Sequence record: PX994957.1
Direction: 5' to 3' (one strand)
Length of the DNA stretch: 64,000 bases
Source of the DNA: a phage
Shown: positions 1 through 64,000 of the stretch, piece after piece
How positions within the stretch are numbered: position 1 is the stretch's first letter
Layout of the letters: every line of letters starts with the position of its first letter
Notes under the pieces: model-generated
Seen by the model: only the letters and a program-made list of their open reading frames with translations
Database searches by the model: none
Told to the model about the DNA's origin: nothing
Position numbers and translations under genes: made by a program

Positions 1-174
1 TTTAATCAACACCCCAATATTACTATTAACTACTGCGTTACCTAAATCTGGATGCACCTCACGAACTTCTGCAGCTGTAATGAAATCTTTCTTAGCAATA
101 GTAATTAAAATCGCAGCAGTTTTTTCATTCAGAACATCGTTAGAAGCTTTGATGATGTAAGTTACTTTAGACAT
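1..174 (-). CDS. motA: MotA middle-transcription activator, N-terminal 58 codons; gene runs off the window start
   Basis: ATG at 174, frame open to nt 1; translation MSKVTYIIKASNDVLNEKTAAILITIAKKDF matches T4 MotA N-terminus as recalled. Confidence 0.7.
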   Translation of the reverse strand, partial: MSKVTYIIKASNDVLNEKTAAILITIAKKDFITAAEVREVHPDLGNAVVNSNIGVLIK

Positions 175-216
175 TTTCTAATCTCCGTAATTCTGTATCA
201 GTAGTTGATAGTTGTA

Positions 217-246
217 TAGTACCACAGTATGCTTTGGTTGTAAACC
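217..246 (-). promoter_or_regulatory. T-even early promoter upstream of motA
   Basis: on minus strand GTTTAC (241-246), 18-nt spacer, TACTAT (217-222); A/T-rich tract 251-278; conserved leader shared with other copies. Confidence 0.55.
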
Positions 247-254
247 GTTTTGTG

Positions 255-298
255 AAAAAAAAAATTAAAATAAAAAAGGGAGAGCCTCGGCTCTCCCT
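255..298 (-). terminator. intrinsic terminator hairpin plus U-tract
   Basis: GC-rich palindrome 279-298 (GGGAGAG..CTCTCCC) followed on minus strand by long U run. Confidence 0.6.
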
Positions 299-302
299 AA
301 AA

Positions 303-452
303 TTACTGCATGACTGTGATAACTGTCATGATAACACGTTGAATTCCGAACGCAAGAAGACCTCCTGCTACGGCTGGAACAACACCTAAACCCGCCAGTA
401 AAATGCTACCGGATACTAATGCAGCGCTTGTAATACCTATGAATGGACTCAT
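303..452 (-). CDS. 49-aa hydrophobic membrane peptide
   Basis: ATG overlaps gene 52 stop (ATGA); SD GAGGAAA; MSPFIGITSAALVSGSILLAGLGVVPAVAGG; under 60 aa so absent from ORF track. Confidence 0.5.
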   Translation of the reverse strand: MSPFIGITSAALVSGSILLAGLGVVPAVAGGLLAFGIQRVIMTVITVMQ

Positions 453-1777
453 TTGATTTCCTCTAAATCTTTAGTGTATTCGGTAACTACATTAGTAGTT
501 TTCCAATATTCGTTTTCTTCTTTCTTAGCTTTAGCTTCTTCAGCAAGTTTCTTTGCTTCGTCGGAAGTCATATGAAAAATATTCATTCCAACTAGTTTAT
601 CAACATAAGAAGAATACATATCGATTTTCGAAAGTTCTTCGGTCAGTTCTTTGCGAGTTTTACCCTGCACAACGATTTCACCTGAAATTACTTTCTTAAT
701 GAAATGTGCCTTGGCAAAGGCTAAACGAAAAGCTGACTCAGTTTCTTTGATTTTGTTATCAATTCGTTTTTGGACATAAGTTTTACGAACTTCAACAAAG
801 TCTTTAATTAAATCAACTACGTTATCGTAAACTTGTAGTTTTCCTTTCTCATTAATAACCGTAATATTCTGAGAACGACGCTCAATCAACCCGAAGTCTT
901 TCATAATTTTTGCATGGCGTTCTTCTTCGTTATCGCTCAAAGAATATTCTTTACGGAATTTAACTTTGAATCCAAAACCATGCTCACCACAAGCATCATC
1001 CCATGTAATGAAGCCTTTATCTTCAAGTGGGTCTAAGATTTTACTCACATAAGTTTCACGATCATACTTATACGGAATCTCAGTGATATGCATTTGAGTT
1101 CGTGAAGTAAACTTATATGTTCCACGAATTTCATATTGGCCATCAATCTCAACGACTTCACCACGAAATTCTGGGAATTCTACCTTCGGTTTAGTTACTT
1201 TCTTTCCTTGAAGAGCTTGTAATACAGCTTTCTTAACAGAAGAAACACTATGAGGAAGAATGTAAGTTGCATAACCAGTTGCAATACCGGAAACACCATT
1301 AAGAAGAACAGTAGGAATAATAGGCAAATAGAAAGCAGGCGGAATGTGTTCTTTATCTTGATGTACCGGAGCATATTCAGTATCTTTATATACGTTATAG
1401 AAATTTTTACTTACACGAGCAAAAATATAACGACTTGCTGCTGCTTTTTGGACGGTACGAGAACCAAAGTTTCCTTGACCATCTAACAGAGGAAAATTAT
1501 TATTCCAAGTGTTAGCCATCAAAGCACCTGCGTCTTGCGCAGAGTTTTCACCATGATGATATCCAAGGTCCGCTACACCACCTGCAATAGAAGCGAGTTT
1601 GTGAAACTTATCTTTATTTCCTCGTGCCAAATCAAGAGCTCGAGCAATAACAAATCGTTGAACTGGCTTAAATCCGTCAATCATATTTGGAATGGCACGA
1701 TTTTCAACCGTGTACATAGCATAAGCCAATGCTTCATTATCAATGATACTTTTTAAATCGCGATTATTCAGTTGCAT
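449..1777 (-). CDS. 52: DNA topoisomerase II medium subunit gp52
   Basis: 442 aa, same length as T4 gp52; MQLNNRDLKS start; position downstream of ndd and upstream of motA. Confidence 0.93.
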   Translation of the reverse strand: MQLNNRDLKSIIDNEALAYAMYTVENRAIPNMIDGFKPVQRFVIARALDLARGNKDKFHKLASIAGGVADLGYHHGENSAQDAGALMANTWNNNFPLLDGQGNFGSRTVQKAAASRYIFARVSKNFYNVYKDTEYAPVHQDKEHIPPAFYLPIIPTVLLNGVSGIATGYATYILPHSVSSVKKAVLQALQGKKVTKPKVEFPEFRGEVVEIDGQYEIRGTYKFTSRTQMHITEIPYKYDRETYVSKILDPLEDKGFITWDDACGEHGFGFKVKFRKEYSLSDNEEERHAKIMKDFGLIERRSQNITVINEKGKLQVYDNVVDLIKDFVEVRKTYVQKRIDNKIKETESAFRLAFAKAHFIKKVISGEIVVQGKTRKELTEELSKIDMYSSYVDKLVGMNIFHMTSDEAKKLAEEAKAKKEENEYWKTTNVVTEYTKDLEEIK

Positions 1778-1781
1778 AAAT

Positions 1782-1928
1782 TTACCATACTAGTGAATGT
1801 AGTGCCATAATAACATCAGAAATGAAAAGCACGACTTGAATTAATCCGAACATTACTCCATAATATAGTGCTACTAATAAAGTAGCAAGGGCTAATGAAT
1901 AGCCCAAGATTTTCTTAATCATTTTCAT
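1782..1928 (-). CDS. 48-aa hydrophobic peptide
   Basis: ATG at 1928 overlapping upstream ORF end; MKMIKKILGYSLALATLLVALYYGVMFGLIQ; stop 4 nt before gene 52 ATG. Confidence 0.4.
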   Translation of the reverse strand: MKMIKKILGYSLALATLLVALYYGVMFGLIQVVLFISDVIMALHSLVW

Positions 1929-2067
1929 TTAATAGCCAAAACAATGATAAAATTGCTAATACGCCTTGAGCTGTTGCTTGTAAAAATACTGAAGTTTCTC
2001 CAGTTATTACTGTTCCGGCGAATAAAAAGGACCAGCAGAAAAAGGCTATACCATAAACAAATTTCAT
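1915..2067 (-). CDS. 50-aa membrane peptide, possible ac-like small protein
   Basis: ATG 2067 with SD GAGGAAAAT; MKFVYGIAFFCWSFLFAGTVITGETSVFLQ; T4 has small membrane ORFs ac/stp in this interval. Confidence 0.45.
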   Translation of the reverse strand: MKFVYGIAFFCWSFLFAGTVITGETSVFLQATAQGVLAILSLFWLLNEND

Positions 2068-2079
2068 ATTTTCCTCACT

Positions 2080-2095
2080 GGCGTCCGAAGACGCC
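2080..2095 (-). other. RNA stem-loop with UUCG tetraloop immediately 5' of an SD
   Basis: GGCGTC CGAA GACGCC perfect 6-bp stem; no U-tract, abuts SD of downstream ORF. Confidence 0.45.
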
Positions 2096-2154
2096 TTTAG
2101 TTTTAAAATTATTACGATAGAACTGCATCACATGTTCGTTATGGAAATTACTCA

Positions 2155-2613
2155 TTAATATGCCTGCAAAACGAATTTAAAGTTATCAGCCAACATACGG
2201 TTCATTTCTTCAAGTGTTTGATACTCAGAATGATGATTACGAGTAAACGCTAAAGCTAACTGTCCTTTTCCAAATCCCGTCGTCAGAGGTTTCATCTTAG
2301 AAGCAGGCAGATAAAACACTGTGTATGGAACATTGTTATTTGCAATAGTACGTGCAAGCTGAGACCGACGTTGACGAATATGACTTAGAACTGCACTGAA
2401 TCCTTGCTTAGAACGCTGATTACCTACATAAAATCGTGCTGACACACATGGATTACTAAATGGACGACCATCTAATTTACTTACTAAAAAGTAAAATCCA
2501 GGTTTAGATAAAATATCTTTATGCGGAGTTCCCAAAAACCACTCACCGCCCTTGATTGTACCAATAACAGTAGCACCTGCATCATTCAGATCAGTAACAG
2601 TCATATATTTCAT
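2155..2613 (-). CDS. ndd: Ndd nucleoid disruption protein
   Basis: 152 aa from ATG 2613 (SD GAGGAAATTAAT); T4 Ndd is 151 aa; position between denB and 52; track ORF N-terminal 16 codons are read-through. Confidence 0.75.
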
Positions 2614-2673
2614 ATTAATTTCCTCTAAATTATTTTCTACTCCAAGGCCGCATGAATACACACGGCCATTAAA

Positions 2674-2889
2674 TTAATCGTCGCAGTCGACGCTCAATTC
2701 CCAAAACTCTTCTACGGTATAAGTTTCAGTATCATTTTCAATACAGAAACGTTCATTACTGTTATTTGCTAAAGTAGCGTTAACTGTCGGTTTCTCGCTA
2801 GTGCTCTTAAGAGGTGAAATACGAATTAACTGATCACCGTTATCTAAACAGAAAATTTCACCAACTTTTACATCTTTAAAACTTTTCAT
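2674..2889 (-). CDS. hypothetical protein (ndd.x-type)
   Basis: 71 aa; ATG 2889 with SD GAGGTGA. Confidence 0.55.
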   Translation of the reverse strand: MKSFKDVKVGEIFCLDNGDQLIRISPLKSTSEKPTVNATLANNSNERFCIENDTETYTVEEFWELSVDCDD

Positions 2890-3004
2890 AATTCACCTCA
2901 AGGAGTATAAAATCCAAATGCAGTTGTTGACCATCCCATCCAATATGGAAAATTTGCACCAATGTAAAACATAAGAATATAAAACCAACCGCTCAACAAA
3001 TTCA

Positions 3005-3202
3005 TCATTTTACACCATTCCAAATTGTTTCAACTACTGATTTTAAACCATTTTGATAAATATCCATTCCGACTACTGCCATCAAATAGATTCCAACTAC
3101 AACTGAACCTAAGGCGAAAATCAGCATAAAAATAAATAAAGTCGGAAAAATATTATCGAAAAACCATTCAATAAATGTAAAAGCACCGCGTTTACGCTTC
3201 AT
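3005..3202 (-). CDS. 65-aa membrane protein
   Basis: ATG 3202 with SD GAGGAAAATA; hydrophobic core FIFMLIFALGSVVVGIYLMAVVG; track start is TTG read-through. Confidence 0.55.
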   Translation of the reverse strand: MKRKRGAFTFIEWFFDNIFPTLFIFMLIFALGSVVVGIYLMAVVGMDIYQNGLKSVVETIWNGVK

Positions 3203-3209
3203 ATTTTCC

Positions 3210-3323
3210 TCACATAAATCCAAAATAAGCGTTTAACATATCAATCATTAAAACGATTGGGAATATACTCAAAACTATTAGTATTATAACTACATTCCAT
3301 ATAGCTTTAACAATCTTTTTCAT
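3210..3323 (-). CDS. 37-aa hydrophobic peptide
   Basis: ATG 3323 after SD GGAGGAACA directly downstream of early promoter; MKKIVKAIWNVVIILIVLSIFPIVLMIDM. Confidence 0.45.
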   Translation of the reverse strand: MKKIVKAIWNVVIILIVLSIFPIVLMIDMLNAYFGFM

Positions 3324-3351
3324 TTTGTGTTCCTCCGTAGTTGATAGTTGT

Positions 3352-3382
3352 ATAGTACCACAGAGGAACAGTCTTGTAAACA
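3352..3382 (-). promoter_or_regulatory. T-even early promoter
   Basis: GTTTAC (3377-3382), 18-nt spacer, TACTAT (3352-3357); flanked by inverted repeat GTTCCTC/GAGGAAC. Confidence 0.55.
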
Positions 3383-3598
3383 ACTTTTTTAAAAATATTC
3401 GTAATAAATGTGAATACCAACTACTACCGCTGAAACCTGTGCAACCCACCACGCGCAAGCAATAAGTACAGAATTAAAAATTTTCATAATAACCTCATCA
3501 CAAAAGTAAATGTTAAACAAATTAATGGAATACTAATTAACCAAACAAAACACCACCATAATGAACTCATAGTTCAATCTCAACGATTTTCATTTTAC

Positions 3599-3805
3599 TC
3601 AATAATCCGCTAAAAGATCGACGATTGCATCACGAAGACACTTATTCGCAATACGTTTAAGAGCAATTTCAGTTTCTGGAGCATTTTGAATAATCATTGA
3701 ATTCAATTCAGCCTCAGCAAACTGAAGTTCTTTAACTAATTCAGCTTTATATTTTCCTTGCCCTTTCTTAGCTTTTGCTCGTTTTAATTCAGCTGTAGTA
3801 AACAT
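3599..3805 (-). CDS. hypothetical protein (denB-proximal)
   Basis: 68 aa from ATG 3805 with SD GGAGAATAAA; track start is TTG within promoter leader. Confidence 0.55.
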   Translation of the reverse strand: MFTTAELKRAKAKKGQGKYKAELVKELQFAEAELNSMIIQNAPETEIALKRIANKCLRDAIVDLLADY

Positions 3806-3839
3806 TTTATTCTCCAAATCCGTATCAGTTGATAGTTGT

Positions 3840-3869
3840 ATATTACCACAGTCCTTGTGGTATGTAAAC
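3840..3869 (-). promoter_or_regulatory. T-even early promoter
   Basis: GTTTAC (3864-3869), 18-nt spacer, TAATAT (3840-3845); spacer dyad CCACAGTCCTTGTGG. Confidence 0.5.
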
Positions 3870-3884
3870 CGTTTGTGAAAATTT

Positions 3885-4442
3885 TTAAATGGAAAGATAC
3901 CATCCGTTGTAGTTGCTTTTTCTTACAACCTTACGAAGGTCTTCTCTGTCACCGATGAACTTCGGAGTGTACTGGATGACACCTGGATGAATTTCTTTAG
4001 TGTTGAATATAATTATACAGTCAGCGACTTGATGATTTAGAATGGGCCCTAAATTTATTCCAGAACCATATGGATACTCTCCGCTGCATCCCGTTGTTAC
4101 CGAAATCCAACGCGAGTCAGTTTGATGTGTTTTGACTTCTACACGAAGCCCGCAATATTTTGGATGCGCTAAAACATCCCATGCATACGTGTACGGGTCA
4201 TTAACGTCCTCTTGGCCTTTGTTAACATACCCGCTTAGCCAATCTGCTACAAAAAACTCTGCGTACACCGCGATACGGCATCTTTCGATAACTTCTGCTT
4301 TATCCTGGTTCGGGTTTTGTTTTAAAGAGTATCTTGCTGTATCAGCAATTTTGACCTTCATTTCACTAGTCAAATCACTGTTCGATAGGGTAAATGTCGG
4401 AATCTGAAATAGTCTCTGTAAACCCGGATTCGTTTTCTGCAT
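3885..4442 (-). CDS. denB: DenB endonuclease IV
   Basis: 185 aa, equal to T4 DenB length; ATG 4442 with SD AAAGGAAAG; adjacent to rIIB side. Confidence 0.85.
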   Translation of the reverse strand: MQKTNPGLQRLFQIPTFTLSNSDLTSEMKVKIADTARYSLKQNPNQDKAEVIERCRIAVYAEFFVADWLSGYVNKGQEDVNDPYTYAWDVLAHPKYCGLRVEVKTHQTDSRWISVTTGCSGEYPYGSGINLGPILNHQVADCIIIFNTKEIHPGVIQYTPKFIGDREDLRKVVRKSNYNGWYLSI

Positions 4443-4704
4443 TTAGACTTTCCTTTTTACCGCTGAGATAAGCGTTATATACTTTAAGAGTGCCGTAATA
4501 AATTCGGTCATTTTCATCTAAAGACTCACGGTCAAGTTCATCGAGTTCCTTTTTATCCATGACTATAACATCATTGCAATAAAGAAACCCAAGTTTTTTG
4601 TGTCCAAACTCAAATTTATTACAGTACACAATATTAGCGTGATGATTACCATGTAGAGAAATTTCTTTTATGTCGGAATCACCGATATTCATACAATAAA
4701 TCAT
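4375..4704 (-). CDS. hypothetical protein; 3' end overlaps denB start by 68 nt
   Basis: 109 aa; ATG 4704 with SD AAGGTG. Confidence 0.5.
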   Translation of the reverse strand: MIYCMNIGDSDIKEISLHGNHHANIVYCNKFEFGHKKLGFLYCNDVIVMDKKELDELDRESLDENDRIYYGTLKVYNAYLSGKKESLNAENESGFTETISDSDIYPIEQ

Positions 4705-4721
4705 AATTCACCTTAAAACAA

Positions 4722-4737
4722 AAGGGCCGAAGCCCTT
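4722..4737 (-). terminator. UUCG-loop hairpin between genes
   Basis: AAGGGC CGAA GCCCTT; followed on minus strand by UUGUUUUAA then SD of next gene. Confidence 0.5.
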
Positions 4738-4740
4738 ATT

Positions 4741-4935
4741 TTATTTGAATTGTGCAATTCTTTTCTCTAGACACTCAGCATAAGATTTCATTGAGATGAA
4801 CTGTGAAAGCAGCAGTTCTTGCTCAACTGCACTAACCGTTAGAAACTTTGTGCTTTCTAAAAATTTGCTCAGTGCATTAATTTTGAGCATTAATTGATCG
4901 TATTCTTCTTTTACTCGTGCTTGATAACCTAACAT
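4741..4935 (-). CDS. hypothetical protein (rIIB.x-type)
   Basis: 64 aa; ATG 4935 with SD AAGGAAAAT. Confidence 0.55.
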   Translation of the reverse strand: MLGYQARVKEEYDQLMLKINALSKFLESTKFLTVSAVEQELLLSQFISMKSYAECLEKRIAQFK

Positions 4936-4949
4936 AATTTTCCTTAGTT

Positions 4950-4965
4950 AAGGGCCGAAGCCCTT
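4950..4965 (-). other. intercistronic UUCG-loop hairpin abutting rIIB stop
   Basis: AAGGGC CGAA GCCCTT overlapping rIIB stop codon, directly 5' of next SD. Confidence 0.5.
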
Positions 4966-5902
4966 ATTTAAATTGTTCAGTAACGTCTTCAATTACTTCG
5001 TATTGGCAGGTACGCATTTTAGCGTCGTTGTAATCAATCGGAATTGATACTACATCACGAGGATGAACTTTAACTTTTACAACTCGGCTGGTTGAACCAC
5101 CGAAGTGACGAATATAAGATTTAGAACACACATGCAGACCACGAGAACAAGTTTGTGTATCATCGTCATTCACACGAGTACGCGGCATTTTAACTACTTT
5201 ACCAGGACTGTTATCAAAGGTATTTGAGTGACAGTCAAAGTAATTGCTGCGAACTACTTTCCAAGCATAGAAGTAACCATCTTCTGTAATTTCAATATCG
5301 TTTGCTACCAAGAAATCAAAAAGTCGAGATACCGCTTTCTGGCTTGGGTTTTCCAGCAGATTTTCCAAGAACGGAAAATAAACTTCAAAGTTTTCGCCTT
5401 TTTCCATCGAATCAAGAATACGATCAACCAAACCAGACCGCAATTCAATATTTTGATAGAATAAGCTTCCACCTTCAATTCGAACATCGCCGGAAATATA
5501 TTTTTCAACAGCGCGACGAACATTAATTTTTTGTGCCGCTTCTTCCAGCTTATCCGCTACAAGCAGATTGAGAATTTCCTGGAAGTTTGAATGAGTATTA
5601 GGTGTTGCATTATAAGTTACACCATCGACAGTAATCGAAATGAATTTTTTAGATGCATTCCAAATAATGTCAGATTTAGTAACTGGAGCAATAACTGCAT
5701 CGCTATTAACTTTAACTGTAATATCACCGCTAATAGTAACTTTAGAGCGTTTAGCTTCTTCAGCATTTTTCAAAACACGACGGATTGTATCAACCGATAC
5801 ACCTTGCCAATCAGCCAATTCCTGCTGAGTATAATTACCGCTTGAATACAGTTTAACAATTTCAGCTTGTTCGTTTTTGGTCAGGCATTTAATATTGTAC
5901 AT
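4964..5902 (-). CDS. rIIB: RIIB
   Basis: 312 aa, equal to T4 rIIB; immediately downstream of rIIA. Confidence 0.9.
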   Translation of the reverse strand: MYNIKCLTKNEQAEIVKLYSSGNYTQQELADWQGVSVDTIRRVLKNAEEAKRSKVTISGDITVKVNSDAVIAPVTKSDIIWNASKKFISITVDGVTYNATPNTHSNFQEILNLLVADKLEEAAQKINVRRAVEKYISGDVRIEGGSLFYQNIELRSGLVDRILDSMEKGENFEVYFPFLENLLENPSQKAVSRLFDFLVANDIEITEDGYFYAWKVVRSNYFDCHSNTFDNSPGKVVKMPRTRVNDDDTQTCSRGLHVCSKSYIRHFGGSTSRVVKVKVHPRDVVSIPIDYNDAKMRTCQYEVIEDVTEQFK

Positions 5903-5913
5903 AATTTTCCTTA

Positions 5914-8091
5914 TTAGGCCGCAAGGGCCTTCATAGTTTTAGCGATTTGGGAAACTTCATCATCACTTAAAGAGTTGCGATATCCGATGAAGTCGGAAAC
6001 AATACGGAATTTCTTGGTAAACTCAGCAACCATTTTATCACTGTTTTTTGAAGCATTATTTGATAATACATCAAAAAGATTAGTTACTGTCCAGATATCA
6101 TGACCGATGGTATCTTTTCCACCATTAAAATATACACCGCGCAATGAACTAACTATATTAGCGAGTCGTGTATATTCTTCAGAAACTTCATCTGTACTGA
6201 AGTACTTCATCATAAAATCTAGCTCAGGATACTTGATAATTTTATCAATATATCGTTGAGCTGAACTTGAATAACCTACATACTTATCATAATCTACATC
6301 ATCAAAAGCATCTACATATAAATCACGCAAAGCTTCAAAAATACATTGGCACTGACCGAGTTCTTTTACCTTTTTCTGTAAAAGCGGACGAATAACATAA
6401 AATTCATTAATGCCAATAAGATTAGCCATACGAATCAAAATATTCATAGATGGATGACAAAGTGATGTAGTACCATCCATAGAGAAAATATCAGAACGAT
6501 GCATATACGCTACATAACCAGTAATTTCATCTGCTTCTGACGTAAGTGTAAATAGTTCCTCTTTTTCCCAGCGCCCATCTTTAATTTCAAATTTAAATGC
6601 TGTAGCAGCTTTAGGACGAGGAGCTTTACTTTTAACTACCTTTGGAATATAACTTTTAACCAAAGCTTCAATTTCTGACAAATAGTGAATGTTAACTTCA
6701 TCACTTTCAAACATCGCCATAATATCAGGGAGTAAATCAATCTGCGATTCTACTTCCGGATTAATAAACAGAAGACGCTCATTGTGATGAATATTCAAAG
6801 TGTTATTAAATTCACTATCATCTAACGCGTGTGCTAATCCACGGACAATATTAACACGATTTTTAATATTATCAATAACGATATTAATTTTTGTTGTATT
6901 AATACCAAACAGACGATAACTTGATGCAACGGCTGAAGTTTCATGACTTTGCTTAATGCGTTTCAGTCGAGGGTCAAGATTTACTTCATACACCACGCCT
7001 GCATTACATAACTTACTGTCAGGTTCAAACATGCTCTGCATCTTCTTATATGACAGATTTTTAGTCGTGAATTTGACTGAATTACTAATCATATAATCTC
7101 GAGCAGAATAGCCCATTTTCATTAACTCGCGATACGTATGGCGAGGAGATGTAGATTCTTTAAATCGTTTTACATCTTCATTAAATGCTTTCTCACTAAG
7201 CTCTTTAACTCGTTCAATAATATTTTTACGAGTACGATCATCCAATGAAAGAGCTTCACGTGATGGAGCAATATCAAGTGAACCCATTGGAAACTTAATG
7301 TAATTCACTTCATTGCGAATGCTTAGCCAGTTACGGTCTCTAATAACACCATCGATAGGATAAACAATACCGCCATAGATAGCATATAATCCACCACGAT
7401 CAGGCCAGTATCTTTCTGGATTTACACCGTAATAATCATCAAAATCCGGAAAATAATCAATTTCACGGTCAAGACCATTAATAATAGCCAAATCTTTGAA
7501 CGGTCGCATGATATAAGAAACTTCATAAGCAAAGTTTCTAAAGTCTTTTTCTTCAACTGGAACTACGATTTCAATACCAGTTTTATCATCTGGACCCATT
7601 TCTTTTACGAATGTAGGTTTAATCTGTGGGCCATCACCATCCATGTAAGCTACATAACCACGAATTTCACCTTTATGATACGAAGTAATACTAAACGTAT
7701 CAGTATAACTAAACGGAGATTTAGAACCTAAACCAAATCCGCCAATGAAATCGTTAGATTCAGCCTTAGATGAACTGAAGTATGAATTATACAAACCAGG
7801 AGAATTATCATCACCCTGAATATCAAAATCACTCATACCCGGACCAAAATCTCGGCAAACAAATCGTGGATCTAAACGTCCAGGAACTTGAATGATAAAT
7901 TTTTCAGGATTTCCATTGAGAGCATGGGCATCAATCATGTTGGTAATCAATTCACGAACAACTGCGCGAATCTTATTTGTATACAAATCAGATGATAAGA
8001 TTTTAAATACTTTAGGAGATGCTGTGATGCTAAATGCTTTTGATTTAGAACCATTACCAAGAATTGTTTCTTTTTCAGTGGTGATAATCAT
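5914..8091 (-). CDS. rIIA: RIIA (GHKL-ATPase-like membrane-associated protein)
   Basis: 725 aa, equal to T4 rIIA; ATG 8091 with SD GAGGAAATTA. Confidence 0.93.
5916..5930 (-). other. rIIA-rIIB intercistronic hairpin
   Basis: AGGCC gcaag GGCCT palindrome between rIIA stop and rIIB SD. Confidence 0.45.
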
Positions 8092-8101
8092 AATTTCCTC
8101 A

Positions 8102-8305
8102 TTAATTCATATTACGCTTAATAACTTCAGCAACTTCTAGTAGTTCGTCTTTAGTTGCGGTGTCGGATTGAATTTTATCTCTAATATCTTTAAAGCGGTT
8201 TTTAAATTCTTCGGCTTCTCCCATATCGAAAAAGCGTTGAATGATTCTATATTCTCGATGAACTGCTTTATCAAAAAGTTCTAAATTTACTTTATATGAT
8301 TTCAT
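8102..8305 (-). CDS. rIIA.1: RIIA.1-like small protein
   Basis: 67 aa; ATG 8305 with SD GAGGATA; between gene 39 and rIIA. Confidence 0.65.
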
Positions 8306-8330
8306 TCCAATATCCTCATTTGCCCAATTA

Positions 8331-8360
8331 ATTATACCACATCCTTGTGGTAAAGTAAAC
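8331..8360 (-). promoter_or_regulatory. T-even early promoter for rIIA.1-rIIA-rIIB
   Basis: GTTTAC (8355-8360), 18-nt spacer, TGgTATAAT extended -10 (8331-8339); spacer dyad CCACATCCTTGTGG. Confidence 0.6.
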
Positions 8361-10177
8361 TACTGGCTCATCCATTCTTTACGAAGGTCAGCATTATCTC
8401 CCATGAGCATTTCAAAAAGCTCTTTCCAGTTCTCAGGAAGTTTAACAACATCATATACTGGATTTTGAATCATCTCACGATATTCAGATTTTTCCAAAGA
8501 GCCAAGTCCCTTAATATAACGGATGCTATGTTTAGGTAGAGCATCTTTAGCACTCTCATATTCAGCGACTGTATAAAACCATTCTTGTTTTTTACCGACC
8601 TGAGCGATGATTACAGGAGTTTTGACAAAGCGAATTCGTCCTTGCTCAAACAATTCTGGCCAATTACTAAAAAATCCGAGCAGAGAAGGATAAATGCTTC
8701 CTAGACCATCATGGTCAGCATCGGTCATAATAGCAATATTATGATAATTCAAGTTTTCAGCTTTTTCACCAAGAACTAATCCAGTGATTGCGCAAATATC
8801 AAACAGTTCTTTGTTTTTAAGCATATCAGCATATGACATACCCCAACTGTTGAGAACTTTACCACGCAATGGATAACCACCGTGAAGTTCTTTATCACGA
8901 ACATCAATAAGATATCCGATAGCAGAATCACCCTCAGTCAAGAAAAGAGTAGTGTCAGCATCTTTACCACAAAGATTCGCTTTGATATGTTTATGAACCT
9001 TAGCTTTAGAAGCCTTTTTAGCTGCTTTAGTTTCTGCCGCTTTTTCTGCTGCCAATTTACGGGCCAAGGCAGCTTCAATAATTGGCATCAAAATAGCTTC
9101 ATTATTTAGAATAGCGCGTGAAATCTTTTTAGCATCAAGTTGAATATGACTACGAATTTCGCCAAATGGAGAAGTCAAACGCTCTTTAGTCTGAGAATCA
9201 AATCGCATGTTTTTCATATCACGAACAAACATAACGATAGTCAAACATTCTTTAACACGTGCTTTAGTCACATCAATTTTGAACTTACGTTTGATTTGTG
9301 GAATAAGGTCTTCACAAATATCATCCATAACACAGTCAATGTGATGGCCACCATTCTTAGTGTGAATGTTATTCACATAAGTTAATTGACGAAATCCATC
9401 CGGTGAACGACCAACAGCAATAGAACAATTTTCTTGTTCTTGAACAATAGCATGCTCATCATATTGGCGTGCATATTTCTTAAAATTACCCTGAACCTTT
9501 TTACCATTAAAGGTAAATTGAATATCAGGATAAACGACAGCAAGTGTCTGGAGACGATCCAGTGTAATGTCAAGATAAACCTGAGACAGCTCATTAGTTT
9601 CAAATGACATAAAATCAGGAATGAAAGTAACACGAGTTCCTTTCCATTTTCCAGGAATAGTTTCCCAGGATTTATTTTCCATACCATTTGAACAACGAAC
9701 TACAATATTATTTTGACCATCGCCAGTTTCACCGACAAACATCACAGAAAAAATGTTTGTCAAACTAGAACCAACACCATTCATACCACCGGTGACGCGT
9801 TCTTTATCATCACCGAAGTTACCACCTGCTTTTGGAATAGTCCAGGCAGCAACAGGACCAGGAATTTCTTCACCGGTAGGTGTTTTAACCATCGCTTGTG
9901 GAATACCGCGACCGTTATCTTCAACTGTTACCTGATTATTTTTAATGGTAACATTAATTTTATTCGCGAATTTAAACTTAGTACGAATACCTTCATCTAC
10001 TGAGTTATCGATAATTTCATCAATAAGCTTAACAAGACCAGGTACATACTGAACACTTTCCCATTTACCAAACAGAAAGCGCTCATGCATTTCATTAGCA
10101 GAAGAGCCAATATACATGCCGCTACGCTTTTTGATATGTTCAATATCGCTCAGAATTTTAATTTCATTCTTAATCAT
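8360..10177 (-). CDS. 39: DNA topoisomerase II large subunit gp39, unsplit (no gene 60)
   Basis: 605 aa from ATG 10177 (SD GAGGATAAGTG); MIKNEIKILSDIEHIKKRSGMYIG; GHKL ATPase and TOPRIM regions contiguous in one ORF. Confidence 0.92.
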   Translation of the reverse strand: MIKNEIKILSDIEHIKKRSGMYIGSSANEMHERFLFGKWESVQYVPGLVKLIDEIIDNSVDEGIRTKFKFANKINVTIKNNQVTVEDNGRGIPQAMVKTPTGEEIPGPVAAWTIPKAGGNFGDDKERVTGGMNGVGSSLTNIFSVMFVGETGDGQNNIVVRCSNGMENKSWETIPGKWKGTRVTFIPDFMSFETNELSQVYLDITLDRLQTLAVVYPDIQFTFNGKKVQGNFKKYARQYDEHAIVQEQENCSIAVGRSPDGFRQLTYVNNIHTKNGGHHIDCVMDDICEDLIPQIKRKFKIDVTKARVKECLTIVMFVRDMKNMRFDSQTKERLTSPFGEIRSHIQLDAKKISRAILNNEAILMPIIEAALARKLAAEKAAETKAAKKASKAKVHKHIKANLCGKDADTTLFLTEGDSAIGYLIDVRDKELHGGYPLRGKVLNSWGMSYADMLKNKELFDICAITGLVLGEKAENLNYHNIAIMTDADHDGLGSIYPSLLGFFSNWPELFEQGRIRFVKTPVIIAQVGKKQEWFYTVAEYESAKDALPKHSIRYIKGLGSLEKSEYREMIQNPVYDVVKLPENWKELFEMLMGDNADLRKEWMSQ

Positions 10178-10204
10178 CACTTATCCTCGTTTGGTTTCGG
10201 GAAT

Positions 10205-10232
10205 ATTATACTCCGGCAATCATAAAGCTAAA
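10205..10232 (-). promoter_or_regulatory. candidate MotA-dependent middle promoter for gene 39
   Basis: TATAAT at 10205-10210 with MotA-box-like TAGCTTTA 12 nt upstream (one mismatch to TGCTTtA). Confidence 0.4.
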
Positions 10233-10246
10233 GGCCCGAAGGCCTT
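10231..10246 (-). terminator. UUCG-loop hairpin after lipoprotein gene
   Basis: AAGGCC CGAA GGCCTT immediately after stop at 10247. Confidence 0.45.
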
Positions 10247-10507
10247 TTATTTAAAACGAATAGTTGAATCCTTAAAGAACAACCCAGAACATACTGTTCC
10301 TTCTACTTTCTGCCCAGTAGGTCCAATAGCACGAAATCCAGTATGTTGGAAATCATTTTCAGAGCAACCGAACCAATTATATCCAGTGATTTCAATATTC
10401 GTAAAACCACTCGATGATAAAATTTTAGTTGCATTATCAGCATCAGTACATCCTACTAAAGATACTGCTAATACTAATGCTGCAATAGAACGATTAATAT
10501 ATTTCAT
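10247..10507 (-). CDS. predicted lipoprotein (signal peptide + lipobox LVGC)
   Basis: 86 aa from ATG 10507; MKYINRSIAALVLAVSLVGCTD. Confidence 0.6.
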   Translation of the reverse strand: MKYINRSIAALVLAVSLVGCTDADNATKILSSSGFTNIEITGYNWFGCSENDFQHTGFRAIGPTGQKVEGTVCSGLFFKDSTIRFK

Positions 10508-10512
10508 AGTTT

Positions 10513-10887
10513 TCACTTAAATTTAATGGCTTGAAGGAGACTAATAATTCTCAAACGGCTTCTTTCATCTTTAACTGTAAAAGAAAGAGGGTCGCCAGAT
10601 TTCATAGTGATAGTGCATTCAAAATCAAAATCTTCAGGAACTTCTTCGAAGAAGTCAAATTCTTCATCATAAATTAGAACTTCACTCCGCAGACTGTGAA
10701 GAATTTTTCCAGCATTTCTGCTAGTTGCTGTACTAATCATTGTAACATTATGACCTTTCATATCTTCAACGATAAATTCGCTTGTAGATATTACGGCATT
10801 AATAGAACCATTCCTATTACTAGCAGAAAGTAGATATTTCTTTTCTTCACCTTCGCGAACACGATATTTCTTACCGATTTTAAACAT
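10513..10887 (-). CDS. hypothetical protein (39.x-type)
   Basis: 124 aa from ATG 10887 with SD AAGGGTGA; track start is GTG. Confidence 0.55.
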   Translation of the reverse strand: MFKIGKKYRVREGEEKKYLLSASNRNGSINAVISTSEFIVEDMKGHNVTMISTATSRNAGKILHSLRSEVLIYDEEFDFFEEVPEDFDFECTITMKSGDPLSFTVKDERSRLRIISLLQAIKFK

Positions 10888-10889
10888 AA

Positions 10890-11066
10890 TCACCCTTTAA
10901 GTAAATCGTAAAAACCGCCATTCACATGCTTAGGAGCAGAAGGCCGACGAGTAGACAAACGATGACATTTAGGGCAAACATCATTTTCTCGTTCAGAAAT
11001 CTTTTTAATTTTTTCATATTCATGCCCGCAATCTTCGGATTGGCATTTATAATCATACATTGGCAT
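10890..11066 (-). CDS. 58-aa zinc-ribbon protein (FmdB-like CxxC..CxxC)
   Basis: MPMYDYKCQSEDCGHEYE...CPKCHRL; ATG 11066 with SD AAGGAATAAT; absent from ORF track. Confidence 0.55.
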   Translation of the reverse strand: MPMYDYKCQSEDCGHEYEKIKKISERENDVCPKCHRLSTRRPSAPKHVNGGFYDLLKG

Positions 11067-11068
11067 AA

Positions 11069-11494
11069 TTATTCCTTAAAGTGTGCTTTCAACATCTGAT
11101 ACAAAGACCATGCCTGTTCATTATTTTCAATAGTAACTTTCATGACCGGGAATTCTGTGAAATCTTCTATTTGTTCTTGCTCTTTCTCTTCCTGCTCTTG
11201 CTCTTCAGCTGCCTGGTATGGATTTTCCACTTCATCAAAGAACACAGCTTCACTCGTTGAAAGCCAGATAAAATCTTCATCCAAAATATCTTTACCAGAA
11301 GATAACGCCAATTTTCCACTAGATGTCACAAGTTTAGTAGGACGACCAAGATAGTCAATATCTGTAACTCTAAAAGGTTCCATACCAAGACGTCGTGCAT
11401 AAATTCCGTTTTCAGTATGGTCCTTGATAAAATCTTCTTGAGCTTGTTTATTTTTAAATTGATACCATTTATTAACTTCAAATTTAATAGCCAT
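11069..11494 (-). CDS. goF: GoF-like protein
   Basis: 141 aa from ATG 11494 (SD GGAAGGAAAC), equal to T4 goF length as recalled; position between 39.x ORFs and cef. Confidence 0.6.
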
Positions 11495-11709
11495 TAATAA
11501 GTTTCCTTCCAATAAGTTGTACCATCTTCAGTAATTTCGCGAAACACACCATAAATTGGTTGTTTATCACCAACTTTTTCGTACACATAAACCGAAGTCA
11601 AGTGAGTAAACTTATTAGTATGTTCCTTTTGAACTACTACAAGATTTGGATCAAATAATACATCTTCAAATTCGTCATTAGTGCAATTCTGAACAATTTT
11701 ACGTTTCAT
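11494..11709 (-). CDS. cef: Cef-like protein
   Basis: 71 aa, equal to T4 cef length as recalled; stop overlaps goF start (ATGA). Confidence 0.55.
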
Positions 11710-11722
11710 TACAATTTCCTCA

Positions 11723-11992
11723 TTAATTGAACAGTGGAGCGATGCGTTTCAGAAGAGTAGCAGCACCTTTAGCGAATTTTACATCATGAAAAACAGTTTC
11801 TTCTTCCGTTACAACACGAGCTTTAATGTTTTCACAATCCCAATTTTTGCGAACAATCTTCAAAAGCTGCAGTAAATCTTTACATTCAGCAATATCGATA
11901 ACACATCCACGAGAATCTTCCATTATTGCACGATAACCGTAAGCCATACCATAATCGTTGAAAGATTGCTCGATGATAATTAAGTTTTCCAT
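11723..11992 (-). CDS. hypothetical protein
   Basis: 89 aa from ATG 11992 with SD GGAGAATAAA; track start is TTG in promoter leader. Confidence 0.55.
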   Translation of the reverse strand: MENLIIIEQSFNDYGMAYGYRAIMEDSRGCVIDIAECKDLLQLLKIVRKNWDCENIKARVVTEEETVFHDVKFAKGAATLLKRIAPLFN

Positions 11993-12034
11993 TTTATTCT
12001 CCAAGTTATTTTCTGTATCAGTAGTTGATATTGA

Positions 12035-12064
12035 TATAGTACCATAATCAACTACTGATGTATA
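12035..12064 (-). promoter_or_regulatory. early promoter variant inside a 12-bp inverted repeat
   Basis: TACTAT -10 (12035-12040) with weak -35 ATATACA; arms TCAGTAGTTGAT / ATCAACTACTGA flank the -10. Confidence 0.35.
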
Positions 12065-12088
12065 TAGTTTTATGAAAAAATTTAAACT

Positions 12089-12586
12089 TTATGCACAGCG
12101 AGCTTTGCTATAGTGTTTAATCCAGCTTTCAGGAATGACTTTGTATGTTCCTAAAAATACCGCGTTGTACAGCTTAACACCGTCTTCTACCCACTGATCG
12201 GTAATGTATGCGCACATAGCACGAGTACGGTGTTTTTGAACAACCCCTTCCTCATCTTCAGTAAATTCGAATTCATAAGGAGCAACGAACTTAATAGCCT
12301 GACCGAGTTTCCACTTAAAGTATACACCTACATGCGAAGTATCAATCGTTTCAATTCCTTTAGCAGGAACAGCTTTCAAAAACGCAGATTCAAGAAATTT
12401 CGCACGAACATAGCCAAACTGAGGTTTAGACTTTCCATCTTTAGGAATGATACGCACTTTTACTTCAGAATCTTCATCTTTAACGCCGTGTTTAAGCTGA
12501 ATGCTTACAATTTCGACCAATTTTCCTGCTGCTTTAGAACGGGATTTATCAGATACACGAGCAATTTCACCAATATTAATAATCAT
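12089..12586 (-). CDS. motB: MotB-like protein
   Basis: 165 aa (T4 MotB about 162 aa); position between cef and dexA; shares C-terminal DQW(V/I)EDGV motif with next ORF. Confidence 0.6.
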   Translation of the reverse strand: MIINIGEIARVSDKSRSKAAGKLVEIVSIQLKHGVKDEDSEVKVRIIPKDGKSKPQFGYVRAKFLESAFLKAVPAKGIETIDTSHVGVYFKWKLGQAIKFVAPYEFEFTEDEEGVVQKHRTRAMCAYITDQWVEDGVKLYNAVFLGTYKVIPESWIKHYSKARCA

Positions 12587-12630
12587 AGTTATCTCTCACT
12601 TGTTAAAAAGATTTTATACTCCACAGGACC

Positions 12631-12660
12631 ATTATACTCTGGTCCCAAGAGTTTGTAAAC
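12631..12660 (-). promoter_or_regulatory. T-even early promoter upstream of motB
   Basis: GTTTAC (12655-12660), 18-nt spacer, TATAAT (12631-12636); -10 bracketed by GGACC/GGTCC inverted repeat. Confidence 0.55.
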
Positions 12661-12662
12661 TA

Positions 12663-13202
12663 TTAATTCAAAATAGCTACCACTGCACTACGAGGTACTA
12701 CGCTAAAATCACCTGCATGAACAACGTTCAGAAGTTCAACACCATCTTCAATCCATTGGTCTGTTACCCAACCACAGACCGAAATAAATGGAGTCTTGAT
12801 AGCTACCGCACGAGTTAAAAGGTCAGTAGGATCGCATTCTTGAAAGAGGATGAACTCTGCTTCAAAGACTATAGTTTTAATTACTTCATCATTATCTAAG
12901 CGATGTGCTCGAATCACGTAAGCTTTATTTTTATCATACCAGTTACTTTTTGAAAAGCTTTTAACCACAAACTCACCTTCACCAAAAACACTAGTCAATG
13001 CTTTATAACCCAAATTTAGTTCAGTTGTTTTAATTTCAGTTTCAACTAGTTTGTAGGTTTTGCCGATTTCAATAGCGGTAGTCATAGTAGGTTCCTTAAT
13101 TTCCAGTGGTTTAACAGGGCATACATAAGTGCTTACAACATCAAAATCAATCAGTTTAGCTACCGGATTTGGTATGTATTCAGGATTATAATTAAATTTC
13201 AT
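12663..13202 (-). CDS. MotB paralog
   Basis: 179 aa; C-terminus VTDQWIEDGVELLNVVHAGDFSVVP parallels motB ITDQWVEDGVKLYNAVFLGTYKVIP. Confidence 0.55.
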   Translation of the reverse strand: MKFNYNPEYIPNPVAKLIDFDVVSTYVCPVKPLEIKEPTMTTAIEIGKTYKLVETEIKTTELNLGYKALTSVFGEGEFVVKSFSKSNWYDKNKAYVIRAHRLDNDEVIKTIVFEAEFILFQECDPTDLLTRAVAIKTPFISVCGWVTDQWIEDGVELLNVVHAGDFSVVPRSAVVAILN

Positions 13203-13204
13203 AA

Positions 13205-13705
13205 TTATCTCATTTCAATAAAATCTACAAGTTCAGCATGGGATTTACGGAACATTACTTGATGCCCACCAATAATAACTTGGTCATCTGGTACTTCGTA
13301 TACAGCAAGATAAAATCCTTTCGAAGATAATTCTTCACGCTCTTCTCGTGTGAACCATCTCATCATATCATATTCGCTAGCAAAAGCAAAATGATAAAGA
13401 GCTATAAACCATCCGGGAATATGATATTCTACTCCAACATAATCTTTCTTGAACTTAGTATTAATTACGATATTAGCATTTTTAACTAATAGTTTATCTT
13501 CGTGTGGTAAAGGAATTCTTTTATTATTATCGCTATGATGCATAAAATTAGGTCTGTCATAACCTACGTGTAATAGCCACTCTTCGCTCCATGAATCTAT
13601 TATACTCCTGTACGGCGTTATTTGAACACAAAGATTTCGACGTATTGTTATAGCATCTTCATAATCAAGAATACTAAACGATGATTCAACACGATAAATT
13701 TTCAT
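13205..13705 (-). CDS. hypothetical protein (motB.x-type)
   Basis: 166 aa from ATG 13705 with SD GAGGATAATAAA; track N-terminus is promoter read-through. Confidence 0.55.
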   Translation of the reverse strand: MKIYRVESSFSILDYEDAITIRRNLCVQITPYRSIIDSWSEEWLLHVGYDRPNFMHHSDNNKRIPLPHEDKLLVKNANIVINTKFKKDYVGVEYHIPGWFIALYHFAFASEYDMMRWFTREEREELSSKGFYLAVYEVPDDQVIIGGHQVMFRKSHAELVDFIEMR

Positions 13706-13732
13706 TTTATTATCCTCAGTAGCTATGGTGTT

Positions 13733-13762
13733 ATAATACCACAACTAACCGAGGAAGTAAAC
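13733..13762 (-). promoter_or_regulatory. T-even early promoter
   Basis: GTTTAC (13757-13762), 18-nt spacer, TATTAT (13733-13738). Confidence 0.5.
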
Positions 13763-13768
13763 AACTTT

Positions 13769-14452
13769 TTATCGTTTTGTTGGAAGAGATAGAGGATCGC
13801 ATTCTTCCTCTGATGGAGCGTCTTCAAGACCCATAGCATACCGCAAAGCATACTTCATCATCAGGATGTCTTTCGCACAGTCATGAATAGAATCATGTGC
13901 AACGAATCCATCTAAAGTTCCCTTTGGAAGAGGACAAGTGGTCATATCACGAACAAGTAGAAGTGCTTCAATTCTGGTACGAATATCACGCTGATTCCAG
14001 AATTTACACGGTTCTAACTTAAATGTATCAAGCTCATTCTCGGAAACGCCATTAAGACGTTGAATATCACGAATGAGATCGACTAAAATTGGAAAATCAA
14101 ACGACATTCCACGGCACCAACCCTGAGATTTCCAAGGATCGATATTATGCGCATTGATGTAATCATTGAATTTTGCAATACCATCAATAGTGCTTACATC
14201 TTCATCTGACGGTGCAATATTTTTTCGAGCTTCAGGGGATTGATTCTTCCACCATTCGATAGTGCTTTTAGTAAAAAGACGATGTCCTTTTTGGCTTTTT
14301 AAATCAAATTTGATTTTAATGCCACGTGAAACTAATTCATCGAATGTTTCAACGACTTCTGGATTAGGGTCAAAAGCAATTACAGCTAAATCAATAACAG
14401 CTGCCTTTTCGCCGCTTCCCATTGTTTCAAAATCTATAATAAAATCAAACAT
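13769..14452 (-). CDS. dexA: DexA exonuclease A (DEDDh 3'-5' exonuclease)
   Basis: 227 aa, equal to T4 DexA; FIIDFETMG and HDSIHD motifs; SD AAGGAAAAT. Confidence 0.88.
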   Translation of the reverse strand: MFDFIIDFETMGSGEKAAVIDLAVIAFDPNPEVVETFDELVSRGIKIKFDLKSQKGHRLFTKSTIEWWKNQSPEARKNIAPSDEDVSTIDGIAKFNDYINAHNIDPWKSQGWCRGMSFDFPILVDLIRDIQRLNGVSENELDTFKLEPCKFWNQRDIRTRIEALLLVRDMTTCPLPKGTLDGFVAHDSIHDCAKDILMMKYALRYAMGLEDAPSEEECDPLSLPTKR

Positions 14453-14694
14453 TAAATTTTCCTTGCTAAATCGCGAATTTGACCTACAGTATAGTCTTGA
14501 ATATAAACTTTATTAATAGGCTCATCAATAAATTTTGCAATAGATTCAATGTCTTTTTGTATCTCTTCAAGACTGTATACTATCTTTGAAGCTTTTTCGC
14601 GAATAGTAATATTTTCAGGACCCGGATTTTCTTCAATGACAGCTTTAACATTTGTCATAAGAGATTTAAACTGACACCAACTTAATTCAATCAT
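14452..14694 (-). CDS. hypothetical protein (dexA.1-type)
   Basis: 80 aa; ATG 14694. Confidence 0.5.
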   Translation of the reverse strand: MIELSWCQFKSLMTNVKAVIEENPGPENITIREKASKIVYSLEEIQKDIESIAKFIDEPINKVYIQDYTVGQIRDLARKI

Positions 14695-14932
14695 TAATAA
14701 TCGCCTTATAAAGATAGCTAATTTCGCCTAAAATATAATCATTGATTGTAACAGTTTTCACTTCACCACAAAAGAATTCTAACGCAATTAAATCTCGTTC
14801 AATTTCTTCTAATTGAAGCCTCAACTTACTAGATTCTATTTTTACAGTTTCACGATTTTTGCTATAAGCAATTTCATAAATTTCGCTTACTTTATCTTGA
14901 AGAAGATAAAACTGATCTTTAGTTATTTCCAC
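14687..14932 (-). CDS. hypothetical protein (dexA.2-type), GTG start
   Basis: 81 aa from GTG 14932 preceded by SD GAGGAAG; no in-frame ATG near 5' end. Confidence 0.45.
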   Translation of the reverse strand: MEITKDQFYLLQDKVSEIYEIAYSKNRETVKIESSKLRLQLEEIERDLIALEFFCGEVKTVTINDYILGEISYLYKAIIND

Positions 14933-15179
14933 GAATAGCTTCCTCAAATTTAATTAGTAATTTACAGACACTTTCATCTAGTGTAATTACCGTATCTGTA
15001 TTACTGTGATATGATTGTTTTTCAATTCGTTTAATTGCTAATATAGTATCACTTATAAGATAAAGCTTATGAAGGAGCTCAGCTCCTGTTACCATAACAT
15101 TAAGATTATCTTGCTTATTAGTATGCTTCCTTATACCATCTATTAGACGATTTAAATATTTTGAATTGATGTTAATCAT
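14919..15179 (-). CDS. hypothetical protein
   Basis: 86 aa; ATG 15179 with SD GAGGATAT overlapping dda stop. Confidence 0.5.
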   Translation of the reverse strand: MININSKYLNRLIDGIRKHTNKQDNLNVMVTGAELLHKLYLISDTILAIKRIEKQSYHSNTDTVITLDESVCKLLIKFEEAIRGNN

Positions 15180-15185
15180 ATATCC

Positions 15186-16505
15186 TCACACATAAAATAC
15201 GTCATAACGACCACGGGTAACACCAACATAAAGAAGCTGCTGAGCTAGTTCAGCATCTGCATAATGAATACAAGGCGTATAAATGAAAGCACGGTCTACA
15301 GACATACCCTGAGCTTTATGGAATGTTGATGCAGGAAGCGCTTTCACTTTACTAAACTGTGATTTAGCATCCCAAAAATCACTCCACGGAGCTTTTCCGC
15401 CTTTATTCCAATTTTTATAAGTTTCTGCCGTTTTACCTAAAAACAGGTTAAACTTATATAGCTCTTCATCAGATGAAATTATTTTAATCTTTTCACGATA
15501 ATATTCATCATCGCCGTAAGTTTCTACTGTTAAATCCCAATGACGAATTAAGTATTCTCCAGGAACACCACGAGCTTTAACAAACGTTGATGTATACTCT
15601 GCTTCTATAATACGAACTAATTGTCCATTATTAAAAATAATTTCTGATACAGGCTTTCCATCAATTTTATATGTTTTAATTAATGGTTCCTGCATTACAA
15701 TAATTTCACCGACAATAAAATCTTTATCAGTTTCAAAAATCTTTTTACGAATAATGCTATTTAACTTATCAACAGATTTATTCGTAAATGCCATTACGCG
15801 ATTTTCAAACAAATCATCTAAAGATTTGACGATTGAAAAATAATTTACCATAAAATCGCGTAAAGCGGTATCACCAGTAAATCCACGTACTCCATGCCCG
15901 TCAACAACTTTATCATAAATCCACTTACCGTTACGAACATCAGTAGCTACATCAATAATAGGAGCATTACTGCGTTTAACTTCAGTAAGTTCACATTGAT
16001 AAAAATCTTTGTGTGTAAAGAATGGACTGATATAAGCAGTATTTTCTCCTGGATCAACAGGTCTAATTTGCTTATTATCACCTATTCCAATTATTGTGCA
16101 CCACGGCGGAATAGTTGAAAGCAGAATTTTAAATAGCTTTCTATCATACATTGACACTTCGTCGCAGATTAATACCCTGCATTTAGCTAAATCTGGTACT
16201 TCCTTCTGTTCAAAAAGAACGTTTTCTTCATACGTAACTGGGTTAATTTTAAGAATACTGTGAATAGTACTCGCTTCTTTCCCCGACAGTTTTGAAAGAA
16301 TCTTTTTAGCTGCATGAGTAGGAGCTGCCAAAATGATACCAGTTTCACCCGTAGATATTAAAGCTTCAATGATGAACTTAGTAAGAGTAGTCTTACCAGT
16401 ACCAGCAGGTCCATTAATAGTTACATGATGTTTCTTTTCTTTAATAGCCCTCATAACGATGTTAAAGGCATTTTTCTGGCCTTCTGTCAAATCATCAAAT
16501 GTCAT
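15186..16505 (-). CDS. dda: Dda SF1 DNA helicase
   Basis: 439 aa, equal to T4 Dda; Walker A GPAGTGKTT; helicase motifs throughout. Confidence 0.93.
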   Translation of the reverse strand: MTFDDLTEGQKNAFNIVMRAIKEKKHHVTINGPAGTGKTTLTKFIIEALISTGETGIILAAPTHAAKKILSKLSGKEASTIHSILKINPVTYEENVLFEQKEVPDLAKCRVLICDEVSMYDRKLFKILLSTIPPWCTIIGIGDNKQIRPVDPGENTAYISPFFTHKDFYQCELTEVKRSNAPIIDVATDVRNGKWIYDKVVDGHGVRGFTGDTALRDFMVNYFSIVKSLDDLFENRVMAFTNKSVDKLNSIIRKKIFETDKDFIVGEIIVMQEPLIKTYKIDGKPVSEIIFNNGQLVRIIEAEYTSTFVKARGVPGEYLIRHWDLTVETYGDDEYYREKIKIISSDEELYKFNLFLGKTAETYKNWNKGGKAPWSDFWDAKSQFSKVKALPASTFHKAQGMSVDRAFIYTPCIHYADAELAQQLLYVGVTRGRYDVFYV

Positions 16506-16813
16506 CGGAAAGTCCCTGCAATTGGAATACTAACAATACGCCCAGTATCTAGAATTCGTTGATATAATCTTTGTGTATCTACATCAGGCTTAACATGTTT
16601 AACTTCTATTTTATTAAACCAAAACTTGCGTGGAGTCTCAACTAGTCTTGGAATTCCCATACCTAAAGCTAGTTTATATTGGTCTTTGAGAGTAGTAAAA
16701 ACTCTATCAGCAATCTCTCTTTCAAAAAATACAGCAGGACGATGTTCATCAAGTGGAACTGGCGCCGTAAATCCGTCTTTGTCTCGGTAAACTATCGCAT
16801 ATACATAAACCAT
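16502..16813 (-). CDS. hypothetical protein (dda.1-type)
   Basis: 103 aa; stop overlaps dda start. Confidence 0.55.
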   Translation of the reverse strand: MVYVYAIVYRDKDGFTAPVPLDEHRPAVFFEREIADRVFTTLKDQYKLALGMGIPRLVETPRKFWFNKIEVKHVKPDVDTQRLYQRILDTGRIVSIPIAGTFR

Positions 16814-16814
16814 A

Positions 16815-17561
16815 TTATCCTCGGATAAGTTTAAAAATTGAACAATTTAGTGGGTATCCTCTTTTCAGTTTAAGTTTATCAATAAAAGACAAGTTTTGAT
16901 ACCGCTCTACACCTTGAATAATTTTATCACACATATCATATTGCATTTCTGCTTCTGACAACTTTTTCACAATTTTCCAATCCGAGCCTTTAAGAAGAAC
17001 GTTCAGTTTAACAACTTCAGCGCCTTCTGCTATGCGAGAACCATCAATACGAGCTTTAAGTGCTATAATCCTTAGCTTAATGTCAGAGGTCTGTTTTGAT
17101 TTAGAAAGCTGAGAAATGTGTTCAATTCGATTTTCACGCTTTTTCTGTATAGCTTTAATTTGATTATAAGTCTTTTTGATTTTAGCCCATTTCTTTTCAT
17201 CTAAATTTAGTTTATGAACTTTTTTCGCAGATGAACGACCAATTCGCAAAGCAAATAAATCCCGTTTTTCAATCAACTCTTCTAAAGTATAATCAGAACG
17301 AAATGTATTATACTTTTTCTTTACTGCAATAACGTTCCCTTTAATGTATCCAATGTTATTATCAAAACGTTCTAATGATAATTTCTCTCCTTCAATACGA
17401 TTATCAAAAGGTTCTCCTGAATAGGCACAAACTTTTTGATCTAAAATGTTCTTAATGTAATTGAAGTCTAAGTTAAAATCTTTAGAACGTCTTTTTGCAG
17501 ATGCCTGAGTATGCTCTAAACGACGTTTAATTTTACGAATTTGGTTATTAGACAGTTTCAT
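16815..17561 (-). CDS. srd: Srd-like protein (sigma-mimic host-takeover factor)
   Basis: 248 aa basic protein between dda.1 and modA, the T4 srd position; assignment by position and size only. Confidence 0.5.
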   Translation of the reverse strand: MKLSNNQIRKIKRRLEHTQASAKRRSKDFNLDFNYIKNILDQKVCAYSGEPFDNRIEGEKLSLERFDNNIGYIKGNVIAVKKKYNTFRSDYTLEELIEKRDLFALRIGRSSAKKVHKLNLDEKKWAKIKKTYNQIKAIQKKRENRIEHISQLSKSKQTSDIKLRIIALKARIDGSRIAEGAEVVKLNVLLKGSDWKIVKKLSEAEMQYDMCDKIIQGVERYQNLSFIDKLKLKRGYPLNCSIFKLIRG

Positions 17562-17591
17562 ATTTTTCTCACGGACGGTTAACTTACTTAT

Positions 17592-17621
17592 ACTATATCA
17601 TTTTTACTTCAGCTTGTAAAC
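17592..17621 (-). promoter_or_regulatory. T-even early promoter upstream of srd
   Basis: GTTTAC (17616-17621), 18-nt spacer, TATAGT (17592-17597). Confidence 0.5.
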
Positions 17622-17677
17622 AACTTTATGTAAAATGCTTTAAAACTTTCGTGGTATAATGAATCTAAGTCCTTCCA

Positions 17678-18280
17678 TTATAGATTAAATCCTTCAAAAT
17701 CAAGAGTATAGATAGTGTATGTTGAATACTTTTTATACTCATATCTATCTGCAATTCTAAATACACTTCCAGCTGGTATCATTACTTCTTGTTCATCTGA
17801 AACTAATTCCATATTACGATAACGATGGCTATCCGGAAACTTAAAGTTTGGATTGTATTCTTTACAGCGTAGAGCTTTTATAGCATACTCCTGGAAATTG
17901 AATACCATAGGAGCTTTGAATTCAAAAATAACCTGTGTGTTATACTCTAAACCGGAAGCAAAATGTAGAGCTATATTTTTATCATATGAAGCTGATACTA
18001 CTTTATCAAATGTAATAATATCAATTCCTTGATTTAACACTTGCTTAGTCTCGACTGGAACACCTCTCCAAAGAGGTTTATCGTTTGGTTCCAAACGAGA
18101 TTTGATTATTTCATTTAACCAAGTATGGTCATCTGGTTTGTTGGTAATACAATGAATTAAAAGTTCAATTTCAGATAAATTAAACCCTTCAGAAAGTAAT
18201 TCTTCACGAATAGAAGCACGCACCGATGCATCCATTGATTTTATTTTAAAATCTTTTAGTTGCATTACTGAGTATTTCAT
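17678..18280 (-). CDS. modA: ModA ADP-ribosyltransferase
   Basis: 200 aa, equal to T4 ModA; ART-like R / S-x-S / E-x-E pattern (LWRGV, SAS, EQEVMIP). Confidence 0.75.
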   Translation of the reverse strand: MKYSVMQLKDFKIKSMDASVRASIREELLSEGFNLSEIELLIHCITNKPDDHTWLNEIIKSRLEPNDKPLWRGVPVETKQVLNQGIDIITFDKVVSASYDKNIALHFASGLEYNTQVIFEFKAPMVFNFQEYAIKALRCKEYNPNFKFPDSHRYRNMELVSDEQEVMIPAGSVFRIADRYEYKKYSTYTIYTLDFEGFNL

Positions 18281-18900
18281 TCAACTACCTCAATATCATA
18301 AACTTTAAATGTTCCAAATGAATCGTGTAATTTTTCTTTTGAAATAGAAGTTATTTTATACTTTCCAATTGGAATCATCCATTCTTGTTCACGCACAATC
18401 ATCATTAAGTTATCAGTTCTTTCTGAATCTAACCCGTCAGTATCTTCATACGTGTACTTAAACTCAGTATTAGGAGAAGAAAGTATAATATCGCTGATAT
18501 GGTCAGAATAATTAAAAGCTTTATCAGTTTTTAAGCGAAAAATTATTTCAGTGAAATATTCAGCATAAGAAAAAGAACACGCTGTATGCAAACTAGTAGT
18601 AAATGAATCTACCCTGTTCGTTGAAAACACTTCTCCAACTTGTAAATCTTTAATGAGTTCTTTTGTCGATTTTGATATACCACGATATAATTGATAAGGC
18701 GATTTAATTAAATGCTTTTTAATGATTTTATTCAACTGTCTGTGAAGAGCTTCATTCTTTTTGGCTTCCATACATTGCCAAAGAACAGACTGCTCAAAGT
18801 CAGTAAATTTTTCACAGACCTTTTTATACATATCATATTGAAAATCAACGCTTTCAGCTTTTATAGATAACTGTTCAACATCTGCAAGATTAATAATCAT
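18277..18900 (-). CDS. modB: ModB ADP-ribosyltransferase
   Basis: 207 aa, equal to T4 ModB; paralog of modA (LYRGIS, EQEWMIP). Confidence 0.75.
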   Translation of the reverse strand: MIINLADVEQLSIKAESVDFQYDMYKKVCEKFTDFEQSVLWQCMEAKKNEALHRQLNKIIKKHLIKSPYQLYRGISKSTKELIKDLQVGEVFSTNRVDSFTTSLHTACSFSYAEYFTEIIFRLKTDKAFNYSDHISDIILSSPNTEFKYTYEDTDGLDSERTDNLMMIVREQEWMIPIGKYKITSISKEKLHDSFGTFKVYDIEVVE

Positions 18901-18926
18901 GATAGCCTCCGTATACTTCAGAAGCT

Positions 18927-18956
18927 ATCATATCATCGTTAGAAAGGAAAGTAAAC
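18927..18956 (-). promoter_or_regulatory. T-even early promoter upstream of modB
   Basis: GTTTAC (18951-18956), 18-nt spacer, TATGAT (18927-18932). Confidence 0.5.
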
Positions 18957-18967
18957 AACTTTTTGAA

Positions 18968-19150
18968 TTATTTTGCCCAGGGAGCCCAAGGCGGAGGGTC
19001 AAGATGGTATGAAGCTAGTTCTTCTAGAAGAGCATCTGGAGCTTCAATTCCATAATTCTGTAATACTATACGGTATTCTTTCTTATAATCACTAGAATCA
19101 TTCTGGTTATTCGTAGAATGATTATCTTCTAACATCTCAAATAAATCCAT
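18968..19150 (-). CDS. hypothetical acidic protein
   Basis: 60 aa; ATG 19150 with SD AGGAATTAAT. Confidence 0.5.
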   Translation of the reverse strand: MDLFEMLEDNHSTNNQNDSSDYKKEYRIVLQNYGIEAPDALLEELASYHLDPPPWAPWAK

Positions 19151-19158
19151 ATTAATTC

Positions 19159-19629
19159 CTAGCGATAAAAACCAAATTGACGATTAGCTTCAACAATCTT
19201 TCTTTCTTCTTCAGACATTCTCCAGCGTAGTCCAACGTCAAAATGAGCCCAGACCATCTTAACAAATGCATTTATATCTTTAATATCTTCAATAATGAAT
19301 GTTTTACTTTTCGAAGGTTGACTCGCTAATTTAACTTTATCATCTTCAAACAGGTCAAAAAGACCATATTCATGAGCTCTTTTATAGCCTTTAATAGTTA
19401 AAGCTTCAGAAGAAGAAAACGGTGAATCAGTATTCTGCAAAATATCTTCAGTATGCTTTATAATTAGAATAACATTTTCTGGATATTTTCTTTCTTTTAT
19501 ATCTTTAATTAAAAAATCCGGATTTTCTGCTAAAGGAATAATTAACGAGCATTTTTTACCAAGAGTATTTACTGATTTACCTTCTTTAGACATAAATTCT
19601 ATTGAATAATGTTTTGCTACTTCAATCAT
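19159..19629 (-). CDS. hypothetical protein
   Basis: 156 aa; ATG 19629. Confidence 0.55.
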
Positions 19630-19786
19630 GTGATTTCCTTTTGCCTACTAATGGACCGTCGGGAATTTTGTTTTCCTGGATATATTTCTCATTTTCTTCC
19701 ATCATTTTACTACCGATTTTAAGAAGCAAATCCATTGCTTCATTTGCTTTAGCTTTAGCCTCTTCTAACGTCATATCTTTGTTCAT
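19622..19786 (-). CDS. 54-aa hypothetical protein
   Basis: ATG 19786 overlapping upstream stop (ATGA); [25 protein letters not shown]; absent from ORF track. Confidence 0.4.
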
Positions 19787-19986
19787 GATTTATCACCATA
19801 GATGTCTCTCATCAATTTAAGCGCTGAGCGTTCTAATTTCTTTTCTTTCTCAGCACTAATCATTGATTTCATCCATTCTTCCGATTCGTTCTGCATTTCT
19901 TTATTTGCTTGTTCAACCCAGCCATCATCAATATACATTGAGTTTGGTCGATTAAACCATTCAAATATTTTCTTTAGGACTTTCAT
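19783..19986 (-). CDS. hypothetical protein
   Basis: 67 aa; ATG 19986. Confidence 0.5.
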
Positions 19987-20455
19987 TCATTTTACCTAAA
20001 ACAATAGTAGGAGCATCGTCAAATTTATGAATTTTTAGCAAATTTGGAGTTAATTTATTCCATAAAGAAGTAATAAAATATGATAGCGCAATTTCTTCCG
20101 CAATTATGAATTTATTTCCCTTATCTCCCTTATCTATTTTCCAGTCATGTACTGAATCATATGAATAGAAGGACAGCGGTTTATTGTTATAAAATGCTTC
20201 ACCAACATCAATATAGTTAGATTTAGTAAATGCTTGAATTGACGTAAATGGAGAATTTTGTACAGTTTCAATAATTCCGATCTTTTTAAGTTTTATTTCA
20301 ACATCTTCTGGAACTGGCATTGAAATAAAATCTTCTACTAGATACATGCTATTGTCATATCTTTTGTCAATCATTACTGCTACAGTAATTGGAACATCCT
20401 TGACAAACGCCATACTAATACTATTAATAAACATTTCAAACAAAATTGCTTCCAT
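19961..20455 (-). CDS. hypothetical protein
   Basis: 164 aa from ATG 20455 with SD GAGGAAAATT; track start is TTG. Confidence 0.55.
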
Positions 20456-20463
20456 AATTTTCC

Positions 20464-20796
20464 TCAATCACAAGATGTAGATGAACAACTAGAATCACAA
20501 GAACTTCCGCATGAATCACTTGCCCATACGTGAACAGGAACATTTGTATCATATGAAGAATTAGAACTTTTAACTTCGTTAGAAGATGTAGGTACTGACC
20601 ATCGCCAAGGATTTTTATAATATTCTTGGGCTTCTTCATAAGTCATAGTAACTGCTTCTACTGTTCCATCTCCCATATAAACATACTCAACTACAGTTAA
20701 AGGAAGGTAGTCATTTGAAATAGGAACTACACCTTCCCCAGGAGTCGTAGAGAAAAAATCCGTAAAGAAACTTTTAAACCAATTAAAGATAAACAC
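20464..20796 (-). CDS. hypothetical protein with Cys/Ser-rich C-terminal tail
   Basis: 110 aa, GTG start after SD GAGAGGT; C-terminus [18 protein letters not shown]. Confidence 0.5.
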
Positions 20797-21002
20797 TACA
20801 AAAAACCTCTCTTGAATTCAACTTGCTTCTCGCCATAATCATATCGAATCTCTGCATTAAATTCGACAGAACCATCTGCGTACATCATAAATGAATGCAC
20901 AACAACTTCTGTGGACCATGGCTGCAGTTCATATTTCTTCATTACATGTCGTGAAATGATAATATCTAAATCTTCATTTGGTTTAATCCAACGATTTAAC
21001 AT
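20796..21002 (-). CDS. hypothetical protein (soc.x-type)
   Basis: 68 aa; ATG 21002 with SD GAGGAGAGCAC. Confidence 0.55.
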   Translation of the reverse strand: MLNRWIKPNEDLDIIISRHVMKKYELQPWSTEVVVHSFMMYADGSVEFNAEIRYDYGEKQVEFKRGFL

Positions 21003-21027
21003 AGTGCTCTCCTCTATAAGATAATTT

Positions 21028-21057
21028 TATTATACCATACTCATTTTGGAAAGTAAA
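21028..21057 (-). promoter_or_regulatory. T-even early promoter
   Basis: GTTTAC (21052-21057), 18-nt spacer, TATAAT (21028-21033). Confidence 0.5.
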
Positions 21058-21073
21058 CCGGTAAAATGAAAAA

Positions 21074-21091
21074 GGACTCCCTAGGGAGTCC
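21074..21091 (-). terminator. intrinsic terminator after soc
   Basis: perfect palindrome GGACTCCCTAGGGAGTCC followed on minus strand by CUUUUUCAUUUU. Confidence 0.6.
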
Positions 21092-21099
21092 TTGAATTA

Positions 21100-21336
21100 T
21101 TAACCACCTATTTCTGTAGGCGTAAACATTGCAGCATTCTTAGTTTTCCAAGTTGCTGCATCGGAAACTACATCAGAATAAGCTGCTTTTTCTGACGGAA
21201 AGATTTGATAATGAGAATCTGCAATACGGTGTTCATTTGAATATACATCAAATGCTACAGAAACTTCCATACCTTTAACTTCTTTGCCTTCACCTGCTGG
21301 ATGAGTAAAGGTCTTGATGTTAACGAAACCACCCAT
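21100..21336 (-). CDS. soc: Soc small outer capsid protein
   Basis: 78 aa; VNIKTF, SVAF, HYQIFPSEKAAYS resemble T4 Soc; late promoter motif upstream. Confidence 0.75.
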   Translation of the reverse strand: MGGFVNIKTFTHPAGEGKEVKGMEVSVAFDVYSNEHRIADSHYQIFPSEKAAYSDVVSDAATWKTKNAAMFTPTEIGG

Positions 21337-21367
21337 AATAAACTCCTTTATTGTTTAATTACAGGTG

Positions 21368-21375
21368 TATTTATA
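21368..21375 (-). promoter_or_regulatory. T4-type late promoter (TATAAATA) for soc
   Basis: exact TATAAATA on minus strand about 30 nt upstream of soc SD AAAGGAG. Confidence 0.55.
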
Positions 21376-21377
21376 AC

Positions 21378-21518
21378 TTACAATTTAGCGGCTTTCCAGA
21401 GTTGTTCAATAATCTCTTGGTCTATTTCTTTAGTTATTTCATTACGTAATAAAGCAGTAAGGGCTTTCGCCCTTTTCTTATTCAACTTTTTGAGTTGACG
21501 TTTATTTAAACAAGCCAT
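21378..21518 (-). CDS. possible 46-aa basic protein; may be non-coding
   Basis: ATG overlaps gp56 stop (TAATG) but no SD; contains GAAA-loop hairpin (21460-21475) and MotA-box-like TGCTTTA. Confidence 0.3.
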   Translation of the reverse strand: MACLNKRQLKKLNKKRAKALTALLRNEITKEIDQEIIEQLWKAAKL

Positions 21519-22036
21519 TAATAACCTCGGTCTTGACGTGCGAAATTTTCAGCATTTTTCAGGTAATAAAGTTTAAAGATTTCTTCTGCTGTAAGACCAA
21601 GACCTTGGAACATGTTCAGAACGAAATGGAGAATATCAATCATTTCAAACTTAATTTCCAGTTGGTCTTGTGGAGACAAATCAGTAATCAGAGTTTCACG
21701 GCGTTCACCATGCTGCGACTTCCAAGGCTTCCATACAGCAGATGCATCTTTTTCACCATTGCTCATACCACCAAGAGAAGTCAGAAGTTCACGGAATTCA
21801 TCATCAATATAATCTTTCTGATTACGCAACCAATCAACAACTTCACCGGCAGTAGCCAAGTCATCAGGATGACGATTATATTCAGGTTTATCTTTAGCTA
21901 AACGAATTTGCAGAGATTTCTGCATGTCAAGCATTACCTGCAGCGGGTCTTTTTCATCACCGAGAATATCCCAATATTCATTTTGAGCTTTATCAGCGCC
22001 TTCGATCAGTTGACTACATTCGTTGAAATGTGGCAT
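21518..22036 (-). CDS. 56: gp56 dCTPase/dUTPase (MazG-like)
   Basis: 172 aa (T4 gp56 171 aa); ATG 22036 with SD AAAGGAAAAAT. Confidence 0.88.
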   Translation of the reverse strand: MPHFNECSQLIEGADKAQNEYWDILGDEKDPLQVMLDMQKSLQIRLAKDKPEYNRHPDDLATAGEVVDWLRNQKDYIDDEFRELLTSLGGMSNGEKDASAVWKPWKSQHGERRETLITDLSPQDQLEIKFEMIDILHFVLNMFQGLGLTAEEIFKLYYLKNAENFARQDRGY

Positions 22037-22072
22037 GTTATTTTTCCTTTCAATTCATGGGTTAGTAGATTA

Positions 22073-22097
22073 ATTATACAATAAATATATAAAGCAA
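22073..22097 (-). promoter_or_regulatory. MotA-dependent middle promoter for gene 56
   Basis: MotA box TTGCTTTA (22090-22097), 11-nt spacer, TATAAT (22073-22078). Confidence 0.5.
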
Positions 22098-22109
22098 TAA
22101 GGAGGACAT

Positions 22110-22310
22110 ATGGTACAAAAATTAATGGCACTTGTTAATGCCATAAAAGGTAATAAAAAACGTATAGCTTTTACTATTTCTGCTATGGTAGGAATTTTAC
22201 TCTGGAACTTTATTCTATCACCTGTTGCAATTGCGCATGGTATTAATATTCCAGTAGTTACTCTTGATACATTTGTAGATTTAGCATTTGCTTTAGTTGG
22301 GTTAATTTAA
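22110..22310 (+). CDS. 66-aa hydrophobic protein on the opposite strand between 56 and 61
   Basis: strong SD AAGGAGG (22099-22105) then ATG 22110; MVQKLMALVNAIKGNKKRIAFTISAMVGILLWNFILSPVAIAHG; stop interleaved with gp61 stop. Confidence 0.45.
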   Translation: MVQKLMALVNAIKGNKKRIAFTISAMVGILLWNFILSPVAIAHGINIPVVTLDTFVDLAFALVGLI

Positions 22311-23335
22311 ATCTTAGCATATTTAGATAGCCGCATTTTAGCCATCAACCCCTGGGCAATATTATTTTTCATATATTCCATAATTTGTTCAGGGGTTGCA
22401 CCTTCCTTTCTAATCATATCATTAACATCTTTTGATTTCCAGGGAGATTTATCCCAAAACATAACCCTTTCTCCTGCATCAACTAATTTAGTCATTCGCT
22501 TAATAGTGTCAGGATGACGAGGTTCATTATCTAAGACCCACACACGCCTATCTTTAAATGGAACAACTTCTAGGTCTAATTGACCACCCGTAATAGCTAT
22601 ACCATTTTCAATAAAAAGTGAATCTATAGGTCCTTCTAGAACATATACATCGCCATCTTTAACTCGTTCAACACCGTAAATTTTTGTTGCCTCAGGATAA
22701 GCTTTAATGGTGATATATTTTTGAGGAGCATCTTTCTTTAATGCACGTCCTTGAAAAGACTCAGCTTTTCCATTAGCATTATAAATTGGAATAACAAGAC
22801 GAGGCTCAGAAATTTCCTTTTTGTATGTTCCCGGTGCTATGCTATTAACTAATTTAGGCCATTCGGTTGTAAACCAAAGATATTTCCATTTATCCTTTGG
22901 AATACAACGAGCTTTTACATATTTTATAATTGGATGGTCTTCCGCCAGTTTATCTAATCTAACACACGACGGAAGAGATTTAATTATTTTCTTCTCAGGT
23001 TGTTTAGGAAGTTCTTTAGGTTTTTCTACTGGACGACTTTTACCTTTTTCTTTTCTTATTTCAAAGATATACTCACGATATAAATCGGGTTCAAACTCCT
23101 TTAAATATATTCCGATTGGTGCATGATAGTTACAGTTATAACAATGAATATTTCCTTCATTATTATCACCATAATACCATCCACGAGCTTTATTCTGATC
23201 GGTTTTTGAATCTCCACAAACAGGGCATCTAAACCGCAATTTAAAAGTTGAACTATTATTTACTTGTGTGAATTTAGGTAAATGAGCTAATGCACGATAC
23301 GCAAACTCATTATCAATCCAAGGTATTGATGACAT
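22307..23335 (-). CDS. 61: gp61 DNA primase
   Basis: 342 aa, equal to T4 gp61; N-terminal zinc ribbon CPVCGD...CYNC; TOPRIM-like VLEGPIDSL / VLDNEPRHPD. Confidence 0.9.
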   Translation of the reverse strand: MSSIPWIDNEFAYRALAHLPKFTQVNNSSTFKLRFRCPVCGDSKTDQNKARGWYYGDNNEGNIHCYNCNYHAPIGIYLKEFEPDLYREYIFEIRKEKGKSRPVEKPKELPKQPEKKIIKSLPSCVRLDKLAEDHPIIKYVKARCIPKDKWKYLWFTTEWPKLVNSIAPGTYKKEISEPRLVIPIYNANGKAESFQGRALKKDAPQKYITIKAYPEATKIYGVERVKDGDVYVLEGPIDSLFIENGIAITGGQLDLEVVPFKDRRVWVLDNEPRHPDTIKRMTKLVDAGERVMFWDKSPWKSKDVNDMIRKEGATPEQIMEYMKNNIAQGLMAKMRLSKYAKI

Positions 23336-23337
23336 TT

Positions 23338-23502
23338 TTACTCTTCTTTTTCTTTAGATTCCTCTTTCTTCTTTTTAGGAATCTGTTCAGGACCTTTATT
23401 TACTACAGCGCCCGACGTTGTTCCAGTAGAGATATTTTCAGGATTACCACCTGAATCTCCAGCGACCATATCTTCTTTGATAAATTCTTTATATGTTTTC
23501 AT
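23338..23502 (-). CDS. 54-aa Lys/Glu-rich protein
   Basis: ATG 23502 inside repeat copy A (TAATATG junction); MKTYKEFIKEDMVAGDSGGNPEN; absent from ORF track. Confidence 0.45.
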   Translation of the reverse strand: MKTYKEFIKEDMVAGDSGGNPENISTGTTSGAVVNKGPEQIPKKKKEESKEKEE

Positions 23503-23546
23503 ATTAACCTCTATTCATAAAAGCATTAAAAATTTGGTCATCAATA
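23500..23546. repeat. 47-bp direct repeat, copy A
   Basis: catattaacctctattcataaaagcattaaaaatttggtcatcaatag; 2 mismatches to copy B. Confidence 0.8.
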
Positions 23547-23860
23547 GATGGAATAGCAACCTTTTCGGCATCATTTAGCAAATCATTAATTTCATCAGAT
23601 AGCATAACACATGTGCCTTTATTTCCTGTAATTGTTACTGCGCAATTACGAACGTTTTCTTTATCAAATTTTAGGTTAATATTTTCGTAGTGAAAATCCT
23701 TTAATGCCGAATATATCTTTAAAATGAAATTGTCTTTTACTACAATAAACCCAACCTCACTATTAAAACGTGGTTCATGGAAACTGTAATAAACCTTTTC
23801 ATCTATAAAATCGTATGAAATTTTTTCCATTTTTAAATATGAAAATTCAGAACTATACAT
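23504..23860 (-). CDS. hypothetical protein (61.x-type) bracketed by 47-bp direct repeats
   Basis: 118 aa; ATG 23860 with SD AAAGGTTAAT; C-terminus SIDDQIFNAFMNRG shared with next gene. Confidence 0.6.
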   Translation of the reverse strand: MYSSEFSYLKMEKISYDFIDEKVYYSFHEPRFNSEVGFIVVKDNFILKIYSALKDFHYENINLKFDKENVRNCAVTITGNKGTCVMLSDEINDLLNDAEKVAIPSIDDQIFNAFMNRG

Positions 23861-23904
23861 ATTAACCTTTATTCATAAAAGCATTAAAAATTTGATCATC
23901 AATA
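23858..23904. repeat. 47-bp direct repeat, copy B
   Basis: catattaacctttattcataaaagcattaaaaatttgatcatcaatag; 358 bp from copy A. Confidence 0.8.
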
Positions 23905-24494
23905 GAAACATTTACTTTAGACTGTTTTTCTGATGGTAATTCATATCCACATATTACAATTTTGTGATCAATATCAAAATACACAGAAGCAATATGATTA
24001 ATGATGTTTTCAGTAAAGTCTAAATCAACATCAATATCTTTTTGACCACAGCCCAAAGGATAAATAATGCGAGTAATTCGATTATCTTTAACAAATATTC
24101 CACCGACATACTCTGTGCTGCGTTTAAAGTTTACACGTTTCCTAAATGAAAAATATTCAGGTTCTTTATGAGCCCGACTCATAGGACACAATGAGTAGCT
24201 AGAATAAGAGATGTCAAATCCTACACCTTCAATATGAGCCAACGCGTCATGATTAAACCAATTATAATCATATGCCAAATCCATTATATTGTAATATGTG
24301 AAAGGCACCGGATTAACATCATGTGTTGTACCTTTAAAATCTGCCCAGGCAACGATTTCGTTATCTTTAACAATTACAAAAATTGTGTCAATAAGATATC
24401 CACGGTTATTTTCATCAGGCGTTATATTATAACATTGTGCATCAGGAAATTTACCGTATTTAAACGGTGGATTTTTGTGCATATAATAAATCAT
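23862..24494 (-). CDS. hypothetical protein (61.2-type)
   Basis: 210 aa from ATG 24494 with SD AGGTGAATAAT; C-terminus SIDDQIFNAFMNKG. Confidence 0.6.
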   Translation of the reverse strand: MIYYMHKNPPFKYGKFPDAQCYNITPDENNRGYLIDTIFVIVKDNEIVAWADFKGTTHDVNPVPFTYYNIMDLAYDYNWFNHDALAHIEGVGFDISYSSYSLCPMSRAHKEPEYFSFRKRVNFKRSTEYVGGIFVKDNRITRIIYPLGCGQKDIDVDLDFTENIINHIASVYFDIDHKIVICGYELPSEKQSKVNVSIDDQIFNAFMNKG

Positions 24495-24495
24495 A

Positions 24496-24789
24496 TTATT
24501 CACCTGTGATTTCGGTTACGATATTTTTGTTATTAAAGTTTTTATCGCAATACAGAACATAATTATACTGCATTACACCACCAAACTTAAGTTGTTTTTG
24601 CACTTCAGCTTTCATTTTAGGACGATCGCGCTCAACAATATTCATAATATCCGCTTCAATTTGAGTTTCAACTTCAGTCTGATCTGCAGTCATAGACCAT
24701 TCACACAAGTCTTTATCATATCCTGCCATAGCAGGCTGAGCAGCACAAGAAGCCAAAGTAAAAATTGTAGCAAAAATAAATTTTTTCAT
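24496..24789 (-). CDS. sp: Sp (spackle) periplasmic protein
   Basis: 97 aa, equal to T4 Sp; signal peptide MKKFIFATIFTLASCAAQPAMA; SD GAGGAGATTATC. Confidence 0.7.
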   Translation of the reverse strand: MKKFIFATIFTLASCAAQPAMAGYDKDLCEWSMTADQTEVETQIEADIMNIVERDRPKMKAEVQKQLKFGGVMQYNYVLYCDKNFNNKNIVTEITGE

Positions 24790-24817
24790 GATAATCTCCT
24801 CAGTAGTTTATGTTTAT

Positions 24818-24847
24818 ATAATATCTCAATTTCCAACAAAAGTAAAC
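24818..24847 (-). promoter_or_regulatory. candidate early promoter upstream of sp
   Basis: GTTTAC (24842-24847) with A/T-rich -10 region 17-18 nt downstream. Confidence 0.4.
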
Positions 24848-24849
24848 AG

Positions 24850-25107
24850 CTATTTTAAAACTTCTGCATAATCACATGTTACAAACTGTTTCTCTAGCTT
24901 AACGATCTTACGAAAGTATCTTTTGCATTGACGAATCTGCCGTTTCGTAGGACGTACAGCAAACTTAATAAATTCCACTCGACCAAATGGAGGGCTTTCT
25001 TCTGCCGGAATATCTAACACCAATTCCCACGTATCCGCAATAAGTGCTTTGAATTGAGTATTTTTCCTGACGTTATACGGAGTAGGTTTAAATAAAACAA
25101 TATGCAT
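24850..25107 (-). CDS. hypothetical basic protein at the T4 61.4 position
   Basis: 85 aa; ATG 25107 with SD GAGGATAATATG; between sp and dmd. Confidence 0.55.
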   Translation of the reverse strand: MHIVLFKPTPYNVRKNTQFKALIADTWELVLDIPAEESPPFGRVEFIKFAVRPTKRQIRQCKRYFRKIVKLEKQFVTCDYAEVLK

Positions 25108-25108
25108 A

Positions 25109-25291
25109 TTATCCTCGGCAATCTACTTCACATACTTTCTTGTCATCAATGAAAGCTTTAACTAATGCTTTATTAACTTCAGCATATTGAGTAGTAGCCC
25201 ATTGAACGTCATCTTTCATCATTGTGGTTTCTTTAGTAAACATGCTTTCATTCTTAAACCACCCCATAAAAACTACCTTTACCAATTCCAT
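25109..25291 (-). CDS. dmd: Dmd antitoxin (inhibitor of host RnlA/LsoA toxins)
   Basis: 60 aa, equal to T4 Dmd; MELVKVVFMGWFKNESMF; adjacent to gene 41. Confidence 0.75.
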   Translation of the reverse strand: MELVKVVFMGWFKNESMFTKETTMMKDDVQWATTQYAEVNKALVKAFIDDKKVCEVDCRG

Positions 25292-25320
25292 AACAATCTC
25301 CTCATTTAACCAACAAGACT

Positions 25321-25350
25321 ACTATACCATAGTCTTGTCAGTTTGTAAAC
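25321..25350 (-). promoter_or_regulatory. T-even early promoter upstream of dmd
   Basis: GTTTAC (25345-25350), 18-nt spacer, TATAGT (25321-25326); dyad CAAGACTA / TAGTCTTG around -10. Confidence 0.5.
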
Positions 25351-26777
25351 TAAAATTTTAATTCATTTGCCAAAGCATCTAACTGAGCTCGAGTGGATTC
25401 ATTTCTTTGATAGCGATTCTGTTCAGCCTGAATCTGTTGTGAACCTGCTACTTCACTCACTTCAGTTGGAGTAGAATCTTGTTCAATTTCTACCCATTTT
25501 TGATTTCCTTTTTGAACACCCATCAAAAACTTATTCCACTTATTCTTATCACCATATCGTGATTTGATTTGCTTAATAAGTTGTTGTTCAGCAGCTGCTA
25601 GCTCCTCGGTTTCAATGACCGCAAGCATAAAATCAGCTGTTGCTGGAAGACCAGCAGATTCTGCAATATCGCTCATGTTAACATCGGAAGAGTCCCAAGC
25701 TTGTTTACCGACCTGTGCTGCAGTCCAAAGAACAGTTTCGGTTTCAACAGCCAGAGCACGCAATTCCTCTGCGATAGCTTTAACAGTTGTGTAACTATTT
25801 TCTGAATAAACTCTAATGCGGCAAGATTTACAAATACCTAGATAGTCGACAATAATGATTGTTGGAACAAAATTCTTCTTGAGCTTCAATTCATTCAAGA
25901 GAGACCTGAATGTGTTAGCATCTGCCCCACCAGTGGGATACTGTTTAACGATTAAACGACCAAGAGTAGATTTCTCACGCCATTTTTCCATTTTTCCTTT
26001 ATACTCAGCGTAAGAAATATGCCCATCATCAATGTCATCAAGAGAAACATCAAGCATATTAGCATCAATACGCTTAGCACAGACTTCTTCTGCCATTTCC
26101 ATGGAAATGTAAAGAACATTATGTCCGAGCTGCAAATAATCTGCTGCCAATGAACAAAGTCCTAATGATTTACCAACGTTAACGCCAGCCATTAAAACGT
26201 TCAGTGTCCCAGTCTCAGCTCCGCCTTTAGTAATTTTGTTTAGAATTCTGAGTTTAAATGGAACCTTACGAGCTTTATTCATATAAGATAGCCAACGTGC
26301 TTCGTAGTCATCCATCCAATCATGACCAACGTAACTATCAAATGAAATTGATAATGCTTGGCGCATGATGTCAGGAATAGCACCAACGTCCGGCATTTTC
26401 TTATTTCGTTTTTCCGGAGGAAGCTCAGCATTAGTTTGAATTTCGATTATTTTAGACGTAGCATTAAACATCGCCCTTTGCTGAACATATTTTTCTGTTT
26501 CTTTTACTAACCAGCTGTGGTCTTCCGGAGAATCAGCTAGTTTTGAAATAAGTGTTTTTACACCAGAATATTCTGTTTCAGTAAATGAACTATTTTCTAA
26601 TGCAACATTTAACGCATTAATAGATGGAACGCTATGGTACTCGTTAACATGAGATTTAATTAATTTGAACGTATTTTTAGCTGGACCACTTTCAAAATAT
26701 TCTGAATCCATATATGGCCAAACTTTTGAAAAATAAGCTTGATCAAATATGAGATGAGAAAGAATAATTTCTACCAC
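25350..26777 (-). CDS. 41: gp41 replicative DNA helicase (DnaB-like)
   Basis: 475 aa, equal to T4 gp41; Walker A GVNVGKS; GTG start behind SD AAGGAG. Confidence 0.93.
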   Translation of the reverse strand: MVEIILSHLIFDQAYFSKVWPYMDSEYFESGPAKNTFKLIKSHVNEYHSVPSINALNVALENSSFTETEYSGVKTLISKLADSPEDHSWLVKETEKYVQQRAMFNATSKIIEIQTNAELPPEKRNKKMPDVGAIPDIMRQALSISFDSYVGHDWMDDYEARWLSYMNKARKVPFKLRILNKITKGGAETGTLNVLMAGVNVGKSLGLCSLAADYLQLGHNVLYISMEMAEEVCAKRIDANMLDVSLDDIDDGHISYAEYKGKMEKWREKSTLGRLIVKQYPTGGADANTFRSLLNELKLKKNFVPTIIIVDYLGICKSCRIRVYSENSYTTVKAIAEELRALAVETETVLWTAAQVGKQAWDSSDVNMSDIAESAGLPATADFMLAVIETEELAAAEQQLIKQIKSRYGDKNKWNKFLMGVQKGNQKWVEIEQDSTPTEVSEVAGSQQIQAEQNRYQRNESTRAQLDALANELKF

Positions 26778-26786
26778 ACTTACTCC

Positions 26787-27131
26787 TTAAAAGAATTTAA
26801 ACTTTTTCTTTGACCTTTTATTAAATGCATCTTGTAGTTGCATTGTAATACATTTTTCTACATGAGGAGCTAACTCAGCTTTTCTTTTTTGGTCAAGAAC
26901 AGCAAAGTCCATTACGACTTTTCCATCAACCCAATCTAATTTTGTCACATACACAATATGTGTAGAACCATCTTCTAGTTTAATGACAATCTCCTGGATA
27001 ACATTTTCCATGGCAGATTTAATTATCTTAAGAGATTCATTAAAAAGACGTTCTTTTCTTTCTTCTTCCCCCTCCGAAGAGGGGGATTCATCGATAATTT
27101 CTAGATCTAAATCTAAATCATCTTTATTCAT
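26787..27131 (-). CDS. 40: gp40 head-vertex assembly chaperone
   Basis: 114 aa from ATG 27131 with SD GGAAGAA (track GTG start gives 120 aa); position between uvsX and 41. Confidence 0.65.
   Translation of the reverse strand: MNKDDLDLDLEIIDESPSSEGEEERKERLFNESLKIIKSAMENVIQEIVIKLEDGSTHIVYVTKLDWVDGKVVMDFAVLDQKRKAELAPHVEKCITMQLQDAFNKRSKKKFKFF
27068..27085 (-). other. GC-rich UUCG-loop hairpin inside the gp40 coding sequence
   Basis: CCCCCTC CGAA GAGGGGG perfect 7-bp G/C stem in an otherwise AT-rich region; encodes SPSSEGEE. Confidence 0.6.
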
Positions 27132-28305
27132 TAAATTCTTCCATATCACTTAACTGCTCGAGGTCAGTTTCTAAATCAGCTGCTGATTTACTTTTACTTT
27201 CTGGAGATTTAAATTTTTCAACCTTTGAGTTAATCAATTCATCAACTTCAGCTTCAACAATTTCATTACTATCAATAGCACCTAACTGATAAGCACGTTT
27301 AATAGCATCTCGGAATGGTTGATGCTTAAATAAAGGACCCCAGAATGTAGTGCAGTTGGTATCTTTTGCACGCCAAGATTTTTCTTCGCGAATCATCTCG
27401 CCGGTTTCTTCGTCAAGAAATTCACGAGCATACCAACCATTCTTAGGTTTTACTACAAATCCTAATTCTAGAGCCATATCTAACAATCCAGAATAAGGAT
27501 CGATACCACCGTCAAATTTAACATCAATAAAGAATTTACTTTTTTCTTTAACGGTACGAGATTTTTCTACATTTAGAACAAATTGATACCCCTGAAGATC
27601 AGAACCATCTTTAATCTGACGCTTACCGATAATGAATACAGTATCAGCCGAATACATTACGCCTGTACCACCTGTCATCACGGTTTTACTAAACATTTCA
27701 ATTGTTTCAATTGTATGGTTAACCGCAACACATGGAATATTTTTAATGCTAAAATAAGGAGTAACAATACGAAATAATGACTTCAGTGATTTAGCACGAG
27801 TCATATCTGCCACAGATTTTTCATTCAAGGCGTCTTCCGTTTCTTTCTTAGAAGCCATATTACCGATTGAGTCGATGAATACAATAACCTTTTCACCACG
27901 CTCAATAGCTTCAAGTTGATTCACCATATCAATTTTCAGCTGTTCAACTGACTGAATTGGCGTATGAATTACTCGTTCCGGGTCAACTCCCATGGATCGC
28001 AAATAAGCTGGAGTAATACCAAATTCGCTATCATAGAATAGACAAACCGCGTCAGGATATTTGTTCAAATATGCCGCAACCATAGTCAAAGACATATTTG
28101 ATTTAAAGTGTTTAGAAGGCCCTGCGAAAATAGTTAAACCAGACTGCATACCGCCATCAATCGCACCAGAAATAGCAATATTCAGCATTGGAATTTTTGT
28201 ACGGATTACATCCTTTTCATTAAAGAATTTAGATGTAGTCAGTTCAGCAGTCATTTTAGAAGTGGAAGCTTTAATCAAACGGGATTTTAAATCTGCAATA
28301 GACAT
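27124..28305 (-). CDS. uvsX: UvsX recombinase (RecA-like)
   Basis: 393 aa (T4 UvsX about 391 aa); Walker A GPSKHFKS; RecA-fold region. Confidence 0.92.
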   Translation of the reverse strand: MSIADLKSRLIKASTSKMTAELTTSKFFNEKDVIRTKIPMLNIAISGAIDGGMQSGLTIFAGPSKHFKSNMSLTMVAAYLNKYPDAVCLFYDSEFGITPAYLRSMGVDPERVIHTPIQSVEQLKIDMVNQLEAIERGEKVIVFIDSIGNMASKKETEDALNEKSVADMTRAKSLKSLFRIVTPYFSIKNIPCVAVNHTIETIEMFSKTVMTGGTGVMYSADTVFIIGKRQIKDGSDLQGYQFVLNVEKSRTVKEKSKFFIDVKFDGGIDPYSGLLDMALELGFVVKPKNGWYAREFLDEETGEMIREEKSWRAKDTNCTTFWGPLFKHQPFRDAIKRAYQLGAIDSNEIVEAEVDELINSKVEKFKSPESKSKSAADLETDLEQLSDMEEFNE

Positions 28306-28384
28306 TCATTTTTTTTCCATAGGCATCATTATATTTTCCTCACTGGTTAAAGATAGAGTAATTATAACACAATAAATTTAGGCA

Positions 28385-29227
28385 TTAATCAACTGCTATT
28401 GGATGAATAGCATTAAACTTATGAAATGCTTCTGATTTTTCTTTACGTGAAACGCACATGCGAAGAACCTTTAATGGCTCGTCTTCTTCACCCAACGATT
28501 TTCGTTTTTCAATATTCGACGTTTTCCAACGAGCTTGCTCTGGAAACTCTCTATTGATTTGCTCAAGCGCTCTATTATGTTTAGAATTACTACGAATTGA
28601 ACTGCACCCGCCAGGAGCTTGTGCTTTTCCAGATACAACCAGATATTTGAACAAGGCCAAATGCGGATAACCTTGATTAATTAAATTGAGAAATGCATAC
28701 ATATCTTCGCACAAATCAATTTTTCCATACCCAATTTGTTCTGTCGTAAGTTTTCCAAGGTCATACCATGTATTCGTGAATCCATATGAATTTTCACGAT
28801 AATTACCCCAAGATGAAGTAATTTTAAAAATAGGTAGACGAGCATGACCATGATAATACCCGCAATCCATGGCATCTTCGACGTATTGAATCAATTCATA
28901 GAACTGTTCATGAGTCAATTGATTAACTTTATCCACACAACGACGGTCATCTCTTTTTCGCATTGAACTCATACGAATAGTAGTATCATCGTCAATCATC
29001 CAGATTCGTTGACCTGCATACATATCAGTAATTGCTTTACGAGTACCGGCAATTCCGTTTACATCATCAGGAATAGTTATAATTTTAGCTCTAGACCCAT
29101 AGGCATCATAATAAGCTTTTTCTTCATGTTCACGCACTACAATATGGGGTTCATAATCAGTCGGAAACATATCAAGGGCAGAAACTGCCCCGACACGCTG
29201 ATAACTTGGAATTACGAATTGAATCAT
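28385..29227 (-). CDS. GT-A-like glycosyltransferase at the beta-gt position; candidate beta-alpha glucosyltransferase
   Basis: 280 aa from ATG 29227 (ATGA overlap with gene 42 stop); DxD-like MIDDDTTI; too short for T4 beta-gt (351 aa, GT-B). Confidence 0.6.
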   Translation of the reverse strand: MIQFVIPSYQRVGAVSALDMFPTDYEPHIVVREHEEKAYYDAYGSRAKIITIPDDVNGIAGTRKAITDMYAGQRIWMIDDDTTIRMSSMRKRDDRRCVDKVNQLTHEQFYELIQYVEDAMDCGYYHGHARLPIFKITSSWGNYRENSYGFTNTWYDLGKLTTEQIGYGKIDLCEDMYAFLNLINQGYPHLALFKYLVVSGKAQAPGGCSSIRSNSKHNRALEQINREFPEQARWKTSNIEKRKSLGEEDEPLKVLRMCVSRKEKSEAFHKFNAIHPIAVD

Positions 29228-29964
29228 TTCCACTCACCTTTATAGTCTTTTTTCACAATATGAGTTTCGCCAGTATTCCACCAATGATCAACCAAGTAAA
29301 AATGACGAGAATATACATGAAGACTTCCGACATTCCATATAATAGAACCTGCTTTATACTGACGAGTTGAATCGCCGGCATTCAAATCAGATACTAATTT
29401 ATCTAATACGTATTTTTGCCATGCATAATCATTACGGAATCCGAAGACTACGTCATTTGAGCGCATGCTTACTACTGCATTGACTTTCTTATCACGAATC
29501 AGGTACTGTACTGTATTAGTACACATGAAATCTGACATGCCATCTTTATTGTAGTCAAATTGCATGGATGGACGAGTATAAATCATGATACCACGTCGAG
29601 AATCAGGATTTTGACCAAGTTCAGCTAAACACATATCATACTGAGCATAGTTATCTTCTGACCAAATAGCCCAACCATAATTCGAGTTAATTTCGCCTTT
29701 AGAAGATGCTACCTGCTGCCAAATCTTTGGTGTTTCACCTGGAATATCTTTAACAAACAAGCTCTTAGATTTATACCATTCAAGTTCGCGCTGAATGTAT
29801 TCATCATTAAGAGCGCCAAAAATAAACGGTTCATCTGCTACAAATGATGCGCCAATAATTTCAATAGTTTTAACACCAGTTTTATCAACTACGAAATCTT
29901 TTTCCTTTAATGCAGTTCCCAAATAAAAACGGATTTCTTCAACTGTCATAGAGTCATTAATCAT
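29224..29964 (-). CDS. 42: gp42 dCMP hydroxymethylase
   Basis: 246 aa, equal to T4 gp42; thymidylate-synthase-like fold. Confidence 0.92.
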   Translation of the reverse strand: MINDSMTVEEIRFYLGTALKEKDFVVDKTGVKTIEIIGASFVADEPFIFGALNDEYIQRELEWYKSKSLFVKDIPGETPKIWQQVASSKGEINSNYGWAIWSEDNYAQYDMCLAELGQNPDSRRGIMIYTRPSMQFDYNKDGMSDFMCTNTVQYLIRDKKVNAVVSMRSNDVVFGFRNDYAWQKYVLDKLVSDLNAGDSTRQYKAGSIIWNVGSLHVYSRHFYLVDHWWNTGETHIVKKDYKGEWK

Positions 29965-29971
29965 TTAAACC

Positions 29972-30121
29972 TCAATTGATGCATTCATATTTAAATTGTA
30001 ACAGTAATAAACCCCACCCTATGATAAGAGTTGGAATCATAGCAGGAACTGTTACGCTATAGTATATACTTATTATAACCATCAAGATTAAAAGCAACAC
30101 TGTTATAATTTTGCTTTTCAT
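29972..30121 (-). CDS. 49-aa membrane peptide
   Basis: ATG overlaps imm stop (ATGA), SD AGAAGGA; MKSKIITVLLLILMVIISIYYSVTVPAMIPTLIIGWGLLLL; absent from ORF track. Confidence 0.4.
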   Translation of the reverse strand: MKSKIITVLLLILMVIISIYYSVTVPAMIPTLIIGWGLLLLQFKYECIN

Positions 30122-30369
30122 TCCTTCTCTCTGATGATAATTACTTGATTTGGTTGTGCGGATTTTTTAGTTTCACCCGCAATTGACCAAATAAATGTAA
30201 TAAACCAACCAATAATTGACCAGTTAAACAGTAAAGATGTGAAAAAGATTCCTACTGTTGATTTTGACCCACGCATCAAGGCGATGAACCATGGAAGCAT
30301 GTATATAATAATAGCCAACACACCTGAAACTAAAACCATAAAAATTGAACCTGCTACTAAAGTTTCCAT
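30118..30369 (-). CDS. imm: Imm superinfection immunity membrane protein
   Basis: 83 aa, equal to T4 Imm; two hydrophobic helices; between 42 and 43. Confidence 0.82.
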   Translation of the reverse strand: METLVAGSIFMVLVSGVLAIIIYMLPWFIALMRGSKSTVGIFFTSLLFNWSIIGWFITFIWSIAGETKKSAQPNQVIIIREKE

Positions 30370-30376
30370 GCTTTCC

Positions 30377-30757
30377 TCACTTAGTCAAATTTTTTACACA
30401 TGAATTATAAGAATTCACTACATACTCCATCGGAGCATTTTTACCAGTACGCCATTGGTAATTATTAGCCCAATTAGCCCAAAGTTCGGCGCAGTAGTTT
30501 TCAATTTTTTCTTCGCGTGTAATTACATCTGAATTACGATATGCTTGAGCAGATTCATCTGGACGAATAGCTTCGTCAAAATTTGCCTGCATTTGTTCTA
30601 CTGTTTGCTTTGGAGCTTCTTTATAACACTTGACATTAGGATTATAAAACTTGCTTGAACAGTTTACAATTTTTCCTACATCAGACTGATTTACTACCGG
30701 TCCTTGAGCCACACAACCAGTAAGACCTAATGCAATAACCAAAATAGCGATTTTCAT
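30377..30757 (-). CDS. lipoprotein (imm.1-type)
   Basis: 126 aa; signal peptide + lipobox MKIAILVIALGLTGC; SD GAGGAAATTATT. Confidence 0.6.
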   Translation of the reverse strand: MKIAILVIALGLTGCVAQGPVVNQSDVGKIVNCSSKFYNPNVKCYKEAPKQTVEQMQANFDEAIRPDESAQAYRNSDVITREEKIENYCAELWANWANNYQWRTGKNAPMEYVVNSYNSCVKNLTK

Positions 30758-30767
30758 AATAATTTCC

Positions 30768-31004
30768 TCAAATGCAAGTAGTAATTACTCCAGTAGTGCT
30801 TATGCAGGTATTACCAATTTGCACACCTAAAGATCCATTTGTATTCACATGAAGATTATCATCAATTTTAACTGATATTTTACCATTAGTGTGAATAACG
30901 GTGCTAGATTCAATCACAGGTTGAGTATCATTTTCAACACTAACAAATGGAACTGCTGCTAATGCAACTAAACAAACTGCTAAGCATCCCATAACAATTT
31001 TCAT
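30768..31004 (-). CDS. small exported protein with signal peptide
   Basis: 78 aa from ATG 31004 with SD GGAGAATAAA; MKIVMGCLAVCLVALAAVPFVS. Confidence 0.5.
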   Translation of the reverse strand: MKIVMGCLAVCLVALAAVPFVSVENDTQPVIESSTVIHTNGKISVKIDDNLHVNTNGSLGVQIGNTCISTTGVITTCI

Positions 31005-31041
31005 TTTATTCTCCAAATCCGTATCAGTAGTTGATAGTTGT

Positions 31042-31071
31042 ATAGTACCATGGAAGAACATTCTTGTAAAC
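31042..31071 (-). promoter_or_regulatory. T-even early promoter
   Basis: GTTTAC (31066-31071), 18-nt spacer, TACTAT (31042-31047); conserved leader. Confidence 0.55.
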
Positions 31072-31158
31072 AGTTTTGTGAAAATTTTTTAGGGAATTTT
31101 AAATGTCCAGAATCATCTGTTTTTCATAAGTATAGATTTATATTACTTGTATGAAAAA

Positions 31159-31174
31159 GGGACCCGGAGGTCCC
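31159..31174 (-). terminator. intrinsic terminator after gene 43
   Basis: GGGACC CGGA GGTCCC hairpin followed on minus strand by UUUUUCAUAC. Confidence 0.6.
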
Positions 31175-31187
31175 TAGATTTATTCTA

Positions 31188-33884
31188 TCAGCCAAACAGG
31201 AAGTCTAACGAAGCTTTTTCTTCATAGTCCATACCAGCCGATTCACACATGCCCGCAAGCGGTTTAACAAACGATTTTTGGAACAAAGTTGAGTAGTCAA
31301 TCCAAAACAGTACGTCAGAACGAATTTCTTTTGGAAGTTCTGTACCCGACGGCCAAGCAATGCATTTGTCACCAAATGGATTTCCTTCACGCAATGGAAG
31401 AACCATTACTTTATTTCCATCCAAAATTGGAGCTACACCTAAACCGCTAACAGCTCGACGATAAGTTAGCACACCACGAATATGGAACGGACATTTAAAT
31501 CCTGGCCAACCTTTATCATCATATTTCGCTATATCGTTCGCAGTTTTTACTTCAGCAATAACTTTATAATCAAGTTGACGATATTCTTTCTCAAAGTTCT
31601 TGTAGTATTCTTGGACAGACTCTTCACCTTCTTGAAGAATACGACGAATACTTTCTTCGAGAGCTTCTTGGACCGCTTTAGGCGTTGAACTCTGCTGAGT
31701 TTCCATACCCATGATTTTTAGATGTGGTTCAGCAAAACGCTTATCTTCCATATCATAAACGTTCAGAGCATAACGCTTTTTCGCTTTCCAAAATCCACCA
31801 ACACCCTTTGAACCAAGCGGAGGGCAAGAAATAGCTTCACGGTCCATATGCATCAGATGCTCGCGGTTATTCATATAATCACATAACTCACGATATGCAA
31901 CATCAATCATAGGTTCCATCTTTTTCTTACCAAACTGATTCATGAATTCAACTAAATCATTTTGTTCTTTAAAGCGGTCAAGACCTACTTTTTCAATTAC
32001 TTTATCTACACAAACATATACCGAATCAGTATCACCTGCTGCGATGAAATCTTCACCATTAGTTCCACATACTTTATTCAGATATTCATTAATTTTGCGA
32101 GCAATCCACTGAATACCGACTTGACCGAAAATTGTGATAGCAGTAGCATTTCGCAAATCATAGTAACGGAAATGAATATTACCAAGAGCACCATAAAGAC
32201 TGTTAATAAGAATTTTACGGTTCAGCTGATTTGTGTTAGCAAGTGTAGCTGCTTTTTCACATTCTTCGATCAGACTATTAAGAACAGATTCGGTGTAATT
32301 CGATAATTCGTTTAAGAAATCATCACTGAACTTAACATATCGTTCAACTTCTGGTTTAGTTGAGCAAGACCCTGCGCCTTTCATAATAATCTTTTTAATA
32401 GCTTCGGCATTCATTTCTTCCGCGAACATTTTCTTTTTCCAATCTTTACGCTGGAAAAATACTTTAGCGATTTCCTTTGGAATGATACCTTCTTGGTGCT
32501 TATCATACATCCATCCATTCGGAGAGCAAGAATATTCATCACTTGGCTTAGGAGCTGTTCCTGCGATATATTCATGAATTGGATGAACTTTAAACTGCCC
32601 ACGAATAGTCTCAGGACTAATGTTAACCTGACGAATAATGCTAGGATACAGAGACGTCAAGTCAAAACTCATAATGTATCGACGAGCAATCGGTTTAGGT
32701 TCAAACACAAATGCACCTGGAAAACTCTGTTTAACGTGCGAACCTTGTTGAGGAATAACCTTATGTTCACCTTTCAGTGAGTTAAAAATAATAGCATCCC
32801 AAGTTTTAATAGGACTCATTACACCAGAAAAAGGCATTTTAGCGTAATAAGACATACTTAAAACTAGATCGATAAACCCACGAATTTTATCAATTGCTTG
32901 AACTGATTCTACGTCAATGATGTTATAACTAATGTATCTCTGATGATTAGTCTCACGAAGTTTATTAATAGGACCATCATACGGTAATTTACCTTTTTTG
33001 GTTTCATGCTGAGCAACTGATTCCAAAGAGAATGACGGCAAATTAGTAAATGCGAATTTCTTATACAAATCTAAATAATCAAGAATAGATACGCCATCAA
33101 TAGAATAAATTTCTTTGCTACCGTACACATTTTGAATTAGTTTAGATTTTACTCGACCGATTGGAGAGAAGCGTTTCATACTACGTTCACCGAGAACCAT
33201 TTTAACGCGATTCATGATATACGGAACGTCAAATCCCTCAATATTCCAACCAGTAAAAATAGCAGGTCGTTTCTGTTCCCAAAGATTGATATATTCCATG
33301 AGCATATCACGCTCATTATCAAATGACATATAAATTACTCGGTCAAGAATTTCTTGAGGAACTTCATCACCACCTTCGCAGTCGAGCTTAGCAGCTAACT
33401 TTGCATCCCATTTTGATACTGAACCGTACATTGAATTCAAAAGGTCGAAAACATAAAAACGATCGTCAATTGAATCATAATGAGTGATAGCATCAATTTC
33501 ATATTCAGCTTTCATTGGATCAGGAAATTTATCACCAGTAACCTCAATGTCACAGTTAGCTACACGAACAAATTTTCGGTCATAAACAATTTCTGAACCA
33601 TACGTATCACTGATATAAGCGAGTTTAAAATCGTTCATACCAAGAGCTTCGAGACCGATGTCTTCCATTCGCTTCATCCAATCTCGAGCATCTTTCATTG
33701 ATGGAAATTTTTGAGGAGCGCAATTTTTACCATAGATGTCTTTGTATTTTGACTCTTCCTTACAATGTCTAAACATAGTTGGAAGATATTCTACTTCACG
33801 AGTACGTTCCTTTCCATTTTCATCAATATAACGTTCAACAATGTTATTTCCGACTGTTTCGATAGAGATATAAAATTCTTTCAT
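31188..33884 (-). CDS. 43: gp43 DNA polymerase (family B)
   Basis: 898 aa, equal to T4 gp43; exo and pol motifs (FDIE, SLYPSII, YGDTDS); N- and C-termini as recalled for T4. Confidence 0.96.
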   Translation of the reverse strand: MKEFYISIETVGNNIVERYIDENGKERTREVEYLPTMFRHCKEESKYKDIYGKNCAPQKFPSMKDARDWMKRMEDIGLEALGMNDFKLAYISDTYGSEIVYDRKFVRVANCDIEVTGDKFPDPMKAEYEIDAITHYDSIDDRFYVFDLLNSMYGSVSKWDAKLAAKLDCEGGDEVPQEILDRVIYMSFDNERDMLMEYINLWEQKRPAIFTGWNIEGFDVPYIMNRVKMVLGERSMKRFSPIGRVKSKLIQNVYGSKEIYSIDGVSILDYLDLYKKFAFTNLPSFSLESVAQHETKKGKLPYDGPINKLRETNHQRYISYNIIDVESVQAIDKIRGFIDLVLSMSYYAKMPFSGVMSPIKTWDAIIFNSLKGEHKVIPQQGSHVKQSFPGAFVFEPKPIARRYIMSFDLTSLYPSIIRQVNISPETIRGQFKVHPIHEYIAGTAPKPSDEYSCSPNGWMYDKHQEGIIPKEIAKVFFQRKDWKKKMFAEEMNAEAIKKIIMKGAGSCSTKPEVERYVKFSDDFLNELSNYTESVLNSLIEECEKAATLANTNQLNRKILINSLYGALGNIHFRYYDLRNATAITIFGQVGIQWIARKINEYLNKVCGTNGEDFIAAGDTDSVYVCVDKVIEKVGLDRFKEQNDLVEFMNQFGKKKMEPMIDVAYRELCDYMNNREHLMHMDREAISCPPLGSKGVGGFWKAKKRYALNVYDMEDKRFAEPHLKIMGMETQQSSTPKAVQEALEESIRRILQEGEESVQEYYKNFEKEYRQLDYKVIAEVKTANDIAKYDDKGWPGFKCPFHIRGVLTYRRAVSGLGVAPILDGNKVMVLPLREGNPFGDKCIAWPSGTELPKEIRSDVLFWIDYSTLFQKSFVKPLAGMCESAGMDYEEKASLDFLFG

Positions 33885-33890
33885 AGATAT

Positions 33891-33925
33891 TCCTTAGTTT
33901 ATAGCCCGAGTTATTAGGCTCTTGA
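33891..33925 (-). promoter_or_regulatory. gene 43 translational operator hairpin plus SD
   Basis: minus-strand GAGCCUAAUAACUCGGGCU hairpin directly 5' of SD AAGGAAUAUCUAUG, matching the gp43 autoregulatory operator as recalled. Confidence 0.55.
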
Positions 33926-33942
33926 TATATTATACTCCAAAT

Positions 33943-33960
33943 AAGGGGCCGAAGCCCCTT
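33943..33960 (-). terminator. UUCG-loop hairpin
   Basis: AAGGGGC CGAA GCCCCTT immediately after stop at 33963. Confidence 0.5.
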
Positions 33961-33962
33961 GC

Positions 33963-34184
33963 TTAAATTAATACCAGTTGTCGGTGAAAAATTGTCAATC
34001 CATCTGCATTAATTGACTTAACGACTGCTGTAAAATGTTTTTGTTCTGGATGAACTAGTTTTTGAAATTCTACTTGAAATTTTAGTTGGAGGTTTTCTGG
34101 TAAATCAAAAAGCGTTTCTGTCGCAGAAAGATTATATTTTTCTTTAAGAGACGTCATGTATTCTTGTGGAGTTATAGCAGTCAT
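33963..34184 (-). CDS. hypothetical protein between regA and 43
   Basis: 73 aa from ATG 34184 (TAATATG junction with regA stop). Confidence 0.45.
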   Translation of the reverse strand: MTAITPQEYMTSLKEKYNLSATETLFDLPENLQLKFQVEFQKLVHPEQKHFTAVVKSINADGLTIFHRQLVLI

Positions 34185-34185
34185 A

Positions 34186-34554
34186 TTAATTACCAATCGT
34201 ATATTTAGGAACGAGTTTCCATTCATGTTTTTGTTTAAAAGAAATAACTCGGAAGTTATTAGTTAAATCTTTCATAAAAGTTCTTTGACCAGGGACGATT
34301 TCAATCAGTCCCCAATCTTCTAACAGCCATGCAATCGAATCACGACGAACTTCATCTTCTTCTGTCATTTCAACTTGACGGCCATCCATACGAAGCATTT
34401 CTTTAAAATGAACGATATAGTATAGTCCTTTTTTCTGAAGAATATGACAGGACTGATACAGAACTTTATCTTTATTATTAGCAATTCCCATACGAGTCAA
34501 AGTTTCTTTTACTTTCAGAAAATCTTCAGGTTTTTTAAGAGTAATTTCAATCAT
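34186..34554 (-). CDS. regA: RegA translational repressor
   Basis: 122 aa, equal to T4 RegA; between 62 and 43. Confidence 0.88.
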   Translation of the reverse strand: MIEITLKKPEDFLKVKETLTRMGIANNKDKVLYQSCHILQKKGLYYIVHFKEMLRMDGRQVEMTEEDEVRRDSIAWLLEDWGLIEIVPGQRTFMKDLTNNFRVISFKQKHEWKLVPKYTIGN

Positions 34555-34555
34555 T

Positions 34556-35119
34556 TTACCATTCCAATGCTAGTTTTTTGAGTTGTTTCTGTTCTTTTAC
34601 GTTCTTAGTCACTTCTTTCAAAAAATCATCCGTGACTAAACCTTTTAGTTCTTTTAATACTAAAGGAAGTTTTCCATTTTTAGTAAGAATTGATTTATAG
34701 TTAATTGCATCATTTGTATTAACTTGATAACGCTTAGCAAGTAACTTAATAATCAATACTTCGGTGGAATCTTCAACTAGTTTTGCCCATTTACCATATC
34801 TTTTACCACGAGGAACTGCAGCCATTAGATAATTAAAATGGGCTTCATCACTTAAGCCTGATCCAATTAAATTCATAGCATATACAGCTGGCATGCACTC
34901 TGGAAATTGTGATAATGCATTTTCAACCATGAATTTTGAATAATCTTTTTGAGCAATAGAGCATTTAGTTTTATTATTAATAGCTCCAATTATTTCAAAA
35001 AACTCATTTTCAGCTTTTTCTTTAAAAGTATCAGCAGAAGATTGGACAGCTGTCCAATCTTTAGAATACCAAGCAACTTGATGCTCGTTTAATTGAATAT
35101 CATCTTCAAATAAGCTCAT
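34556..35119 (-). CDS. 62: gp62 clamp-loader subunit
   Basis: 187 aa from ATG 35119, equal to T4 gp62; track start is GTG. Confidence 0.85.
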
Positions 35120-35120
35120 A

Positions 35121-36080
35121 TCACTTCCACTGCATTTCACATGCTAATTGAATGAAAAGATAAGCTAAATGCAATTCAGTATTAGCTGCAATACCATGAT
35201 ACTGATTATTTTCGCCGACAATTTCGTACATACGAATAATACTCTGTGGAGTTACACGTGAATAGATTTCTTCGGCAAGTTTACCCACGAACCACGAATA
35301 ATCGGCTGCATATTTTGGTGCTAAAGCTCTGAGTTGTTTAACATCTTTATTTTTGAGAGACTCAAGAACATCATCAATAGCACCACGATCGTTAGTAACC
35401 AGTGATAAAATACCAGCATCCAAAACACCTTTAGATGAATAACTATCGAGCTCGCCAATAGTTTTACGAAAATCAGGAAAATTCTTTTTAACCAAAGCTG
35501 CTACAACTTTCATATCAGCTATAGCAATTCCTTCATGCTTGCAGATTTCAGTCAATCGACGAATCATCTGCTTCATCATTTCAATTTTATCTTCATCGGT
35601 CGGTTGACCGAACGTAATAACTCGGCAGCGTGACTGAAGTGGTTTAATAATACCATCAATATTGTTAGCAGTAATAATAATACTACAGTTTGAACTATAA
35701 GCTTCCATAAAGGAACGAAGATGTCGCTGAGACTCTGCTAGCCCTGAACGGTCAAATTCATCAATAACGATTACTTTTTGACGACCATCAAATGAAGCTG
35801 CGCTGGCAAAATTAGTCAAAGGACCGCGAACGAAATCAATTTTACAATCTGACCCATTCACAAACATCATATCAGCATTTACATCATGACACAATGCTTT
35901 TGCTACAGTTGTTTTACCTGTTCCTGGAGAAGGAGAATGAAGAATAATATGTGGAATCTTACCTTTACTTGTAATAGATTTAAAGGTTTCTTTATCAAAG
36001 GCGGGAAGAATACATTCATCGATAGTAGATGGACGATATTTCTGTTCAAGAATGTGTTCTTTTTCATTTACGGTAATCAT
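35121..36080 (-). CDS. 44: gp44 clamp-loader ATPase (AAA+)
   Basis: 319 aa from ATG 36080 (SD GAGGAAATT), equal to T4 gp44; Walker [10 protein letters not shown]. Confidence 0.9.
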
Positions 36081-36115
36081 AATTTCCTCATTCAAGTTTT
36101 AGTGTAAATTATAAA

Positions 36116-36127
36116 GGGCCGAAGCCC
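36116..36127 (-). other. UUCG-loop hairpin between 45 and 44
   Basis: GGGC CGAA GCCC after gp45 stop. Confidence 0.45.
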
Positions 36128-36131
36128 TCTA

Positions 36132-36818
36132 TTAAAAATCGTGGGTAGAATCAGCTTCAAGAGCTACTACATAATTCGCGTGTTCACCTTCAAATTTAGC
36201 AGCACCTTGTTTACCTTTTGCCCAGAGCAGAAGTTTATAATTTCCTGGTTGCATTTTCATATTTGCCATATTGATAATGAAATTAAATGTATTTTCACCA
36301 TCATAATCACCAAGAGTCAAAGAATATTTAACACGGGTCAGAGCAGAATCTTCTACTTTATTAAAACCGTTAATTACGATTTTACCTTCTTTTACCGTGA
36401 TAGCAATTGTATCAATTTGCAGACCACGAGATACACGCAACAGTTGTTGAAGGTCTTCAGCTTTAATTTCAGTAACAACAGATGCTACCGGGAATGGAAT
36501 TGGTTTATTAGGAGCAACTACTGTACTCGGATCGGCTGCTGGCCAAAAAATTGTTGAACGAGCATCAGCAATTTTAATATTTCCATCTTCTGACTGGGAA
36601 ATTTCTGCATCATCATTAACTAGAGACAGAATACCGAGAAAACCGTTCAAATCGTAAATTGCTACATCAAAATCAATAACGTCAGAAATATTTGCTTCCG
36701 CATAAGTTGTACCATTAACTGCTCGAGTCATAATAAATTGACCGGATTTAAGCATAATACCAGAGTTAATAGTAGCGAAATTTTTCAGCAGAGCAGTAGT
36801 ATCTTTAGACAGTTTCAT
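36132..36818 (-). CDS. 45: gp45 sliding clamp
   Basis: 228 aa, equal to T4 gp45; SD AAGGAAATTAC. Confidence 0.9.
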   Translation of the reverse strand: MKLSKDTTALLKNFATINSGIMLKSGQFIMTRAVNGTTYAEANISDVIDFDVAIYDLNGFLGILSLVNDDAEISQSEDGNIKIADARSTIFWPAADPSTVVAPNKPIPFPVASVVTEIKAEDLQQLLRVSRGLQIDTIAITVKEGKIVINGFNKVEDSALTRVKYSLTLGDYDGENTFNFIINMANMKMQPGNYKLLLWAKGKQGAAKFEGEHANYVVALEADSTHDF

Positions 36819-36849
36819 GTAATTTCCTTCAATTCAAATGAGATTTAAT

Positions 36850-36873
36850 TTTATAATTAATTTAATAAAGCAA
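36850..36873 (-). promoter_or_regulatory. MotA-dependent middle promoter for gene 45
   Basis: MotA box TTGCTTTA (36866-36873) with A/T-rich -10 (TATAAA/TAAAAT) 10-12 nt downstream. Confidence 0.5.
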
Positions 36874-37263
36874 TTAACGATTAAAATCAGCCGCAATTGT
36901 TTCAGCAACAATTTGAGCAGCAACAATTAGACGTTCATCTGCATTACCGCAATAATCATCTTCAAGACGTTCACCGCATGAAGTCATAATAAATTTAGCA
37001 CCGGCGTTTAGGGATTCTGTAGTATGTTTGCGCATTAGTTCAATCCATTTATTACTTACTTCACGATCGATAGCTTCATAATACGCATGACGAGCAGGTG
37101 CAGATTTAATTTTGTTCTGAATAACTTCCATTGCGTTATCAGAAAGAGACAAAACCCATGCTCGACGAATTTTATTTTGGTTTTGTGGATTTGATTCAGA
37201 ACGCACGTGTTTTGGCTGAATATCTTTTACATCAACAGTATAATTCACAGTAATTTTAGTCAT
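36874..37263 (-). CDS. rpbA: RpbA RNA-polymerase-binding protein
   Basis: 129 aa, equal to T4 RpbA; between 46 and 45. Confidence 0.75.
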
Positions 37264-37272
37264 AATACACCT

Positions 37273-37461
37273 TTAGTCATAATAATCAGTAACAGTCCAA
37301 GCTTCATTTCTATTGGACATTATTTTTGTATATTCTGCTTTAAATGCATTCCTAAGCATAGATTCAGTAACTATATGCTCTTCATTAGAAAAATTATTTC
37401 TCAGAATATATCGTTTTATTTCAGGAATAGTTAATAGATGTTGTCCAGTTGAATATTCCAT
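37273..37461 (-). CDS. hypothetical protein (45.2-type)
   Basis: 62 aa; ATG 37461 with SD GGAGGAAAAAC. Confidence 0.55.
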   Translation of the reverse strand: MEYSTGQHLLTIPEIKRYILRNNFSNEEHIVTESMLRNAFKAEYTKIMSNRNEAWTVTDYYD

Positions 37462-37478
37462 GTTTTTCCTCCACAGAG

Positions 37479-37502
37479 ATTATACTCTAATAAATTAAAG
37501 CA
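37479..37502 (-). promoter_or_regulatory. MotA-dependent middle promoter
   Basis: MotA box aTGCTTTA, 11-nt spacer, TATAAT (37479-37484); inside inverted repeat GAGATTAT / ATAATCTC. Confidence 0.5.
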
Positions 37503-37516
37503 TAATCTCTTATAAA

Positions 37517-39199
37517 TTAAACCATTACAGTAAATCGACCAACTTTCTTCATTTGAAGGTGCTGACCATATGCTTGTGGGTCATGGTCTCTATGCGAAAT
37601 AACAAAAACATTAGTATTTTTTAAACTATCTAAAATAGTTGAAATAGCTTTTACACCTTCAACATCGGTCGCTGAATCAAAAACTTCATCAAGAATTAGT
37701 GTGTTTATTTTAACACCTGAAACTTTTTCAGCAATATCACGCCAAGTAAATAAAAGAGCAATATCAATTCGTGCTTTTTCACCTTGACTGAATGAAGCAT
37801 AACTAAAATCTTCACGACCACGGGATTTAATTGTCTCATTAAATTCTTCATCTAATGTAAACACATAATCCGCTTCCATTATTTTAAGATAATGGTTAAT
37901 CTGCTTATTAAATAATGGAATGTACTTTTTAATAATAGCACCTTTAATACCAGAATCTTTGAGCATATCAGTCAAAATTCCTCGGTGGTATTTTTCCATT
38001 ACTAAATTAGTTTTTGTCTTAACAATTTTATCAAGTTCTTCTTGAAGCAATGCTATTTCATCAGCATGGTCAATAAACTCAGAAGATGCTTTTTCTATAG
38101 CCGCTTTAACTTTTTTAGCTTTATCTACCGTCGTGATTAGAGATTGCTTTTTATTGCGAATATCATTTGCCAACGACTGCTGGGTTTTAATATTATCTCG
38201 GTATTCATCAACAAGAACTTTTAAATTATCACGGTGTGTTGAAAGCTGTTCAAATGAATGCGTACATTCAGAAACTTTATCTTTAATTTTAGAAACAACT
38301 TTATCACCGGAACTTAATTGTGACAAACAGGTTGGACATAATCCACCTTCGTGATACATATTAATGACTTTATTATACGAGTCAATTTTTGATTTAATTA
38401 AAACTGCTTCTTGACCGATTTTATTAAATGCATCAGTCGGGTCTTCATCCAAAACAATATTAACTAATCTTTCATTAGCTTCTTCTATTTCCGATTTTAG
38501 CGTTCTAGCTTCTTTTGCCAAATCATCATACATATTCTGCAGACGAGTAAGGTTGTCACCAGACAATTTTTTCTGGCGTTCAACATTATCATTATATATT
38601 TTAATTTGTTGGATAATACTATCTTTTTTAACATCAAGCACTTGGTTTTGTGAATTTAATTCACGTATTAGTGCTTTATTAAGCTTATCCATTTCAGCTA
38701 ATGTTCCTACCTCAAGCAGGTCTTCCACAAGCTTTCTTCGTGCAGGGGTCGACAAACCCATGAAAGGGGTATACCCTGCTGTACCAAGGACAACAATCTG
38801 CTTGAAACTGGCATATGACATTCCGATAAGCTGTTCAAATTCTGCTTGGAAATCTTTACTGCTGGCAGATTCATTAAGACGTGTACCGTTAACGGTGATT
38901 TCGAAAACGTTTGGTTTTTGTCCTCTTTTGATATAGTACTTTTTCTCATCATATTCCATCCACAGTTCAACTAAAAGTTCTTTCTTATTTGTGCTGTTTA
39001 TTAATTGACCTTTCTTTACATCACGAAATGGCTTACCAAAAAGCCCAAATGTGATGGCTTCTAGCATAGTAGACTTACCGCCGCCATTTCGTCCAGTAAT
39101 AAGAGTTTTTTGAACCTTATCTAATTGAATGTCAATAGGATTTCCACCTACTGACATTATATTTTGATACCTAACTCGGTTTAGTTTAAAATTCTTCAC
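37517..39199 (-). CDS. 46: gp46 recombination nuclease subunit (SbcC/Rad50-like ATPase)
   Basis: 560 aa, equal to T4 gp46; Walker A GRNGGGKST; coiled-coil middle; GTG start behind SD AAAGGAA. Confidence 0.9.
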   Translation of the reverse strand: MKNFKLNRVRYQNIMSVGGNPIDIQLDKVQKTLITGRNGGGKSTMLEAITFGLFGKPFRDVKKGQLINSTNKKELLVELWMEYDEKKYYIKRGQKPNVFEITVNGTRLNESASSKDFQAEFEQLIGMSYASFKQIVVLGTAGYTPFMGLSTPARRKLVEDLLEVGTLAEMDKLNKALIRELNSQNQVLDVKKDSIIQQIKIYNDNVERQKKLSGDNLTRLQNMYDDLAKEARTLKSEIEEANERLVNIVLDEDPTDAFNKIGQEAVLIKSKIDSYNKVINMYHEGGLCPTCLSQLSSGDKVVSKIKDKVSECTHSFEQLSTHRDNLKVLVDEYRDNIKTQQSLANDIRNKKQSLITTVDKAKKVKAAIEKASSEFIDHADEIALLQEELDKIVKTKTNLVMEKYHRGILTDMLKDSGIKGAIIKKYIPLFNKQINHYLKIMEADYVFTLDEEFNETIKSRGREDFSYASFSQGEKARIDIALLFTWRDIAEKVSGVKINTLILDEVFDSATDVEGVKAISTILDSLKNTNVFVISHRDHDPQAYGQHLQMKKVGRFTVMV

Positions 39200-39459
39200 A
39201 AAAGATTCCTTTTAATGTATCTTTTAGACCATTCTATCATATCATCATAATCTAAAAAGTATTCATCAAATTCAGCCATGCAAACAACACCTTGTGCTGT
39301 TTTTGATGTAATATAAATTATTCCAACATATCTAGAATCTTCTTCGGTATAATCAATATTTGCTATGAATTCATCATTAATGTCAAATGTCGAAAACTTC
39401 ACAATATGCATCCTTAATACAAGATACAGCCATATCTCGTAATGATTTAGGTGTGTCAT
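39196..39459 (-). CDS. hypothetical protein (46.1-type)
   Basis: 87 aa; overlaps upstream ORF by 77 nt in another frame; start uncertain. Confidence 0.4.
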   Translation of the reverse strand: MTHLNHYEIWLYLVLRMHIVKFSTFDINDEFIANIDYTEEDSRYVGIIYITSKTAQGVVCMAEFDEYFLDYDDMIEWSKRYIKRNLL

Positions 39460-39646
39460 TATCTAAAATGTTGAAGTTAAAAGATACAGCCCAGTCAGTG
39501 CAGACCGTAACCTTTTTAATACAATTATCTTCAACCTCTAGCGGTTCAAACCAATATTCAATAATTTCTTTATGACCAATATCATCTTTTACTTCGCATT
39601 CAAAATGCTGACTCATCATAACATTTTTAAATTCATCAAAAGTCAT
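39383..39646 (-). CDS. hypothetical protein (46.2-type)
   Basis: 87 aa; ATG 39646 overlaps gp47 stop (ATGA). Confidence 0.5.
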   Translation of the reverse strand: MTFDEFKNVMMSQHFECEVKDDIGHKEIIEYWFEPLEVEDNCIKKVTVCTDWAVSFNFNILDNDTPKSLRDMAVSCIKDAYCEVFDI

Positions 39647-40662
39647 TGTGTTGCCTCTACATATAACTGATTTGCATATTGAATAAGTGCTTCACGGTCA
39701 GAATCAGTGATGTCTGGAATTGCATTAATGTATTCTTCCATCAACGTCTGAAGAGATTGAACTTCAACTTCTTCACTGTCATCTGACTCGACAAAGTTAT
39801 CAATCTTTGACACAACTCGTAATGAATGCACAACTTTTTCTAGTTCAGATTCGAACTTCGTTAGATTTTTGTCTACTTCAGTTACTATAACACGTACTGA
39901 TAGATTTGTAAAATCTTTATAGTCAATTTTTCCTTTAAATGGATAATGAATTCTACGATGCCAGGTAGTATTGTTTGGAATAAATTCCATTCGTTCTGTT
40001 TCTGTATCAAACATCCAGAACCCACGAGGGTCATTCTCGTCACCTGCAGTTAGTGTCCATGGTGTCCCAATATATCTAACGTTAGCAGCCTCAGAGATAG
40101 TATGGAAGTGACCAGACCACACTTCTTTATAAGTCTTAAGGAAATCAGGTTCAAGACCATGAGATTTCATTCCTTTATAAAAATAAAATCCATTCAGTTC
40201 CCAGTGACCAACACAAAAAGAAGCAGATGAAGTTTTGATGTGTTCAAGAATTTCACCAGTATTTTCTTCACACATCCAAGGAATTAAATCAATTAAACAT
40301 CCGTCAAAATCTACTGTAGTAGGCTTATCATATACTTTAACATTAGGATATTTAGCCAAAAGCTCAGTAGAAGCATTTGGATGCATTACATTTTTGTAGT
40401 GAAGATCGTGATTTCCTACAATAGTATGTAGGGTAATACCAGCATCATCAAGCATTTGAACTATTTCACGAGCAAATTCCATAGTTTTATGCGTGATCGC
40501 TTTTCGCACATCAAAAATATCACCGTATTGAATCCATACCGTAATTCCATTTTTCTTAGAATATTCTATCGCTTGCTTAATTCCATCAATTTGAATACCG
40601 CGAATCCACTCATCATCAGCTTTAACGCCTAAATGCCAATCACCTAAATTTAAAATTTTCAT
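39643..40662 (-). CDS. 47: gp47 recombination nuclease subunit (SbcD/Mre11-like)
   Basis: 339 aa, equal to T4 gp47; phosphoesterase motifs DWH, GDIFD, GNHD. Confidence 0.9.
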   Translation of the reverse strand: MKILNLGDWHLGVKADDEWIRGIQIDGIKQAIEYSKKNGITVWIQYGDIFDVRKAITHKTMEFAREIVQMLDDAGITLHTIVGNHDLHYKNVMHPNASTELLAKYPNVKVYDKPTTVDFDGCLIDLIPWMCEENTGEILEHIKTSSASFCVGHWELNGFYFYKGMKSHGLEPDFLKTYKEVWSGHFHTISEAANVRYIGTPWTLTAGDENDPRGFWMFDTETERMEFIPNNTTWHRRIHYPFKGKIDYKDFTNLSVRVIVTEVDKNLTKFESELEKVVHSLRVVSKIDNFVESDDSEEVEVQSLQTLMEEYINAIPDITDSDREALIQYANQLYVEATQ

Positions 40663-40799
40663 ATATCAAGAACCGTCGTTGAAATGCAAAATAAAATTAT
40701 TGAAATAAACCCATCTGGTGTGCTAAAGAACCCAATCCAACATGCTCTAGTGAATAGATAAAATGCGAGAAAAAGTATCACATATCCAAGAAATATCAT
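40660..40799 (-). CDS. 46-aa hydrophobic peptide (47.1-type)
   Basis: stop overlaps gp47 ATG (ATGA); MIFLGYVILFLAFYLFTRACWIGFFSTPDGFISIILF; absent from ORF track. Confidence 0.4.
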
Positions 40800-40822
40800 T
40801 ATATCAAACTCTGTATAAAGCT

Positions 40823-40840
40823 AAAGGGCCGAAGCCCTTT
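40823..40840 (-). terminator. UUCG-loop hairpin after a-gt
   Basis: AAAGGGC CGAA GCCCTTT overlapping a-gt stop, followed by U/A-rich tract. Confidence 0.5.
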
Positions 40841-42041
40841 ATTTTGTAATAATGTCAAACTGTTCTTTAAAGCAGAAGCTTGAATCTTGATGCTGATACA
40901 AAAATTCATAAGCTTTTTCGCGTTCGCGGTCATAAAGAGTTCGGTCAGATGACAGTTCTTTAATACGTTCAAATGTTGATTCCATGTCATTTTCATCAAA
41001 CCAAATGATACCGCTATCATGCGAGGTCAAAGGAGTATTATCAACACGGAATTTTAAATTTTCGCCAGTAGATTTCCAAAATACCGGAATTGTTCCACAT
41101 GCACCAAGCTCGAGATGAGTATATTCTAAAGAACGTTGTAGATATTTTTTGTCCAACTTACTCAGCTGATAACCAAATCCGGATTTACTCATACGTTCAA
41201 GCATTTCGCTATTTACATAACGGTCAAGAATTTGCGTTGGCAAATTAGGAGCAATTTTAATTTGGTCTACTTGATGAAGACGATAATACTCGTATGGAAT
41301 TCCTTTTTCTTTAATAGGAATGAACGCTGGAGAACGTTCCAGACCTTCCATAATAGTACTTAGTCCTGCAGGTTTAAGATGTTTTTCATGAAAATCAAAC
41401 ATCTGATAAAAACCTTTCCATGTAGTCGTACGACCAATCCAACGGTTAACATTCATGTTAATTTCAGAAACATCTTTCCAGTAGGTTGATCGAACCTTCG
41501 CAATATCCATAGGAGGCTGAAAGTTATATACTGTCGGTGCTTCTTCAATATCATCAAACAGAGAAACAGTTTCTGGATACCATTCTTTCATCAGAACTTT
41601 ATTAAAATCACCATTATCAGAATGGCTAAAAATAACATCAGCTCGACGAACAGTTTCTTCTAATCCCAAATTTCGGCGCAAAGAAAGAGAAGAATGGTCA
41701 TGTTGATAAACTACAACACGAACCGAAGGTTTAATGTTATCAATAATTTTTTTATAGTTATTAATAGTGTCTTCTTCAACTGAAGTAGCAGGAACTGAAT
41801 TGATAATTAGAATATCACAATCATTTACCAGCTTAAGTGTTTTATCATATTCTTTTGCCAATAAAACCGGAATTGAAAATGATTTATAATCATGCGCGCA
41901 ATTACGAGTAAATGATTTATCTTTAGCATAAACCAAAGTCACTTCATGACCATTTTTAATAAACCAATCACGTTGCTCGAGTGAGAATTTTGTTACACCA
42001 CAACCTTCAAGACCTCGAGCCATAAAAATACATACTTTCAT
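40839..42041 (-). CDS. a-gt: alpha-glucosyltransferase
   Basis: 400 aa, equal to T4 a-gt; N-terminus ICIFMARGLEGCGVTKFSLEQRDWFIKNGHEV as recalled. Confidence 0.92.
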   Translation of the reverse strand: MKVCIFMARGLEGCGVTKFSLEQRDWFIKNGHEVTLVYAKDKSFTRNCAHDYKSFSIPVLLAKEYDKTLKLVNDCDILIINSVPATSVEEDTINNYKKIIDNIKPSVRVVVYQHDHSSLSLRRNLGLEETVRRADVIFSHSDNGDFNKVLMKEWYPETVSLFDDIEEAPTVYNFQPPMDIAKVRSTYWKDVSEINMNVNRWIGRTTTWKGFYQMFDFHEKHLKPAGLSTIMEGLERSPAFIPIKEKGIPYEYYRLHQVDQIKIAPNLPTQILDRYVNSEMLERMSKSGFGYQLSKLDKKYLQRSLEYTHLELGACGTIPVFWKSTGENLKFRVDNTPLTSHDSGIIWFDENDMESTFERIKELSSDRTLYDREREKAYEFLYQHQDSSFCFKEQFDIITK

Positions 42042-42065
42042 TTAATATCCTCTTTGTTTTGGTTT

Positions 42066-42090
42066 ATTTTACCAAAAATTTATAAAGCAA
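42066..42090 (-). promoter_or_regulatory. MotA-dependent middle promoter for a-gt
   Basis: MotA box TTGCTTTA (42083-42090), 11-nt spacer, TAAAAT (42066-42071). Confidence 0.5.
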
Positions 42091-42094
42091 TATA

Positions 42095-42109
42095 GGAGCC
42101 GAAGCTCCT
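42095..42109 (-). other. UUCG-loop hairpin
   Basis: GGAGC CGAA GCTCC directly upstream of the MotA box. Confidence 0.45.
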
Positions 42110-42284
42110 ATCCACATAATACGCCATACAGAGGCTCGTTAGAACTTTTAAATTTTATGCGCTTATATTTTATAGTTCCTTCTGCTTTAGCTTTATCATG
42201 AGACTCTTTAAAGCGTCTCATCATTTCCTCTTTAGAGGAACGAACTTTATTATAATCTATTTCAGAAGTCTGGGTGTTCATCTT

Positions 42285-42488
42285 TCATAACTGCCACCAT
42301 TTTTTAACTTGATAAGAATCAACCCACACTTTCATATTAGGGTCTGCTCTTACAATAGGAGGATTAACTTCTTTAATTGAACTATCATGGTATTCTTTTT
42401 CAGAAATTTTCACACAAAGATGACCATTCAAAGATTCAGTAAATCCTGCATTAATTTTAAGACGCTTGAATTTTACATGCGTAAGCAT
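42285..42488 (-). CDS. hypothetical protein
   Basis: 67 aa from ATG 42488; overlaps upstream ORF by 32 nt. Confidence 0.45.
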   Translation of the reverse strand: MLTHVKFKRLKINAGFTESLNGHLCVKISEKEYHDSSIKEVNPPIVRADPNMKVWVDSYQVKKWWQL

Positions 42489-42774
42489 CAATCATATCCT
42501 CAATCTGTGATCTAGTAGTCTTCCAAAGAATACTAATAAGTTCATCGTTATATGGCTGTTTTAGAATATCCCGACTTTTCTTGATAGCATATTCGTATTG
42601 AGCAAAATTATTGTTTTCAGCTGCGATCTGAGCGTGCTTATAAAGACGATTCAGTTCGCGTTTGTTTTTAGACAATAACTTATTTGCTTTTCTTTCTGCT
42701 TCAAGACGGTTCTTTTCTTCAATAGAAGAAATAAGCTTTTCCACTTCATCATTAATTTCGGGTTTATCAGTCAT
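42457..42774 (-). CDS. hypothetical coiled-coil protein
   Basis: 105 aa; ATG 42774. Confidence 0.55.
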   Translation of the reverse strand: MTDKPEINDEVEKLISSIEEKNRLEAERKANKLLSKNKRELNRLYKHAQIAAENNNFAQYEYAIKKSRDILKQPYNDELISILWKTTRSQIEDMIDAYACKIQAS

Positions 42775-42775
42775 A

Positions 42776-42994
42776 TTATTTCTCTAATATAAAATAAAAA
42801 TCATCATCTGTTAAATGATACCGATAGTTTAATTCTACACCATTAGATTTAAAAGCGGTATCATACGGATTTTCTGGATCAATATCAATGTCAAGAGCTA
42901 AAACTTCCCTGAGATACATTTTAAGTAAATAGGGAATAGCTTCAACTTCAGGTATTTCTTCCAAGAATCCGGAGAGGTTAATTGTTAGCCTCAT
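42776..42994 (-). CDS. hypothetical protein
   Basis: 72 aa; ATG 42994. Confidence 0.5.
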
Positions 42995-43535
42995 ATAAAA
43001 AATCCAAACTAGGAGAATCGTCTACAACACTTTTCTTTTCAGCCCCCGGTGTTCTATAGGTTGATTCTTCGTAATGCGTCATTTTATCATAGATGTCTTG
43101 AATAAAAGTTTCATCTACTAACGCAACCATATCGTCGTCACGGCTGTCATAGACATTGTGAACGAAGTAACTATATTTCTTTGCAACTTCCTTACGTTCT
43201 TTTTTAATACGTTGGACGAATGCATTAAAACAAGCTTGAGTTATATATGCATGTGGGTTTTTATATTTCGTTTCATCAAAATTATGAAGCCCCTTAATAG
43301 AAGCTTCTATACCATCTGCAATCATTTCTTGTTTCCAAGACTGGGTGTATCCTGAAAAGTTGAAACGTTTAGATAAGCCTTCTGCAATAAGCATAATGGC
43401 TAATCCGATAGTATCATTCTGACGAACTACTTTATTTGGGTCTTTATTATTTGCTAATTCTGTTTTCCAATCAATAATAGCTTGTAAAAGCTCTTTATTG
43501 TTTACGTAATTATATTTAGGCTTAGTTTCTGACAT
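42978..43535 (-). CDS. 55: gp55 late sigma factor
   Basis: 185 aa from ATG 43535 (SD AAGAGGTG), equal to T4 gp55; [20 protein letters not shown]. Confidence 0.9.
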
Positions 43536-43613
43536 TTTCACCTCTTAGCTCAATTCATAGATCTATTATATCATAATATTTGAAGATCTATCTTAAAGCA
43601 TAGAGGATATCAG

Positions 43614-43883
43614 TTATCTAAGTAAACAGTATGCTTGGAATACTTTCTCCATCATCTTTTTAAATTCATGAATATCTATATAATGACTAGTTAGATCAGC
43701 ATGATATAAAAAGTCTAAAAACTTTTCATGTGTACTAACATATTCACTTTCATTTAATTCAGAAACATGACTTTCCCAATATCCAACACCAGTCTTATTT
43801 GGGAAAAATGAAATTTTCATGTATTGGTCAACATAGAAAATGCCATAATTTTCAATAGTAATAGAAATATTAATAAATTTCAT
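43614..43883 (-). CDS. hypothetical protein (55.x-type)
   Basis: 89 aa; ATG 43883. Confidence 0.5.
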   Translation of the reverse strand: MKFINISITIENYGIFYVDQYMKISFFPNKTGVGYWESHVSELNESEYVSTHEKFLDFLYHADLTSHYIDIHEFKKMMEKVFQAYCLLR

Positions 43884-44095
43884 ACATTCATCAGCTTAGC
43901 CGCTCCAAGAGCTGCATCTAGTGAATCAAATTGGTCAACGTATTCAATCAATTCGCCGTAATTAGCGTATAACCACCATTGGCTAAATTCATACTCAAGG
44001 ATGAATCCATTTCCTTCAATTTGAGTTAAACCATTGCCGTTTGTATTTACTTCATATCCGGCAAGACGCAAATCGTTAATAAAAGCTTCGTTCAT
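43880..44095 (-). CDS. hypothetical protein (55.x-type)
   Basis: 71 aa; ATG 44095. Confidence 0.5.
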   Translation of the reverse strand: MNEAFINDLRLAGYEVNTNGNGLTQIEGNGFILEYEFSQWWLYANYGELIEYVDQFDSLDAALGAAKLMNV

Positions 44096-44097
44096 AA

Positions 44098-44424
44098 TTA
44101 TACCTTAGTAATTTTCAGGTCTGCAAATTTTTTCTTGCGTTGATTTTTCATGCGACGAATAGTTTTATCGGAAATTTCATGCTTTTGATAAGCTTTAGAT
44201 TCTACACCAAAAGCTTTAACATCAAATTCTGACAAGATATATTGAACCAACAATTCACGGACAGTATTGCGTCCAATTTTCTGATCATTCTGTTTCATCG
44301 TCTGATGAAGTTCTTTTTCCCATTTATCCAAAATTTGAGGAGTTACAATATCGCCTTTTTCTAGCAAAGAAACTACTTTATCATATGCGTAAGAATTGAT
44401 GGCGTTTTTAATTTGAATAGTCAT
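44098..44424 (-). CDS. hypothetical basic protein (55.x-type)
   Basis: 108 aa; ATG 44424 with SD GAGGATAATG. Confidence 0.55.
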   Translation of the reverse strand: MTIQIKNAINSYAYDKVVSLLEKGDIVTPQILDKWEKELHQTMKQNDQKIGRNTVRELLVQYILSEFDVKAFGVESKAYQKHEISDKTIRRMKNQRKKKFADLKITKV

Positions 44425-44464
44425 ACATTATCCTCAATTGCGTTAAAATTTTATTATCCAAAAA

Positions 44465-44480
44465 AAGGGCCGAAGCCCTT
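44465..44480 (-). terminator. intrinsic terminator
   Basis: AAGGGC CGAA GCCCTT followed on minus strand by UUUUUUGGAUAAUAAAAUUUU. Confidence 0.6.
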
Positions 44481-44679
44481 AGCTAAACTGTTTGGCACCC
44501 TTCCAGCCTTCGTACATCATTGCGACTGACAATGACAAAGCTCCTTCGCATGCTGCATACTTATTATTCCAGAACCAATTTAGAAAAACTTCATCCTCAA
44601 TACCATTGTGTTTCATGTTCTGGAAAAATTTGGCGCGTTCTTCACGAAGCTTTTGCGATAACATAGATTCAGGATTCAT
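44479..44679 (-). CDS. hypothetical protein
   Basis: 66 aa; ATG 44679 (TAAATG junction). Confidence 0.5.
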   Translation of the reverse strand: MNPESMLSQKLREERAKFFQNMKHNGIEDEVFLNWFWNNKYAACEGALSLSVAMMYEGWKGAKQFS

Positions 44680-44811
44680 TTAAATTTTCCAGTTACCGTT
44701 TTCATCAATAAATTTAATCCAGTCATTTACTGACCACTTAGTTGTATCGCCTTTTGGAGTAACATTTAAAGTATATAGCCCTTGCTTAAAAAGCATTCGT
44801 TTGATATTCAT
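44680..44811 (-). CDS. 43-aa hypothetical protein
   Basis: ATG 44811 with SD GAGGAAAAT; MNIKRMLFKQGLYTLNVTPKGDTTKW; absent from ORF track. Confidence 0.45.
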   Translation of the reverse strand: MNIKRMLFKQGLYTLNVTPKGDTTKWSVNDWIKFIDENGNWKI

Positions 44812-44818
44812 ATTTTCC

Positions 44819-45112
44819 TCAGCTGTAACGATAGCACTCGTTTGATTTACGCTTAGCAACTAGTTGAGAAGTATTATAATCAAAATCATCGTCAATGTAA
44901 ACTGATTTTTTCAACTTTCTTACTTCACCACGCAGTTGACGATTCAATTCATTCTTAACCTCTGAATCAACACCTCGCATACGTCGCCATTTATCTGAAC
45001 GAAAAATGTTTTCAACCATATCTTTATGACTTACCCCATCAGGAGCTTTACGCTTTCCGAAATAGTCATAATCACGAACTTTCAAGTCTTTACGACGATA
45101 CGTTTTACCCAT
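44819..45112 (-). CDS. hypothetical basic protein
   Basis: 97 aa from ATG 45112; track start is read-through across the upstream small gene. Confidence 0.5.
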   Translation of the reverse strand: MGKTYRRKDLKVRDYDYFGKRKAPDGVSHKDMVENIFRSDKWRRMRGVDSEVKNELNRQLRGEVRKLKKSVYIDDDFDYNTSQLVAKRKSNECYRYS

Positions 45113-45281
45113 GGAGTTTAATTTCCTTAGCAACTGAACTAAATACAGCACGATCACAAATCATACGTTTGTTCCATTTAATCACAGTATAATGAACATC
45201 TAAATCATCGACTGCTGTAACAATAACGATATGTCCGTTAGCACGATAGTACTGGTCAATTTTAATCTCTTTATCAACCAT
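45105..45281 (-). CDS. 58-aa hypothetical protein
   Basis: ATG 45281 with SD GAGGAATTGAT just downstream of early promoter; absent from ORF track. Confidence 0.5.
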   Translation of the reverse strand: MVDKEIKIDQYYRANGHIVIVTAVDDLDVHYTVIKWNKRMICDRAVFSSVAKEIKLHG

Positions 45282-45311
45282 ATCAATTCCTCAAAGGTAA
45301 TTCATATGTTA

Positions 45312-45341
45312 ATAATACCACGGTTTGAACTTCTTGTAAAC
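45312..45341 (-). promoter_or_regulatory. T-even early promoter
   Basis: GTTTAC (45336-45341), 18-nt spacer, TATTAT (45312-45317). Confidence 0.5.
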
Positions 45342-45422
45342 AACTTTGTGAAAATTATTTTAGGGAATGATAAGAAGTGAACGATAGCTTAGAATGGTAA
45401 TATACAGAATGTGAGAAAGAAA

Positions 45423-45435
45423 GGCCCAGAGGGCC
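45423..45435 (-). terminator. hairpin terminator after nrdH
   Basis: GGCCC aga GGGCC followed on minus strand by UUUCUUUCUC. Confidence 0.5.
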
Positions 45436-45439
45436 CGTC

Positions 45440-45763
45440 TTAGTCTTCTATGATATCTCTATCATATCCAAGTGAAATGAGAGTTTCTTTGAAGTGTTTA
45501 ATGTTCTTTTGTCTAGAATCATTAATGAAAATGACTGGATAACGAATGTTAAGAGATGTGAATCCGGCGCGTTTGGCAAGAGATACAATCAGTGGACGAT
45601 CATACTCAATCTTACCATTATTTGTAAGAACTTTATAGAAAGTAAAAGGAGCACTGAGCTCCTTTAGAAGTTTTGTAACTGATTGACATCCAGGACAACG
45701 ACCTACTTCATCTGGAATTCCATAGACTTCAATCTTATTCTTTAAGTTCGAGTTTTGTTCCAC
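45440..45763 (-). CDS. nrdH: NrdH-like glutaredoxin
   Basis: CPGC redox motif after a KIEVYG beta-strand; no in-frame ATG, probable GTG start at 45763 behind SD AAGGAA; start uncertain. Confidence 0.6.
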   Translation of the reverse strand: MEQNSNLKNKIEVYGIPDEVGRCPGCQSVTKLLKELSAPFTFYKVLTNNGKIEYDRPLIVSLAKRAGFTSLNIRYPVIFINDSRQKNIKHFKETLISLGYDRDIIED

Positions 45764-46046
45764 GAGAAATAATTCCTTGGTAAGCCCAATAAGGAGGATT
45801 AACAGAATCCTCACCAGAGTTTTCTTCAGGAAAATAAACCTGGATAACGAAGCCGGATTCATCAAAGGTGAAATAAGTAGTAGGCAGTTCACCTAACAAA
45901 TCGGCACGAGCGTTGATTTCTTCGAGGTCTTGTTCACGTCCAGCCCAGAAGCTTGGGTTCAGACTACATTCATAGAAATAATAGTCATTACCGAACATAT
46001 CAAAACCATTCCAACTCTCTACTACATACCGCTCAAAACTAATCAT
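45735..46046 (-). CDS. hypothetical protein (55.x-type)
   Basis: 103 aa; ATG 46046 with SD AAGGCTTAATT. Confidence 0.5.
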   Translation of the reverse strand: MISFERYVVESWNGFDMFGNDYYFYECSLNPSFWAGREQDLEEINARADLLGELPTTYFTFDESGFVIQVYFPEENSGEDSVNPPYWAYQGIISRGTKLELKE

Positions 46047-46048
46047 AA

Positions 46049-46264
46049 TTAAGCCTTTTTATCAAGAACAGCATTCAGCTTGTTAGTAATTTTATCCAGA
46101 CGCTCATTGAACTCACTAGAAGATAAGCCTTTTTCTGGAGAAATTAAGCTAATCACGAAAAATACAACAATAAAAGGAATAAGGAAAATAGCTCCAACTG
46201 CCATAAACAGAAAGAATGTTACAGTTGTAAGAAAATCAGCTAAACCTTTACGAAATTTATACAT
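46049..46264 (-). CDS. small membrane protein
   Basis: 71 aa; hydrophobic stretch TVTFFLFMAVGAIFLIPFIVVFFVISLI. Confidence 0.5.
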   Translation of the reverse strand: MYKFRKGLADFLTTVTFFLFMAVGAIFLIPFIVVFFVISLISPEKGLSSSEFNERLDKITNKLNAVLDKKA

Positions 46265-46379
46265 ATTTTATCCTTAATTAATTAACCAAGCATTGATAAG
46301 CACTAAACTATATTGGGAATAAAATTCTGGACCAAAATGAAAAATCATATCATTTATAGTATCCATAATGTAATTCAAT

Positions 46380-46850
46380 TTAATCATGTTTCCACACCCC
46401 ATCGGTATTTGACCAAAGTCGCTGATTATCTGATCCTCGCCACAGCTTTTTGGTCGGAAGATTTTTCTCATACTTCCCATCAATAATAACATCAACATAT
46501 TTAAGCATTTCTAGTTGTTTAATATCTTCAAACTTATATCCTGTCCACAACCAAATGCTTTTACTGGGATAAAGATTTTTTACTGTTTGAACAATGCAAT
46601 GAATCACGTCTCTGTTATCAGGATAAAGAGGGTCTCCTCCAGTTATAGTTAATCCTTCTATATAATCATTATTCAAACATTCAATTAATTGTTCCAGTGT
46701 TTCACCAGTGAATGGAACGCCATTTCTAGCATTCCATGTTGATTTATTATAACACCCTTCGCATTTATGCAAACAACCTGTAACGAAAAGAACGACCCTG
46801 CAACCAGGGCCATTAACAAAATCGCAAGGATAAAATCTATCATAATTCAT
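46380..46850 (-). CDS. nrdG: NrdG anaerobic ribonucleotide reductase activase (radical SAM)
   Basis: 156 aa, equal to T4 NrdG; Cys cluster CLHKCEGC; ATG overlaps nrdD stop. Confidence 0.88.
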   Translation of the reverse strand: MNYDRFYPCDFVNGPGCRVVLFVTGCLHKCEGCYNKSTWNARNGVPFTGETLEQLIECLNNDYIEGLTITGGDPLYPDNRDVIHCIVQTVKNLYPSKSIWLWTGYKFEDIKQLEMLKYVDVIIDGKYEKNLPTKKLWRGSDNQRLWSNTDGVWKHD

Positions 46851-48664
46851 TGGTGTTTAACCCTATGCATGATTTCTTTATTTTTACCGAGATTAAATCC
46901 GCGTTCGTTCGGATTTCCCAAATAACCACATGTTCTTCTTATGGTATTCATCTTTTTAGGATCAGTTTCTCCACAAATAGAACAAACAAATCCGTTTTCA
47001 GTAGGAGTCATTTCATGGGTACTTCCACACGTAAAACATTTATCTACCGGCATATTAACACCAAAATAATCTAAATGTTGTGCGGCATAATCCCATACAG
47101 CCTCAAGACCTTTTAAGTTATTTTTCATATCAGGAAGTTCAACATAAGAAATGTGACCACCTGTCGCAATGAAATGATATGGCGCTTCACGAGAAATCTT
47201 TTCAAACGGAGTAACATTTTCTTCTACTGAAACGTGGAAACTGTTAGTGTACCAGCCTTTATCAGTAACATCCTTTACACTTCCATATTTTTCTGTATCA
47301 AGTTTACAGAAGCGATAGCAAAGGTTTTCAGCAGGAGTAGAATACAAACTAAAAGCAAACCCAGTTCTTTCAGTCCACTGTTTAAGATGAGCATTCATTT
47401 TAGTTAAAATTTCTTGTCCAATATCACGACCGATAAGAATATTCAATTCGTGAATACCAATGTATCCTAAAGACACTGAACTTCTACCGTTTTTAAATAA
47501 CTCAATTATATCGTCATCGGGTTTAAGACGAACCCCGAATGCACCTTCTTGGTAAAGAATAGGAGCAACAGTAGCTTTAATTCCTTTTAAGGAACTAATT
47601 CTACACATCAAAGCTTCAAAACATAAATCCATTCGTTCATTGAACAATTCGATAAATTTCTGTTCATTGAACTGTGTTCCAATATAAGAATCTAACGCGA
47701 TGCGAGGAAGATTCAGTGTTACAACACCAAGATTATTACGTCCATCAAGAATTTCATTACCAGTCGAATCTTTCCATACGCTCAAGAAACTACGGCAACC
47801 CATTGGAGAAACAGGAACAGATGAACCAGTGATAGCTTTATTGTTCTTAGCTGAAATAATATCAGGATACATCCTTTTGCTTGCACACTCTAAAGCAAGC
47901 TGCTTAATATCATAGTTCGGATCATCTTTATAAAGATTAACACCTTCTTCAACGAACATAACAAGCTTAGGGAAAATAGGAGTTATCCCATCACGACCAA
48001 GACCTTTAATACGATTTTTCAGAATTGCTTTCTGAATCATTCGTTCAGTCCAGTCAGTTCCCGTACCAAATGTAATTGTTACAAAAGGTGTTTGTCCGTT
48101 TGAACTAAAGAGAGTATTTACTTCATATTCATAAGCTTGGAATGCATCGTATACGTCTTTTTCTGTTTTAGATTGGGCATAATTTAACGCATCAGCGATT
48201 TGCCATTTTTCTGCATCCTCAATATGTTTTGCATAGGTGCGTTTAACATAAGGAGAAAGTACTTTATCTACATTAGCAAAAGTCGTTCCGCCGTATTGAT
48301 GGGAAGCAACCTGTGCAGTAATTTGTGCCATAATTGCAGTAGCAACACCGATTGATTTAGGAGTTTCAATCTGTGCATTACCAAGCTTAAATCCGTTCTC
48401 AAGCATTCCTTTTAAATCTACTAAACAACAATTAGTAAATGGAAGAGCAGGGGAATAATCAATATCATGGAAATGGATAATTCCGCTTTCATGCGCTTTC
48501 ATAATAAAAGACGGGACCATATTTTTGGCAATGTGTTTAGACACAATACCAGCCATAAGGTCCCGTTGAGTTGGAAAAACACGAGAATCTTTATTAGCAT
48601 TCTCGTTTAAAAGGTCTTTATTAGTTTTATGAATCAATCCTTCAATTTCTTTTTCAATTGTCAT
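46847..48664 (-). CDS. nrdD: NrdD anaerobic ribonucleotide reductase, uninterrupted
   Basis: 605 aa single ORF; C-terminal zinc site CFTCGS...CSICG and glycyl-radical region RTCGYLG. Confidence 0.92.
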   Translation of the reverse strand: MTIEKEIEGLIHKTNKDLLNENANKDSRVFPTQRDLMAGIVSKHIAKNMVPSFIMKAHESGIIHFHDIDYSPALPFTNCCLVDLKGMLENGFKLGNAQIETPKSIGVATAIMAQITAQVASHQYGGTTFANVDKVLSPYVKRTYAKHIEDAEKWQIADALNYAQSKTEKDVYDAFQAYEYEVNTLFSSNGQTPFVTITFGTGTDWTERMIQKAILKNRIKGLGRDGITPIFPKLVMFVEEGVNLYKDDPNYDIKQLALECASKRMYPDIISAKNNKAITGSSVPVSPMGCRSFLSVWKDSTGNEILDGRNNLGVVTLNLPRIALDSYIGTQFNEQKFIELFNERMDLCFEALMCRISSLKGIKATVAPILYQEGAFGVRLKPDDDIIELFKNGRSSVSLGYIGIHELNILIGRDIGQEILTKMNAHLKQWTERTGFAFSLYSTPAENLCYRFCKLDTEKYGSVKDVTDKGWYTNSFHVSVEENVTPFEKISREAPYHFIATGGHISYVELPDMKNNLKGLEAVWDYAAQHLDYFGVNMPVDKCFTCGSTHEMTPTENGFVCSICGETDPKKMNTIRRTCGYLGNPNERGFNLGKNKEIMHRVKHQ

Positions 48665-49134
48665 TTTAAACTCTTTCTAAGCTGCTTCTTAAATGAAGCT
48701 ATTAATTGTGTTTTAGTGTCAGATTCATTATATTCAAATCCTCTTTGAAGCATCTCAGCCATCATTTCCTCTTTTCCTAAACGAGAAAATTCCTTTGATT
48801 TATCTCCAACAAAGTTAGGGTGAATATTATTTTGGGTGTAATCGGATTTTAAATAAGTAAGTAAATTTTCTAACCATTCAAGATAATCAACACCTTGCCC
48901 CTTTAAGCCAGAACGATTAAATTTATGCTTCATTTGACCTTCTGCGGCATTGCAGAGATTACAAAGCAATCCACGTACCTTTCCTGCTTTTGGCCCATTT
49001 AATTCATGGTCATGATCAAGATGATTAGCTTGAACATCAGGATTTAGTTCTCGTTGGCAAATTAAGCATTTACCGTTTTGTGCATCATAAAATTTCTGTT
49101 TTTCTTCTTTATATAATTTGCCAGTCAATAACAT
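48661..49134 (-). CDS. 49: gp49 endonuclease VII (Holliday junction resolvase)
   Basis: 157 aa, equal to T4 endo VII; zinc-binding CLIC...CNLCN. Confidence 0.9.
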   Translation of the reverse strand: MLLTGKLYKEEKQKFYDAQNGKCLICQRELNPDVQANHLDHDHELNGPKAGKVRGLLCNLCNAAEGQMKHKFNRSGLKGQGVDYLEWLENLLTYLKSDYTQNNIHPNFVGDKSKEFSRLGKEEMMAEMLQRGFEYNESDTKTQLIASFKKQLRKSLK

Positions 49135-49140
49135 AATAAA

Positions 49141-49163
49141 CCCTTACCTTAAATAGATAAGGG
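49141..49163 (-). promoter_or_regulatory. stem-loop sequestering the gene 49 SD
   Basis: CCCTTA / TAAGGG arms with the SD AAGGTAAGG in the loop and 3' arm; T4 gene 49 is recalled to be regulated by such a hairpin. Confidence 0.45.
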
Positions 49164-49175
49164 TATTTATTATTT

Positions 49176-49661
49176 TCAAGTATTGTAAAACATTTGATTC
49201 AATCGCTTATATTGCCGAATCTTTTGGTCAGAAAAAGAAATTTGGGTTTCAAGCCATTCAATATATTCTGCCGCAGCTTGCATCAAATTTCCTTCATAGC
49301 CATCGTTATTTTCTTGTGCAGCTAATTTAGCTAATGCGTATGAAATACGTTCACCTTGAAAATCAGCTTTAGGCTTCTGAACAACTTGATTAGTTCTCTC
49401 TACAACTTCTTCAATTTCGCCATTTTCTACTGATTCAGTATTCCACAAGCACCAATACGTAATTGGCTTATCGTAGATGTTAATAATCTTTCCATCAGAA
49501 AGTTCAATTTCAATAATTCCAGTATCAGGTTCTATATCATCTTCACATTCTTTTGCAAGTTCACGAACTTTAAAGACAGTACCTGCACTAAGTTCCGGCC
49601 AGTAATTACACAGCCCTGTATCAGCACGATTAATTCTAAACCACTTATCTACTGTAATCAT
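49176..49661 (-). CDS. pin: Pin (inhibitor of host Lon protease)
   Basis: 161 aa from ATG 49661 (SD GGAGATGGGAC), equal to T4 Pin; track start is TTG. Confidence 0.7.
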   Translation of the reverse strand: MITVDKWFRINRADTGLCNYWPELSAGTVFKVRELAKECEDDIEPDTGIIEIELSDGKIINIYDKPITYWCLWNTESVENGEIEEVVERTNQVVQKPKADFQGERISYALAKLAAQENNDGYEGNLMQAAAEYIEWLETQISFSDQKIRQYKRLNQMFYNT

Positions 49662-49701
49662 GTCCCATCTCCATATCAATTAAGTCATTTATCGTTGGTT
49701 C

Positions 49702-49731
49702 ATTATATACTGTTTCTTCATCAGTGTAAAC
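49702..49731 (-). promoter_or_regulatory. T-even early promoter upstream of pin
   Basis: GTTTAC (49726-49731), 18-nt spacer, TATAAT (49702-49707). Confidence 0.55.
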
Positions 49732-49783
49732 CGGTTCTTCCGGCTCTGGCTCTACAGTTTCCCATCTAGCCGCCCACCAAGGT

Positions 49784-49993
49784 TTAACCCCGAAGCTTAT
49801 TAAGTTCTTCATCATCAATCCAGGATTCTAGTCCTGATGGCAGGTCACATTCAATTTCCCAAAGAAGTTCTTCAATTTTCTGAAGACGATCTAGTTCTTC
49901 AGCAGGAATAGTAACCATTGACGGAGCTCTTGCTACATTAATATCGTAAATCATATTTACCCCAGTTTGACCATACAATCGCCGTATTTCCAC
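49784..49993 (-). CDS. hypothetical protein (49.x-type)
   Basis: 69 aa ORF from track. Confidence 0.5.
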   Translation of the reverse strand: MEIRRLYGQTGVNMIYDINVARAPSMVTIPAEELDRLQKIEELLWEIECDLPSGLESWIDDEELNKLRG

Positions 49994-50172
49994 TTAGAAA
50001 TAGACTTTTCACCATTAGAATAATAAACTTCAAGTTTAGCACGATTATTTTTAATTTGAATAACCTTTGCTGTCATCAAAGTTCCATACCCATAATAAAC
50101 TGCAACTTCATCACCTACATATACCGCGCTTCCGCGGTAATCGTGAATATAGTCAGTTCCTTCGAGCATCAT
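49957..50172 (-). CDS. hypothetical protein (49.x-type)
   Basis: 71 aa ORF from track. Confidence 0.5.
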   Translation of the reverse strand: MMLEGTDYIHDYRGSAVYVGDEVAVYYGYGTLMTAKVIQIKNNRAKLEVYYSNGEKSISKWKYGDCMVKLG

Positions 50173-50432
50173 TTAAAATATTCTCGCAGTTGGTCAAATC
50201 CACCAATATGACTTCCATCAGGAGCAAATACTTGTGGCATTGTCAAACCAATTTGAGTATCACGGCCTAGTTTAGTCAGAAGCTCAGCGATTTTTTCATC
50301 ATCAAAAACACCTTTTTCCGGCATAATGTTGATAAATTCAAACGGCTGTTTCTTCACGGTCAAAAGACGTTTTGCATTATCGCAATACACACATTTATGG
50401 ATGTTGCTATCATAACCATATACTTTAAACAT
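50169..50432 (-). CDS. nrdC: NrdC thioredoxin/glutaredoxin
   Basis: 87 aa, equal to T4 NrdC; active site CVYC; SD AAGGAATAAT. Confidence 0.88.
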   Translation of the reverse strand: MFKVYGYDSNIHKCVYCDNAKRLLTVKKQPFEFINIMPEKGVFDDEKIAELLTKLGRDTQIGLTMPQVFAPDGSHIGGFDQLREYFK

Positions 50433-50433
50433 A

Positions 50434-50676
50434 TTATTCCTTAATTCCTAGTACTTGTTTAAAAGTCTCGTCGTAATCAAGACTTTGGCCCGTTTGTTCT
50501 TTATGTTTGTATATAATATCACTTACTTCTGATAGCATATTTTTGTATGAACGAGTTACAGCAGATTTAAGCACGCTGTATCTATCAGGAAATTTACCAT
50601 GTTCATTATAATAAGCTATTGCTAATTCACGGACTGCCTTTTCAGCAGTCTCCATATATTCTTTACGCTTGGTCAT
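50434..50676 (-). CDS. hypothetical protein (nrdC.1-type)
   Basis: 80 aa; ATG 50676. Confidence 0.5.
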
Positions 50677-50678
50677 TT

Positions 50679-51068
50679 TTAATCCAAAATATTATTAGGC
50701 ATTGGTTGAACACTCACAAGTTCTTTAAAGAACTCAGTAGAGTCAGGCAATTTAACCATTTCCGGAGCATGCTTATTAAATTTATGTTTACAATGACGGC
50801 ATTTATATTCAAGCTCTGGTTTACGCCAGTTAATCAATTGAACTTGTTCAGTACCGCATTCAGGGCAATTAGGAACGTTTTTAGAAGCTCTTTCACGTCG
50901 TTCAACCATAGCCATAATAGCATCCCATGCTGGAGGTTTAAAATCTAAATCGTCGCAGCCGTGAATCTTTCCACGCATTTCCAGATCGTCTTCTTCACCA
51001 GCCATAATAATTTTAATTAGACTAGAATTACTTGAAGCTGCAATGTCTTCTAATAGACGCTTTTTCAT
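50679..51068 (-). CDS. zinc-finger protein
   Basis: 129 aa; CPECG...CRHCKH. Confidence 0.5.
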
Positions 51069-51991
51069 TTCAATACCTCAATAGCATTACGTAAACCATT
51101 TGCTTTGGCGGTTAAAGCCTTAAGAACTTTAGTATGCTCTTCAATTTGTTTTTCAACTTCAGTCAAACGGACATTGAGATATTCACGTTCTTCTTTCATA
51201 GTATCATTTCCATGATTGGGTTTTGGTATAGGTTTAAATTCACTAGGGTCCTTTAATTTAATAACAAATTTAGTTTCAAACAGTGAAAGACCATAATTCG
51301 TATTATCATCAAAGGATTTGACTACATCCATATCAGATAATAACACGCGCAAATTATAAGCCAAAGAACTAATAGTTTCATTGTGTTTATTAGCTTCGCG
51401 TGGTTTCATATACGGAAGATTTTTATATATCTCATGCGGAGCGCAAACGATAATTGACAATTCAAATTGTCCATTCTGGGACGATGGAATGAATTTAGCC
51501 GTAACCCAGTCTTTTACATTCACATTAATAGTACGGTTATCACCATGACAAAACAGTCTACGAGAATGCTTAAAAAGCATATTCACGTTATTATTGAATT
51601 CGTGTGAAAATTCACTAGCAAATTTTTCTTTACTATCTTTAGAAAACCATTCTTCTAAATAAGTTCTTTTCACGTCGTTAATAATATTAAATGTAACAAC
51701 ACTAGCATTTGATACATTAGTCTTAATGTAGCTTGGATACATAAATTTTTTAACATTATTAACAGCTATCACAGAAGATAGTAATCGGGAACGTTTGAAC
51801 CACTCGAGCAAAGAACCAAGAGAATGTGAATACGCATTTTGTGTATCTTTACAAATATGGTTTTCCCATCCAATATAGTCTAAAAAATCACGAAGAATAT
51901 TATTGATTACTGCTCTGTGTCCGATTTGATAATTACGGTGTTTAGTAATAAGACTGTCAAAATAATCAATATAATGTTTACGAGTTTTCAT
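51065..51991 (-). CDS. hypothetical protein with C-terminal coiled coil (array member 1)
   Basis: 308 aa; MKTRKHYIDYF start; tail [42 protein letters not shown]. Confidence 0.6.
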   Translation of the reverse strand: MKTRKHYIDYFDSLITKHRNYQIGHRAVINNILRDFLDYIGWENHICKDTQNAYSHSLGSLLEWFKRSRLLSSVIAVNNVKKFMYPSYIKTNVSNASVVTFNIINDVKRTYLEEWFSKDSKEKFASEFSHEFNNNVNMLFKHSRRLFCHGDNRTINVNVKDWVTAKFIPSSQNGQFELSIIVCAPHEIYKNLPYMKPREANKHNETISSLAYNLRVLLSDMDVVKSFDDNTNYGLSLFETKFVIKLKDPSEFKPIPKPNHGNDTMKEEREYLNVRLTEVEKQIEEHTKVLKALTAKANGLRNAIEVLK

Positions 51992-52013
51992 GTTCTTCTC
52001 ACTTGGTTAATGA

Positions 52014-52043
52014 TTTATACTCCGAGCCATCCTTGGCTTTAAA
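52014..52043 (-). promoter_or_regulatory. early promoter variant
   Basis: TTTAAA -35 (52038-52043), 18-nt spacer with AGCCATCCTTGGCT dyad, TATAAA -10 (52014-52019). Confidence 0.4.
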
Positions 52044-53045
52044 TTACTTAATTAACTGTAAAGCTTGTTCAAGACGATCAAGACGATTAACAGATTCTTC
52101 CCAAATCCTTTTAGCCTGCTCATATTCTTTCTGCGCTTTATTAGAAATTTCTAGAACTTCTTTATAAGCTTTTTCTAGTGCAATAACTTCTGGACGAATT
52201 TCTACCGGTTCAGGTGAATCATCAAGATTATCCATTAGTTCCTCAAGGGTAGTTTCTTCTTTAGGAGTATTCACAATTTCATCACATTTTTGTTGATAAA
52301 TTTCTTTATCAGTAGGTGAGTACGCGCACTTTACTTCACGAAGACTAATTACAATTTTATATCCTTCCCAACCGCATATATTCTTAAAAGGATAAGTATG
52401 AATATTTTCTACTGTTTCCATACAATCCAAAGCCGTCTCTAATTGATGAGTTATAGTGCTAGCAATTGAGAAAAATTTATTAATATTCTTTTGGTTAGCT
52501 TCTGGTGTAAAAAATTCGTAATTCACAAAAATAGCTACTTTGTTTTTATCAAGCTCATATTCTTTTACGATAATCATATCAGAAGCCAAAGGATGAATTT
52601 GACGATAATCGCCATAACATAATTTAGAAGCTGATTTTAGAATTTGTCCTTTAAAAAGTCTGAAATTACTAATCCAACGACGAGTAAAAATATTCTTAGG
52701 GTCTTCTTTGATATTAAGATGATAAGAATTAACATCACCGAACCAATTGTATCCTATTACACCTTTAGTTTGTTTAATTTCTTTCCCAAATTTACTAAGA
52801 ATATCTCTGTTGACTAAGTATGAAAGAAGACGAGACCCTTTAAAGATTATCTTAATATCATCTTTATCTACACGGCTAGAAATTTCACGAACTTCATGAA
52901 TAAATTTACTGGAAGAAACAATACTTGCATCAATACTGCTGAGCCATTGATTGATAATAGAAAGAACAACGTTCTGACTAGACATGGGTTTAACTTTATC
53001 ATCAATAACACTATTGAATGATTTGATATATTCGTTACGAGTCAT
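52044..53045 (-). CDS. hypothetical protein with C-terminal coiled coil (array member 2)
   Basis: 333 aa from ATG 53045 with SD GAGGAGATTATT (track start lies inside the promoter -10); tail KEYEQAKRIWEESVNRLDRLEQALQLIK. Confidence 0.6.
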   Translation of the reverse strand: MTRNEYIKSFNSVIDDKVKPMSSQNVVLSIINQWLSSIDASIVSSSKFIHEVREISSRVDKDDIKIIFKGSRLLSYLVNRDILSKFGKEIKQTKGVIGYNWFGDVNSYHLNIKEDPKNIFTRRWISNFRLFKGQILKSASKLCYGDYRQIHPLASDMIIVKEYELDKNKVAIFVNYEFFTPEANQKNINKFFSIASTITHQLETALDCMETVENIHTYPFKNICGWEGYKIVISLREVKCAYSPTDKEIYQQKCDEIVNTPKEETTLEELMDNLDDSPEPVEIRPEVIALEKAYKEVLEISNKAQKEYEQAKRIWEESVNRLDRLEQALQLIK

Positions 53046-53073
53046 AATAATCTCCTCAGTAGAAAGTAAGAAC

Positions 53074-53103
53074 ATTATACCACATCCTTGTGGTAAAGTA
53101 AAC
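53074..53103 (-). promoter_or_regulatory. T-even early promoter
   Basis: GTTTAC (53098-53103), 18-nt spacer, TATAAT (53074-53079); same spacer dyad as the rIIA.1 promoter. Confidence 0.55.
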
Positions 53104-54128
53104 TAGTTCAGTGCATTTAATGCATTGTTCAGTTTAGAACGTTGCTTCGTGAGATTTTTGACTTTTTCTTGTGCTTTTTCTAGCATCTTTTCAGCTTCTA
53201 ACACTTCATTGGTCGCTTTAACGAGTTCATCATCTACTGCCTTGATAGACTTCTCAATCGCATCCGCGTGCCATTTTTCAACAGGTTTAAGACTCGGATT
53301 TTCAATAGGAAGAAAATTCACTTTATTGAATTTCCATGCATCTTTATTACCTGAACTATACATCCAAAATTTAGGATCGTTTGATGAGTAATTGGATAAA
53401 TTTAAATTTAAGTTATCTTGCACTTCCTGCTTCTTCTCTTGCGTGACTTCGTCCTTTCTCAAAAAATCATATTTAAATGAAACAATCATATCAAGTTCAT
53501 ATGTTGTTGTGTCTAATTTAAATCGTTCGAAATGCTGTGAAATCTTAGATTGAACAGCAGCAACAACATCCATATACTTAAATGCTTCTGTCAGCTGTGA
53601 TTTAAGGCATTCACAAATTGAAAGAGAATTTTTTGTATTAGGTTTAAAGCTAATTCGTGCAGTTCTATTATTTTCTTTTAACGGTCTTACTTCCATCTGA
53701 AGAGTATAACCATCAAATTTCAGGTTCTTTAAGTTAATGTCAGAACCTTTTAATCGACTAGCCGTCGACAAAATTTGCTTTAATTGTTTACGGAATAGAG
53801 CAATAAATCTCCATTCAAGACGGTAATGATTTGGATTAAAAAATCCTGTTGATAAATCAACCTTACTCTGACCAACGCCTTGAACAAATAGAGGATTTTT
53901 ATAATCAATAGTTTTACAGAAATCGGTGAGCTGTTCGCGAGCAGTCATTTGCGTAATATATCCAGCTTTATCAAAATGTCGCAGCCATTCACTGCTATTC
54001 ATATACTTAAAGTGAATGGAACTATTAACTCTATCAGGGTCTAAATTATTTTGGCACAAAAATGTCATAACATCACGAGTATAGCTGGCATTACGAACCA
54101 TATCTTCAATTTGAGAACGAGTTTTCAT
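53103..54128 (-). CDS. hypothetical protein with C-terminal coiled coil (array member 3)
   Basis: 341 aa; MKTRSQIEDMV start; tail LEAEKMLEKAQEKVKNLTKQRSKLNNALNALN. Confidence 0.6.
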   Translation of the reverse strand: MKTRSQIEDMVRNASYTRDVMTFLCQNNLDPDRVNSSIHFKYMNSSEWLRHFDKAGYITQMTAREQLTDFCKTIDYKNPLFVQGVGQSKVDLSTGFFNPNHYRLEWRFIALFRKQLKQILSTASRLKGSDINLKNLKFDGYTLQMEVRPLKENNRTARISFKPNTKNSLSICECLKSQLTEAFKYMDVVAAVQSKISQHFERFKLDTTTYELDMIVSFKYDFLRKDEVTQEKKQEVQDNLNLNLSNYSSNDPKFWMYSSGNKDAWKFNKVNFLPIENPSLKPVEKWHADAIEKSIKAVDDELVKATNEVLEAEKMLEKAQEKVKNLTKQRSKLNNALNALN

Positions 54129-54136
54129 GGTGTTCC

Positions 54137-55024
54137 TTAAGATTTAAGTAAATCAACAATTTTAATTAATTTTTCACGTTCAGATTTAGCTTTACTACTC
54201 AATCCAGATAGTCTGAATATTTCATCATCATATTGTTGAATAGAAATATTTAGCTCTTCAATTTGCTTATTAAAATAATCAATTTGTTCAGAATGTTTTT
54301 CGTTACTACGAACTGGTACAGGTTTTGTAGGTAATTTAGATGAACTGGATTCATCCGGGCGATAAATTAAAATACAACTTGAACCAATTGGACATTTTGC
54401 ACCAGACACATATTCTAATGTTCCGGCTTCTTTTAAAACTTCAAAAGCTAAACAGAGATGATGCCCCATATTAACATAATCTGTAGAGCGAGCTCTGACG
54501 TAATAATCATCTCCACGAGTGCTAAATTTAAAGCATTTAAGGTCTTCTGTATTATTTGTCTTAAAAATCATTTGTTTATCTAGACCTTTAGCTAATCGAG
54601 CGCCTAATGCTAATAATCGTCGTTGATTTTCCCACAAATCCTCAATCATTTGATCGAATGATAATTTTGGCATTAGTCGACCATAAAGGTCATATCCTTT
54701 ATTATAATTGCGAAGAATTTCACTTGCATTAATACGAGACAATGCTCCAATTTTATTAAGGGCTTTCATAATGCGATTAGATAAATCCATTCCAGACTCG
54801 TGTGTTCGCTGCAAATGTTTTTCTAATCCAAATCCAATATCAACTTTAAATTTATCTAAAATTTCAGCATGAACATCTTTGTCAATAACATTCAAATTCA
54901 GAGTTAGATTAAATCTATGAAAAAATTTATCTGGCTCTCCACGACGAAGTACAGTCCATTCATTCATTTTTTTATTAACTAAAGATTTAATTACTGCATT
55001 GACATTATTAATTACTACTGACAT
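54137..55024 (-). CDS. hypothetical protein with C-terminal coiled coil (array member 4)
   Basis: 295 aa from ATG 55024 with SD GTGAGGAAAATATG; tail QIEELNISIQQYDDEIFRLSGLSSKAKSEREKLIKIVDLLKS. Confidence 0.55.
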   Translation of the reverse strand: MSVVINNVNAVIKSLVNKKMNEWTVLRRGEPDKFFHRFNLTLNLNVIDKDVHAEILDKFKVDIGFGLEKHLQRTHESGMDLSNRIMKALNKIGALSRINASEILRNYNKGYDLYGRLMPKLSFDQMIEDLWENQRRLLALGARLAKGLDKQMIFKTNNTEDLKCFKFSTRGDDYYVRARSTDYVNMGHHLCLAFEVLKEAGTLEYVSGAKCPIGSSCILIYRPDESSSSKLPTKPVPVRSNEKHSEQIDYFNKQIEELNISIQQYDDEIFRLSGLSSKAKSEREKLIKIVDLLKS

Positions 55025-55031
55025 ATTTTCC

Positions 55032-55439
55032 TCACTCAATTTCAATTTTACTAAATACGCAGAATATGATGGAAAAGACTATATAAGCACCGCATACAGA
55101 TTGAACTAATACCATTCCAAAGAACCAAACAATATTATCAAACAATGTCTGTTTTACGTCGAAAGGACGTAAACTTACAGTAATATTATCACCTTTTTCT
55201 ATTGAAGAATACATCTCTGGTGAAATATATTCGCTAAATCTATAACCGTCATTTAGTTCATATACAGCAATAAACGATAAACTAGACCCCTTTCCTTGAG
55301 TTCCTGTAAAGGTATTAACTACAGTAACATCATAATCTTTATAATGCATATAATCATTAATTGCGTAATAACCATATGCAATTACTATACATAAACAACA
55401 TATCAATAAATTCAATCTTTTAATTATCAACCGTTTCAT
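55032..55439 (-). CDS. membrane protein (two predicted TM segments)
   Basis: 135 aa; N-terminal LLICCLCIVIAYGYYAI and C-terminal FFGMVLVQSVCGAYIVFSIIFCVF hydrophobic stretches. Confidence 0.55.
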   Translation of the reverse strand: MKRLIIKRLNLLICCLCIVIAYGYYAINDYMHYKDYDVTVVNTFTGTQGKGSSLSFIAVYELNDGYRFSEYISPEMYSSIEKGDNITVSLRPFDVKQTLFDNIVWFFGMVLVQSVCGAYIVFSIIFCVFSKIEIE

Positions 55440-55468
55440 AATAATCTCAATTAAAAGGGCTTAGAACC

Positions 55469-55498
55469 ATTATACCATCCTTGGTATAAAGCGGTTAT
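55469..55498 (-). promoter_or_regulatory. candidate extended -10 promoter
   Basis: TGgTATAAT on minus strand (55469-55477) but no recognisable -35. Confidence 0.3.
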
Positions 55499-56022
55499 GC
55501 GAGTACCGTCTTTAACCGTTCTTCAAACTTCCGAAGAGTATTTTGGCGTTCAGCTCTTTGCTTTTTGTAAGTTTCAATACGCTCTGAAATGAGAGTGTAT
55601 CGTTCATTTACTGATTTTTTCATAAAATCAGGAATTTCACGAGAAGCTTTAATCTCGTCAAATTTATCAATAACAGCTTGCTCTTCAGCAATTAAGTTAT
55701 CATACATCAAAATATCTTTCTTGATGAACTCAATATCTTCTTGAGTTACACGAGATAATTTAGATGCTTTATCCTTTTTGTACTGTTCGTTAGTATCACG
55801 AGACCAGTGTAATGTACGATTTTTATTCGTGTTCTTGTAAATTTCTACAATACCAATCTCATCGATAATAACGATCCAATTCCAACGGGATTTGTAAATT
55901 TGCCCTCCATCAACCGTGATTTCACCACCGATTGAGACATCATTAAAGAACTTGCTTTGAGCTTCAGATTTAAATTTACCATCATTGTAGTTTACCAAGT
56001 TGAAAATATCTTTAGCATTCAT
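55495..56022 (-). CDS. hypothetical protein with C-terminal coiled coil
   Basis: 175 aa from ATG 56022 with SD GGAGGAACAGAAA; track N-terminus is promoter read-through. Confidence 0.55.
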   Translation of the reverse strand: MNAKDIFNLVNYNDGKFKSEAQSKFFNDVSIGGEITVDGGQIYKSRWNWIVIIDEIGIVEIYKNTNKNRTLHWSRDTNEQYKKDKASKLSRVTQEDIEFIKKDILMYDNLIAEEQAVIDKFDEIKASREIPDFMKKSVNERYTLISERIETYKKQRAERQNTLRKFEERLKTVLA

Positions 56023-56050
56023 TTTCTGTTCCTCCGTAGTTGATAGTTGC

Positions 56051-56080
56051 ATAGTACCACAGAGGAACGGTCTTGTAAAC
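56051..56080 (-). promoter_or_regulatory. T-even early promoter
   Basis: GTTTAC (56075-56080), 18-nt spacer, TACTAT (56051-56056); GTTCCTC / GAGGAAC inverted repeat. Confidence 0.55.
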
Positions 56081-56082
56081 AA

Positions 56083-56397
56083 CTAAAAGAAACTTCTTTC
56101 ACAATTTTTTCCACTGAACCAAGCGCTCACTGCTTTCTTAGTCTCAGGAGCAGTGTTATCCATAAACCATTCAAAGGCAGCCTTTTTATGATTCTGGAGG
56201 GCTTCTCGGGCTTTAATCTGCTCACGGTCTATTAACACTAACATATGAGCCTTTCTTGTCACCAAAGGCTTCTTATGATTTTTTGAATACTCCCAATCAT
56301 TTGTCCAACGCATTGTCGTTGCGAACTGAAATACTGCTTCTTTAATTTTAGTTTCGTAAATTTCACGAGCCTTTGAGTATAACATCATTACCTCCAT
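56083..56397 (-). CDS. hypothetical protein
   Basis: 104 aa; start may be the ATG 9-12 nt downstream, just after SD GGAGGT. Confidence 0.5.
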   Translation of the reverse strand: MEVMMLYSKAREIYETKIKEAVFQFATTMRWTNDWEYSKNHKKPLVTRKAHMLVLIDREQIKAREALQNHKKAAFEWFMDNTAPETKKAVSAWFSGKNCERSFF

Positions 56398-56487
56398 TTA
56401 CCAGTTTAATTCTAGTCATCTTTTTGATGGCAGTCCATATAATCTATTTCTGAACTGCCTTTTTGTCTTAGAAGGCCTCTTATGAAT

Positions 56488-57456
56488 TTATTTCAGAAGA
56501 GTAACCTCAGCGATTTCTTGCCAACCGTTTTTGTCGGTCATAATAAAGTCAGCAAGATAAAGTGCAGTACGCAGTGAAACATTGCGTAAACGGTTAACAT
56601 TGACTTTCATCCATGATAATGCTTTATAAGTTTCTTCATCAGAAAGACCGCGCTTTTGCATCATGTCGGTTGAAAGAATAACATCTTCAACCCTGACCAT
56701 AATTTCTTCATTAGTGTGAACACCCAAATCTAAATAAACTGAGCGGGACACTAATGCTTGTAAATGTGGAGCAAGTTTAGTACCACGGTCTAATTCGCGG
56801 TCAATGTCAACGTTTGTGATAAAAACAATCGTTCCTTTAAATTCAAACTCACGCTCAATGCCTTTTTCTTCTAAGTAAGAAGATGCAGTGCTCCAGCAGA
56901 CTTTACGGGTCTCTCCAGTGTCCAGAGCAGCTTTCAGAAGATTAAGAATGTCCATATCAGAGAAAACATCCACATCATCAATCAAAAGGACAGAATTCTC
57001 TTCACGATTATTCCAAAGTTGTTCATAAAGACCGATACCGGAGATTTTACCGTTAATGCTTTTATATTCAATGTATCCATTATCATTTGCTTTATTCAAA
57101 GCTTTATCTAAAGAATACGTTTTACCAATACCCGCCGCACCAGAGATAATTAATGAACGAATGTTTCCGTTAATAATACCATTCGTCATCATTCCCATAA
57201 CATTAAATCTTTTATTAATGCGGGTTTTCATATCTTCATATGATTCTTTAACTTCTTCAACTTTTACACCATCATATGAAATGTCTGATTTATAAACCCA
57301 AACACCGCGACGTTTACCGTCAATTTCAACAAAAACTTTACCATCTCCTTGTGCATCTACCGGAGCATTATCTGGGAACCATTCGCCTAAGAGCTCAAAA
57401 GTTCCAGAGATTTCTTTACCGAAGTAGATACCCTTATTGATAGTTACAGTTTTCAT
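56488..57456 (-). CDS. P-loop NTPase (AAA-like ATPase)
   Basis: 322 aa from ATG 57456 with SD GGAGAATAAA; Walker A GAAGIGKT, Walker B VLLIDDVD; track N-terminus is promoter read-through. Confidence 0.65.
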   Translation of the reverse strand: MKTVTINKGIYFGKEISGTFELLGEWFPDNAPVDAQGDGKVFVEIDGKRRGVWVYKSDISYDGVKVEEVKESYEDMKTRINKRFNVMGMMTNGIINGNIRSLIISGAAGIGKTYSLDKALNKANDNGYIEYKSINGKISGIGLYEQLWNNREENSVLLIDDVDVFSDMDILNLLKAALDTGETRKVCWSTASSYLEEKGIEREFEFKGTIVFITNVDIDRELDRGTKLAPHLQALVSRSVYLDLGVHTNEEIMVRVEDVILSTDMMQKRGLSDEETYKALSWMKVNVNRLRNVSLRTALYLADFIMTDKNGWQEIAEVTLLK

Positions 57457-57490
57457 TTTATTCTCCAAATCCGTATCAGTTGATAGTTGT

Positions 57491-57520
57491 ATAGTACCAT
57501 AAAGCTTTATGCTTGTAAAC
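57491..57520 (-). promoter_or_regulatory. T-even early promoter upstream of the ATPase gene
   Basis: GTTTAC (57515-57520), 18-nt spacer containing palindrome ATAAAGCTTTAT, TACTAT (57491-57496). Confidence 0.55.
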
Positions 57521-57552
57521 AATTTTGTGAAAAAATTTTTGAAATAAAAAAA

Positions 57553-57570
57553 GGGAGCCCGAAGGCTCCC
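57553..57570 (-). terminator. intrinsic terminator after the NTase-like gene
   Basis: GGGAGCC CGAA GGCTCCC followed on minus strand by UUUUUUUAUUUC. Confidence 0.65.
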
Positions 57571-57572
57571 TA

Positions 57573-58586
57573 TCATTTATAATAACTTCGGTGGTTTTCA
57601 AGATAAACCTTCTCAAGGAAGTCATCCCAGAAACCCATGTCTACTTTTTGCTGCATACCGTTCTTAGAAGCTTCAGTAGATGCTGCTTCTACTTGATCGA
57701 CCACATCTTCCAAAAACTCTTGAACTGTTTTAAATGGATGTTTACCCAACTTCACGTCGAGAATAAATGGAGCATCTTGAAGTGGATAAACCAAGTCACC
57801 AGTTTTGTAAATTTCCAATAGTTGAAGTCCACCACGGCAAGCATGGCTCAGAGCTTTCCAGTCAATGCCCTCATTCGCTTCAGCCTTACGAGCACGTTCG
57901 CCGTATTCAGCATCTAATTTGTTAAGTGACTGCTTAAGCTCAATAAGAGAAAGTGTTGTCTGATATTTACGACCCAACACAGTGTAAAACGTTTGTGGAC
58001 CTGTTTTCTCATGATTATGGAATACCCATTCACAGAACTCGTTTTCAGGGAGTCTGTGTTTGATATCTTCTATCTTAGTACGACGAAGTCTATCAGGGAT
58101 TCCTTCTTGATAGTCGACCCACTGGTCAGGGATTTGATTAACTACTTTCAATACATCACGTAATGCGGCCAAACGAGAACCCTTGACACCGTATTTAGAA
58201 GCTTGCTTGCGGACATATCCTAAATAGGATTTCATGTTAGTTGTATAAAACCGTGAACGATTGTCTTGGATAAATTTCCATACATCAGGCAAATCAGATT
58301 TAACCACTAGTTCAGGCGGAGTGTGAAGCATATCCAATGCTACAGTTTCACCATCTGCTGCTAATTTAAAGAAATACTTAAGACTGTATAGTTCATGGTC
58401 AATATCATCTTTAGTGTTTTTAGATGATGTGTTGTTAGTGTTTTTACTCATATGCTCTTTAACATTTCCGATAAGAATATCGCGAGCACGAGGAACAAAG
58501 ATTTCTTTAAAATCTACATCAGATTCTGGAGTAGAAGTTCCATAAAGATGACTACCAAAATAGCTTTTCATTACTGTTTTCATCAT
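57573..58586 (-). CDS. nucleotidyltransferase-fold protein
   Basis: 337 aa; N-terminal FGSHLYGTSTPESDVDF fits Pol-beta NTase GS-x10-DxD signature with a later candidate catalytic Asp (VALDMLH). Confidence 0.55.
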   Translation of the reverse strand: MMKTVMKSYFGSHLYGTSTPESDVDFKEIFVPRARDILIGNVKEHMSKNTNNTSSKNTKDDIDHELYSLKYFFKLAADGETVALDMLHTPPELVVKSDLPDVWKFIQDNRSRFYTTNMKSYLGYVRKQASKYGVKGSRLAALRDVLKVVNQIPDQWVDYQEGIPDRLRRTKIEDIKHRLPENEFCEWVFHNHEKTGPQTFYTVLGRKYQTTLSLIELKQSLNKLDAEYGERARKAEANEGIDWKALSHACRGGLQLLEIYKTGDLVYPLQDAPFILDVKLGKHPFKTVQEFLEDVVDQVEAASTEASKNGMQQKVDMGFWDDFLEKVYLENHRSYYK

Positions 58587-59044
58587 TCAGCCTTATATTC
58601 AATAACAGGACATACTTTAGCTTTACGAGCTTTTAAAAATTCAACGATAATCGATTTCTTGGATTGAATAGGAGGTAAACCTTTATTTTTCCTATCAATA
58701 TTTTCTACGTGTAAAGCATAATCCTTTTTCCATTTATAATCTTTATATTTTTCACGCAAATGTGCAGGAATAACAAATGAACCGATAATAAGTAAAACAA
58801 CCAAAAGCGCAAGTATAAATGCCGATGGAAGAAGAGCCCATAAACTACCGAAAATAAGCCAACGTTGTAGGCTTTCTGCACAAATAATTGTTAACCCTAC
58901 GAGTATAGCACACCCAAAAATAGAAACGAAAAATGTAGGTATGGCAATAGACCAAAAATATGCGCATAGTGTCTTAGGTCGTTGCCATTCATCGTTAAAC
59001 AATTTGAATAATTTATAGTGCCAAGAGTTTTCATTAATAATCAT
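58583..59044 (-). CDS. membrane protein
   Basis: 153 aa; hydrophobic segments SIAIPTFFVSIFGCAILVGLTIICA and GSLWALLPSAFILALLVVLLIIGSFVI. Confidence 0.55.
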   Translation of the reverse strand: MIINENSWHYKLFKLFNDEWQRPKTLCAYFWSIAIPTFFVSIFGCAILVGLTIICAESLQRWLIFGSLWALLPSAFILALLVVLLIIGSFVIPAHLREKYKDYKWKKDYALHVENIDRKNKGLPPIQSKKSIIVEFLKARKAKVCPVIEYKAE

Positions 59045-59046
59045 AA

Positions 59047-59568
59047 TTATCCTTTCATTGAAGGCGTAACGGTTGTTAAATACTTAATCATAGCTTCAGC
59101 TTCTGATTTTGATAGTGAAATTTCTTCACCGTTTTGGCGAATAGAAACAAAATCTGGATGACGATCACCACCAGCTTTTAAAACACACATATAAGTATCA
59201 GCTTCGCCTTCAATATTTGAAATGATTGAAGCAGTTCCACACGAATGTGGTTTTTGATAAATCAATACAGCTTTTCTTCCACCATTTGACTGTTCATAGG
59301 CTTTTAATACATCAAACAAATCAGTTCTTTTATCAATAGCTAAAATGTTATTTTCATCTTCAATGTTAAATCCTTCGGATACTTCATAAAGCGTTACCCA
59401 TAAATCACCAATGTCAATAACAGCATTTACTTTTCCACGACTTTCAAGAGTATGACAAATTTTCTTGATTTCGTCATAACTCATTTTAATAATATCATCT
59501 CCTTGACTAAGGAAGATGTCATTTTTAAATTCAACACGAATTAAACCGCTTCCACTTGAAATAAACAT
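59047..59568 (-). CDS. hypothetical protein (paralog pair member)
   Basis: 173 aa; C-terminal FVSIRQNGEEISLSKSEAEAMIKYLTTVTPSM parallels next ORF. Confidence 0.55.
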   Translation of the reverse strand: MFISSGSGLIRVEFKNDIFLSQGDDIIKMSYDEIKKICHTLESRGKVNAVIDIGDLWVTLYEVSEGFNIEDENNILAIDKRTDLFDVLKAYEQSNGGRKAVLIYQKPHSCGTASIISNIEGEADTYMCVLKAGGDRHPDFVSIRQNGEEISLSKSEAEAMIKYLTTVTPSMKG

Positions 59569-59574
59569 ATTTCC

Positions 59575-60129
59575 TCACTTTGAAATCATAGTTGGAATAA
59601 CAGAATCAAGATAAGTCTTTAGTGCAATAGCTTCGTCTTTGGTAAATGTGACAATATGTGATCGAAAATCGTCAATTTGACGAATAGATACTATATCTCC
59701 CTCTTCATAGCATTTTGAAACATTTAAAATAGTTTCATCATTCTGATTACAGGAGTTAGTAATAATAGCATTACATTTTTTAAACCATTTTAAATTATGT
59801 TTTCTTTTAGTAGAATCATAAAAATATTTAATGTTAGTTATAAAATTATCCCAATTATTAATTGATAAGCACATTGACTCGCTTTTAATATTAAATCCTG
59901 GACATGAAGAATAAAAATGAATTTTATGCTCATCATTAATGCTTACAATTTTATCAGTGTAAGCATATTCAATTTGGGTTAAACGAACAATTTCACTAGG
60001 CGTAAAATATAACATATCGTCTTCTTGTGTCAAACGATACATATTATTTACTTTTTCTATAGCCAATTCACCAAAAAGTGAACTAACTTCTAATACTAAT
60101 CGTTTCATATTAATCCTTTTTAATGGCAT
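59575..60129 (-). CDS. hypothetical protein (paralog pair member)
   Basis: 184 aa; C-terminal IVSIRQIDDFRSHIVTFTKDEAIALKTYLDSVIPTM. Confidence 0.55.
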   Translation of the reverse strand: MPLKRINMKRLVLEVSSLFGELAIEKVNNMYRLTQEDDMLYFTPSEIVRLTQIEYAYTDKIVSINDEHKIHFYSSCPGFNIKSESMCLSINNWDNFITNIKYFYDSTKRKHNLKWFKKCNAIITNSCNQNDETILNVSKCYEEGDIVSIRQIDDFRSHIVTFTKDEAIALKTYLDSVIPTMISK

Positions 60130-60376
60130 GAATTTGTTCTAAAATTTTAGAGTATTCCTTTATATCAGATTTACGTACAATCGATACACTATAAGGCATA
60201 CTATCGGTGTCTTTTATAAAGCGTTCCAAATGACACTCTAACAAAATTTCTGGATTATAAATCGTGTACATCAAATTACCTGTTGCTCCACGATATTGAC
60301 AGATTTCTACTGATTGAGCATCATTCCACAATTTTGTTAAGACCAAATCACCTACTTCTAATTTAGGAAAGCCCAT
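60110..60376 (-). CDS. hypothetical protein
   Basis: 88 aa from ATG 60376 (TAACATG junction, SD GGTGA). Confidence 0.5.
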   Translation of the reverse strand: MGFPKLEVGDLVLTKLWNDAQSVEICQYRGATGNLMYTIYNPEILLECHLERFIKDTDSMPYSVSIVRKSDIKEYSKILEQIHAIKKD

Positions 60377-60377
60377 G

Positions 60378-60563
60378 TTATTCACCAATTAAAGTTTCAA
60401 TATAAGAATCAAGATTTACTTTAGCTTCTTCCATAAGAGTTTTGTATTTAATCTTGATAGCATGTCCGGAGAAAGCTGATTCATCAATAACTGTTGCTGT
60501 ATGAACAGCTTTGCTATATGTTTCAATTAATTCTCTTAATTTAAAAGCCTGCTCACTCGTCAT
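60378..60563 (-). CDS. hypothetical protein
   Basis: 61 aa; ATG 60563 with SD AAAGGAGT. Confidence 0.5.
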   Translation of the reverse strand: MTSEQAFKLRELIETYSKAVHTATVIDESAFSGHAIKIKYKTLMEEAKVNLDSYIETLIGE

Positions 60564-60667
60564 TACATACTCCTTTGAATCATATCAATAATATTGTTCA
60601 CCAGATTATAGGTAAACAAAGGATAATTATATTGAATCATCACATACACGACAAACAAAATTTTCAT
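60563..60667 (-). CDS. 34-aa hydrophobic peptide
   Basis: ATG 60667 with strong SD GAGGAGAAGAGA directly downstream of early promoter; absent from ORF track. Confidence 0.4.
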   Translation of the reverse strand: MKILFVVYVMIQYNYPLFTYNLVNNIIDMIQRSM

Positions 60668-60695
60668 TCTCTTCTCCTCAGCAGTTGACAAGATT

Positions 60696-60725
60696 ACTAT
60701 ACCATAACCTTGCCAACTTGTAAAC
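60696..60725 (-). promoter_or_regulatory. T-even early promoter
   Basis: GTTTAC (60720-60725), 18-nt spacer, TATAGT (60696-60701). Confidence 0.5.
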
Positions 60726-60727
60726 CA

Positions 60728-60901
60728 TTAAATGGCGTTTTCAATAAAATTCTGAAGCTTTGTGTGAGCATCAACCATGATTTTCATTTCTTCTTTGGCG
60801 AAAGCTGTACCTCTTTCCCGAGAAGAACATTCATAGTCAGAAACTGCATTAGCATATTCTTCGATTAGTTTCATTAAAAACATCTGTTTTTCAGTTTTCA
60901 T
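60728..60901 (-). CDS. 57-aa hypothetical protein
   Basis: ATG 60901 with SD AGGTGGAATA; MKTEKQMFLMKLIEEYANAVSDYECSS; absent from ORF track. Confidence 0.45.
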   Translation of the reverse strand: MKTEKQMFLMKLIEEYANAVSDYECSSRERGTAFAKEEMKIMVDAHTKLQNFIENAI

Positions 60902-61085
60902 TATTCCACCTAATCATTTCAAGATATTGAACTAACTTAGCTTTAGATTTATCCAAATCCTTTTTAGCTGCTTCTATACCGTCGTATGAATATCCTTCAC
61001 AATGCTCAACTGCTAATTGATATGAATCTATTTCAATATCACGTGCTAATTTAATGATTTTTTCAAACTGTTCGCGTGTTAGCAT
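60891..61085 (-). CDS. hypothetical protein
   Basis: 64 aa; ATG 61085. Confidence 0.5.
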   Translation of the reverse strand: MLTREQFEKIIKLARDIEIDSYQLAVEHCEGYSYDGIEAAKKDLDKSKAKLVQYLEMIRWNNEN

Positions 61086-61087
61086 AC

Positions 61088-61291
61088 TTACACTCTCGTA
61101 TTATGATCGATAATTTCATCAAGAAACATATCTAACGCTTCTATAGCATTATCCACTTTAGTTTCAAAGTCTTTAATGCCTTTATTCGAAATACCCGATG
61201 AATACCAAGCAAAGTCAATCAGCTCTTCATCTGCTTTACGAATTGAAGCCACTAATTCCTTGATTTTATCTGCTTGCTCTATACTAATCAT
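61088..61291 (-). CDS. hypothetical protein
   Basis: 67 aa from ATG 61291 (TAATG junction, SD GGTGGAATA); track start is GTG. Confidence 0.5.
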   Translation of the reverse strand: MISIEQADKIKELVASIRKADEELIDFAWYSSGISNKGIKDFETKVDNAIEALDMFLDEIIDHNTRV

Positions 61292-61479
61292 TATTCCACC
61301 ACATATGACAGAGAGAATATTGCACACGCCATGTGAGTTGCAACTTCATCACACATATTATAACGTTTCTTAAGAAATTCTACAAGTTCTTCACTAGTAA
61401 CTTCATCCATGTCGACGAAAAAATCACCATTAATGATGACGTAGATATTTCCTTCTTGATTGAGTGCTTCAATTTTCAT
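61291..61479 (-). CDS. hypothetical protein
   Basis: 62 aa from ATG 61479 with SD GAGGAGAATATC. Confidence 0.5.
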
Positions 61480-61507
61480 GATATTCTCCTCTTTATCTGA
61501 TAGTTGT

Positions 61508-61537
61508 ATAGTATCACAGCTCAAACGGAAAGTAAAC
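61508..61537 (-). promoter_or_regulatory. T-even early promoter
   Basis: GTTTAC (61532-61537), 18-nt spacer, TACTAT (61508-61513). Confidence 0.5.
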
Positions 61538-61553
61538 CGGTAAAATGAAAAAA

Positions 61554-61569
61554 GTCTCCCGAAGGAGAC
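61554..61569 (-). terminator. intrinsic terminator after rI.-1
   Basis: GTCTCC CGAA GGAGAC followed on minus strand by UUUUUUCAUUUUA. Confidence 0.6.
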
Positions 61570-61574
61570 TAATG

Positions 61575-61961
61575 TTATTCGAGGGAAAGAAGATACTTAC
61601 TCTGGTAAAACATTCCAGTAATATCATCTATCGTGCTTTGAATGGCTGGAGGCATTTCTTTATAAATGCTGTTAGATTGGTCTAGTATGCGATCAATCAT
61701 TTTAATTGTGTCGGTAGGAAGTTTACTGGCATCTGGAATTGAAGGCGTGTATTTTCTACCAGAATACCCCAAATATTGCTCACCAAATTTATCAATCAAA
61801 TCTGGCAACTCGGAGAAAATAAAATCGTATGCTTTGTGTCTAGCATAACTTTTAGTTTCAAAATGCGCAGAATGAAAATAAGCTTGTGCAGCCATTAATA
61901 AACCTAAGTATTCATCTGCCTTTGAAGGTTTTCCACTTTGTGAAAAGTCGCTGAATTTCAT
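61575..61961 (-). CDS. rI.-1: rI.-1-like protein
   Basis: 128 aa, same length as T4 rI.-1 as recalled; immediately downstream of rI. Confidence 0.6.
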
Positions 61962-62251
61962 TCAGTCTCCAATTTAATGTTCATAATTCTAGCGTATGAT
62001 TGTGCCATCTCCGCGCCTCGTTCTATACATTCAAAATCAGAAGAGCACGGGTCATTTTTATAGGTCGTTCTCATAAAACTATAGAACTGTTCAGATGATT
62101 CTACGCTTTTATTTTCAAAAAGCATATAAACATGTCTAATACCAGATTCCATAAATTTATCAAAATGAGGATCGACATTCGCTTCAATTGGTGGAGATAA
62201 AGCAAATGACAATCCTAGCATGGCAAAAAGTGCCGTTGCTTTTAAGGCCAT
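61958..62251 (-). CDS. rI: RI lysis-inhibition regulator
   Basis: 97 aa, equal to T4 RI; N-terminal signal-anchor MALKATALFAMLGLSFALSP; SD GGAGG. Confidence 0.8.
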   Translation of the reverse strand: MALKATALFAMLGLSFALSPPIEANVDPHFDKFMESGIRHVYMLFENKSVESSEQFYSFMRTTYKNDPCSSDFECIERGAEMAQSYARIMNIKLETE

Positions 62252-62263
62252 AAAGGCCTCCTA

Positions 62264-62476
62264 TCATTTTTGTCCTGTATTTACTTTATGCCGATGCACG
62301 GCCTTAACTTTATCAAGGTATTTTTCAAAATTTCGCAATCTAGTATAGTCTGCCGGAGATTGGTTGAGTGATACTTCTCGACGCAAAGCTGAAATGATAT
62401 TTCCAACTTCCCTACGAATTTCATCTAATTGAAGCACAGTAAGATTGCGAAGTTGCTTTTCAGTTAATTGTAGCAT
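62264..62476 (-). CDS. hypothetical protein (rI.1-type)
   Basis: 70 aa; ATG 62476; late promoter motif upstream. Confidence 0.5.
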
Positions 62477-62501
62477 ATATACCCCTTTAGTTAGATAAAC
62501 C

Positions 62502-62509
62502 TATTTATA
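62502..62509 (-). promoter_or_regulatory. T4-type late promoter (TATAAATA)
   Basis: exact TATAAATA on minus strand about 27 nt upstream of the rI.1 ATG. Confidence 0.45.
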
Positions 62510-62518
62510 ACTTTTGCA

Positions 62519-63100
62519 CTAACCGAGCTTTTTAGTTAATTCATTCCAATGTTTTCTACACAAAGAAACATAAATTTCATCACCAATACAGATTTGATTA
62601 CCTTCTTTAACTGGTGTTCCATCTTCCATTAATCGAGCTGTCATAATCGCTTTTTTGCCGCAATGACAAACTGCCTTTAGTTCAATAAGTTTATCTGCAA
62701 TCGCTAAAAGTTCTTTAGAACCTTCAAACAATTTTCCAGCGAAATCAGTCCTTAATCCATAAGCCATAACAGGAACATTATATGTATCAACAATTCGGCT
62801 CAATTGATGCACTTGTTCAGTTTTTAAAAACTGAGCTTCATCTACAAATACACAATGAATATCTTTTTGTGCTTCAGCCCATTTATAGAACTCGAAAATA
62901 TCCATATCATCTGTAATAATATTCGCTTCCTGTTTAATTCCAATGCGAGAAACAACTTCACAGACAGAATCGCGAGTATCAATAGCCGGCTTAAGAACTA
63001 ATACACTCATTCCACGTTCTTTATAATTATGTGCAGCAGTCAAAAGAGAAGCAGATTTTCCAGCATTCATTGCTGCATAAGTAAAAATTAAACTCGCCAT
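62519..63100 (-). CDS. tk: thymidine kinase
   Basis: 193 aa, equal to T4 Tk; P-loop NAGKSAS; C-terminal zinc-binding cysteines. Confidence 0.92.
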   Translation of the reverse strand: MASLIFTYAAMNAGKSASLLTAAHNYKERGMSVLVLKPAIDTRDSVCEVVSRIGIKQEANIITDDMDIFEFYKWAEAQKDIHCVFVDEAQFLKTEQVHQLSRIVDTYNVPVMAYGLRTDFAGKLFEGSKELLAIADKLIELKAVCHCGKKAIMTARLMEDGTPVKEGNQICIGDEIYVSLCRKHWNELTKKLG

Positions 63101-63109
63101 ATCACCTTC

Positions 63110-63295
63110 TTAAAGCGTATTCACATAAGCTATTAATTCATTTTCTTTCTTATCAAACCGATCAGCAAATTCTTCCTGCTGTTCAGGAGATAGCGGGCCG
63201 TATTCATCATAAAAGGTGTTTGCTTCTGTATGCTCATCTAGAAGTTCATGGATAAGCTCAAACAATTTATCTTTTTGTTCTTTACTCAGACTCAT
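63110..63295 (-). CDS. hypothetical acidic protein (tk.1-type)
   Basis: 61 aa; ATG 63295. Confidence 0.5.
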   Translation of the reverse strand: MSLSKEQKDKLFELIHELLDEHTEANTFYDEYGPLSPEQQEEFADRFDKKENELIAYVNTL

Positions 63296-63465
63296 ATATT
63301 AATTTCCAGGAGTTTTAAAATAATTCGCTTTTGCTTAAATATTTCCATAGTTAAATGACTAGTATCTTTTTGACCGATTCCAATGGCAAAACCTTTATTA
63401 ACAGCGAGTTCAATTAAATTATCAAGCTCACGTAACACTTCGTATTGTAACTCAAAACTATTCAT
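63292..63465 (-). CDS. 57-aa hypothetical protein
   Basis: ATG 63465 with SD AAGAAGGTAAACC; stop overlaps tk.1-type ATG (ATGA); absent from ORF track. Confidence 0.45.
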   Translation of the reverse strand: MNSFELQYEVLRELDNLIELAVNKGFAIGIGQKDTSHLTMEIFKQKRIILKLLEINI

Positions 63466-63668
63466 TTTGGTTTACCTTCTTTAACGAAATCAGGATAAGG
63501 ATAAAATCCTGAATAAAATCCTTCACCTTTATGATTGATGCATCCTTTATTAGAACAATAGCACCAATAATCGAAATCACAAGCCATTTCATCATTACAT
63601 AAAGCAAAAACAACCGGCCACTTACACTTTTCACAGTGGGCATTTTTAAGAATACTAGTTTGGCTCAT
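63462..63668 (-). CDS. Cys-rich small protein (probable zinc-binding)
   Basis: 68 aa from ATG 63668 with SD AAAGGTTACA; CEKCKW...CNDEMACDFDYWCYCSNKGC. Confidence 0.5.
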   Translation of the reverse strand: MSQTSILKNAHCEKCKWPVVFALCNDEMACDFDYWCYCSNKGCINHKGEGFYSGFYPYPDFVKEGKPK

Positions 63669-63877
63669 AACCATGTAACCTTTAAGCAATATTCTTCTAC
63701 ATGTTGTTTACGACCTTTCTTATCAATAAAGGTATATTCAACGAATGTTCCAATGTAGTCTTTATCTACATCATGTGGACTATTAATTGGACATTTAGTA
63801 CGGCAAATGCGTTCCCATTGACGAATAATTTCTGCTTTGTTTTTAGGATCAAACGGATGCGGGTAATGCACTTTCAT
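63665..63877 (-). CDS. hypothetical protein (tk.x-type)
   Basis: 70 aa; ATG 63877 with SD GGTGGATT. Confidence 0.5.
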   Translation of the reverse strand: MKVHYPHPFDPKNKAEIIRQWERICRTKCPINSPHDVDKDYIGTFVEYTFIDKKGRKQHVEEYCLKVTWL

Positions 63878-64000
63878 AATCCACCACTATTAAATCAATA
63901 TCAGGAGTAAACATGTCAATTAATTTAGAAACCTTATCCCAATCGCCGCCAGCGATACCACAACCTATGCGTGGAATGTAAATTACTGGTTTGAACAAAA
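63848..64000 (-). CDS. C-terminal fragment of an ORF entering from beyond the window end
   Basis: open frame to nt 64000, stop at 63848; ...FKPVIYIPRIGCGIAGGDWDKVSKLIDMFTPDIDLIVVDYESALPASV. Confidence 0.4.

What the first reader, a model, noticed from the sequence alone, without database searches (positions are those of the whole stretch)
23500..23904. 47-bp near-perfect direct repeat brackets a whole gene cassette downstream of gene 61
Copies at 23500-23546 and 23858-23904 differ at 2 positions and lie 358 bp apart, exactly one 118-aa gene. Each copy encodes the last 14 codons of an ORF (SIDDQIFNAFMN R/K G), the stop, and the TAATATG junction with the next start, yet the two ORFs differ upstream of the repeat. 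This is the footprint expected for cassette insertion, deletion or amplification by recombination between short gene-boundary homologies.
Basis: seen in the sequence. Interest (0 to 1): 0.55.

Follow-up and report, generated by a model that had tools for sequence, protein, structure and literature searches.

The report
Shared gene tail enables cassette swapping
Two neighbouring T4-type phage genes (the anti-DarT factor adfA/61.2 and a short 118-aa relative) end in the same 49-nt coding tail plus ribosome-binding junction, and related phages gain or lose the short gene as an exact 358-bp unit at this repeat; this is a tidy example of known short-homology gene shuffling in phages, not a new kind of element.

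Summary
The repeat is real: 49 nt, 47/49 identical, 358 nt apart, and none is expected by chance. On the coding (minus) strand each copy holds the last 14 codons (SIDDQIFNAFMN[K/R]G), the stop, a Shine-Dalgarno sequence and the next gene's ATG. The upstream gene is adfA (gp61.2, anti-DarT factor A). The bracketed gene is ORF118 (RB32ORF033c), a real gene with dN/dS of 0.19-0.33.

The peptide tail is invariant in three very diverged gene types across several T-even genera, so it is a family hallmark and not an insertion scar. Its synonymous sites are free between genera but nearly identical within this genome (P about 0.006). The 61.1-proximal copy is identical whether adfA or ORF118 precedes it.

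Relatives show all four states: neither gene, ORF118 only (T2), adfA only (T4), or both. The sp-to-61.1 intervals are 12, 370, 627/638 and 985/993 nt, always differing by exactly 358. Gaprivervirus shows a matching clean 361-nt indel. No tandem multi-copy case exists in about 470 records.

Verdict: the cassette gain/loss reading is supported and the amplification reading is not. The repeat is the substrate of the recombination, not its product. This is a new variant of known T4 short-homology shuffling, of moderate interest.

The parts
23858..23906 (-). Repeat copy at the end of adfA: last 14 codons (SIDDQIFNAFMNKG), stop TAA, one spacer T, and the ATG of ORF118. Its Shine-Dalgarno sequence is the weakened form AAAGGT.
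23500..23548 (-). Repeat copy at the end of ORF118: last 14 codons (SIDDQIFNAFMNRG), stop, T, and the ATG of 61.1, with Shine-Dalgarno sequence AGAGGT. It is identical 49/49 to the single copy of T4 (behind adfA) and to that of T2 (behind ORF118).
23504..23860 (-). ORF118 (RB32ORF033c; phrog_4122), a 118-aa short relative of AdfA. With 1 nt of spacer it forms the 358-nt variable unit.
23862..24494 (-). adfA (gene 61.2, anti-DarT factor A), 210 aa counted from the ATG in the sp/adfA junction TAATATG. This is the window-type allele MIYYMHKNPPFK...
23338..23502 (-). Gene 61.1 (54 aa), whose Shine-Dalgarno sequence and start codon lie inside the proximal repeat copy.
24496..24789 (-). sp (spackle), the upstream anchor of the variable interval. 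In phages without adfA its stop is followed directly by the ~14-nt repeat tail TTAGAGGTTA(A/G)TATG.
23549..23906 (-). One phasing of the 358-nt unit (ORF118 body plus one repeat copy) that is absent from T4-type genomes. The exact breakpoint cannot be placed within the repeat.

Best explanation
The 49-nt repeat is the common 3' end of two very diverged members of one small phage gene family: adfA/61.2 and the single-lobe ORF118. It has two parts. The first 42 nt encode an invariant 14-residue C-terminal peptide, predicted to be a helix. The last ~14 nt (AGAGGT TAA T ATG) hold the stop codon and the Shine-Dalgarno sequence and start codon of whatever gene follows.

Because both genes end in the same string, the phage's recombination machinery can pair the two copies, or pair one copy with the bare 14-nt junction behind sp. 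Unequal exchange then adds or removes exactly one unit, the ORF118 body plus one junction (358 nt). Every product keeps all reading frames, stops and ribosome-binding sites intact, so the events leave no scar. This yields the four natural states seen in Tequatrovirus. An adfA-only x ORF118-only exchange at the junction gives 'both' and 'neither' as reciprocal products.

The same exchanges, or gene conversion, keep the two copies in one genome almost identical at the nucleotide level while the gene bodies have diverged beyond easy recognition.

Shown: the repeat, its coding content, the conserved peptide, the unit-exact four-state polymorphism, the position-tracking of the repeat copy, and the excess synonymous identity.

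Inferred: that recombination at the repeat, rather than some other process, produced the indels; that the copies are homogenised by conversion; and that ORF118, like adfA, acts in counter-defence.
For: (1) Repeat and content.

(2) Family hallmark. The peptide [SAD][IV]DDQIFNAFM[NK][RK][GD]* followed by (T/A)ATG ends three gene types: adfA (208-216 aa), ORF118-type (117-125 aa) and C-type (122-168 aa). It occurs in Tequatrovirus, RB69-like phages, Gaprivervirus and other ~170-kb T4-like genomes, always at this locus and once or twice per genome.

(3) Protein-level, not nucleotide-level, constraint between lineages. Synonymous sites vary: 3-5 codons between genera and 7/13 in L062. The codon-usage null expects 5.4/13 differing codons, with P(<=1) = 0.006. 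Within Tequatrovirus genomes the two copies differ at 0-2 synonymous codons.

(4) Position-tracking. The 61.1-proximal copy is 49/49 identical in T4 (adfA body), T2 and the window (ORF118 body). The haplotype GAC-GAT occurs in three contexts: the adfA end in an adfA-only genome (P8), the adfA end in genomes with both genes (L037/L038/KIT03/UFV10), and the ORF118 end (Sf21).

(5) Unit-exact polymorphism. Intervals are 12, 370, 627, 638, 985 and 993 nt. The window vs T4 alignment shows one clean 358-nt gap in 95-100% identical flanks. Genomes with both genes nest inside an adfA sub-allele clade shared with adfA-only genomes (10-13 vs ~31 differences per 580 nt). Estimated counts are about 158 records with both genes, 141 with ORF118 only and 165-176 with adfA only.

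(6) Second genus. VR25 vs L033 shows a single clean 361-nt gap bounded by the tail.

(7) Mechanistic precedent. T4 makes amplifications and deletions at 6-10-bp microhomologies in the adjacent dmd-tifA genes (PMC9391042).

(8) No rival signal. The repeat has no promoter, terminator or significant RNA structure.

(9) ORF118 is a real gene: dN/dS is 0.19-0.33, and orthologs at 41-49% identity keep the tail.
Against: No recombination event was observed directly. The natural states could have arisen once each and then spread by ordinary homologous exchange in the flanks, so the number of independent events at the repeat is unknown.

The internal copy in genomes with both genes is not the simple product of an adfA-only x ORF118-only exchange. 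It carries AAAGGT or AGAGAT instead of AGAGGT, so extra mutations must be assumed.

The sp-proximal junction of the states lacking adfA (TAA-TTAGAGG...) cannot be derived from an adfA-containing state by a simple microhomology deletion.

Homology of the gene bodies is weak. Tail-less tests give p = 0.004 and hhalign P = 0.004. Pfam finds no hit without the tail. The models have pLDDT of only 60 and 70, and Foldseek TM-scores are about 0.35-0.45. So 'one diverged family' is likely but not proven, and the C-type may share only the tail.

In Gaprivervirus the two copies can differ at up to 9/49 nt, so homogenisation is sporadic.
Confidence: 0.75

Rival explanations
1. The repeat is only a strongly conserved functional C-terminus, for example a helix needed for folding or for binding a common partner. 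The two copies are alike purely through purifying selection, the repeat plays no part in the gene gain and loss, and its position at the indel boundaries is incidental.
For: The peptide is invariant in all three gene types and in all genera examined, including bodies only 41% identical. It is predicted as a terminal helix in both models. The last codons overlap a Shine-Dalgarno sequence, which adds nucleotide constraint.
Against: Synonymous sites are free between lineages, yet within this genome only 1 of 13 codons differs (null P = 0.006). The indel boundaries fall inside the repeat in three Tequatrovirus backgrounds and in Gaprivervirus. The repeat copy tracks its position rather than the gene body.
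Confidence: 0.12
2. ORF118 is a recent tandem duplication of the 3' half of adfA, made in this lineage. Its body then diverged very fast while the tail was retained.
For: The unit length (358 nt) equals the distance from mid-adfA to its end. There is weak collinear similarity of ORF118 to adfA residues 110-166. Pfam places ORF118 on AdfA profile positions 113-211.
Against: ORF118-type genes exist on their own next to sp in T2/RB14 and in a distant lineage (L062). They also pair with a different partner (the C-type) in Gaprivervirus, at 41-49% identity to the window's copy. So the gene predates the genera. Body identity to adfA is about 24% with saturated synonymous sites, while the body is under purifying selection, not rapid divergence.
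Confidence: 0.05
3. The repeat is a nucleotide-level regulatory element conserved for that function: a middle/early promoter, a PeSL-type promoter-terminator cassette, or an RNA structure.
For: TGCTTTT followed 12 nt later by TAATAT inside the repeat loosely resembles a T4 MotA box plus -10 element (seen in the sequence; comparison from memory). A weak hairpin can pair the first 6 nt with the Shine-Dalgarno region.
Against: The MotA-like string is not conserved in other genera (TGCCTTT, TGCATTT). No sigma-70-type promoter on the coding strand and no terminator were found in the repeat. Folding z-scores are -0.13 and +1.97. 42 of the 49 nt are coding.
Confidence: 0.03

Closest known systems
[quoted passage not shown] 2010, PMC2839356; Comeau et al. 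2014, PMC4122927)
   Same: It is a short conserved motif repeated at gene boundaries in a variable region. Indels between close relatives are bounded by the motif. Its 3' end carries the stop of the upstream gene and the Shine-Dalgarno sequence and start of the downstream gene.
   Different: PeSLs are intergenic and are defined by a strong sigma-70 promoter plus a stem-loop terminator. This repeat has neither. It is 86% coding sequence, is confined to one locus, and is shared because the flanked genes belong to one family.
Microhomology-mediated segmental amplification and deletion in T4, shown experimentally for dmd-tifA (61.4) (Srikant et al. 2022, PMC9391042)
   Same: It lies in the same genomic neighbourhood (the 'anti-TA island'). 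Recombination between short direct repeats leaves one repeat copy at the junction, and the region changes gene content under counter-defence selection.
   Different: Those events used fortuitous 6-10-bp homologies, gave multi-copy tandem arrays, and arose in the laboratory. Here the homology is a 14-49-nt conserved functional module, only 0 or 1 copies are seen in nature, and the products are precise and in frame.
AdfA (gp61.2, Pfam PF23813), anti-DarT factor A of T-even phages (LeRoux et al. 2022, as described in PMC11257639)
   Same: ORF118 shares the 14-residue C-terminus and weak collinear similarity with the C-terminal lobe of AdfA, and it sits directly next to adfA. Pfam scores it above the family threshold.
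   Different: ORF118 has about half the length. Without the tail it gives no Pfam hit. PHROGs keeps it as a separate family. It has Asn where the DarT1-neutralising His (RB69 R164H) aligns. The literature counts T2, which carries only ORF118, as lacking adfA. Its function is untested.
Concerted evolution / gene conversion between tandem paralogs
   Same: Within-genome copies are more alike at synonymous sites than orthologous copies between lineages, and haplotypes are shared between paralogous positions.
   Different: The homogenised tract is only about 49 nt and coincides with the gene end and junction. The rest of the paralogs is not converted.

Membership tests
AdfA family (Pfam PF23813), tested for ORF118 | Score above Pfam's gathering threshold | tested here: met
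   ORF118 scores 34.1 bits against a cut-off of 27, with residues 22-118 on profile positions 113-211. The score depends on the tail: ORF118 without its last 14 residues gives no hit, and the VR25 ortholog matches only through residues 101-119 at 22.5 bits, below the cut-off.
AdfA family (Pfam PF23813), tested for ORF118 | Full two-lobe architecture of about 210 aa | tested here: not met
   ORF118 is 118 aa and covers only the C-terminal half of the profile. The AdfA model has N and C lobes and the ORF118 model has a single lobe.
AdfA family (Pfam PF23813), tested for ORF118 | Body homology independent of the shared tail | tested here: inconclusive
   Tail-less Smith-Waterman shuffle test gives p = 0.004 and hhalign gives P = 0.004 over 54 columns. 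Foldseek top hits are reciprocal within the locus family, but TM-scores are 0.27-0.45 from models with pLDDT 60-70. PHROGs keeps the families separate.
AdfA family (Pfam PF23813), tested for ORF118 | Binds and neutralises DarT1 (His at the RB69 R164H position) | not testable with these tools
   In the BLASTP alignment AdfA 'NIINHIAS' pairs with ORF118 'ENVRNCAV', which places Asn at that position, but the alignment there is weak. Activity needs an experiment.
PeSL modular-shuffling cassette | Sigma-70-type early promoter within the motif | tested here: not met
   No coding-strand promoter match was found in either repeat copy.
PeSL modular-shuffling cassette | Stable stem-loop / terminator within the motif | tested here: not met
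   There are 0 terminator-like sites. RNA folding z-scores are -0.13 and +1.97.
PeSL modular-shuffling cassette | Indels between close relatives bounded by the motif | tested here: met
Microhomology-driven tandem amplification (T4 dmd-tifA type) | Two or more tandem copies of the same unit | tested here: not met
   A synthetic ORF118-ORF118 junction query finds no single-piece match in 473 records. Only 0 or 1 units are seen.
Microhomology-driven tandem amplification (T4 dmd-tifA type) | A unit flanked by short direct repeats, with one copy retained after loss | tested here: met
   T4 and Nami keep a single copy (49 nt and ~14 nt respectively) at the empty site.
Mobile element with target-site duplication (IS element, homing-endonuclease cassette) | A mobility gene (transposase, nuclease or integrase) inside the unit | tested here: not met
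   The unit holds only ORF118. Its Pfam and PHROG hits are AdfA and unknown-function families only.
Concerted evolution of paralogs | Paralogous copies within a genome are more similar than orthologs between lineages at silent sites | tested here: met
   Within Tequatrovirus genomes there are 0-2 synonymous differences, against 3-5 between genera and 7 in L062. The codon-usage null gives P = 0.006. In Gaprivervirus the result is mixed, with 1-4 differences.

The most novel reading that the evidence does not exclude
The 14-residue tail plus stop/Shine-Dalgarno/start junction may be a selected 'adaptor'. On the protein side, it would be a common C-terminal helix that all three otherwise unrecognisably different bodies (adfA, ORF118-type, C-type) need, for instance to dock on a shared partner such as DarT-family toxins or a host factor. 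On the DNA side, it would be a standard connector that lets T-even phages of different genera plug counter-defence gene bodies in and out of the sp-61 'anti-TA island' without a scar. ORF118 would then be an untested inhibitor of a different toxin variant. That would explain why phages said to lack adfA (such as T2) still keep a tail-bearing gene here. It would also explain why the Shine-Dalgarno sequence in front of ORF118 is independently weakened (AAAGG, GAGAT) whenever another family member lies upstream.
Probability: 0.2. Interest if true: 0.65.

Novelty: new variant of a known kind. Interest (0 to 1): 0.4.

Why it matters
The sp-61 interval of T-even phages is a hotspot of counter-defence genes: dmd against RnlA, tifA against ToxN, and adfA against DarT. 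If a conserved coding tail plus junction is what lets whole genes be added or dropped precisely, three things follow.

First, it explains how these phages reshuffle their anti-toxin repertoire without damaging neighbouring genes.

Second, it identifies an unstudied candidate counter-defence gene (ORF118). About 300 sequenced phages carry it, including T2, which current literature treats as lacking adfA.

Third, it gives a simple experimental system for measuring short-homology recombination and gene conversion in T4-type phages: crosses of T4 x T2, PCR across a 12-993-nt interval, and synonymous recoding of one copy.

There is also a practical point for annotation. The Pfam AdfA assignment of the short proteins rests almost entirely on the 14-residue tail.

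Tried and rejected
(1) MotA-box / middle-promoter idea for the repeat (TGCTTTT, 12 nt, TAATAT). Rejected because the string is not conserved in other genera and the scan finds no promoter support.

(2) RNA structure sequestering the Shine-Dalgarno sequence. The folds are not better than shuffles.

(3) PeSL membership. Rejected because the repeat has no promoter and no stem-loop.

(4) A simple microhomology deletion to derive the states lacking adfA from those containing it. The predicted junction (GGTGAATAGAGG...) does not match the observed one (GGTGAATAATTAGAGG...).

(5) Deep homolog collection for better alignments. The word-indexed search gave only 5 ORF118 clusters and 16 AdfA clusters. 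The exhaustive HMMER search gave only 3 ORF118-type clusters in 1.84 billion representatives. The structure models therefore stayed at pLDDT 60-70, and the fold comparison is only suggestive.

(6) PDB searches with the AdfA profile and with the tail peptide found nothing meaningful.

(7) Counting layouts from junction-specific megablast queries. The >=80% coverage counts are inflated because separate pieces are joined, so the layout counts are estimates derived.

(8) IMG/VR and metagenome scans with a degenerate tail pattern gave only 16 and 12 contigs. That was enough for diversity but not for statistics.

(9) The original AdfA paper (LeRoux 2022) is not held. AdfA facts are taken from PMC11257639 and PMC9391042.

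Full report
WHAT IS THERE. The window is a Tequatrovirus (T4-like) genome segment. The closest public record over this region is Escherichia phage AugustSocin, at 99.2%. All genes around the finding are on the minus strand, in the T4 order 41 - dmd - 61.4 - sp - 61.2 - [extra ORF] - 61.1 - 61. The reported repeat is real. The copies lie at 23500-23548 and 23858-23906. They are 49 nt long, 47/49 identical, and spaced 358 nt apart. They are the only two matches in the 64-kb window at up to 3 mismatches, and none is expected in shuffles. Read on the coding strand, each copy is TCT ATT GAT GA(T/C) CAA ATT TTT AAT GCT TTT ATG AAT A(A/G)A GGT TAA T ATG. That is 14 codons (SIDDQIFNAFMN K/R G), a stop, one base, and the start of the next gene. 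The 358 nt equal ORF118 (23504-23860) plus one base.

THE GENES. The 210-aa gene that ends in the upstream copy is gp61.2, which is AdfA, anti-DarT factor A (Pfam PF23813, E = 1.5e-136). AdfA binds and neutralises the DarT1 ADP-ribosyltransferase toxin in its RB69 R164H form. The region has been called an anti-toxin-antitoxin island, since it also holds dmd and tifA (61.4) (PMC11257639; PMC9391042). The bracketed ORF118 is annotated in RB-series phages as RB32ORF033c, 'similar to gp61.2'. It is a real gene. It occurs in 299 phage records at 84-100% nucleotide identity. It has orthologs at 41-49% protein identity in other T4-like lineages. Its body evolves with dN/dS of 0.19-0.33.

ARE THE TWO GENES RELATED BEYOND THE REPEAT? 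Only weakly. BLASTP gives 34% identity over 106 residues with E = 4e-8, and Pfam places ORF118 on AdfA profile positions 113-211. Most of that signal is the tail. Without its last 14 residues ORF118 has no Pfam hit. The VR25 ortholog matches AdfA only through residues 101-119, below threshold. Tail-less tests give p = 0.004 by Smith-Waterman shuffling and P = 0.004 by profile-profile comparison. These rest on three collinear blocks: E..Y.SF, VG.I.VKDN.I..I, and L.F..EN..N..A.

AlphaFold models are of modest confidence: pLDDT 60 for ORF118 and 70 for AdfA. They show the same order of elements, namely a beta-meander, a short helix, a hairpin, and then a terminal helix formed by the tail. In the viral structure library the top neighbours of the ORF118 model are all proteins of this locus: an ORF118-type protein, a truncated AdfA, the VR25 C-type protein and a full AdfA. 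The TM-scores are only 0.35-0.42. PHROGs keeps the three body types as separate families of unknown function that cross-match mainly through the tail. I conclude that ORF118 is probably an old single-lobe relative of the AdfA C-terminal lobe. This is not proven, and the C-type may share only the tail.

THE TAIL IS A FAMILY HALLMARK. I scanned the fetched loci, IMG/VR and the metagenome collection with a degenerate back-translation of the peptide. The motif occurs only at this locus, once or twice per genome. It ends four kinds of ORF. These are T4-type and window-type adfA (208/210 aa), RB69-type adfA (216 aa), ORF118-type genes (117-125 aa), and a third 'C-type' (122-168 aa...KILE.PVYS-tail). 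Gaprivervirus carries the C-type plus an ORF118-type gene, and other ~170-kb phages carry the C-type alone. The peptide is essentially invariant, even where bodies are only 41% identical. The gene that follows the junction differs between lineages: 61.1, a 73-aa gene, or a 65-aa gene. So the repeat was not created by an insertion event. It is a conserved C-terminus fused to a standard stop/Shine-Dalgarno/start junction.

NUCLEOTIDE IDENTITY EXCEEDS PROTEIN CONSTRAINT. Between lineages the synonymous sites of the tail are free. Three to five of about 13 codons differ between genera, and 7 of 13 differ in a distant lineage. This matches the codon-usage expectation of 5.4. Under that null, the probability of at most one differing codon, as seen in the window, is 0.006. 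Within Tequatrovirus genomes the two copies differ at 0-2 synonymous codons.

The copy also tracks its position rather than its gene. The 61.1-proximal copy is identical 49/49 whether the body before it is adfA (T4) or ORF118 (T2, window). The two-site haplotype GAC-GAT appears at the adfA end of an adfA-only genome, at the adfA end of genomes with both genes, and at the ORF118 end in Sf21. Together these are the signatures of crossovers or conversion within the repeat. In Gaprivervirus the two copies differ at 3 to 9 of 49 nt, so homogenisation is sporadic.

CASSETTE VARIABILITY. Across 30 Tequatrovirus loci the distance from the sp stop to the 61.1 start takes discrete values:
- 12 nt: Nami, neither gene, with the sequence sp TAA-TTAGAGGTTAAT-ATG.
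- 370 nt: RB14, SH7 and ZCEC15, ORF118 only. T2 is 386 because of a variant sp end.
- 627 nt: T4, T6 and ESh16, T4-type adfA only.
- 638 nt: PE37, window-type adfA only.
- 985 nt: KIT03, KAW1E185 and L045, T4-type adfA plus ORF118.
- 993-999 nt: the window, UFV10, Sf21 and ESh31.

Thus 370-12 = 985-627 = 993-635 = 358. The same unit is present or absent in three backgrounds. When adfA is upstream the flanking repeat is 49 nt. When sp is upstream it is only the last ~14 nt (TAGAGGTTAATATG).

The window aligned to T4 shows one clean 358-nt gap in flanks that are 95-100% identical. Genomes with both genes and a T4-type adfA differ from adfA-only genomes of the same sub-allele at 10-13 of 580 nt, but from T4 itself at about 31. 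So the indel is polymorphic within an allele clade. From junction-specific searches I estimate about 158 records with both genes, about 141 with ORF118 only and about 165-176 with adfA only. These are estimates, and RefSeq/GenBank duplicates are included. In Gaprivervirus, VR25 and L033 differ by a single clean 361-nt gap, exactly one ORF118-type unit bounded by the tail. No genome has two units in tandem.

MECHANISM. All four combinations of adfA and ORF118 presence and absence exist. By the four-gamete argument, this requires exchange (or recurrent indels) between the two genes, and the only sequence between them is the repeat. An unequal exchange between the tail of an adfA-only genome and the 14-nt junction in front of ORF118 in an ORF118-only genome would give the 'both' and 'neither' states as reciprocal products. 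Exchange between the two copies of a genome with both genes gives the T4 state. Every product keeps frames, stops and ribosome-binding sites.

T4 is known to recombine at 6-10-bp homologies in the adjacent genes, so 14-49 nt is ample. These steps are inferred and were not observed. The states could also spread by ordinary recombination in the flanks after a few founding events. The internal copy needs extra mutations (AAAGGT or AGAGAT instead of AGAGGT). Both of those changes, and the GAGAT in Gaprivervirus, weaken the Shine-Dalgarno sequence in front of ORF118. That may reflect selection on its expression, which is speculation.

COMPARISON WITH KNOWN SYSTEMS. The closest described mechanism is PeSL-mediated modular shuffling in T4-type phages. 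It also places a conserved motif, with stop, Shine-Dalgarno sequence and start, at the edges of variable genes. But PeSLs are defined by a sigma-70 promoter and a stem-loop. This repeat has neither and is mostly coding, so it works like a PeSL without being one. It also resembles the microhomology amplifications of dmd-tifA, but no multi-copy arrays occur. I found no paper describing ORF118, its relation to adfA, or this junction. The current literature counts T2 as lacking adfA.

VERDICT. The repeat is a conserved functional tail and junction that enables the exchange, not a scar of it. I rate this a new variant of a known kind (short-homology modular shuffling in T4-type phages) and of moderate interest. 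It yields a clean testable system and an unstudied candidate counter-defence gene.

Noticed in passing
window ~24300-24540 (minus strand: 3' end of sp and first ~190 nt of adfA): This is a second mosaic module. This ~240-nt patch is only 50-65% identical to T4, while everything around it is 95-100% identical. It corresponds to two adfA N-terminal alleles (MIYYMHKNPPFK... vs MLYQMHKCKDTY...), which are linked to two sp C-termini (NIVTEITGE vs NIIAEVVGE). The window-type N-terminus resembles the RB69-type adfA.
   Followed up: partly
L004 (VR25) vs L033 (IMGVR_UViG_2706795394_000001), sp-61.1 interval: In Gaprivervirus the ORF118-type gene is also present or absent as one clean 361-nt unit bounded by the same tail. 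There its upstream partner is a 'C-type' gene (phrog_8539) that shares only the tail with adfA.
   Followed up: yes
L062 3360-3392 (Logan SRR23924977 contig): A distant T4-like lineage has sp followed by a 125-aa ORF118-type gene with the same peptide tail, but 7 of 13 tail codons are changed synonymously. The stop/Shine-Dalgarno string is tandemly doubled (AGAGGCTAA-AGAGGCTAA-TG), as if the tail end and the ribosome-binding site were two copies of one module.
   Followed up: partly
window 23866-23870 vs 23508-23512; L054 (KAW1E185); L004/L008/L041: Whenever ORF118 follows another family member, the Shine-Dalgarno sequence in front of it is weakened. It reads AAAGG in most Tequatrovirus genomes, and GAGAT in KAW1E185 and in Gaprivervirus. 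The copy in front of the next gene keeps GAGG. This may be tuning of ORF118 translation.
   Followed up: no
L049 (CT01), L052 (G28), L002 (T2): There are signs of decay or sequencing error at the locus. CT01 adfA is split into two ORFs (interval 563 nt). G28 has an extra C inside the tail (GATGACCCAAATT). T2 sp has a frameshifted C-terminus, so its interval is 386 nt rather than 370.
   Followed up: no
L051 (P8), L052 (G28), L053 (Nami), L059 (SH7), between sp and 61.4: Some Tequatrovirus genomes carry an extra goF-like ORF between sp and 61.4 that the window and T4 lack. This is further presence/absence variation in the same island.
   Followed up: no
window 23504-23860 and database annotation: The precomputed Pfam AdfA label on the short 118-aa proteins rests almost wholly on the 14-residue tail. 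Published surveys of adfA presence (for example 'T2 lacks adfA') do not count this gene.
   Followed up: yes

Follow-up and report, generated by a model that had tools for sequence, protein, structure and literature searches.

In T4-like phages, dmd, tifA and adfA (61.2) have been grouped as an 'anti-TA island' (PMC9391042; also LeRoux et al. 2022, as cited in Srikant et al. 2022), and this island is among the closest described relatives of the locus studied here. The first gene of the island encodes Dmd, which in T4 inhibits the host toxins RnlA and LsoA (PMC9391042, PMC5308261, PMC8266594). The second, formerly 61.4, now goes by the name tifA (ToxN inhibitory factor A; Srikant et al. 2022, eLife, PMC9391042; Guegler et al. 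2023, NAR, PMC10853763). Srikant et al. described 61.4 as encoding a putative 85-aa protein and as forming, together with dmd (61.5), a two-gene locus 'driven by an early T4 promoter', with another promoter located downstream of tifA (PMC9391042). The third, 61.2, is the gene now called adfA (PMC9391042, PMC11257639).

TifA, which binds RNA as well as ToxN, assembles into a high-molecular-weight ribonucleoprotein within which the toxin is inactive; in the proposed model, ToxN is trapped on abundant RNA, especially 16S rRNA (PMC10853763). RNA binding requires a Pro53-Thr54 cap and the residues K55, R56 and R59 of a C-terminal basic helix, and mutants at these five positions lose both binding and ToxN neutralisation (PMC10853763). 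Potency is modulated by residue 41, which lies in a loop at the predicted interface: F41S and F41H strengthen T4 TifA (PMC10853763). Binding and neutralisation of ToxN have been reported for the TifA proteins of T4, T2, T6 and RB69. The native, single-copy T4 tifA suffices against chromosomally encoded toxIN, on which tifA mutants plaque about 100-fold less well; T2, T4 and T6 remain restricted by plasmid-borne toxIN as long as dmd-tifA has not been amplified (PMC9391042), amplification being promoted by SegB (PMC13096335).

The neighbouring gene in T4, sp (61.3), encodes Spackle, a periplasmic protein with a disulfide bond and a mature length of 75 aa. Spackle inhibits the gp5 tail-spike lysozyme of incoming T-even phages and thereby gives superinfection exclusion (PMC7677548).

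Gene content and map position

We analysed a stretch of phage DNA of 64,000 nucleotides (sequence record PX994957.1), referred to here as the window. With a probability of about 95%, the region described below is the canonical T4-type early-gene cluster 41/dmd/tifA (61.4)/sp/adfA (61.2) of an RB51/wV7-like Tequatrovirus (Table 1). Megablast searches with 1 kb and with 24 kb around the block showed that the window is ~98% identical over 24 kb to Tequatrovirus genomes of the RB51/wV7/Sa45lw type, and at least 80% of the 1-kb block is covered in 503 deposited phage genomes. Gene order and annotation match those of T4, RB51 and G157lw, and no finding speaks against the gene identities.

The core of the locus consists of three consecutive minus-strand ORFs of 60, 85 and 97 aa, taken from the ORF list and the sequence. 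A reading made from the sequence only had placed them immediately downstream of gene 41, and this position holds: the 475-aa ORF on that side differs from T4 gp41 at a single residue, and 58 nt separate its end from the start of dmd. Within the window the dmd-tifA-sp block is present in one copy. An amplified dmd-tifA locus of the kind seen in evolved T4 was considered and is ruled out for the window by this single copy.

The sequence-only reading had also recognised the 60-aa and 97-aa ORFs as Dmd and Sp from size, signal peptide and position, and both identifications are borne out by profile and structure-database matches. The 60-aa protein matches the Pfam family Dmd (PF17587) over positions 1-60 of 60 (1.8e-45, 153.5 bits, cut-off 27), as well as PHROG 2102 and the PDB entry 5hy3_B, 'Antitoxin Dmd' (9.6e-37). 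Compared with T4 Dmd (gp61.5; PDB 5HY3), it has the same length and the same first place in the dmd-tifA operon, and 59/60 residues are identical, the single substitution being I22T. The evidence for Sp is given further below.

Table 1 Features of the region from gene 41 to 61.1 in the window, in the order of transcription
Feature	Positions	Strand	Description
Gene 41, replicative helicase	25350-26777	-	475 aa; 474/475 identical to T4 gp41; fixes the map position of the block as its upstream neighbour
Early-promoter-like site upstream of dmd	25321-25349	-	TTTACA-17-TATAGT with TG extension, 10/12 matches; full T4-type -35 is GTTTAC
Hairpin after the gene 41 stop and before the dmd ribosome-binding site	25308-25343	-	15-bp inverted repeat; overlaps the -10 of the dmd promoter-like site
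dmd (61.5)	25109-25291	-	60 aa; predicted antitoxin-like inhibitor of the host RNase toxins RnlA/LsoA
tifA (formerly 61.4)	24850-25107	-	85 aa, basic; predicted RNA-binding inhibitor of the type III toxin ToxN
Early-promoter-like site between tifA and sp (60-nt spacer)	24818-24846	-	TTTACT-17-TATTAT, 9/12 matches
sp (61.3, spackle)	24496-24789	-	97-aa periplasmic precursor; predicted gp5 tail lysozyme inhibitor, superinfection exclusion
adfA (61.2), anti-DarT factor A	23862-24494	-	210 aa (ATG as in the RB51 annotation); next gene after sp
118-aa ORF (RB32ORF033c type)	23504-23860	-	Paralogue of the C-terminal half of AdfA, between adfA and 61.1
61.1	23338-23502	-	54 aa, low-complexity, Lys/Glu-rich; last uncharacterised small gene before primase gene 61

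All genes of the block have already been characterised in T4, genetically and biochemically, and the sequences found here are 92-99% identical to their T4 counterparts. The biochemical mechanisms that we assign to the block proteins come from published work on T4 and RB69 and are predictions by homology for this phage. On that basis, this RB51/wV7-like phage would have the usual T4-type protection from the RnlAB/LsoAB, ToxIN and DarTG toxin-antitoxin systems. None of the six small proteins of the region matched a model of the PADLOC library, as is expected since these genes are anti-defence rather than defence genes.

TifA and its predicted action on ToxN

The 85-aa protein is identical to T4 gp61.4 at 84/85 positions over its full length. 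It matches Pfam DUF7279 (2.3e-20, 72.7 bits, cut-off 24.5) and PHROG 2375 (2.4e-38), and it is basic, with a pI of 9.83 and 17 Lys and Arg against 9 Asp and Glu. The sequence-only reading had assigned this basic ORF to the position of T4 61.4 and had suggested, with uncertainty, that 61.4 was renamed tifA as a ToxN inhibitor. Both the assignment and the suggestion proved correct: the near-complete identity to gp61.4 leaves no doubt about the homology, and the published tifA is 61.4 and no other gene of T4 (PMC9391042, PMC10853763). The exact 85-aa sequence occurs in other deposited phages, for example BECP11, MLF4 and UTI-E4.

The ORF is short, its Pfam label is merely a DUF, and nearly all records call its product a hypothetical protein, all of which would be compatible with a chance open frame. 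This reading is ruled out by the pattern of codon differences and by the breadth of conservation, and we regard its probability as practically nil. Relative to T4, tifA shows 13 synonymous differences and one non-synonymous difference, and relative to RB51 the numbers are 10 and one. At least 80% of the gene is present in 629 phage records, including Mosigvirus homologues that are 57% identical and in which the basic helix is invariant. In T4, the TifA protein has been detected and its function shown (PMC9391042). By the codon evidence, the 85-aa ORF is a true protein-coding gene under purifying selection.

The window protein shares with T4 TifA its length, its place directly after dmd and the early-promoter sequence upstream. 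It also shares the residues on which function depends in T4: the P53-T54 helix cap and the RNA-binding residues K55, R56 and R59 do not vary between the window, T4, RB51 and RB69, and loop residue 41 is Phe, the T4 state. The sole difference from T4 TifA, I83V, is probably neutral, because it sits in a C-terminal extension that RB69 TifA lacks entirely. A PDB sequence search with TifA returned nothing at E <= 1. A single-sequence AlphaFold2 model had low confidence (pLDDT 44, pTM 0.34) and is an inadequate basis for fold searches; it places a helix at residues 55-72, which is weakly consistent with the published model.

With 99% identity to the T4 protein, the window TifA is predicted to bind and neutralise ToxN and to protect the phage from toxIN. 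If it works as described for its homologues, the basic C-terminal helix, capped by Pro53-Thr54 and carrying K55, R56 and R59, would bind RNA, while the N-terminal sheet and the residue-41 loop would contact ToxN. The type III toxin would thereby be locked, for the most part on 16S rRNA, into an inactive ribonucleoprotein, leaving the phage transcripts uncut. The neighbouring product, Dmd, would bind and block the HEPN RNase toxins RnlA and LsoA after their labile antitoxins have decayed.

An alternative view of the 85-aa protein is that it acts mainly as a general RNA-binding early protein, for example on ribosomes or mRNA, and inhibits ToxN as a side activity, apparent mainly when the protein is over-expressed. 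Such a view could account for the strong restriction of wild-type T2, T4 and T6, with one tifA copy each, by plasmid-borne toxIN (PMC9391042), and for reports that several TifA homologues at a greater distance failed to neutralise any tested ToxN or TenpN toxin. It is hard to reconcile with the genetics in T4, where frameshift and deletion mutants of tifA plaque ~100-fold less well on chromosomal toxIN specifically, the catalytic mutant toxIN(K55A) having no such effect (PMC9391042). The selectivity of the phenotype, a loss of plaquing of tifA knockouts confined to toxIN hosts at no cost on toxIN-free hosts, has already been largely shown for T4. In addition, TifA is specific among ToxN homologues, the mutations by which ToxN escapes lie at the predicted interface, and tifA lies by two further anti-toxin genes, dmd and adfA. 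We therefore consider a mainly general RNA-binding role very improbable and retain ToxN inhibition as the predicted function of the window TifA.

The potency of this inhibition can be estimated by analogy. Because the window tifA is the F41 allele and is present in a single copy, it should behave towards toxIN as in T4: one copy should overcome toxIN at the chromosomal level but not at the plasmid level, unless the locus is amplified. As the window encodes the weaker F41 allele, restriction by high-copy toxIN is predicted unless dmd-tifA is amplified, which may be of use when such phages are chosen or engineered for hosts with toxIN plasmids.

Probable expression signals of dmd, tifA and sp

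Two early-promoter-like sites flank the dmd-tifA pair. The sequence-only reading had given early promoters at 25321 and about 24818, and sites were found at both places, these numbers being the ends of the -10 hexamers. A consensus promoter scan by itself does not exceed chance in such AT-rich DNA (17 sites against 12.1 +/- 3.2 expected), and the argument for the two sites comes from their conservation. The site upstream of dmd is identical in T4 and RB51 except for one spacer base, and the site in the tifA-sp spacer is kept in both phages with a single difference, located in the -10 region. Conservation is nearly base for base at both sites and takes in the T4-style GTTTAC -35 element. From this conservation, and from the promoters described upstream of dmd and downstream of tifA in T4, we infer that both sites function as promoters.

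Within minutes of infection, host sigma-70 RNA polymerase would start just downstream of gene 41, yielding a bicistronic dmd-tifA mRNA. The second early promoter would drive a transcription unit that begins with sp and runs on into adfA (61.2) and the following genes.

The tifA start codon follows the dmd stop codon after 1 nt (GAGGAtaatATG), and its Shine-Dalgarno sequence, GAGGA, lies four bases upstream of the start, within dmd. Owing to this arrangement, dmd and tifA are probably translationally coupled. Near-identical, strong ribosome-binding sites, TGAGGAGATT, precede dmd and sp.

The hairpin between gene 41 and dmd has a predicted RNA folding energy of -19.3 kcal/mol (z = -5.8 relative to shuffled sequences) and is conserved in T4 and RB51. 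It lacks a T-run and qualifies neither as an intrinsic terminator nor as a member of an Rfam family: scans of positions 23200-25500 found no terminator and, at E <= 1, no Rfam match. A possible role of the hairpin is to mark the 3' ends of gene 41 transcripts or to make these ends more stable.

Spackle, AdfA and the AdfA-half cassette

The 97-aa ORF encodes Sp, with matches to Pfam T4_Spackle (PF25676; 4.7e-44, 149.4 bits, cut-off 27) and to the PDB entries 6x6o_A (1.8e-58) and 7cn6. It is 92% identical to T4 Spackle (gp61.3; PDB 6X6O, 6XC0, 7CN6), with which it shares its 97-aa length, the 22-residue signal peptide and the Cys29-Cys81 pair. The eight substitutions relative to T4 cluster at residues 53, 58 and 69 and in the last seven residues; the window Sp is closer to the RB51 allele, from which it differs once. 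A signal peptide covering residues 1-22 and ending in AMA|G, together with the conserved Cys29 and Cys81, fits the published mature, disulfide-bonded periplasmic protein of 75 aa (PMC7677548). The mature product would be exported to the periplasm, where it would inhibit the gp5 tail lysozyme of T-even phages that superinfect the cell.

The sequence-only reading had treated dmd, the 85-aa ORF and sp together as a counter-defence block. For dmd and tifA this stands, but not for sp, as Spackle serves superinfection exclusion and has a promoter-like site of its own. The label implies that the three genes make up one co-regulated module against host defence: they are adjacent, on the same strand and all early, and they are kept together in hundreds of Tequatroviruses. 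However, Sp acts in the periplasm on the lysozyme of other phages and not on the host immune system (PMC7677548), a separate promoter-like site lies in the 60-nt tifA-sp spacer, and the amplifications by which T4 escapes span dmd-tifA only (PMC9391042). The organisation of RB69 points in the same direction. There, 61.4 and sp are separated by an insertion of the superinfection immunity genes imm and imm.1 (positions 4012-4690 of the RB69 locus compared; 24790-24849 in the window); sp thus groups with superinfection-exclusion genes, and dmd-tifA stays paired. A single module comprising all three genes appears very improbable, and we favour a dmd-tifA pair followed by an sp gene with a separate role.

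RB69 also carries two extra ORFs between 41 and dmd. With insertions in RB69 both here and between 61.4 and sp, the 41-to-61 interval is, by comparison of gene order, an apparently plastic accessory region, of which the window has the compact, T4-type arrangement.

The coordinates of the dmd-tifA-sp block agree with those of the earlier reading, but its left boundary was drawn too short, since the anti-TA island reaches position 23862 by way of adfA. The 210-aa product matches Pfam AdfA (PF23813) over its full length (1.5e-136, 453 bits) and is 79% identical to T4 gp61.2 and 83% identical to RB69 AdfA. Its sequence is mosaic, with an N-terminal third that is RB69-like and nearer to RB69 than to T4. 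At the position of RB69 R164 it has His, the allele reported to neutralise DarT1; deletion of adfA from T4 gave no DarTG1 phenotype (PMC11257639). The window AdfA would be expected to inhibit the ADP-ribosyltransferase toxin DarT. Compared with the published anti-TA island, the window agrees in its three anti-toxin genes and in their order, its adfA being the His allele, and differs from T4 by the addition of the 118-aa AdfA-half paralogue between adfA and 61.1.

This additional ORF matches positions 113-211 of the Pfam AdfA profile (2.3e-08) and is 34% identical to residues ~107-210 of AdfA. It is absent from T4 and G157lw, and RB51 annotates it as 'similar to gp61.2'. The neighbouring 61.1 protein matches PHROG 1823 only and has no match in Pfam. 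Srikant et al. called other genes of the region 'attractive anti-toxin candidates'. The anti-toxin island may extend beyond three genes, the 118-aa paralogue inhibiting a host toxin such as a different DarT homologue and 61.1 another, although we regard this as a tentative and rather unlikely proposal. The dmd-tifA-sp block itself brings no new biology, and the one modest lead of this locus is the AdfA-half cassette, with 61.1, as possible further anti-toxin genes.

The 118-aa ORF is found in 333 phage records, compared with 642 that have TifA, which corresponds to roughly half of the TifA-carrying Tequatroviruses. It is flanked by 49-nt direct repeats that are 96% identical (23500-23548 and 23858-23906) and whose spacing of 358 nt equals the length of the cassette. 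Each repeat spans the shared last 14 codons, SIDDQIFNAFMN(K/R)G, and the stop/start junction. This arrangement suggests that the cassette is gained or lost by recombination between the repeats, which would explain its patchy distribution.

Follow-up and report, generated by a model that had tools for sequence, protein, structure and literature searches.

This locus raises the question of why a very stable RNA hairpin is placed inside the coding sequence of gene 40, which is flanked by uvsX, encoding a recombinase, and by gene 41, encoding a helicase, and whether the hairpin serves the RNA, the protein or the DNA. The phage, whose 64,000 nt stretch of DNA analyzed here (PX994957.1) is called the window, is T4-type and belongs to Tequatrovirus; over gene 40 its identity was 99.5-99.7% with wV7 and Sa45lw and 96% with T4. 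Our answer is that the hairpin is probably a 3'-end-forming or stabilising element of the uvsX transcripts, which limits the RNA passing into genes 40 and 41.

Hairpin in gene 40 and its genomic setting

The three genes are on the - strand. uvsX, encoding the RecA-like recombinase, is located at 27124..28305 with its stop codon at 27124-27126, and gene 41, encoding the replicative helicase with a GTG start, at 25350..26777; both were identified from the ORFs and the T4 and wV7 annotations. Gene 40 (26787..27131) encodes the head vertex assembly chaperone of 114 aa, which was identified from its ORF, the same annotations and phrog_999 (E = 2e-43). Its start was corrected from GTG 27149 to the ATG at 27131-27129, which, in agreement with the T4 annotation, overlaps the uvsX stop; gene 40 and the 3' end of uvsX share 8 nt. 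Because gene 40 begins inside the end of uvsX in this tight packing, the element is written into the N-terminal extension of gp40. The extension is variable: in the protein alignment, distant relatives either differ over the N-terminal ~28 residues or lack them. The order uvsX-40-41 is kept on either side of the hairpin in most genera sampled.

Transcription toward the hairpin may start from a probable middle promoter, PuvsX (28361..28388, - strand), a candidate assigned by inspection with a MotA-box-like TAATGCCTAAA, then ~11 nt and a perfect -10 TATAAT at 28366-28361. PuvsX has been described with a perfect -10 element (PMC2988021), and the transcript from the candidate to the hairpin would measure ~1.3 kb. 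The late promoter motif TATAAATA was not found near gene 40. Upstream of uvsX, the region between 42 and uvsX (28385-29233, - strand) encodes a T2/T6-type beta-glucosyl-HMC-alpha-glucosyltransferase (phrog_842, E = 2e-89) and not the T4 beta-glucosyltransferase, and segA, the homing endonuclease gene upstream of uvsX in T4, is absent.

On the transcribed strand (- strand, coding for uvsX, 40 and 41), window positions 27067-27086 form the hairpin UCCCCCUC-UUCG-GAGGGGGA, with the 5' arm at 27086-27079, the loop at 27078-27075 and the 3' arm at 27074-27067, as given by the sequence and by folding. The + strand of the same 20 nt reads T CCCCCTC CGAA GAGGGGG A. The initial annotation had described a perfect 7-bp G/C hairpin with a UUCG loop inside gene 40. 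A G/C-rich hairpin with a 7-bp core is indeed present there, but the core is composed of six G-C pairs and one U-A pair, a flanking U-A pair makes the stem 8 bp, and the UUCG tetraloop, closed by a C-G pair (cUUCGg), belongs to the - strand while the + strand gives CGAA. Folding of the 20-mer alone predicted -15.9 kcal/mol, and folding within a 30-nt context -16.7 kcal/mol; the hairpin persisted in both the MFE and the centroid folds of a 401-nt context. With the start of gene 40 at ATG 27131, as in the T4 annotation, the hairpin spans codons 16-22 (SPSSEGE), which is nt 46-65 of 345. The distance from the uvsX stop codon to its start is 37 nt.

The tail 3' of the stem (27040..27066, - strand), which begins with AGAAGAAAGAAAAGAACG, is purine-rich on reading the sequence. 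The part following the stem, AGAAGAAAGAAAAGAA, encodes EEERKE; no U-run is found directly 3' of the stem, and the terminator scan did not call the gene 40 hairpin. A rut-like C-rich, G-poor stretch was not found on the sense strand over the final ~200 nt of uvsX and the whole of gene 40, where the C/G ratio was <=1.0 in all 78-nt windows, this test being a composition proxy only. Rfam search of 26500-27600 gave no family match. The sole hit, RefA1, was sub-threshold (18.5 bits against a gathering score of 94) and was rejected as a chance match.

The gene 40 hairpin exceeds the chance expectation. Perfect hairpins whose loop is 4 nt and whose stem has >=7 bp with >=5 G-C pairs were observed 7 times in the window, where first-order Markov simulations predicted 0.08; with >=8 bp and >=6 G-C pairs, three were observed against an expectation of 0. 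CTTCGG was present 32 times in the window versus 12.0 expected (2.7-fold), a count reached by 0/100 shuffles. Perfect UUCG-loop hairpins with a stem of at least 6 bp numbered 11, all of them on the - (transcribed) strand. Local hairpins of <= -12 kcal/mol on the transcribed strand numbered 21 in the 64 kb, and the gene 40 one is the strongest inside an ORF. All other UUCG-loop hairpins at this threshold on the transcribed strand of the window lie outside ORFs of at least 70 aa, while the gene 40 one is within a CDS.

Tuerk et al. are said to have reported C(UUCG)G tetraloop hairpins of T4 mRNA in PNAS in 1988. Hairpins of this type, whose tetraloop is exceptionally stable, were first recognised in T4 mRNA (PMC4371310). 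The window shares with them the cUUCGg loop and its C-G closing pair in the 11 perfect hairpins counted above. The gene 40 hairpin differs from them by lying in a CDS, and the loop itself is unconserved in relatives.

Selection on the stem as sense-strand RNA

A stem inside a gene could have no RNA function at all, being either a by-product of Pro-Ser...Glu-Gly codons (CCN UCN / GAR GGN) or a feature of the DNA, such as a cruciform, a recombination or cassette boundary or a nuclease site. The peptide indeed accounts for part of the pairing, since 6/8 bp are set by codon positions one and two of S-P-S...E-G-E. However, the synonymous choices go far beyond it. When the protein was held constant and the synonymous codons of the first 40 codons of gene 40 were redrawn from the window's own usage, 0/300 recodings reached -16.7 kcal/mol; their mean of -7.5 kcal/mol, at which the recoded versions still fold, counts for a by-product of the peptide, and the best was -14.5. 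The stem codons TCC CCC TCT TCG GAG GGG GAA account for 5.1%, 2.7%, 35%, 5.4%, 15%, 6.8% and 85% of their synonymous sets in window usage, five of them being rare. The same recoding test was applied to 13 lineages (the window and 12 relatives), and only 0-5/300 recodings were as stable in 12/13 of them; TG1 gave 24/300.

The stem is clearly under selection as a sense-strand RNA structure, and base-pair changes among relatives agree with it. RB69 (Mosigvirus) has the same SPSSEGE and differs by two synonymous changes in the stem, CCC->CCT (CCU) and GAG->GAA, which are mutually paired, so that a wobble-wobble pair co-varies; in the rest of gene 40, 40% of the residues conserved between the window and RB69 have an altered codon. 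The initial annotation had looked to relatives with the same peptide for synonymous changes that destroy the stem, and the opposite was seen. Jiaodavirus has a second C-G->U-A swap in the stem, and a compensatory U-A->C-G change distinguishes Kanagawavirus from Dhakavirus. In the alignment of seven sequences, double compensatory changes were found at two base pairs and the inner 7 pairs were never broken. This formal pair count was restricted to the seven pyrimidine-first sequences, as MAFFT misaligned the purine-first stems; the remaining hairpin variants were compared by inspection and folding. Both compensatory changes and a stability beyond the protein requirement, which characterize conserved functional RNA structures, are thus found in this stem.

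In several genera of Tevenvirinae a strong hairpin recurs at 41-56 nt of gene 40, with different arms, loop and peptide. S16 and Moon-like phages carry CCCCCUC-UCAG-GAGGGGG, Kp_5N (Jiaodavirus) carries UCUCCCUC-GGAA-GAGGGAGA, and MY02 (Marfavirus) carries GCUCCCCUU-GAAG-AAGGGGAGU encoding EAPLEEGE. The hairpin of RZ (Gaprivervirus), GCGGAGGGAGC-UAAG-GCUCCUUCUGU with peptide AEGAKAPS, reached -18.2 to -19.8 kcal/mol, and that of TG1 (Tegunavirus) is GAGGCUCC-GAAA-GGAGCUUC with peptide NEAPKGAS. QL01 (Dhakavirus) has GAGGGUC-CUAGU-GACCCUC encoding EEGPSDPR, to which Entb45 (Kanagawavirus) is compensatory with GAGGGCC-CUAGU-GGCCCUC; the sequence L038 has AGAGGGUCA-CUA-UGACCCUCU and encodes EEGHYDPL where QL01 encodes EEGPSDPR. 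The arm polarity is reversed in some genera and the hairpin is kept there despite the different peptides, which also counts against a by-product of the codons. Because the loops vary among relatives (UUUG, UCAG, GGAA, GAAG, UAAG, GAAA, CUAGU or CUA), it is the stable stem that is conserved and not the UUCG loop. In a Moon-like contig, IMGVR_UViG_2974573174_000001 (L014 ~1495-1520), the 5' arm is CCCCUC for CCCCCUC; the 1-nt deletion would frameshift gene 40 and leaves a 6-bp stem. The deletion could be genuine or could come from a sequencing error in the homopolymer.

Polymorphism within Tequatrovirus is less informative. Gene 40 has 19 variable sites in 345 nt and none in the 20-nt hairpin, where ~1.1 would be expected, so the lack of stem polymorphism is not significant alone and agrees with an absence of RNA function as well. 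With a 50-nt query around the stem, 383 of ~500 Tequatrovirus records were identical, and the sampled variants differ in the flanks only.

Strand specificity separates RNA from DNA. The sense and antisense energies were -18.2 vs -8.8 kcal/mol in RZ and -13.0 vs -8.2 kcal/mol in TG1, owing to G-U pairs. Because the sense RNA is far stabler than the antisense in these phages, the hairpin is a feature at the RNA level and not a DNA palindrome. The suggestion of the initial annotation that it might be the remnant of a cassette boundary was rejected because the flanking gene order uvsX-40-41 is conserved, the stem is actively maintained by compensatory changes, and the G-U pairs in relatives point to RNA and not to DNA. 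Coincidence of the peptide and DNA cruciform are largely refuted by the recoding test, the covariation and the strand-specific stability, and we give hardly any credence to a hairpin without RNA function.

Stem-loop mapped in T4 and the fate of uvsX transcripts

T4 (NC_000866.4, L016) carries the identical 20-nt UCCCCCUCUUCGGAGGGGGA at gene 40 offset 45. Kim et al. 2025, from the laboratory of Hinton, built a reporter whose leader is the 358-nt stretch preceding T4 gene 41 (PMC12152347). The legend of Fig. 5 in that paper, citing Hinton 1989, places an in vivo RNA 3' end of T4 immediately downstream of a stem-loop within this 358-nt region (PMC12152347); the 1989 work, J Biol Chem 264:14432 and 14440, is represented here as it is cited and redrawn there. 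In the window, the gene 40 hairpin is the only one of <= -11 kcal/mol between the uvsX stop and the gene 41 start (358 nt). Because the identical hairpin is present in T4 and is the only strong one in the 358 nt, we identified it with the published stem-loop: the gene 40 hairpin is very probably the structure mapped in T4 beside the in vivo RNA end between uvsX and 41, and we infer the exact match to the drawing in that legend from its uniqueness as a strong local hairpin. The T4 stem-loop and the window hairpin share the site (uvsX stop to gene 41 start, 358 nt), the 20-nt sequence and a goF homologue elsewhere in the genome; the window is a different Tequatrovirus. By homology with T4, the RNA 3' end of the window phage is expected in the first few nt of 27040-27066. 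So the element is very probably already known in T4, and of a known kind, an mRNA end or stability signal inside a CDS.

The work on T4, as far as it is summarized in PMC12152347, connects this site with host Rho. More RNA ends at the T4 site in rho(nusD) hosts and gene 41 mRNA is lowered, and GoF(D25Y) restores RNA extension into T4 gene 41 (PMC12152347). The effect of GoF(D25Y) is presented there as post-transcriptional, with a longer RNA half-life that is strongest with the full 358-nt leader (PMC12152347). The nusD effect is now viewed as one on RNA protection and not as extra termination (Hinton 2010 review, PMC2988021). The element is also the site behind an old puzzle, the failure of T4 on rho(nusD) hosts and its rescue by goF. 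Two proposals of the initial annotation agree with these data: an internal RNA processing or stability site fits the RNA-level selection and the in vivo 3' end cited for T4 (PMC12152347), and an attenuator between uvsX and 40-41 fits the same selection together with the rise of T4 RNA ends and the drop of gene 41 mRNA under rho(nusD). A goF homologue, encoding an mRNA metabolism modulator of 141 aa, is located at window 11072-11494 (- strand). It has Asp at residue 25, the residue changed in the T4 D25Y mutant of goF that, in the account of PMC12152347, alters RNA extension past the gene 40 stem-loop.

The hairpin exists, it is selected on the sense strand and its position is conserved, and we propose the following role for it. 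The hairpin would fold in the uvsX-40-41 sense mRNA ~37 nt past the uvsX stop and set a stable 3' end. Most likely the stem blocks 3'->5' exonucleases (PNPase, RNase II), and it would be a barrier rather than a site of true termination; RNA terminated or cut farther downstream would be trimmed back to the stem base. A hairpin-induced pause or leaky termination may contribute. In consequence uvsX mRNA would accumulate and only a fraction would continue intact into 40 and the helicase gene 41. The element would then be an attenuator or differential-stability signal, with setting of the uvsX:41 ratio as its presumed purpose, and it would mark the split between the abundant recombinase UvsX and the essential replicative helicase gp41. 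The stretch of N-terminal peptide in gp40 would be shaped by the stem.

REP and intercistronic 3' stem-loops stop PNPase and RNase II, so that genes of one operon are expressed to different extents. The gene 40 hairpin shares with these 3' stabilisers a stable stem after an abundantly needed gene and before lower-need genes, and the T4 site, in the accounts available, shares the RNA 3' end at the stem base and the post-transcriptional effects on half-life. The known stabilisers are intercistronic, whereas the gene 40 hairpin is embedded in the CDS of the next gene. For T4, no nuclease has been assigned (PMC2988021).

The main rival to a stabilising 3' barrier is a true co-transcriptional attenuator, where polymerase pauses at the hairpin and partly terminates by an intrinsic, Rho- or NusA-dependent route, and where the 3' end is primary and untrimmed. 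The hairpin shares with intrinsic terminators a GC-rich stem of 7-8 bp, a tetraloop and a location shortly past a stop codon. An identical 20-nt hairpin UCCCCCUCUUCGGAGGGGGA is found in Erwinia phage vB_EamM_ChrisDB, an unrelated jumbo phage (NC_031126.1 ~57690-57709; L055 404-423), where it is intergenic, just past the internal head protein gene, and is followed by UUUUACUUUUCUUUUUUU, a long U-run; from its sequence, it looks like a canonical intrinsic terminator. The positional equivalent in ECD7 likewise has the canonical form of a stem with a U-run. The increase seen at this 3' end with rho(nusD) hosts was read in early work as termination, as retold in PMC12152347 and PMC2988021, and in several relatives a short UUU (a Phe codon) is present just past the stem. 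On the other hand, the T4-type tail of the window is without a U-run, the terminator scan did not call it, and gene 40 is without a rut-like C-rich stretch; termination at the window stem, if any, would be poor or depend on a factor. Later studies point to a post-transcriptional cause: Rop rescues growth, the mutant Rho showed no increased termination in vitro, and GoF(D25Y) raises RNA half-life (PMC12152347, PMC2988021). Primary attenuation is thus unlikely in our judgement, though it deserves more weight than the other rivals.

Distant relatives in which gp40 is without the N-terminal extension have no hairpin inside gene 40. In ECD7 (Krischvirus; L026 ~542-597), which is one of them, the 55-nt spacer between uvsX and gene 40 holds AAAGGGGC-UACGU-GCCCCUUUUU, by its sequence a textbook terminator-like stem with a U-run and a predicted intrinsic terminator. 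In Aeromonas phage AP1 a stem and a U-rich tail directly precede gene 40. Where gp40 is short, the stem is thus replaced by an intergenic terminator-like hairpin, and these positional equivalents, like the use of the identical stem as a terminator-like element in ChrisDB, support the proposed 3' element of uvsX. The ECD7 and AP1 hairpins bear also on a role in translation, where the hairpin would slow gene 40 ribosomes at codons 16-22 and so affect the gp40 level, membrane targeting or downstream coupling, without serving uvsX RNA. Such a role would agree with the place of the hairpin within the gene 40 ORF, at a distance from the start codon (41-56 nt) that several genera conserve, and with the annotation of gp40 as membrane-associated. 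However, these two hairpins lie in an untranslated spacer 5' of the gene 40 start and cannot pause elongating ribosomes, and the placement past a stop codon recurs at five other junctions with unrelated downstream genes. The feature mapped in T4 is, in the legend cited above, an RNA 3' end and not a translational effect. We consider a translational role very improbable.

Some observations count against the preferred reading, a 3' end or stability element of uvsX transcripts. Ribosomes translating gene 40 must melt the stem, and the tail lacks the U-tract and the region the rut-like stretch. Acinetobacter phage Maestro (L023 ~850-875) has no hairpin in the 5' part of gene 40; a cUUCGg hairpin, GGUCC-UUCG-GGGCC in a longer stem of -13.5 kcal/mol, is located after it at the gene 40/41 junction, and the break point of uvsX-40-41 may have shifted 3' of gene 40 in this lineage. 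SdyM006 has no equivalent hairpin, and the upstream gene there is a homing endonuclease and not uvsX.

Conservation of the stem across genera, by compensatory and even peptide-changing substitutions, gives evidence of function independent of the T4 experiments. The comparison yields natural variants for tests of mechanism and no new kind of element; covariation across genera together with peptide remodelling is a useful but modest addition to the known T4 element.

Hairpins past stop codons at other genes

The placement of the gene 40 hairpin is not unique. Counted on the annotation of wV7, with which the window is collinear, strong intragenic hairpins (<= -11 kcal/mol) number 15, and 6 of them begin at +30 to +60 of a CDS and 26-61 nt past the preceding stop (binomial P = 8e-4). 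They belong to nrdG, 46, 62, imm.1, the beta-alpha-glucosyltransferase gene and 40, and the three strongest hairpins are among them. In each case the downstream CDS abuts or overlaps the preceding gene. These hairpins are located at window 46790-46819, 39127-39156, 35037-35066, 29168-29197 and 27067-27086 (- strand), and at 317-342, 7980-8008, 12078-12097, 16441-16468, 17966-17995 and 20075-20094 of the sequence L052. This pattern of hairpins past stop codons at other genes also counts for a 3' element of uvsX transcripts.

Genomes as compact as these may generally place the 3' hairpin of an upstream gene in the next ORF. A wider reading, which is possible but which we hold only tentatively, is that the gene 40 hairpin is one case of a genome-wide T4-type design. 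The first 30-80 nt of an overlapping gene would hold the 3'-end or stability hairpin of the gene before it, ribosomes on that downstream gene would melt the hairpin and so gate RNA survival or read-through, and the downstream N-terminal peptide would be a passenger. The gp40 extension would then have arisen by growth of the ORF across an ancestral intergenic terminator of the ECD7 type. The spacer hairpin of ECD7 suggests such an upstream extension of the T4-type gene 40 ORF, and the enrichment at +30 to +60 and the way the peptide changes around an unchanging stem fit the design without proving it. The nrdG hairpin (-18.7 kcal/mol) carries a UUUUCGUU tail.

Follow-up and report, generated by a model that had tools for sequence, protein, structure and literature searches.

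An intact gene between uvsX and gene 42 of a Tequatrovirus, very probably the orthologue of the T2/T6 beta-alpha-glucosyltransferase

The window analyzed here is a stretch of 64,000 nucleotides of one strand from a phage (sequence record PX994957.1). Between the uvsX recombinase gene and gene 42 lies a 280-codon gene, ba-gt, whose features are collected in Table 1. A sequence-only reading had already placed a 280-aa open reading frame at this position, without giving its strand, and had noted that its start overlaps the gene 42 stop as ATGA; both observations hold, with the gene lying on the minus strand. The gene 42 homolog upstream encodes 246 amino acids of the thymidylate-synthase family and is annotated as the dCMP hydroxymethylase gene 42 in T2, T4 and T6, with a product 98% identical to the gp42 of T2/T6 and 95% identical to that of T4. 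Downstream, uvsX follows after a gap of 79 nt. Elsewhere in the window, a 172-aa open reading frame (21518..22036) has a Pfam dUTPase_2 match of 28.7 bits; its position is that of T4 gene 56 (dCTPase/dUTPase), which would add a further part of the hmC pathway.

Table 1. Coordinates of ba-gt, its sequence features and the associated genes in the window
Feature	Position	Strand	Remarks
ba-gt CDS, beta-glucosyl-HMC-alpha-glucosyltransferase, TAGT family, GT-A fold	28385..29227	minus	843 nt, 280 aa
ba-gt stop TAA	28385..28387	minus	
Last ba-gt codons (…HPIAVD-stop)	28383..28407	minus	24/25 nt match to T4 relic, E 2e-6 pairwise
ATGA, gene 42 stop overlapping ba-gt start	29224..29227	minus	identical junction in T2 and T6
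Shine-Dalgarno AGGTGA	29234..29239	minus	6 nt upstream of ATG, within gene 42 3' end; direct sequence reading
R11 codon	29195..29197	minus	family-invariant; His in T2 (CGT to CAT)
DDD, D79-D81, DxD metal/nucleotide-sugar motif	28985..28993	minus	directly after strand beta4 (E74-78 in model)
E174-D175 (CEDMY)	28703..28708	minus	D175 invariant in 114 sequences
gene 42, dCMP hydroxymethylase, hmC precursor maker	29224..29964	minus	adjoins ba-gt upstream; Pfam Thymidylat_synt
uvsX recombinase	27124..28305	minus	Pfam T4_UVSX_C and RecA; locus marker, outside the pathway
a-gt, DNA alpha-glucosyltransferase	40839..42041	minus	400 aa; PF11440, E 9e-237

The listing of open reading frames extends the minus-strand frame to 28385..29233, which gives 282 aa from a GTG, and the ATG at 29227 (29227..29225) gives the 280-aa product. 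The identical ATG is annotated as the start of ba-gt in the T2 and T6 (AP018814) records. The GTG (29233..29231), two codons upstream of the ATG, was rejected as an alternative start because it lies directly 3' of the Shine-Dalgarno sequence, sharing its last base, and because it is annotated in no record. The ba-gt frame is not a chance one, since 475 phage records hold it at a nucleotide identity of at least 90%; plus-strand frames of 40-78 aa inside the gene were taken as mechanical antisense frames without support. The ATGA overlap, together with a ribosome-binding site inside gene 42, suggests that ba-gt is co-transcribed with gene 42 and that its translation is coupled to that of the hydroxymethylase. 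Scans of 28000..30400 gave no signal for promoters (9 promoter-like sites, 10.7 expected) or terminators (1 terminator-like site, 1.3 expected). On the minus strand, ba-gt codons 13-18 (29175..29191) contain a hairpin rich in GC, GGGGCAG-TTT-CTGCCCT, with a T-rich stretch behind it, which does not exceed the chance level. Its sequence varies only in the 5' stem arm, where a single base is C in the window and A in both T2 and T6.

The encoded protein is almost certainly the orthologue of the T2/T6 ba-gt (alias g-gt, ggt or TAGT), the glucosyltransferase that places the second glucose on DNA. Megablast matched the gene to 475 phage records (identity 90-99%), where the usual annotations are beta-glucosyl-HMC-alpha-glucosyltransferase or beta-alpha-glucosyltransferase. 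The protein is 100% identical to that of Citrobacter phage PhiZZ6 and 98-99% identical to those of T2, RB6, RB32, AR1 and wV7. By BLASTP, 277 of its 280 residues agree with T2 ba-gt, and about 99% of the aligned residues agree with both T6 records, which bears out the earlier suggestion that this might be the T2/T6 enzyme (UniProt entries Q06717 and Q06718; PMC6024577). The genes of T2 and T6 likewise have 280 codons, the gene 42-uvsX locus, the ATGA overlap and a-gt as partner. Nothing we could read in the sequence speaks against this orthology.

Profile searches point to the same family. The protein passed Pfam PF20691 (TAGT) with 39.1 bits against a gathering threshold of 27.5 (E 9.7e-10, profile positions 2-205 of 205), and PHROGs assigned it to phrog_842 (6e-89). 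NCBIfam holds no model for ba-gt and none for T4 b-gt, and no sequence similarity was found between ba-gt and a-gt. The family is named after its association with TET/JBP dioxygenases. In the window phage it is instead gp42, working on the nucleotide, that would supply hmC, and ba-gt would act on a sugar already attached to the DNA, not on the base. The annotation is settled for the window; ba-gt is an already known, intact gene, ordinary for a Tequatrovirus, and it brings nothing new for the field, because gene, fold, distribution and product have all been published.

A sequence search of the PDB with ba-gt matched no chain, and no TAGT structure has been solved. The fold was approached by modeling. 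A first AlphaFold2 model from 10 homologs was mediocre (pLDDT 69.6) and already matched GT-A enzymes. A profile search of 1.84 billion representative proteins then gave 2143 family members at E<=1e-3, of which 114 were aligned, and a second model from this alignment (pLDDT 94.9, pTM 0.92) gave GT-A matches again. As modeled, ba-gt consists of one GT-A nucleotide-sugar transferase domain, whose Rossmann-like alpha/beta/alpha architecture matches solved GT-A structures. The GT-A-like character proposed in the sequence-only reading is therefore borne out by the predicted structure, which reproduces the published AlphaFold3 result for the T6 protein, where the fold was likewise GT-A and was placed as sister to GT2 (Ramirez-Chamorro et al., NAR 2026, PMC13216743). 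The inverting GT-A enzymes of the GT2 family (SpsA, TarP, AvpGT and the BcsA catalytic domain) are only 7-15% identical in sequence to ba-gt, whose acceptor, unlike theirs, would be a glucosylated DNA base.

The DxD-like MIDDDTTI motif that the earlier reading had pointed out is present at residues 77-84 (28976..28999). Its DDD is invariant in 10 homologs; among the 114 aligned members D80 is invariant, and D79 and D81 are conserved in at least 90%, as are R63 and R212. The other invariant residues of the alignment are R11, D175, G186 and G207, and the window protein has all of the family-invariant positions. By analogy with other GT-A enzymes, the DDD would bind a divalent metal and the UDP diphosphate, and the beta1-alpha1 loop would touch the nucleotide through R11. 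For the catalytic base expected in an inverting GT-A enzyme, D175 is the candidate, on the model of the ED motif in GT2 enzymes.

The pathway in which ba-gt would act is drawn mostly from published work on T2, T6 and their relatives, to which the present analysis adds the fold and the conserved residues. In those phages gp42 produces hydroxymethyl-dCMP, a-gt places alpha-glucose on hmC, and ba-gt forms gentiobiosyl-hmC with a beta-1,6 linkage (PMC13216743; PMC6024577). The transfer from UDP-glucose to alpha-glucosyl-hmC and the occurrence of gentiobiosyl-hmC in DNA are known for T2/T6 (PMC13216743, PMC11078745). Both acceptor-side partners, a-gt and gp42, co-occur with ba-gt in the window. By this pathway, hydroxymethyl-dCMP made by gp42 would supply hmC that enters DNA during replication, and a-gt, a GT-B enzyme, would move glucose from UDP-glucose to hmC in alpha linkage. 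Then ba-gt would add a second UDP-glucose-derived glucose to the 6-OH of the alpha-glucose with inversion of the anomeric configuration, giving beta-1,6-glucosyl-alpha-glucosyl-hmC (gentiobiosyl-hmC). Deletion of ba-gt from T6 removes the second-glucose enzyme and raises sensitivity to the Brig1 glycosylase, with ~75% of cytosines presumed by the authors to be alpha-glucosyl-hmC only (PMC11078745), and the DNA of T6 delta-g-gt is likewise exposed to the deglucosylase BapA (bioRxiv 10.64898/2026.02.25.707755). The role given to ba-gt in the literature is one of counter-defence, gentiobiosyl-hmC being no substrate for Brig1, an alpha-glucosyl-hmC glycosylase, or for BapA.

About 5% of hmC is gentiobiosylated in T2 and about 72% in T6, a classical result, and since the two enzymes are about 98% identical, the extent of gentiobiosylation is not readable from sequence. 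Lesions were nevertheless observed in the ba-gt genes of both reference phages. T2 carries R11H at 2531..2533 of its stretch (L001, NC_054931), a change common to all the T2 records listed and to SV76. Within a 301-nt stretch, it is the sole difference of T2 from its nearest wild relatives AdolfPortmann, KAW1E185 and teqskov. We tentatively suggest, at somewhat less than even odds, that R11H may explain the low gentiobiosylation of T2; no statement to this effect was found in the literature searched. Of the two T6 records examined, MH550421 has a TAG amber at ba-gt codon 10 (3951..3953 in L003), and its annotated CDS starts at Met20 (261 aa); AP018814 has lost 3 nt in frame, which leaves DD in place of DDD (about 3735..3743 in L004). 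Sequenced laboratory stocks of T6 may not all make gentiobiosyl-hmC. In contrast to T2 the window gene keeps R11, and in contrast to the T6 records it keeps Q10 and DDD; relative to these stocks it is the undamaged consensus form. These lesions, together with the relic in T4 described below, may be of use to laboratories that rely on T2 and T6 as references.

The DNA of wild relatives gives a guide to what such a gene does. By HPLC/MS, ten of ten wild Tequatroviruses with a-gt and TAGT contain gentiobiosyl-hmC; it makes up about two-thirds in seven of them, and the other three (Durham EL, BGP and Geo) have hmC, alpha-glucosyl- and gentiobiosyl-hmC at 1:2:2 (PMC13390438). One of the seven, QOTSP, has a gene 98.5% identical to that of the window. 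Since about 40-67% of cytosines are gentiobiosyl-hmC in close wild relatives, and since the window protein has consensus residues at all the sites damaged in T2 or T6, we predict that the genome is gentiobiosyl-rich, like that of T6, and free of beta-monoglucosyl-hmC. The expected bases would be hmC, alpha-glucosyl-hmC and gentiobiosyl-hmC, with no beta-glucosyl-hmC. This chemistry would govern sensitivity to host defence: the DNA would be shielded from Brig1 and BapA, and gentiobiosylated DNA is still a target of GmrSD, a type IV enzyme.

The alternative that survives best, although we consider it unlikely, is that ba-gt is present but weak or silent, as in T2 (~5% gentiobiosylated), and that the DNA is mostly alpha-monoglucosylated. 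The partner a-gt of the window is indeed the T2/RB allele, with 398 of 400 residues identical to T2 and 91% identity to T4 and T6, and should the ratio be set by the allele or expression level of a-gt and not by ba-gt, one would expect a T2-like phage; the intermediate Durham phages could be taken in the same sense. The intact frame with every family-invariant residue, including the R11 that is lost in T2 alone, and the two-thirds gentiobiosyl-hmC of most measured wild Tequatroviruses argue against it. The window phage joins a T2-type a-gt allele to a ba-gt with R11 and thus offers a natural means of telling apart two explanations of T2, one by ba-gt R11H and the other by the a-gt allele.

Far less probable is a TAGT-family enzyme of another specificity, using a different sugar donor or accepting bare hmC or beta-glucosyl-hmC. 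The family of 2143 representatives is large and varied, its specificity as a whole is undefined (PMC13216743), and homologs with 48-66% identity occur together with b-gt, not with a-gt (PMC6024577); such distant homologs, beside b-gt (CC31/S16/PS2-type) or standing alone, may work in this way. Yet the window protein is 99-100% identical to the T2/T6/RB-type enzymes and its genome also has a T2-type a-gt, which makes an altered specificity very improbable, and the relatives with the same a-gt and TAGT pair are those in which gentiobiosyl-hmC was found (PMC13390438). In CC31, Merlin, S16, STP4-a and Muldoon, a b-gt homolog (~50%) was observed beside a ba-gt/TAGT homolog (48-66%) between uvsX and gene 42. 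This arrangement, already noted in distant T4-like phages (PMC6024577, PMC13216743), implies that their TAGT may extend beta-glucosyl-hmC or have some other specificity.

That ba-gt might be a diverged or truncated T4-type beta-glucosyltransferase of GT-B fold, beta-glucosylating bare hmC directly, is hardly credible: only the shared position between gene 42 and uvsX speaks for it, the proteins have no sequence similarity (best local BLASTP E 0.28 over 10 residues), the predicted fold is single-domain GT-A and not two-domain GT-B, the relatives of T4 b-gt form a separate set of 126 records, and the window and T4 cease to be homologous ~15 nt ahead of the gene 42 stop codon, the homology returning within uvsX. 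A tblastn search with T4 b-gt likewise found no match at E<=1 within the 64-kb window (of a ~167-kb genome), and homology of ba-gt to T4 b-gt was rejected on these results. The orthologue of the T2/T6 enzyme and T4 b-gt (PDB 1JG7) are alike in genomic slot, UDP-glucose donor, inverting beta stereochemistry and protection of hmC-DNA; T4 b-gt differs in acting on bare hmC and not on alpha-glucosyl-hmC.

As the sequence-only reading had stated, T4 carries the 351-aa b-gt between gene 42 and uvsX, the place that b-gt takes in the b-gt-encoding records inspected. In T4 this rare gene is accompanied by the homing endonuclease gene segA, of which no homolog was found within the 64-kb window. Between b-gt and segA, T4 also retains a relic of the end of ba-gt (NC_000866 24238..24262; 4239..4263 in L002). 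Taken together, the relic and the points at which homology breaks suggest that an ancestral ba-gt gave way to b-gt in the line leading to T4, and that segA was inserted immediately downstream.

The distribution of the two genes was also compared. At an identity of at least 90%, ba-gt is found in 475 records and T4-type b-gt in 29; ba-gt is common to most T4-like coliphages, and T4 itself is the exception. Consistently, a-gt with TAGT has been described as the norm, the T4 pair of a-gt and b-gt being limited to six close relatives (PMC13216743), and the ba-gt type accounts for 12 of 14 RB phages (PMC6024577). The earlier placement of the phage in a T2/T6 group is therefore apt for the predicted type of DNA chemistry and weak as phylogeny, given a gene found in so many records. 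The alleles of a-gt and ba-gt assort independently among T-even phages, because the a-gt of the window is of the T2/RB type, while T6 pairs a T4-like a-gt with ba-gt. Over 24 kb of the window, the best matches are the wild isolates Sa45lw, Sf23 and CAM-21, at about 98%.
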